Origin: Sphingomicrobium sp.
GTDB lineage: Bacteria > Pseudomonadota > Alphaproteobacteria > Sphingomonadales > Sphingomonadaceae
DNA length: 24,000 bases
Assembly: GCA_035637935.1 (NCBI GenBank)
Contig: DASRAY010000139.1
Span: 12,500 to 36,499, forward strand
Reading direction: 5' to 3'
A program made the translations under genes and the position numbers. The notes below the pieces were generated by a model. It did no database searches. It was not told where the DNA came from and worked only from the letters and a program-made list of their open reading frames with translations. Position 1 is the first letter of the stretch; each line of letters starts with the position of its first letter. Positions 1 to 24,000 of this stretch are shown one piece after another.

Positions 1-7526: not shown

Positions 7527-9458
7527 ATGGTCGAACGGATCGTCTCGACCCCGGACGAGCCCGAGGTTCCCGACACGCCGCCGGCGACGGCCGCAGTCGC
7601 GCAGACTCAGGGCGGCGGGTCGCCGAGCGGTGACGGCCCGCCGGATGTCGCGCCGGATGCCGCAACCAGCATCGAGTTCCGGCTTGGCCGGCGGTTGCGC
7701 TGGTCGGCTCAGACCCCGCGTTACGAGCGCAAGGACGGCGACCCGGTCTACCGGCCGCTGCGGATCTACACGATCGATCCCTCGCGCAGCCGGCGCGAGG
7801 GTCAGACGGCCGAGATCAACATCCCCTACGAGCGGCTGCGCAAGGGTCCGAACGGCGCCCGTTTCCGGGTGCTGAAGGCGAAGAGCTGGCCGCTCGACAA
7901 TTACGACGACGTCGACCTCAATGCGGTCGGGCTGCTGATCAACAACGGCCGCGATCCGGCCCCGACCGATCCCGTGTTCCACCACCAGATGGTCTACGCG
8001 GTCGCCATGACCACCTACGCGATCTTCCGCGCCGCGCTCGGTCGCGAGCTGAGCTGGGGCTTCCCGGACTCCAAGCTCAACCTGGTCCCGCACGCCTTCG
8101 AGGAAGCCAACGCGCAATATGTCCGCGACCGCAAGGCGCTGCTGTTCGGCTGGTACCGGGTCGAGGCCAGCAACCGGGTCGACATGCCCGGCGGAGCGCT
8201 CATCTTCTCCTGCCTGTCGCACGACGTCATCGCGCACGAGCTGACCCACGCCTTGCTCGATGGGCTGCGCGTGCGCTTCGACCGCGCCTCCAATCCCGAC
8301 GTCGGCGGGTTCCACGAAGGCTTCGCCGATCTCGTCGCGATGCTCCAGCGCTTCACCTATCGCAATGTCGTTCGAAGCATCATCCTCAACACTCACGGCG
8401 ACCTCACCAAGGCCGGCGAATGGTCGCGGCTGGTGTACGAGCTTGCCCGCGGCAAGGGGACCAGCGCGCTGCGCTCGATCGATCTCGCCGGCGCGCACCG
8501 CTACAACCCGCAGGCCGAGGAGCATGAGCTCGGCACGATCCTCGTCTCGGCCCTGCTCGATGCGTTCGTCACCATCTACACGCACAAGTCGGCCGGGTTC
8601 ATCCGGCTCGCTACCGGCGGTCGCAAGACCCTGGCCGAAGGCGAGGCGATGTCCGCCGACCTGCTCAACGAACTGACGCACACCGCCTCGCGGCTGGCGG
8701 GCCACCTGCTGACGATGTGCATTCGCGCGATCGATTATTGCCCGCCGATCGACATCACGCTGGGCGAATATCTTCGGGCCTTGATCACCGCCGACTTCGA
8801 CCTCGTGCCCGACGATCCATGGTCGTACCGCGAGGCGCTGATCGACGCCTTCCGCAAGCGCCACATTTTCCCGGGGAGCGTTCCCGCGCTGAGCGAGGAC
8901 GCGCTGCTGTGGGACCGGCCGCGGCACAAGATTGTCATTCCCGGGCTGAACTTCGGCGAGCTTCGCTTCTCCGCCGACCCCGGCTGCGCGGCTGATGCGG
9001 CGGAGGTGCTGCGCCAGGCCCGACTGATCGGGGAGACGATTTGCCTTCCCGAGAATCTGGACACGTTCGGGCTCGCCGATCCCAAGGACAAATATTTCGC
9101 GCCGGACAAGGTCGACCCGCCGGTCATCGAGTCGGTCCGCTCGCTGCGCCGAGTCGGCCCCGACGGCCAGCTCGCCTTCGGGCTGGTTGCCGAGGTCATC
9201 CAGCGCCGCTTCGTCCAGGGCGGCGGCGGCTATCCGTCGTTCACCTTCCGCGGCGGCGCGACGATCATCTTCGGCGGCGAGGGCGAGGTCCGCTACGTCA
9301 TCGCCAAGAGCGTCAAGAGCGAAACCCGCCTGATGCGGCAGCGCGACTATACGATGAATTCGGGCGGCGACGTGTTCGCGCTCGACAAATGCCGGCACGA
9401 ACTCGGCAAGAAACGTCCCCCCCGCGGGCCCGCCGGCCGCGGCAAAGTGGAGCACTGA
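7527..9458 (+). CDS. Thermolysin-like (clan MA(E) gluzincin, M4-like) zinc metalloprotease with disordered N-terminal leader; no signal peptide
   Basis: 643 aa. VIAHELTHALLDG (HExxH at about 8235-8249), followed 22 residues after the second His by GFHEGFADLVA. This parallels thermolysin's AHELTHAV...NEA.SD arrangement (third ligand Glu). The first ~47 aa (MVERIVSTPDEPEVPDTPPATAAVAQTQGGGSPSGDGPPDVAPDAATS) are Pro/acidic low-complexity. Confidence 0.75.
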   Translation: MVERIVSTPDEPEVPDTPPATAAVAQTQGGGSPSGDGPPDVAPDAATSIEFRLGRRLRWSAQTPRYERKDGDPVYRPLRIYTIDPSRSRREGQTAEINIPYERLRKGPNGARFRVLKAKSWPLDNYDDVDLNAVGLLINNGRDPAPTDPVFHHQMVYAVAMTTYAIFRAALGRELSWGFPDSKLNLVPHAFEEANAQYVRDRKALLFGWYRVEASNRVDMPGGALIFSCLSHDVIAHELTHALLDGLRVRFDRASNPDVGGFHEGFADLVAMLQRFTYRNVVRSIILNTHGDLTKAGEWSRLVYELARGKGTSALRSIDLAGAHRYNPQAEEHELGTILVSALLDAFVTIYTHKSAGFIRLATGGRKTLAEGEAMSADLLNELTHTASRLAGHLLTMCIRAIDYCPPIDITLGEYLRALITADFDLVPDDPWSYREALIDAFRKRHIFPGSVPALSEDALLWDRPRHKIVIPGLNFGELRFSADPGCAADAAEVLRQARLIGETICLPENLDTFGLADPKDKYFAPDKVDPPVIESVRSLRRVGPDGQLAFGLVAEVIQRRFVQGGGGYPSFTFRGGATIIFGGEGEVRYVIAKSVKSETRLMRQRDYTMNSGGDVFALDKCRHELGKKRPPRGPAGRGKVEH

Positions 9459-9465
9459 GACTCGC

Positions 9466-11550
9466 ATGGCCAAACTGACCCCGCTCGAGGACCGCCGGCG
9501 CCACATCATGCACGAGGCGGCGAAACGCTGGACGGACCGGCCGCGCGGCCAGCAGGTGCGCGACCAGCTCGCGGCGCTCGGGGGTGAGGCGAGCGGCTTC
9601 GACACGCCGCTGCGCGAGAAGCAATTTGCGGAGCGGACCGCAGTGCTTCAGCAGGCCGCAGCGCTGCGTGAAGCGGGACAGCTGCCGATCGGCCTCGAGC
9701 GCAAGATCGGCGCCACCCTCGACTTCGTCGAGAACGCGCCGAGCGAGGCGGCGCGCAAGGCCGGCCGGCCGGTGGTCCGGATGGTCACCACCTGCGACCC
9801 CAAGGTCGTAGCCGTCGGCTTCGCCACCGGGTTCGTCGTCTCGCCGCGGCTGATCCTCACCAACTGGCACGTCTTTCCGGATGTCGCCCAGGCGCGCGGC
9901 AACGGCGCGAACTTCTTCTACGAGCGCGACGAGCGCGGCGTCGGCCTCGGCGAAATCTTCGAAATCGACCCCGATTATTTCTTCATGTCCAACGAGCGGC
10001 TCGATTTCGCTTTGGTCGGCTTCAAGAATACCTCGGTGTCCGGGGCGGCCCTGGCTGACGTCAATCCGATTGCCATGACTACGTCCCCGGCCAAGATCCT
10101 GGTCGGCCAGCCGGTCAACATCATCCAGCATCCGGACGGCGGCCCGAAGACCTGGGTGACGATGAACGAGAACCGGCTGATCGACATCAGCGACGAGGGG
10201 TTCCTCCAATATACGGCCGACACGCTGCAGGGCTCGTCGGGCTCGCCGGTGTTCAGCACTTCGTGGGAGCTGGTCGGGCTCCACCATTCGGGCGTCCCCG
10301 AGATGCACGACGGCAAGATCGTCTCGACCGAGGGCACCGAGTGGAACGAGGACATGGGCGACGAGAAAATCCACTGGATCGCCAACGAGGGCGCGCGGAC
10401 CAGCGCGATCGTCCGCGCGCTTGCCGAAACCCGGCTCGACGACCCGCGTCAGCAAGGCATCCTCAACAACATGCTGGTAGGGACCGCGGACCCGATCGAG
10501 CAGGTCAAGCAGTTGCTCGGCGGGACGGCCGCGGAGTCGACCGGCGCCCAGCTTCCGGCCGCCGCGGCCCCGGCGATCGGCGCCGGGGACCGGCAGATGG
10601 TGTTCACCGGGCCGGTGACGATCATCATGGGGGGTGCACAGGCAGCCGACGCGTCGGCGCCGCTCGGCGAGGCGTTCGAGCGGACCATCCAGTTCGATCC
10701 GAACTACGACGACCGCAAGGGGTACCAGGCCGACTTCCTCGGTGCCGGGCTGGCGGTGCCGGCGCCGACCGTCGCCAAGGCGCGCGACGCCGAAATCCTG
10801 ATGAAGGACGGCGCGCCGCACGTCCTCGATTATCACCATTACAGCGTCGTGCTGAACTCCAGCCGCCGGCTGCCGATGTGGACCGCGGCCAACGTCGATT
10901 ACAGCCCCGACCGCCGGAAGATCGGCGGGCGCGCCGGGTTCGGCACCGACAAATGGGTGTTCGACCCGCGCATCCCCAAGGAGGTGCAGCTCGGCGACCA
11001 GTTCTACGAGCCGGCGCACCAGTCGGACCGCGGGCATATCGTGCGCCGCCAGGACAGCGCCTGGGGCGACACCGAGCAGGAAGTCGAGTTCGCCAACTCC
11101 GACACCTTCCACTGGACCAATTGCACGCCCCAGCATGCGGCCTTCAATCGCGCCGCCGCGCCGAGCAAATATCAACTGAAGGAGGGGCTGTGGGGCGGGT
11201 TCGAAATGTACACGCAGGGCCAGCTCCAGCACGGCGACACCCGGGCCTGCATCCTCGCCGGCCCGGTGCTCGCCGCGGACGACCCCGAGGTCGACCTCGG
11301 CAAGGGTCCGGTGAAGATCCCGCGGAGCTTCTGGAAAGTCGTCGTGGTTGCAGCCGCCGACGCCAGGAAGCCGGCGCTTCAGGCATATGGCTTCCTGCTC
11401 AGCCAGGACGATTTGCTCGAGAAGTTCGGGATCGAGTTCGCGCCTGGGCGCTTCGCCAAATACCGCACGTCGCTCAAGGACATCGCCAAGGCGTCGGGGG
11501 TCGAATTCGACAAGGCGCTGCTGGCGGCGGAAGTCGCGGTGCAGGGCTAG
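9466..11550 (+). CDS. Fusion protein: trypsin-like serine protease (Trypsin_2/V8-like) + DNA/RNA non-specific endonuclease (Endonuclease_NS / NucA family)
   Basis: 694 aa. Protease triad context: LILTNWHV (His), RLDFALVG (Asp), LQGSSGSPVF (Ser). An Ala/Gly-rich linker follows. Nuclease half: YHHYSVVLNSSRRLPMWTAANV, SDRGHIVRRQD (DRGH catalytic motif, about 11026-11037), FHWTNCTPQHAAFN, GLWGGFE, KIPRSFWKVVVV. No signal peptide (MAKLTPLEDRRRHIMHEAAKRW). Confidence 0.85.
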   Translation: MAKLTPLEDRRRHIMHEAAKRWTDRPRGQQVRDQLAALGGEASGFDTPLREKQFAERTAVLQQAAALREAGQLPIGLERKIGATLDFVENAPSEAARKAGRPVVRMVTTCDPKVVAVGFATGFVVSPRLILTNWHVFPDVAQARGNGANFFYERDERGVGLGEIFEIDPDYFFMSNERLDFALVGFKNTSVSGAALADVNPIAMTTSPAKILVGQPVNIIQHPDGGPKTWVTMNENRLIDISDEGFLQYTADTLQGSSGSPVFSTSWELVGLHHSGVPEMHDGKIVSTEGTEWNEDMGDEKIHWIANEGARTSAIVRALAETRLDDPRQQGILNNMLVGTADPIEQVKQLLGGTAAESTGAQLPAAAAPAIGAGDRQMVFTGPVTIIMGGAQAADASAPLGEAFERTIQFDPNYDDRKGYQADFLGAGLAVPAPTVAKARDAEILMKDGAPHVLDYHHYSVVLNSSRRLPMWTAANVDYSPDRRKIGGRAGFGTDKWVFDPRIPKEVQLGDQFYEPAHQSDRGHIVRRQDSAWGDTEQEVEFANSDTFHWTNCTPQHAAFNRAAAPSKYQLKEGLWGGFEMYTQGQLQHGDTRACILAGPVLAADDPEVDLGKGPVKIPRSFWKVVVVAAADARKPALQAYGFLLSQDDLLEKFGIEFAPGRFAKYRTSLKDIAKASGVEFDKALLAAEVAVQG

Positions 11551-11559
11551 CGGTCGGTC

Positions 11560-12534
11560 GTGCAAACCCCCGCCGACTATGCTGCGCGGTACGAAGAGCT
11601 GACCGTGCCGTCGCTGGAGGGAAGCGCCGACCTCGCGACCGGCATCGCGGTCGACCGCTACCTGCTGAAGATCCGAGACGGCGGCTATGACGAGCGGACC
11701 CGGCTCGGACAAAAGATCCAGAAGGATCTCGCCATCCGCCGCAAGGCCGATAAGTCCGCCAAGATCCGGGTCCGGGTCGATACGCCCGGCGGAGTCGAGG
11801 AACGCGAATTCGACAAACTCGAGCTGAGCGACAGCGATCAGCTGTGGCTGCTGTTGCGCTATCCCTATACCGGCAAGGGGTCTCCCGAAGGCGTTCAGGC
11901 AATCCTGCAGCTCGCATCCGTCGAGCTCCCGGGAAGCCCGGCGATGGTCAAGCCGGCGAACTTCCAGGCCTATTGCGACAAGTGGCTCGGGCTCGATTGC
12001 AATGGCCTCGTCGGCAACTATCTGCGCCACGTGTGGAAGGGCATCCACTGGTCGGACGTTACAGCGACGGCCAGCCCGGTCAGCCCGAACAACGACATCA
12101 AGGCGATCTGGAACGGGTTTGACGGAACGGTGCGGTCGTCGGCTGCCGAAGTCAGCTTCAAGGACCTCAACCTGTTGGTGATGCTCGATCCGAAGACGGG
12201 CGAAATCAGGCCCGGCGGGCCGGGCCATCCGCCCGGCCACATCATGATCTCCCAGCCCCACGAGATCGAATACGACACCGGCCTGAAATCGATGCTTGGG
12301 GTGCCCGACGACAAGGAGGTTCCCGGGCTCATCGTCCTCGAATCGACCGGCGCCAAGGACAGCGCCGACAAGAAGGACGGCGTTGCGAAGTCGGCCTACG
12401 CCTTCGTCGATCAACTCCCGCCCAAAACCAAGGCCAACCCGAACCCGAAGCCTAACGGCGTGTTCAAGGTTCGCCGCGGACTCAATAACACCGGGCTATT
12501 CGTACGCATCAAGGGCGCTGCGTGGAGCGGGTGA
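11560..12534 (+). CDS. Putative papain-fold cysteine hydrolase (NlpC/P60- or CHAP-like) with unknown ~130-aa N-terminal domain; no signal peptide
   Basis: 324 aa, GTG start at 11560. LGLDCNGLVGNYL resembles the NlpC/P60 catalytic-Cys block (DCSGLV.y.y). PPGHIMISQPHE resembles the GHVgIy...H His block, 80 residues downstream. Coding status is strong (operon packing, composition). The family assignment rests on motifs only. Confidence 0.5.
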   Translation: MQTPADYAARYEELTVPSLEGSADLATGIAVDRYLLKIRDGGYDERTRLGQKIQKDLAIRRKADKSAKIRVRVDTPGGVEEREFDKLELSDSDQLWLLLRYPYTGKGSPEGVQAILQLASVELPGSPAMVKPANFQAYCDKWLGLDCNGLVGNYLRHVWKGIHWSDVTATASPVSPNNDIKAIWNGFDGTVRSSAAEVSFKDLNLLVMLDPKTGEIRPGGPGHPPGHIMISQPHEIEYDTGLKSMLGVPDDKEVPGLIVLESTGAKDSADKKDGVAKSAYAFVDQLPPKTKANPNPKPNGVFKVRRGLNNTGLFVRIKGAAWSG

Positions 12535-12538
12535 CGCG

Positions 12539-14728
12539 ATGGCGGTGAGTAGTGCCGACGCACCGCGATCGTTCGTCGATTTTGCACCCTTCGAGCCGTT
12601 TCTGCGCGAATATGGGACAACGATCCGGGTGCTCGAGGAAGCGCGGCAATTTGCCTCGGTCGCGCGCGACGGCGGGTCCGACGCACCGCCGGTGGCCGAA
12701 CTCGACGAGGTCGCGCTGCTGCTCGGAATCGGCTCGGTCGGGCTGGAAATGCGCGGCGTCAATTCGTCCACCACCTGGTTCGTGGAATGGCTCCAGGCCG
12801 GCGCCTTCAAGGTGGATGAAGTCCTGAGCGAACAACGTCAGCGCTCCGGGGCGTCACAGGTGCCGCTCAACGGTGCGGCAATTCCATCGGACAGCGTTCG
12901 AGCGCGAGTCCTGCCGCTCGCGGTCGCGCTCGCCCGCCGCACCGTCAACCGGGATCGTGCCGACGCGCGTCACCTCCTCTTCGCCCTGCTGAGCCAGCCG
13001 CCGGGCAACTTCGGGCCGTTCAGCGATCGGGCCGACGGGACCGCGCTCCGGCAGGCGCGGCAGATGATCGTCGATCACATCCAGTCGAGCCACGAGGAGG
13101 GCGAGGACCTCGCGGCGTGGCAGCAGTTCGTCACCGAGCCGCTGCTGGCCGAACGCGGCGCGTCGTCATCCGAGCCATCGGCGCCGTCGGAGGATGCGGC
13201 CTTCGCCGCCGGGCCCTCCCGACTATCCGAAACCGTCGGCACTTTGTCGGACGCGCCAGCGCTGGTCGACGCGCTCGGCCGGCAGGCGTTCGCCGAGGTG
13301 CTCGCGACCCGCGGCAAGCAGGTGTACGAAACGCTGCGGTCGGGGACGCTCGGCAACGATTCTGCGTTCATCCTGCATATCGATGGCCCGTGGGGCTCGG
13401 GCAAATCGTCGATCCTCAATTTCCTGAAGACCAACCTCGAACAGTCCGACCCGCCGTGGCTGATCGTCGAGTTCAACGCCTGGCGAAACCAGCAACGCTC
13501 CCCGGCCTGGTGGCCGATCATCTCCCACGTGTGGGGGGCCGTCCGCCGCGAGAGCCCCTTCAAGTTCAAGATGGCGCGCTGGGTGTGGCTCAGATGGACG
13601 ATCCGGATGCGCTGGATTCCGGTGGCGCTCAGCCTCGTGCTGACGGGTGTGCTGCTGTATTTCGCCTGGCAAGCCGTCGCCGGCCATACCGAGGGTGTTG
13701 CAGGAGCGGTCAAGGATATCGGGGCCGCGGTGCTCGCTCTGGCCACGCTCGCCGGACTCGCGCTGACCACGAGCCGGACGATTTTCTTCGGATCGAAGAA
13801 CGCCGCCGAAGCCTATGTGCAGTCGACGGTCGAGCCGTATCGGCCGATCGTCCGGCTGTACGAGCGCCTGATCGGGGCAATCGGTTGCCCGGTCGCAGTG
13901 TTCATCGACGACATCGACCGCTGCGAAGGCAATTACGTGATCGAATTGCTCGAGGGCATCCAGACTCTGCTGCGCTCAGCGCCGGTGGTCTATGTCGTGG
14001 CCGGCGACCGCAAGTGGATCTGCTCCAGCTTCGAGAAGCGTTATTCCGATTTCGGCGGGCAGATTGGCATGCCCGGCCGCCCGCTCGGCTATCTGTTCCT
14101 CGACAAGGTTTTCCAGCTGTCGACCGCGATCCCGCGCCTGTCGACGGTTCGCCAGGCCGATTATTGGAAGCGCCTGCTCGAAACCGGGGAAAACGGCGCG
14201 CGCTCCTCCCCCCGAGACGTCAAGCGGCTCGAGGCCGAGGCTGAGAAGGAGCTGGAAGGGAAGACCAGCCACGAGGAGATACAGGCGGAGATCGACCGGA
14301 CCGAGGAGGGCAGCCTCGAGCGCGAGACGATCCGCGCCGCGGCCGCGAAGCAGACCACCAGCCGCGAGGCGATGCAGGCCGCGGAGCATCGGCTGCAACC
14401 GCTGTCGCACCTGCTCGAGCCGAACCCGCGATCGATGAAGCGGCTGGTGAACGCCTATGGCCTCAACCAGGCCCGCGCGTTCCTCGAAGGGCGGACGGTC
14501 GAAGTCGAGGCGCTCGCGCGCTGGACGATCGTCGAGCTGCGCTGGCCGATCCTCGCCGACTATCTGGCGACCAACTGGAGCGACATCGCCGACCAAAGTC
14601 TGTCTGTCGCGCAATTTCCGGACAGTATCCGCGCTCTGCTTTCGGATTCTGACGTGAAGGAGGTCTTCGGGCATGACGGGGACGGCATGCCCCTCACCCT
14701 TGCGACGCTGGGACCGATCCTCGAGTGA
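12539..14728 (+). CDS. KAP-family P-loop NTPase with TM helices inserted in the NTPase domain and an N-terminal Clp_N-like double repeat
   Basis: Real start ATG 12539 (5 nt after the previous stop); the upstream part of track ORF 12296..14728 is off-frame overlap. Walker A HIDGPWGSGKSSILNFL (about 13384-13410). Hydrophobic insert WIPVALSLVLTGVLLYFAW ... AAVLALATLAGLALTT (about 13570-13790). Walker B VAVFIDDIDRC (about 13892-13925). TM segments between Walker A and B are the defining feature of KAP NTPases. N-terminal TIRVLEEARQFA...VALLLGIG and RARVLPLAVALA...ARHLLFALLSQ resemble the two Clp_N repeats. Confidence 0.85.
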   Translation: MAVSSADAPRSFVDFAPFEPFLREYGTTIRVLEEARQFASVARDGGSDAPPVAELDEVALLLGIGSVGLEMRGVNSSTTWFVEWLQAGAFKVDEVLSEQRQRSGASQVPLNGAAIPSDSVRARVLPLAVALARRTVNRDRADARHLLFALLSQPPGNFGPFSDRADGTALRQARQMIVDHIQSSHEEGEDLAAWQQFVTEPLLAERGASSSEPSAPSEDAAFAAGPSRLSETVGTLSDAPALVDALGRQAFAEVLATRGKQVYETLRSGTLGNDSAFILHIDGPWGSGKSSILNFLKTNLEQSDPPWLIVEFNAWRNQQRSPAWWPIISHVWGAVRRESPFKFKMARWVWLRWTIRMRWIPVALSLVLTGVLLYFAWQAVAGHTEGVAGAVKDIGAAVLALATLAGLALTTSRTIFFGSKNAAEAYVQSTVEPYRPIVRLYERLIGAIGCPVAVFIDDIDRCEGNYVIELLEGIQTLLRSAPVVYVVAGDRKWICSSFEKRYSDFGGQIGMPGRPLGYLFLDKVFQLSTAIPRLSTVRQADYWKRLLETGENGARSSPRDVKRLEAEAEKELEGKTSHEEIQAEIDRTEEGSLERETIRAAAAKQTTSREAMQAAEHRLQPLSHLLEPNPRSMKRLVNAYGLNQARAFLEGRTVEVEALARWTIVELRWPILADYLATNWSDIADQSLSVAQFPDSIRALLSDSDVKEVFGHDGDGMPLTLATLGPILE

Positions 14729-15818
14729 CTTGGGCGCGGCGGCCGTCGAGCCAGTCGGCGATGATCGCGGCGATGCGTGGCGCCGCCTTGCCGTCGCCGT
14801 ACGGGAAGCAGACGCGCGACATCGCCGCGTGGGCGGAGGGATCGGACAGCAGCCGGCGAGTCTCGCGCACGATACGCTCCGGTGACGTTCCGACCAGCCG
14901 CATGTTGCCGGTCGCGATCCCCTCGGGGCGCTCGGTCTTCTCGCGCAGCACCAGCAGGGGGACGCCGAGCGCTGGCGCTTCCTCCTGCATTCCGCCGGAA
15001 TCGCTCAGAATGAGATCGCAAGCGCGCATCCGTTGGACCAGCTTACGATGACCGCAGGGGTCGAGTAGTGCGACGGTCGGGCAGTCGCCGAGCAGCCGCC
15101 TAAGCGTCGCGGCGACATGCGCATTGGGCGGAACGATGACGTCGACGTGAGCCAGGGAGGCGACCTCGCGCACGGCCGCGGAAACGTTCGCGAGGCCTTC
15201 GCCCCAGCTTTCCCGGCGGTGGCAGGTGACGAGGATCGAGGGGATCGCCGGATCCCGCCGGGCCGCGGCCGGCAGCTCGTCAAGCACCGCGACGAGCGCG
15301 TCGATCCCGGTGTTGCCGGTGATGTAGACCCGGCCCGGCACGCGTTCGCAGGCGAGGTTGAAGGCGGCGAGGTCGGTCGGCGCGAACAGCAGTTCGGCGC
15401 GGGAGTCGATCTCGGTACGATATTCCTCCTCCGGCCAGGGCAGAGTGCGGTCGCGGGTGCGGAGCCCGGCTTCGATATGGGCGAGCGGGACCGTGGCTGC
15501 GAACGCGGCCCGCGCGCCGCCGAGCGCGCTCGACGTATCGCCCTGGACGATCAGCAGGTCGGGGGGCCGCGCGAGCAGCGGTCGAAGCGCCGCTTCGACT
15601 TTGCTGACGTGCGCGTGGGGATCCTCTTCGCCGGCACAGTCGAGCTGGAGCGCGGGATAAATGTCCAGGCGATGGTCGCCTGGATCGAGCGCAGCATGCT
15701 GCCCGGTGAAGATGAGCGTGGGCGCCCGCCCGCGTTCGGCGAGTGCTCGTGCGACGGGGGCGAGTTTGATTGCTTCAGGCCGGGTGCCGACGACCAGCCT
15801 TATGTCCGCGGATTGCAG
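14694..15818 (-). CDS. wecB: UDP-N-acetylglucosamine 2-epimerase (non-hydrolysing), WecB family; start codon unresolved
   Basis: The track shows only 14694..15341, but the frame stays open up to an in-frame TGA at 15857-15855. Hand translation of 15797-15342 gives LVVGTRPEAIKLAPVARAL...HIEAGLRT...WPEEEYR...FAPT, the canonical WecB N-terminal half. The C-terminal half has DSGGMQEEAPALGVPLLVLREKTERPE. There is no in-frame ATG/GTG/TTG between 15854 and 15341. I placed the start at the CTG at 15818, just after GGGGGAAGG, but this is uncertain. Confidence 0.8.
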   Translation of the reverse strand: MQSADIRLVVGTRPEAIKLAPVARALAERGRAPTLIFTGQHAALDPGDHRLDIYPALQLDCAGEEDPHAHVSKVEAALRPLLARPPDLLIVQGDTSSALGGARAAFAATVPLAHIEAGLRTRDRTLPWPEEEYRTEIDSRAELLFAPTDLAAFNLACERVPGRVYITGNTGIDALVAVLDELPAAARRDPAIPSILVTCHRRESWGEGLANVSAAVREVASLAHVDVIVPPNAHVAATLRRLLGDCPTVALLDPCGHRKLVQRMRACDLILSDSGGMQEEAPALGVPLLVLREKTERPEGIATGNMRLVGTSPERIVRETRRLLSDPSAHAAMSRVCFPYGDGKAAPRIAAIIADWLDGRRAQVTRGSVPASQG

Positions 15819-15867
15819 CCTTCCCCCTAGCTCGGCGGGGGAATTGTGCCCGGGTCAGCGCCTCAGC

Positions 15868-16149
15868 TCAACGGAAATTGTCGGCGTAGGCCTGGAGCTT
15901 GAGCCGCACGGGCGGCGCCGGGACGAGGTGGTAGGCGAGGCCATGCCGCTCGCAATAAGCGACCGCGGCTTCGCTGGTCGGGAAGGTCATCCGGACCTGC
16001 GTGTTGGTATCGCCCGAGCCGTTCCAGCCGGTCAGCGGGTCCGGGCGAAGCGCCTGCTGCCGCTCGAACTCGAGCAGCCAGCGACCGGTGTTGGCCGTGC
16101 CCGATTGGGTCGTGCGGCGATCGAGCTCGGAAATGCGCGCGACGGTCAT
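15868..16149 (-). CDS. ETC complex I subunit conserved-region protein (NDUFS4-like, PF04800-type)
   Basis: MTVARISELDRRTTQSGTANTGRWLLEFE...DPLTGWNGSGDTNTQVRMTFPTSEAAVAYCERHGLAYHLV...YADNF matches the conserved alphaproteobacterial NDUFS4 homologue pattern (QSG....W.LE.....DPLMGW..SGD...Q......F....A.AY.ER.G..Y......Y..NF). Start taken at the second Met (16149). Confidence 0.85.
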   Translation of the reverse strand: MTVARISELDRRTTQSGTANTGRWLLEFERQQALRPDPLTGWNGSGDTNTQVRMTFPTSEAAVAYCERHGLAYHLVPAPPVRLKLQAYADNFR

Positions 16150-16232
16150 CGCCGCCGCAGGTGGCAAAGACGCCGGCGCAAATCAACCTTTCGAGTTCAC
16201 ATGTGACCGAAGCTGAATTGTGATAAGCCGCT

Positions 16233-16255
16233 CCTCCTTCCGGGTCGGAAGGAGG
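16233..16255 (+). promoter_or_regulatory. Perfect 9-bp GC-rich hairpin whose 3' arm contains the Shine-Dalgarno sequence of the lipoprotein gene
   Basis: CCTCCTTCC (16233-16241), loop GGGTC, GGAAGGAGG (16247-16255). The ATG is at 16260, so the GGAGG SD is fully paired with an upstream anti-SD. It lies in a divergent intergenic region, so it is not a terminator for either flanking gene. Confidence 0.45.
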
Positions 16256-16259
16256 GCTT

Positions 16260-16874
16260 ATGAGAATTATGAAGCTTTGCGCAGGCCTCGCCGCAGGAGC
16301 GGCGCTGTTCGCCACGGCCGCGTGCAACAAGGACCAGGCGGGCAATGATGCGGCGACCGGCGGCAACGCCGCGCTCGCGGAGTCGAACCCCACCGCGTCG
16401 AGCGACCCCGTCGCCAGTGCCGAATCCGCCGCGCCGGCCGCGATCGCCCATGATGCGGCGATCGCCACCATCGACGCCACCGGCGCGATGAAGACCATCC
16501 GCGAGGGCAAGAACGGCTGGACCTGCATGGCCGACAGCCCGGCGACGCCAGGGCCGGACCCGATGTGCATGGACACCAACGCCGCGAAATGGGCCGCGGC
16601 GTGGATCGGCAAGAAGACGCCGCCGGCGGGCACGGTCGGCGTCATGTACATGCTCGAAGGCGGCACCGACGCCAGCAACACCGATCCCTATGCGACCAAG
16701 CCGACGGCAGACAACGATTGGGTGAAGACCGGGCCGCACATCATGATCGTCGGCTCGAAGGAGGTGCTCGCCGGCTATCCGTCGGGCGCGAAGCCCGACA
16801 CCTCGGCGCCCTATGTGATGTGGGCCGGCACGCCCTATGCGCATTTGATGGTGCCGGTGAAGGCGGAGAAGTGA
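16260..16874 (+). CDS. Lipoprotein of unknown function
   Basis: 204 aa. Signal peptide plus lipobox MRIMKLCAGLAAGAALFATAAC|NKD. Strong GGAAGGAGG RBS. The mature part is Ala/Ser/Pro-rich, followed by a globular domain (GWTCMADSPATPGPDPMCMD...). Confidence 0.8.
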   Translation: MRIMKLCAGLAAGAALFATAACNKDQAGNDAATGGNAALAESNPTASSDPVASAESAAPAAIAHDAAIATIDATGAMKTIREGKNGWTCMADSPATPGPDPMCMDTNAAKWAAAWIGKKTPPAGTVGVMYMLEGGTDASNTDPYATKPTADNDWVKTGPHIMIVGSKEVLAGYPSGAKPDTSAPYVMWAGTPYAHLMVPVKAEK

Positions 16875-16901
16875 ACCGCTAAGCGAAGGCGGCGGCGCCC
16901 G

Positions 16902-17627
16902 GTGAAGCGACGAAAGGGAGCGGGGGCCGATGGCCGCATCGCCGCCTGGGCGATCCATGCGCTGACCGCCGCCGGTGCGGTGCTGGCGCTGCTGGCGCTC
17001 GCGGCGATCGAGTCGGGCAGGGCGCGTGAGGCGTTGGTCTGGCTGCTCGCCGCGCTGGTGATCGACGGTGTCGACGGCACGCTCGCGCGCCACGCGCGGG
17101 TCAGTGAGCGGCTGCCGCGGATCGACGGGCCGGCGCTCGACCTGGTCGTCGATTATCTGACCTATGTGTTCGTTCCGGCCTGGTTCCTGTGGCGGCTCGG
17201 CGCGTTCCCGCCAGCAATCGCGCTGCCGCTGACGGCGCTGATCCTGCTGTCCGCGCTCTACACCTTCGCCCGGCGCGACATGAAAACCCGCGACGGGTAC
17301 TTCCGCGGCTTTCCGGCGCTGTGGAACGTCGTAGCGCTGTACCTCTACGTCGCGGCGCTGCCGCCGTGGCTCGCCGCCGCAGTCGCGATCGTCCTCCTCG
17401 TCATGACCTTCGCGCCGGTGCACGTGGTGCACCCGTTCCGGGTCCGCGATTTCGGCATCGGACCGCCGGCCGCTGCTTCAGTGTGGGGGTTGGCGACCCT
17501 GTCGCTGCTGCTGCCGCTCGACGATCGCTCACGCGGTGTCGCGCTGGGGGTGTCGCTGGCGGCCGCGGCGGTGCTCGTCGCCATGGGACTGGTGCGGACG
17601 GTGCGGGGCGCCCGCAACGACGTCTAA
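16902..17627 (+). CDS. pcs: Phosphatidylcholine synthase (CDP-alcohol phosphatidyltransferase family)
   Basis: 241 aa, GTG start, multi-TM. IHALTAAGAVLALLAL...WLLAALVIDGVDGTLARHARVSERLPRIDGPALDLVVDYLTYVFVPA carries the CDP-alcohol motif DG(x2)AR(x8-12)G(x3)D(x3)D in the Pcs-typical context. Confidence 0.8.
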   Translation: MKRRKGAGADGRIAAWAIHALTAAGAVLALLALAAIESGRAREALVWLLAALVIDGVDGTLARHARVSERLPRIDGPALDLVVDYLTYVFVPAWFLWRLGAFPPAIALPLTALILLSALYTFARRDMKTRDGYFRGFPALWNVVALYLYVAALPPWLAAAVAIVLLVMTFAPVHVVHPFRVRDFGIGPPAAASVWGLATLSLLLPLDDRSRGVALGVSLAAAAVLVAMGLVRTVRGARNDV

Positions 17628-18637
17628 TAAGCGCGGGCGATCGCGAACTCGACGGCTTCGGTCAGCGCCGCCTTCGCCTTGCCCGGCGGGAAGATCGCCA
17701 GCGCGTCGATCGCCCGGCGGCCGTAATGAAGCGCGCGATCGATCGTATCGGACAGGGCGTTCGTCGCCTGGAGCAGGCCGACAGCCTGCGCCAAATCGTC
17801 GTCCGACGAGCGCTCGCCGCCGATCGCCGAGCGCCAGAACTGACGGTCCGACTCGCTCCCCCGGGCGTAGGCGAGGATCACCGGCAGGGTCATCTTGCCG
17901 TCGCGGAAGTCGTCCCCGACGCCCTTGCCCATGGTCGCTGCGTCCGACGCATAATCAATCACGTCGTCGGTCAGCTGGAAGGCGATGCCGAGATTGCGGC
18001 CGTAACATTCGAGCGCGAGCTCGGCTTCCTCGCTCGCCTCGGCGACGACCGGGGCGACGCGGCAGGCGGCGGCGAACAGGGCGGCGGTCTTGGCGCTGAT
18101 GATCGTCAGATATTGCTCTTCGCCGGTCTCGATCCGGCGCTGCGCGGTCAGCTGCTCGACTTCGCCCTCGGCGATGACGGCCGACGCGTGGCTGAGGATC
18201 CGCAGCACCTTGAGGCTGCCGTCCTCGACCATCAGCTCGAACGCCCGGCTGAACAGGAAATCGCCGACCAGCACGCTCGCCGGATTGCCCCAGATGAGGT
18301 TGGCGGTGCGCTTGCCCCGGCGCATGCCCGAGCCGTCGACGACATCGTCGTGAAGCAGGGTCGCGGTGTGGATGAACTCGACCGCGGCGGCGAGCTTGTG
18401 GTGGCGGGTGCCGGGGTAGTCGAGCAGGCCGGCGCAGGCGAGGGTCAGCATCGGCCGCATGCGCTTGCCGCCGCCGGCGATCAGGTGGCCGGCGAGCTCG
18501 GGGATCAGCGCGACCTTGCTCTGCATCCGCTCGAGGATGACCGCATTGACCCCGTTCATGTCATCGGCGACGAGCGCGATCATCGGGTCGAGCGAAGGCT
18601 CGCGCTTGTCACGAAGCGAACGAACGGTGGCGGTCAC
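17624..18637 (-). CDS. ispB: Polyprenyl diphosphate synthase (octaprenyl-diphosphate synthase type)
   Basis: 337 aa. First Asp-rich motif TATLLHDDVVDGSGMRRG, second FQLTDDVIDY, plus GGGKRMRPML. Its 3' end overlaps the convergent pcs 3' end by 4 nt. Confidence 0.85.
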   Translation of the reverse strand: MTATVRSLRDKREPSLDPMIALVADDMNGVNAVILERMQSKVALIPELAGHLIAGGGKRMRPMLTLACAGLLDYPGTRHHKLAAAVEFIHTATLLHDDVVDGSGMRRGKRTANLIWGNPASVLVGDFLFSRAFELMVEDGSLKVLRILSHASAVIAEGEVEQLTAQRRIETGEEQYLTIISAKTAALFAAACRVAPVVAEASEEAELALECYGRNLGIAFQLTDDVIDYASDAATMGKGVGDDFRDGKMTLPVILAYARGSESDRQFWRSAIGGERSSDDDLAQAVGLLQATNALSDTIDRALHYGRRAIDALAIFPPGKAKAALTEAVEFAIARAY

Positions 18638-18675
18638 GCCGCCGCGTTAGGCGGGAGAGTGGCCGCCTTCAAGTT

Positions 18676-18810
18676 CCTCCCCGTCGCGACGCGATGGGGA
18701 GGGGAACCATGCGGAGCATGCTGGAGGGGTAACTGGCGCCGGCGCCTTCTACCCCTCCACCCTCGAATCTGCGTTCGACGGTCCCCCTCCCTGGCCTTCG
18801 GCCAGGGAGG
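18676..18810. repeat. Cluster of three GC-rich stem-loops (REP/MITE-like intergenic palindromic element)
   Basis: A: CCTCCCC (18676-18682) / GGGGAGG (18696-18702). B: TGGAGGGGTA (18722-18731) / TACCCCTCCA (18750-18759), whose loop contains GGCGCCGGCGCC. C: CCTCCCTGGCC (18786-18796) / GGCCAGGGAGG (18800-18810). Hairpin C recurs at 20948-20972. Read on the minus strand, the unit would give PLQHAPHGSPP-like pseudo-peptides, as in common alphaproteobacterial intergenic repeats. Confidence 0.6.
18786..18810 (-). terminator. Possible factor-independent terminator hairpin for the M13 peptidase gene (no U-tract)
   Basis: An 11-bp perfect stem with a 3-nt loop, starting 9 nt downstream of the stop codon (18820-18822 on the minus strand). 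No T/U run follows it, so its function is uncertain. Confidence 0.35.
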
Positions 18811-18819
18811 AACTTCAGC

Positions 18820-20847
18820 TCACCAAACGTGGACCCGCTTCTCCGGCGGCAGGTACAGCTTGTCGCCGGGCTGGACGTTGAACGCCTTGTACCAGGGGTC
18901 GAAATTGCGGACGACGCCGTTGACCCGGTACTTGGCCGGGCTGTGCTCGTTGGTCAGCAGCTGGGCGCGGAGCGCGCCTTCGCGCTGCTTGGTCTCCCAG
19001 CTGTAGCCGTAGGCGATGAAGAAGCGCTGGTCGCCGGTCAGCCCGTCGATGACCGGCGGCTCGCCGTGCTGGGCGACATATTTGCGGTACGCCGCATAAG
19101 CGACTTCGAGCCCGCCGAGGTCGCCGAGATTTTCGCCGAGCGTCAGCTGACCCTTGATGTGGACGCCCGGGATCGGCTCGTACCCATTGTATTGGGCGAC
19201 GAGCTTGTCCGCGTGCGCCGTGTAAAGCTTGGCGGTCGCCGGGGTCCACCAGTCGGTCAGCCGGCCATGGGCATCGAATTTCCGGCCCTGGTCGTCGAAG
19301 CCGTGCCCGATCTCATGCCCGATGGTCGCGCCGATGCTGCCGTAGTTGGACGCCGGATCGGCGCCCGGGTCGAAATAGGGCGGCTGGAGGATCGCGGCCG
19401 GGAAGGTGATCTGGTTCTGGGTCGGGTCGTAGTAAGCGTTGTTGGTCTGCGGCAGCATGTCCCACAGCGTCCGGTCGACCGGCTTGGGGAAACGCGACAG
19501 TAGCAGCTTCCAGTCGAACTCGTCGGAGCGGATCGCATTGCCGAGCAAATCGTCGCGCTTCACCTCCAGCGACGAATAATCGATGTACTTGACCGGGTGG
19601 CCGATGCGCGGATCGAAGGTCGCGAGCTTCTGCAGCGCGCGCGCCTTGGTCGCCTGGTCCATCCAGCCGTTGCTCTCGATCTTGTCCTTGAGCGCGGCGA
19701 GGATGTTGTCGATCAGCTCATGCATCTGCCGGTCGCTCTCCGGCGGATAGTGGCGCTGGACGTAGATCTGCCCGACGCCCTCGCCGAGCGCACCGTTGAC
19801 GAGATCGACGCCGCGCTTCCAACGGTCGCGCTGGCTGGGCACGTCGCGCAGAGTCTTCGAGTAGAAGCCGAACTTCGCGTCGTCGAACGCCTTGGGCAGA
19901 TATTGCGCGTTGTCGCTGATGAAGTGGACCGCGGTCCAGTCCTTCCAGGTCTGGAGCGGGACCGACGCGAACAGTTTCGCCTCGCCCTGAATCGCGGTGG
20001 TTTCGCCGACCACGAGCGTGTCGACGTCGCCGAGGCCGAGCTTGCCGAGCGCTCGGTCCCAGTCGAACTGCGGAGCGAAGGCGCGCAGCTTGGCGCGGCT
20101 CATCGGATTGTAGATTTTGTCGACGTCGCGGCTCTGCTCGGGCGTCCACTGAATCTTCGCGATCGCGGTCTCGAGCGCGATGACGCGGTCGGCGCGCCCC
20201 GCCGGATCGCTGATCCCGGCGAGCGTCTGGAGAGTCACCAGATAATCGCGATAGGCCTTGCGGTAGGCGTCATATTTCGCGCCCTTGAGCAGGTAATAGT
20301 CGCGGTTCGGCATGCCGAGGCCGTCCTGCGAGGCATAGGCCGAATAGTGCGTCGGATCCTTGAGGTTCGGATAGATGAAGAAGCCGATCGGGGAATCGTA
20401 ACCGGGCTCGGCGAACAGGTCGACGAGGTCGCCGCGGGTTTTCGCCGCGGCGATCCGCGCCAGATAGGGCTCCAGCGGCGCGGTGCCGAGCTGCTCGACC
20501 CGGGCCTCGTCCATCCAGCTCGCGTAGAGGTCGCCGATCTGCTGCCCTAGGCGGCCGTTGCCGCTCGGGTCCTTGGCCTGGTCCTCGACGATCGCGCGGA
20601 CGTCCTTTTCGATCTGGTCGTTGAGGACGGAGTCGATGCCAGCGAAGGTGCGGTCGGCGGCAATGTCGGTGCGCTTGAACCAGCTGCCGTTGACGTAATC
20701 GAAGAAGTCGTCGCCGGGCTTGACCGCGCTGTCCATCGCGGTCGGGTCGTAGCCCCAGCTGCCGTAGACCGGCTTGCTCGGCGCGGCGAGAGCCGGCGCA
20801 AACGCCAGCAAGCTCGCTGCGGTAAGAGCCAACATCTTGATCTTCAT
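18820..20847 (-). CDS. pepO: M13 family zinc metallopeptidase (PepO / endothelin-converting-enzyme-like), secreted
   Basis: 675 aa. Signal peptide MKIKMLALTAASLLAFAPALA|AP. N-terminal DDFFDYVNGSWF, zinc site IGHEIGHGFDDQG and downstream GENLGDLGG are all M13 landmarks. Confidence 0.9.
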   Translation of the reverse strand: MKIKMLALTAASLLAFAPALAAPSKPVYGSWGYDPTAMDSAVKPGDDFFDYVNGSWFKRTDIAADRTFAGIDSVLNDQIEKDVRAIVEDQAKDPSGNGRLGQQIGDLYASWMDEARVEQLGTAPLEPYLARIAAAKTRGDLVDLFAEPGYDSPIGFFIYPNLKDPTHYSAYASQDGLGMPNRDYYLLKGAKYDAYRKAYRDYLVTLQTLAGISDPAGRADRVIALETAIAKIQWTPEQSRDVDKIYNPMSRAKLRAFAPQFDWDRALGKLGLGDVDTLVVGETTAIQGEAKLFASVPLQTWKDWTAVHFISDNAQYLPKAFDDAKFGFYSKTLRDVPSQRDRWKRGVDLVNGALGEGVGQIYVQRHYPPESDRQMHELIDNILAALKDKIESNGWMDQATKARALQKLATFDPRIGHPVKYIDYSSLEVKRDDLLGNAIRSDEFDWKLLLSRFPKPVDRTLWDMLPQTNNAYYDPTQNQITFPAAILQPPYFDPGADPASNYGSIGATIGHEIGHGFDDQGRKFDAHGRLTDWWTPATAKLYTAHADKLVAQYNGYEPIPGVHIKGQLTLGENLGDLGGLEVAYAAYRKYVAQHGEPPVIDGLTGDQRFFIAYGYSWETKQREGALRAQLLTNEHSPAKYRVNGVVRNFDPWYKAFNVQPGDKLYLPPEKRVHVW

Positions 20848-20947
20848 GGAAAATACCTCCCCGGAATGCGGGTGGCCTAATGCCCGTTCGACGGCGCTTC
20901 GTCAAAGCCTCGTTCGACGAACGGGCGAATGGTTTCGGCCTCGCTTT

Positions 20948-20972
20948 CCTCCCTGGCCGCAGGCCGGGGAGG
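20948..20972. repeat. Second copy of the CCTCCCTGGCC/GGCC(A/G)GGGAGG hairpin, 8 nt downstream of the histidine kinase stop
   Basis: CCTCCCTGGCC (20948-20958), loop GCA, GGCCGGGGAGG (20962-20972), with one mismatch. CGTTCGACG motifs occur nearby (20885-20893, 20911-20919), matching CGTTCGACG at 18772-18780 beside the first copy. A 9-bp inverted repeat GCCCGTTCG/CGAACGGGC is also present (20882-20890 / 20918-20926). Confidence 0.55.
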
Positions 20973-20980
20973 GGGAGGAA

Positions 20981-22405
20981 CTAGCCTGCCGGAAGCGTCA
21001 GGCGCGCAAGCAGGCCGCCGAGGTCCTCGCTTTCCTCGAGGTGGATCGACCCGCCGTAGATCTCGGCGACGTCGCGGACGATGGCGAGGCCGAGGCCGGT
21101 GCCCGGCTTGCCGGTCGTGTCGAGCCGGGCGCCGCGGGTGAACAGCGAGCCGATGTCCTCCTGCGGGATGCCGGGGCCGTCGTCCTCGATCAATATGTCG
21201 ACCGTGCGGCCTTTCGCCTCGACCGTCACGAACACCCGGCCACCGCCATATTTGGCGGCATTCTCGACGAGGTTGCCGAGCATCTCGTCGAGGTCCTGGC
21301 GCTCGACCCGGACCTCGGCGTCATGATTGCCGGCGATATCGACCGTGACATTCTCGTAGAGCCGGTCGACCGCGCGCTGGACCGCTTCGAGGCTCTCCCA
21401 CACCCGGGCCCGCGCCTGCGCCGACGCCCGCCGGCCGATCGCCCGGGCGCGCGCCAGGTGATGGTCGATCTGGCGCCGCATCGCCGCCGATTCCCGGATC
21501 ACCGTCGAGTCGAGGTCGGGCGAATCCGCGGTCGCGGCATTGGTGATCACGGTGAGCGGGGTCTTAAGCGCATGGGCGAGGTTGCCGGCGTGGCGGCGGG
21601 CTTCCTCGGCCTGCGCCTCGCTGTGCGACAGCAGCTGGTTGATCTCCTCGGTGAGGGGCCGGATCTCGGTCGGGAAGTCATGGCCGACCCTGGTCCGTGC
21701 GCCCGATCGGATCAGAGCGACTTCGCGCCGCACCCGGCGCAGCGGCCACAGGCCGTAGAAGGTCTGCAGCGCGGCCAGCACCAGCAGGCCCGCGCCGAGC
21801 GCGAGGAAGCTCCAGAACAGGGTCGAGCGCAGGCGCCGGATCTGGTCGTCGATGGTCTCGCGCGATTGCGCGACCTGGAACCGCCAGCGCACCTTGGATC
21901 CGGGCAGGATGGCGTCGCGCTCGGCGATGCGCAGCGGCTCGGCATGGCCCGAAGTGGAGAATTCGTCGCTGTCGTAAAGATGCGGCCTGGTGTCGGTGTG
22001 CATGTCGTCGACCTGCAGCCGCCGGTCCCACAGGGAGCGCGACGCGAAGGTGTCGGCGCCGTCGCCGCTGATCTGGAAATAGAGGCCGGAGTAGGGCTCG
22101 ATGAAGCGCTGGTCGGCGGGCGCGCGGTTGAACCGCACCTCGCCGTCGGGCCCGATCTCCGAGGCGGCGATCAGCGACTTGTTGAGGACGAACACCAGCT
22201 GGTTGTCGAAATTGTCGATGATCGAGCGGCTCAGCACCCGGTCGAGCCCGACGCCGCCGAGCACCAGCAGCGCCGCGATCCACAGCGCCGCGACGCCGAT
22301 CATGCGCCGCGTCAGCGAGCCGGTACGCGCCGCGCGCCGGACGCTGCGCGGCGCGGCGCGGGGAACCTCCGCCGCCGCCGTCACCGGGGCGGCTTCATCG
22401 TTCAA
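20981..22405 (-). CDS. Two-component sensor histidine kinase (two TM helices, periplasmic domain, HAMP, HisKA, HATPase_c)
   Basis: 474 aa. TM1 MIGVAALWIAALLVLGGVGL; TM2 LFWSFLALGAGLLVLAAL. H-box RHAGNLAHALKTPLTVI; N-box LGNLVENAAKY; G-boxes EDDGPGIP and GTGLGLAIV. Its start overlaps the regulator's stop by 4 nt. Confidence 0.9.
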   Translation of the reverse strand: MNDEAAPVTAAAEVPRAAPRSVRRAARTGSLTRRMIGVAALWIAALLVLGGVGLDRVLSRSIIDNFDNQLVFVLNKSLIAASEIGPDGEVRFNRAPADQRFIEPYSGLYFQISGDGADTFASRSLWDRRLQVDDMHTDTRPHLYDSDEFSTSGHAEPLRIAERDAILPGSKVRWRFQVAQSRETIDDQIRRLRSTLFWSFLALGAGLLVLAALQTFYGLWPLRRVRREVALIRSGARTRVGHDFPTEIRPLTEEINQLLSHSEAQAEEARRHAGNLAHALKTPLTVITNAATADSPDLDSTVIRESAAMRRQIDHHLARARAIGRRASAQARARVWESLEAVQRAVDRLYENVTVDIAGNHDAEVRVERQDLDEMLGNLVENAAKYGGGRVFVTVEAKGRTVDILIEDDGPGIPQEDIGSLFTRGARLDTTGKPGTGLGLAIVRDVAEIYGGSIHLEESEDLGGLLARLTLPAG

Positions 22406-23067
22406 CTGACCGGTTCCTCGAGACTGTAACCGAGGCCGCGGATGGTGGTGATGACGTCGGCGCCCAATTTCTTGCGGATGCGCGTGACGAATACCTCGAT
22501 GGTGTTCGAATCGCGGTCGAAGTCCTGGTCGTAGATATGCTCGATGAGCTCGGTCCGGCTGACCACCTTGCCCTTGTGGTGCATGAGGTAGGACAGCAAT
22601 TTATATTCCTGGGCCGTGAGCTTGACCGGCTCGCCGTCCTTGGTGACCTTGCCCGAGCGCGTGTCGAGGCGGATATCGCCGGCCTTGAGCTCCGACGACG
22701 CGTTGCCCGAGGAGCGGCGGATCAGGGCGCGCAGGCGCGCGATCAGCTCCTCGGTCTGGAACGGTTTCGCCAGATAGTCGTCCGCGCCGGCATCGAGCCC
22801 GGCGACCTTGTCCGACCAGCTGTCGCGCGCCGTCAGCACCAGGACCGGCATCTTGCGGCCCTCCCGGCGCCAGCGGTCGAGCACGGTGAGGCCGTCGATC
22901 TCGGGCAGGCCGAGGTCGAGGATGACCGCATCATAGTTTTCGGTCGAGCCGAGATAATGGCCGTCCTCGCCGTCGGTGGCGAGATCGACGGCGTAGCCCG
23001 CGCCCTCGAGCGTCGAGCGCAGCTGCCGCCCGAGATTGGGTTCGTCTTCGACGATCAGAACGCGCAT
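22402..23067 (-). CDS. OmpR/PhoB-family response regulator
   Basis: 221 aa. Receiver domain MRVLIVEDEP...DAVILDLGLPEIDG...PVLVLTARD...AGADDYLAKPF. Winged-helix C-terminus LTAQEYKLLSYLMHHKGKVVSRTELIEHIY...NTIEVFVTRIRKKLG...ITTIRGLGY. Confidence 0.92.
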   Translation of the reverse strand: MRVLIVEDEPNLGRQLRSTLEGAGYAVDLATDGEDGHYLGSTENYDAVILDLGLPEIDGLTVLDRWRREGRKMPVLVLTARDSWSDKVAGLDAGADDYLAKPFQTEELIARLRALIRRSSGNASSELKAGDIRLDTRSGKVTKDGEPVKLTAQEYKLLSYLMHHKGKVVSRTELIEHIYDQDFDRDSNTIEVFVTRIRKKLGADVITTIRGLGYSLEEPVS

Positions 23068-23175
23068 TGGGGTTCCCCGAACCTGTTCATCTTCGCCGTC
23101 AACCCGTGTTGCGGCAATCGGTTGCTTAGGCGGAACGAAGTGGGAAATGCGCGGGGAATGTCAATCGCGCCGGGA

Positions 23176-23472
23176 TTACGGCCGCGAGCGGCGGATGATT
23201 CGGCCGGTCTGGGGGTCGACGTCGACCCAGATCACCCGTCCATTCTCCATGAACTTCATGCGATAGGTGCCGCCGTTGAGCTCGGGCCCGAGATAATCAG
23301 CGCCGCCCATGAACGGGATGACCCGCCGCTCGATCTGCGGCAGCGGGAGCGAGCGGCCCTGTTCCTTGTCGCGGAAGGCCTTGTCGGCATCGCGCGGCGG
23401 ATCGGCCAGCGCAGGCGCGCCGGCGACAAGGGCGGCCAACACGGCCGCAAGAAGGGTACGGAACAGGGTCAT
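23176..23472 (-). CDS. PepSY domain-containing secreted protein
   Basis: 98 aa. Signal peptide MTLFRTLLAAVLAALVAGAPALA|DP. C-terminal YRMKFMENGRVIWVDVDPQTGRII is PepSY-like. It lies upstream of the regulator/kinase pair on the same strand, a common arrangement. Confidence 0.7.
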   Translation of the reverse strand: MTLFRTLLAAVLAALVAGAPALADPPRDADKAFRDKEQGRSLPLPQIERRVIPFMGGADYLGPELNGGTYRMKFMENGRVIWVDVDPQTGRIIRRSRP

Positions 23473-23513
23473 ACACGCGACTCTTTTGCTGGCGGCTTTC
23501 TAGCACGGCGCAT

Positions 23514-23530
23514 TGAATGCGTTATGAATG
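23514..23530 (-). promoter_or_regulatory. Direct repeat TGAATG-N5-TGAATG (11-bp phasing) upstream of the PepSY / response regulator / kinase genes; candidate OmpR-family binding site
   Basis: TGAATG occurs at 23514-23519 and 23525-23530, which is 42-58 bp upstream of the PepSY start (23472). OmpR/PhoB-type regulators bind direct repeats spaced one helical turn apart. Based on pattern only. Confidence 0.25.
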
Positions 23531-23608
23531 TGCCGGAACGCCCCCGTTCAGGCGGGCAAGTCTGCGCCGAAAAGAGCGCCGACGCCAGACCCTGTCGTGA
23601 CCGGGCCC

Positions 23609-24000
23609 TCAGCTCCGCGCCGGAAGCAGCTTGGGATTGCGGAGCAAGGCTGCCGACATGAGGGTCACGACCAGGCCGACCGGGAAGATTTCGACGAAGG
23701 TCATGGGCAGCCGGAACAGCGGGTTGCGGTAGGCTTCGGCCATCGAGCGCATCTCGGCGGCCTTGGCGGCGATCGCCGCGGGCGTCGCGCCCTCGGCGCG
23801 CATCCGGTCGAGGATCGAGGCCGTATATTCGGCCATGAAATCCTTGCCCGAAACCGCCAGGTACAGCTCCCAGCCCAGGGCGTAGATCACCGCCGCGACC
23901 AGCGCGATTCCGAGCCCGACCGCGAACGCCCGGCCGAAGCTCACCACCCCGCCGCATTCGACGTCGCGGTAGCGCTTCACGCCGACGAAGATCAGCGACA
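23609..24000 (-). CDS. DUF4199 family membrane protein, C-terminal part (N-terminus beyond right edge)
   Basis: The track ORF begins at a GTG (23980), but the frame stays open to the window end (...SLIFVGVKRYRDVECGGVVSFGRAF...). The pattern KRYRD...GG...F......G..I.LVA...Y...WE.Y.......FM..Y plus a C-terminal TM helix matches DUF4199. Confidence 0.65.
   Translation of the reverse strand, partial: SLIFVGVKRYRDVECGGVVSFGRAFAVGLGIALVAAVIYALGWELYLAVSGKDFMAEYTASILDRMRAEGATPAAIAAKAAEMRSMAEAYRNPLFRLPMTFVEIFPVGLVVTLMSAALLRNPKLLPARS

Follow-up and report, generated by a model that had tools for sequence, protein, structure and literature searches.

A trypsin–NucA fusion protein encoded at the end of a hydrolase operon beside a contractile injection system in Sphingomonadales

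A non-specific nuclease in the cytoplasm is lethal, and most of the characterized Endonuclease_NS enzymes (Serratia nuclease, Anabaena NucA, EndA) are extracellular or periplasmic. NuiA is the inhibitor of Anabaena NucA, and to our knowledge the producers of non-specific nucleases either export the enzyme or make an inhibitor. A stretch of 24,000 nucleotides from Sphingomicrobium sp. (assembly GCA_035637935.1, contig DASRAY010000139.1, positions 12,500 to 36,499; hereafter the window) contains a gene whose product joins a nuclease of this family to a trypsin-like serine protease in one polypeptide, and it raises the question of how such a nuclease is kept in check by the cell that makes it.

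Architecture and active sites of the fusion protein

The fusion ORF starts with ATG, and its codon-position GC values (GC3 0.90, GC2 0.46) are typical of a real gene. The gene and the segments of its product are as follows.

9466..11550, + strand: trypsin–NucA fusion gene, 694 aa (ORF listing; Pfam Trypsin_2 and Endonuclease_NS)
9466..9693, + strand: N-terminal three-helix extension (aa 1–76) with AAxRW and ADSPxR motifs, family-specific
9694..10521, + strand: S1B/FAM111A-like serine protease domain and conserved C-terminal extension (aa 77–352), triad H135, D180, S258
10522..10692, + strand: disordered variable linker (aa 353–409; pLDDT <50) with an FTGPVTI motif at 380–386
10693..11547, + strand: EndoG/NucA-type beta-beta-alpha-Me nuclease domain (aa 410–694), DRGH524, N552, N561, E580

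Both halves are recognized by Pfam well above threshold: Trypsin_2 at residues 120–272 (E 9.3e-21; 75.5 bits against a cut-off of 27.6) and Endonuclease_NS (PF01223) at residues 449–685 (E 2e-39; 136 bits against a cut-off of 23), the latter match spanning positions 14–220 of the 223 in the model. The protease motifs are TNWH135V, LD180FALV and GSS258GSP, and the His-Asp-Ser order, the GxSGxP signature and the score place the protein among the chymotrypsin-fold serine peptidases (Trypsin_2, clan PA). The nuclease motifs are D521-R-G-H524, followed by TN552CTPQ, FN561R and WGGFE580. The initial annotation had read both active sites as intact and had named loss of catalytic residues on careful alignment as one point to check; the residues are intact, with no variation in the catalytic motifs of either domain in an alignment of 58 close homologues and at least 95% conservation in 80 species-level homologues with identities down to 32%. 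Residue by residue, D521, G523, H524, N561 and E580 are each at least 95% conserved in the 80 species, and R522 at least 90% in the 58 close homologues. Purifying selection acts on the two active sites in about eight phyla.

Comparison of the AF2 model with known folds (Foldseek) relates the protease half to FAM111A, V8, Spl and Esp, with E values near 1e-11, and the nuclease half to EXOG. The protease domain is modeled with pLDDT mostly above 90. The fusion shares the chymotrypsin fold, the order of the triad and the GxSGSP motif with the S1B proteases (V8/GluV8, Spl, Esp, exfoliative toxins) and FAM111A, but at 14–20% identity, and it differs from them in its predicted cytoplasmic location and its family-specific N- and C-terminal extensions. 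The nuclease half resembles the Serratia nuclease, Anabaena NucA and EndoG/EXOG in its PF01223 score, its DRGH catalytic His and its EXOG fold match, whereas the fusion is apparently cytoplasmic, is joined to a protease, and has neither a NuiA-like inhibitor nor a signal or targeting peptide. It also has an invariant Cys553 and, in this family, an insertion of 7–11 residues between N561-R562 and W576...E580. E580 aligns with the Mg-site Glu (Serratia E127, NucA E163). We take the Mg-ligand Asn of the family to be Serratia N119 or NucA N155, with the Glu eight residues further on; the invariant N561-R562 pairs with NucA N155-R156 only if an 11-residue insertion follows, and HMMER placed the gap otherwise.

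The segments outside the two catalytic domains have several features of their own. First, the N-terminal extension, with helices at 4–24, 27–38 and 48–69 in the AF2 model, is kept across phyla. A profile of it found 40 matches among 1.84 billion representatives, mostly fragments or proteins of about 700 aa; when ten mid-length matches were scanned, eight had Trypsin_2 starting at residue ~105–142, which is the same spacing, one had no Pfam match and one was an unrelated multi-repeat protein. With the trypsin domain following at the same spacing in 8 of 10 matches, we rejected the idea that the extension is a promiscuous adaptor or packaging domain. Second, an Ala/Gly-rich linker of about 90 aa had been described between the domains; a linker does exist, but it is about 55 aa long, disordered and variable (353–409), with conserved extensions on either side (WIANEGxRxS at 304–313 after the protease and FDPxYxxRxGY at 410–420 before the nuclease). 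Third, the 58 close homologues share FTGPVTI at a conservation of 90% or more, and across the 80 species only P383 of it is kept. Since neither FTGPVTI nor E405 is conserved family-wide, no universal cleavage site is visible. FTGPVTI resembles a stretch at the C-terminus of the HExxH peptidase encoded upstream (BLAST E 1.7), which we took as chance; the stretch in the peptidase belongs to a well-conserved, ungapped C-terminal block.

Finally, there is no N-terminal hydrophobic segment in the fusion protein or in about 80 homologues, those of the monoderms Bacillus and Arthrobacter included, and there is therefore no predicted Sec or Tat signal in these proteins. The lack of an export signal noted from the window alone thus extends to the relatives, and the fusion is, as judged from its sequence, a cytoplasmic two-enzyme protein of 694 aa. 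If the protein were a nuclease-protease exported for scavenging or virulence and acting extracellularly, it would have to leave by a non-classical route, such as a C-terminal T1SS signal, vesicles or release by lysis. That most characterized relatives of the nuclease act outside the cytoplasm, and that Jablonska et al. (2017) speculated on a virulence role for the coupling to a peptidase, speaks for such a role; diderm and monoderm members alike have no signal peptide, however, no transporter gene recurs beside the fusion gene (see below), and the helical N-terminal extension is conserved and not signal-like. We regard export as improbable.

Distribution and genomic neighbors of the family

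A search for the domain architecture and a survey of neighboring genes, both proposed in the initial annotation, show the fusion family to be large and scattered. At least 590 loci, spread over about 8 phyla and hundreds of species from Proteobacteria to Bacillus, carry it; Paenibacillus and Arthrobacter are among them, and 547 homologous clusters share the two-domain architecture. The spread is patchy (about 0.3% of species), and the gene is often on megaplasmids. In rough gene calls that use spacing and orientation it is mostly monocistronic, as with the lone genes of Xaviernesmea and Bradyrhizobium; nine Mesorhizobium species keep it in stable synteny, and many homologues lie among housekeeping genes, not in defense islands. 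Contrary to what had been implied, the architecture is not new, having been noted in 2017 (PMC5714182) and again in 2020 by Kaur, Burroughs, Iyer and Aravind (eLife 9:e52696; PMC7159879). Their System 3, a computationally predicted conflict system, contains a fused trypsin-NucA protein whose nuclease is predicted to be activated by a proteolytic cascade, and on the architecture described there the fusion is assigned to their NucA-trypsin family. The passages on System 3 count 45 organisms, mostly alphaproteobacterial, with the adaptor EAD1 in a subset only, as against the at least 590, mostly lone, loci found here.

There is no recurring neighbor, inhibitor or secretion system. All-against-all BLAST of the ORFs within 6 kb of the gene at ~77 loci gave no neighbor shared beyond close relatives, and in a Pfam tally of 101 immediate flanking proteins any one family appeared at most three times; neither analysis found a recurrent transporter gene. 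The statement that no immunity gene is visible therefore holds both locally and family-wide. No co-conserved immunity gene accompanies the fusion and its N-terminal domain is not common to other toxins, both of which set it apart from toxin-immunity and polymorphic-toxin systems. Among known defense systems, PADLOC matched the protease domain to RT-Protease_XI only and reported no multi-gene system, and nothing was found in NCBIfam. A phage origin was likewise rejected, as none of 50,697 phage records gave a match. A compositional island was considered and rejected, as there is no GC anomaly. Around the Bacillus cereus homologue, functions of a protease, a nuclease and a cell-wall hydrolase again occur together. 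Taken across these loci, the gene appears autonomous, with no signal peptide, conserved inhibitor, partner or secretion system of its own.

A lone gene in stable surroundings could also serve a housekeeping role on nucleic acids, for example the removal of DNA-protein crosslinks in the manner of FAM111A, whose serine protease domain comes first among the structural matches to the protease half; the Mesorhizobium synteny and the many homologues among housekeeping genes also speak for such a role. The FAM111A match is nevertheless no better than those to secreted S1B proteases, the nuclease is of the sugar-non-specific type, the distribution is patchy with frequent location on megaplasmids, and in the clade of the window the gene shares an operon with cell-wall and protein hydrolases. 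We consider this role very unlikely.

The Sphingomonadales operon and its contractile injection system

In the window the fusion gene has the following surroundings.

184..2009, − strand: first two genes of the contractile injection system (CIS) operon, encoding a CarboxypepD_reg-domain protein and the tail sheath (Pfam), divergent from the hydrolase operon
2412..5667, + strand: u1, u2 and u3, operon genes of no known family, conserved at 30–71% identity in L001, L004, L007 and L095
5686..6420, + strand: Amidase_2 peptidoglycan amidase without signal peptide (Pfam E 3.8e-11)
6425..6709, + strand: 94-aa small protein, its position conserved in L001, L004, L095 and L092
6709..7521, + strand: metzincin (HELGHVLGFRHEH), with weak similarity to the M10 and astacin families (Pfam Astacin, Peptidase_M10), conserved in the clade
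7527..9458, + strand: 643-aa thermolysin-like HExxH...E metallopeptidase (HELTH...FHEGFAD), ending 7 nt before the fusion gene
11560..12534, + strand: 324-aa gene, CIS-associated, 9 nt downstream of the fusion stop codon
12539..14728, + strand: KAP-family NTPase (Pfam KAP_NTPase), starting 5 nt after the 324-aa gene

It is apparent from the relatives (designated here by L numbers) that the part of this arrangement from the CIS to the fusion gene is fixed. In all six independent clade genomes, whose fusion proteins are 53–97% identical, the fusion gene is the last of an 8-gene operon that encodes three envelope or unknown proteins, the peptidoglycan amidase, the small protein, the metzincin, the thermolysin-like peptidase and then the fusion. 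The first of the three, u1, has a signal-peptide-like N-terminus, u2 has transmembrane segments at both ends, and u3 is soluble with a disordered N-terminus; a signal peptide is absent from all four hydrolases (amidase, metzincin, thermolysin-like peptidase and fusion). L001, L004, L006, L007 and L095 all have the thermolysin-like peptidase together with the fusion, and in L001 the stop codon of the upstream gene and the start codon of the fusion gene overlap. The 94-aa protein and the N-terminus of the metzincin have a 26-aa motif in common (hhalign probability 90.6%). BLAST found no mutual similarity among the operon proteins and Pfam no adaptor family in them. The operon stands head to head with a compact CIS and is strictly linked to it in the six genomes, which differ in their outer flanks; the remainder of the CIS cluster, seen in L086, encodes a gp19 tube, a VgrG-like spike, gp25 and an 850-aa baseplate protein. 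A search with u3 gave no match to a complete annotated plasmid carrying the operon.

Parts of the operon also occur elsewhere. The small protein, metzincin and HExxH peptidase are found alone, without a CIS, in L092, and in L093 and L094, again without a CIS, modules of the operon accompany Amidase_2-caspase fusions, CHAT-NACHT proteins and STAND-WD40 proteins. The thermolysin-like peptidase family occurs in other genomes in caspase, NACHT, S8 and MoxR contexts, and at another locus an S8 fusion adjoins a cell-wall hydrolase and a MoxR ATPase.

As far as the published account of System 3 goes, the likeness lies in the core of trypsin-like peptidase and NucA, sometimes in one polypeptide as here, and in the additional peptidases and peptidoglycan-attacking enzymes of the operon, with an NTPase as an optional part. 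In the present operon a metzincin and a thermolysin-like enzyme provide the additional peptidase functions and an Amidase_2 protein attacks the cell wall, whereas the families named in that account are S8, lysozyme and papain-like. Neither a shared adaptor of the EAD1 type nor a transmembrane fusion was found here by Pfam scan and profile search, and strict linkage to a CIS does not form part of the description of System 3 (PMC7159879). The only new point is the fixed place of the fusion in a cell-wall- and protein-degrading operon beside a phage-tail-like injection system.

Could the fusion be a payload of that system? The initial annotation had suggested export by the contractile apparatus, and in the clade of the window the linkage is in keeping with this, the operon and the CIS being always adjacent and divergent despite their differing flanks. 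The four signal-less hydrolases would then be loaded as toxins and injected into competitors or eukaryotic prey, with the protease domain or the N-terminal extension keeping the nuclease inert in the producer, as in a self-immunizing pro-toxin. There is precedent in Pne1, a PF13930 non-specific nuclease that is an effector of the Pseudoalteromonas MAC arrays (Rocchi et al. 2019; 10.1101/543298), and among eCIS-associated toxins there are endonucleases as well as peptidases and hydrolases of peptidoglycan (PMC8213781; PMC11297309). Pne1 is like the fusion in being a non-specific nuclease associated with a CIS and in having no described immunity protein; it differs in belonging to PF13930 (Endonuclea_NS_2) and not PF01223, in having no protease domain, and in that its delivery was shown experimentally, whereas delivery of the fusion would be putative and most of its relatives have no CIS. 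Furthermore, the 324-aa gene can lie at either end of the system, which suggests that both flanks form one unit.

Several observations weigh against a payload. First, most of the family shows no such linkage: for 75 of the 80 species-level homologues the surrounding 10 kb on either side contain no CIS genes, and the family is present in Bacillus, Paenibacillus and Arthrobacter. Second, the module of amidase, metzincin and HExxH peptidase also occurs without a CIS, near caspase and NACHT proteins. Third, no immunity gene accompanies the amidase or the nuclease. Fourth, neither DUF4157 nor an AAA+ loading ATPase was recognized in the cluster by Pfam; we know of no searchable consensus for the N-terminal packaging signals of PVC type. 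Overall, we judge a payload role rather doubtful, though it is the main rival to the reading we prefer. A bolder combination, in which the CIS and the divergent 8-gene operon would be one machine and the fusion an immunity-free pro-toxin that is held inert by its own N-terminal and protease module and activates itself by autoproteolysis only after firing, either in the injected target or in a sacrificed producer, seems to us unlikely.

The genes downstream of the fusion bear on a further proposal. Spaced by 9 and 5 nt, with no terminator-like site between them, the fusion, the 324-aa gene and the KAP gene are probably co-transcribed in the window, and the initial annotation had named the KAP NTPase, next to the protease domain, as a possible controller of the nuclease; in its fuller form the NTPase, with or without the 324-aa protein, would sense a signal and control release of the nuclease. 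NTPases are optional parts of the NucA-peptidase systems as described (PMC7159879), and KAP proteins act in defense systems, in line with the PADLOC matches of this one to QatA, PifA and PDC-S20 (for the QatA equivalog, 91 bits against a cut-off of 600). The comparative data are nonetheless against it. Only two genomes, that of the window and the 97%-identical MAG L006, have the KAP and 324-aa genes after the fusion; L004, a relative at 79% whose downstream synteny is the same, carries Mrr_cat and N6_N4_Mtase genes in their place, and L001, L007 and L095 have other flanks and no KAP gene, so that it is missing from four of the six clade genomes, as it is from the 75 other loci. With no co-occurrence of NTPase and fusion beyond the window and L006, a KAP-centered defense system of the QatA or PifA kind that includes the fusion is not indicated. 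By this comparison the KAP NTPase is a lineage-specific insertion in a variable slot that the mechanism proposed below does not need; an obligatory role for it is untenable, and we give the proposal almost no credence.

The 324-aa protein has a fold that matches nothing known. Homologues of its gene share contigs with the operon; one genome has the gene at the far end of its CIS cluster and without KAP, and it is not beside the fusion in L001, L004, L007 and L095. We tried it as a candidate nuclease inhibitor and rejected it on account of that absence in four clade members and of its position at the far CIS end elsewhere. Its distribution indicates a gene associated with this type of CIS and not a specific partner of the nuclease.

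A proposed latent enzyme released by proteolysis

Because the nuclease appears to be kept inside the cell without a partner gene, its control must be built into the polypeptide. We therefore propose, with a probability of roughly 0.4, that the fusion is a latent, self-directed demolition enzyme that is unleashed by proteolysis and that in Sphingomonadales is tied to production of the CIS. The full-length fusion would be a pro-enzyme in which the nuclease is restrained in cis. A trigger would lead the fusion's own protease domain to cleave the linker, and the two metallopeptidases encoded upstream may prime this cleavage. The freed nuclease and protease would then degrade the nucleic acids and proteins of the producer in a step of suicide or demolition, and the operon as a whole would most plausibly serve cell death or lysis coupled to the production or release of CIS particles.

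We favor this latent enzyme over the alternatives for several reasons. First, proteolytic activation is the published prediction for the same architecture (PMC7159879), and it agrees with the inference of the initial annotation that a latent nuclease would be set free by proteolysis. Second, where modules of the operon occur without a CIS they accompany cell-autonomous conflict machinery. Third, the protein is signal-less and predicted to be cytoplasmic, and its gene is autonomous and mostly solitary. The intact catalytic domains, the similar grouping of functions around the Bacillus cereus homologue, the close spacing of the fusion gene to its operon and the CIS linkage in six genomes also count in its favor. 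Other observations count against it: many homologues have housekeeping surroundings, PADLOC recognized no multi-gene defense system, the tight CIS linkage within the clade is equally expected of a payload, and no universal cleavage site can be seen in the linker, while the AF2 model as a whole (pTM 0.53) gives no inter-domain geometry with confidence.

The fusion family is a compact model in which to study how a suicide nuclease may be controlled in the manner of a zymogen, and its pairing of protease with nuclease has counterparts in apoptosis, namely HtrA2/EndoG and caspase/CAD. Experiments are feasible, because the whole locus is carried by a cultured strain, Sphingomonas horti MAH-20 (GCA_009753715.1). 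The Sphingomonadales layout makes for a testable link between a CIS and dedicated hydrolases of cell wall, protein and nucleic acid, and bears on how CIS particles are released and armed. If the pro-toxin reading were true, a CIS-coupled, zymogen-based demolition kit would take the place of the usual toxin-immunity logic.

Active sites and structure of the protease-nuclease fusion

The G+C content of the window is 67% and spurious ORFs are therefore plentiful; the ORF of the fusion (9466..11550, +; 694 aa) has codon-position G+C values like those of a real gene (GC3 0.90, GC2 0.46). Pfam assigns residues 120-272 to Trypsin_2 (E 9.3e-21) and residues 449-685 to Endonuclease_NS (E 2e-39), with both scores well over the curated cut-offs. 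The protease and nuclease motifs reported in the initial annotation correspond to the catalytic residues (H135, D180 and S258; D521-R-G-H524 followed by N552, N561 and E580), and its observation of a protease-nuclease fusion with intact active sites is correct: the motifs are unchanged in 58/58 homologues at 45-91% identity and at least 95% conserved among 80 species-level homologues, the lowest at 32% identity. By sequence and fold the protease is akin to the V8, Spl, Esp and exfoliative-toxin (S1B) enzymes and to the FAM111A protease domain, and sequence and fold comparisons concordantly relate the nuclease to EXOG and EndoG.

Pairwise alignment with Anabaena NucA and with Serratia nuclease is weak but places E580 on the catalytic Glu. 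In contrast to NucA, Serratia nuclease and EndoG, the family has an insertion of 7-11 residues that separates the invariant N561-R562 from W576...E580, and because of it the equivalence of N561 to the metal-ligand Asn is probable though unproven. Cys553, which adjoins N552, is also invariant. The insertion region lies at:

11146-11205, +, aa 561-580 of the fusion

The AF2 model (pLDDT 77, pTM 0.53) has three N-terminal helices, a confident protease, disorder at 353-409 and a moderately confident nuclease, and confidence is low precisely where the DRGH loop and loop 544-552 lie. A linker previously put at about 90 aa is present, but since disorder is confined to 353-409 it is only about 55 aa long, with conserved domain extensions on both sides. 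A profile of the three-helix extension yields only 40 matches among 1.84 billion representative proteins, mostly short fragments or family members of about 700 aa; Trypsin_2 begins at residue ~105-142 in eight of the ten mid-length matches scanned, one of the others having no Pfam match and one being an unrelated repeat protein. The extension thus appears specific to the fusion family, and on these matches a role as an adaptor or packaging domain was rejected. There is no N-terminal hydrophobic segment in the fusion or in any homologue examined; export by some non-classical route is improbable in our estimation.

Breadth and neighborhoods of the fusion family

Searched against 5.8 billion proteins, the fusion returns 547 clusters at E <=1e-5; of the 120 listed, 118 are full-length and every one of these has the two-domain architecture, the other two being nuclease-only fragments. 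Scanning one genome per species identifies at least 590 loci, which among the matches listed fall in the Alpha-, Beta- and Gammaproteobacteria, Acidobacteriota, Planctomycetota, Bacteroidota, Actinomycetota (Arthrobacter) and Cyanobacteria. The gene is also found on megaplasmids of Bacillus cereus, B. thuringiensis, Paenibacillus, Sinorhizobium NGR234 and Nostoc; phage records gave no match.

No partner recurs in any of three mutually independent neighborhood analyses: clustering of every flanking ORF by BLAST, nearest-gene spacing and orientation, and a Pfam tally of 101 immediate neighbors, in which the commonest family occurs in three. The homologues in Xaviernesmea oryzae and Bradyrhizobium canariense are solitary among metabolic genes, and at 75 of 80 species-level homologues there are no operon or contractile injection system (CIS) genes within 10 kb. 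Genes around the B. cereus homologue encode peptidoglycan-binding proteins, SpoIID/LytB, two S8 peptidases, a PGRP-type amidase and another endonuclease. The earlier remark that neither an export signal nor an inhibitor is evident consequently holds family-wide, there being no hydrophobic N-terminus and no recurring neighbor, and these comparisons define the fusion as a cytoplasmic, self-contained protease-nuclease with intact catalytic sites.

The CIS, the hydrolase operon and the downstream slot

In the window the fusion is the last gene of an eight-gene hydrolase operon divergent from a CIS, the rest of which is on L086, a contig identical to the window region.

184-2009, -, start of the CIS: CarboxypepD_reg-domain protein and sheath (Pfam)
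L086 9348-19577, the CIS on that contig
within 2412-5667, +, u1, signal-peptide-like N-terminus
within 2412-5667, +, u2, TM segment at both ends and a domain of ~285 aa between
within 2412-5667, +, u3, disordered, Ser/Thr/Pro-rich N-terminus
+, Amidase_2 peptidoglycan amidase without signal peptide
6425-6709, +, 94-aa protein
6709-7521, +, metzincin, motif HELGHVLGFRHEH
7527-9458, +, thermolysin-like peptidase, 643 aa, HELTH...FHEGFAD
+, fusion, 7 nt after the 643-aa peptidase gene
11560-12534, +, 324-aa gene
12539-14728, +, KAP NTPase, which shares with the 324-aa gene the variable slot from the fusion gene to the Epimerase_2 fragment (compare 12304-14951 in L004, a 79% relative)
14694-15341, -, Epimerase_2 (UDP-GlcNAc 2-epimerase), model positions 144-346 of 347 only

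The CIS is unusually compact (~11 genes, ~10 kb). L086 adds a gp19-type tube, two unknown proteins, a VgrG-like spike, a 115-aa protein, gp25, an 850-aa baseplate protein and two small proteins; Pfam recognizes neither an AAA+ ATPase nor a tape measure nor a terminator. The first three operon genes, u1, u2 and u3, are conserved, have no known family and could together make up an envelope complex that serves anchoring or lysis. The 94-aa protein and the metzincin N-terminus have in common a 26-residue motif, xVxVdGxxxyvxxGDxLLD (hhalign probability 90.6%), a possible pro-domain, inhibitor or homotypic adaptor element.

CIS and operon are also head to head in five further genomes. In Sphingomonas horti MAH-20 the fusion is 55% identical and u2 just 32%; the others are a MAG of Sphingomicrobium, two genomes from metagenomes (79% and 53%) and a 97% MAG. 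The outer flanks differ in all of these, and survival of the linkage through large divergence and rearrangement argues for functional coupling.

The 324-aa ORF begins 9 nt past the fusion stop codon and the KAP gene 5 nt beyond it, and both are probably co-transcribed with the fusion in the window. The initial annotation had proposed that the KAP NTPase controls the nuclease. KAP is downstream of the fusion only in the window and the 97% MAG (L006), whereas L004 has Mrr_cat and N6_N4_Mtase genes in its place, with the same synteny beyond (Epimerase_2 fragment, NDUS4, polyprenyl synthase, M13 peptidase, two-component system). The slot is variable, of the defence-island type, and its differing contents indicate that KAP is not an obligatory controller; such control is the least probable of the readings considered here. 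The KAP protein matches QatA at 91 bits, far under the 600-bit equivalog cut-off. The Epimerase_2 ORF, identically truncated in L004, is a 5′-truncated remnant bordering the accessory region.

Homologues of the 324-aa protein share contigs with the hydrolase operon in many metagenomes, and in one genome lie at the distal end of the CIS cluster, so that the family can occupy either end of the system. On this co-occurrence and position we assign the family to this CIS type and reject it as a nuclease inhibitor. Its AF2 model is very confident (pLDDT 96.6, pTM 0.93) and has no significant match in PDB or BFVD (viral folds); the invariant residues D146-C147, H227 and E261 hint at a Cys-His enzyme with an undescribed fold. 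Identity between window and L006 is 73%, against 95-98% for neighboring genes, which suggests fast or diversifying evolution.

Related conflict systems and a possible role

The 643-aa HExxH...E peptidase has no Pfam family and comprises 3,660 clusters. At five loci elsewhere (L092, L093, L094, L101 and L102) its homologues occur with only the small protein and metzincin amid housekeeping genes; downstream of Amidase_2-caspase fusion proteins; in a cluster with muramidase, astacin, Amidase_2-caspase, CHAT-NACHT, caspase and caspase-STAND-WD40 proteins; as an S8 peptidase fusion adjoining a cell-wall hydrolase and MoxR ATPase (Rhizobium etli); and between an AAA ATPase and an MBL hydrolase (Hymenobacter). 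None of these contexts has a CIS or secretion signal. They correspond to the NTPase- and caspase-centred conflict systems of Kaur et al. (PMC7159879), and the peptidase looks like a widespread unnamed component of such systems. The theme across loci, protease(s), nuclease and cell-wall hydrolase without export signals, is functional and not orthologous.

Endonuclease_NS-group nucleases are often coupled with Trypsin_2 (Jablonska et al. 2017, PMC5714182). Kaur et al. (PMC7159879) describe a mostly alphaproteobacterial NucA-peptidase system in 45 organisms, with trypsin and NucA sometimes fused, peptidoglycan-attacking co-effectors and in some cases an NTPase. The fusion is a member of a family previously described in silico. 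New here are the family's breadth, the finding that its gene mostly stands alone, and a variant in Sphingomonadales whose multi-hydrolase operon shows strict coupling to a compact CIS.

The comparisons establish the architecture, conserved active sites, cytoplasmic location, family autonomy, operon membership and, within the clade, CIS linkage. Being cytoplasmic, non-specific and without a partner, the nuclease would be held in check in cis, and the release device would be the invariant protease on the same chain, acting via the disordered linker. Such latency and proteolytic release is plausible and already proposed, the initial annotation's suggestion of proteolytic activation having been published as a prediction (Kaur et al., PMC7159879). 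The fusion would then act on its own cell as a demolition step, for example in abortive infection, programmed death or autolysis, and the Sphingomonadales clade would use this step in the service of CIS production, for instance through lysis that frees the particles. We regard self-directed demolition, here harnessed to CIS production, as the parsimonious reading, with a probability of roughly 0.4, because the fusion and its co-operonic modules work elsewhere without a delivery machine, often beside caspase or STAND proteins.

That the fusion is instead a payload of the CIS is the nearest competitor, though an unlikely one. The clade-specific linkage and the signal-less operon hydrolases speak for it; moreover, Pne1, with a PF13930 domain, is a nuclease payload of a contractile system (10.1101/543298), and nucleases, peptidases and peptidoglycan hydrolases are among the toxins predicted for eCIS (PMC8213781; PMC11297309). 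There are, however, no immunity genes and no loading determinants, and most of the fusion family is CIS-free. A repair-type role ranks below non-classical export and just above control by KAP, and we consider it very improbable. Confirmation that the fusion is a CIS-coupled zymogen would sharply raise the significance of the finding.
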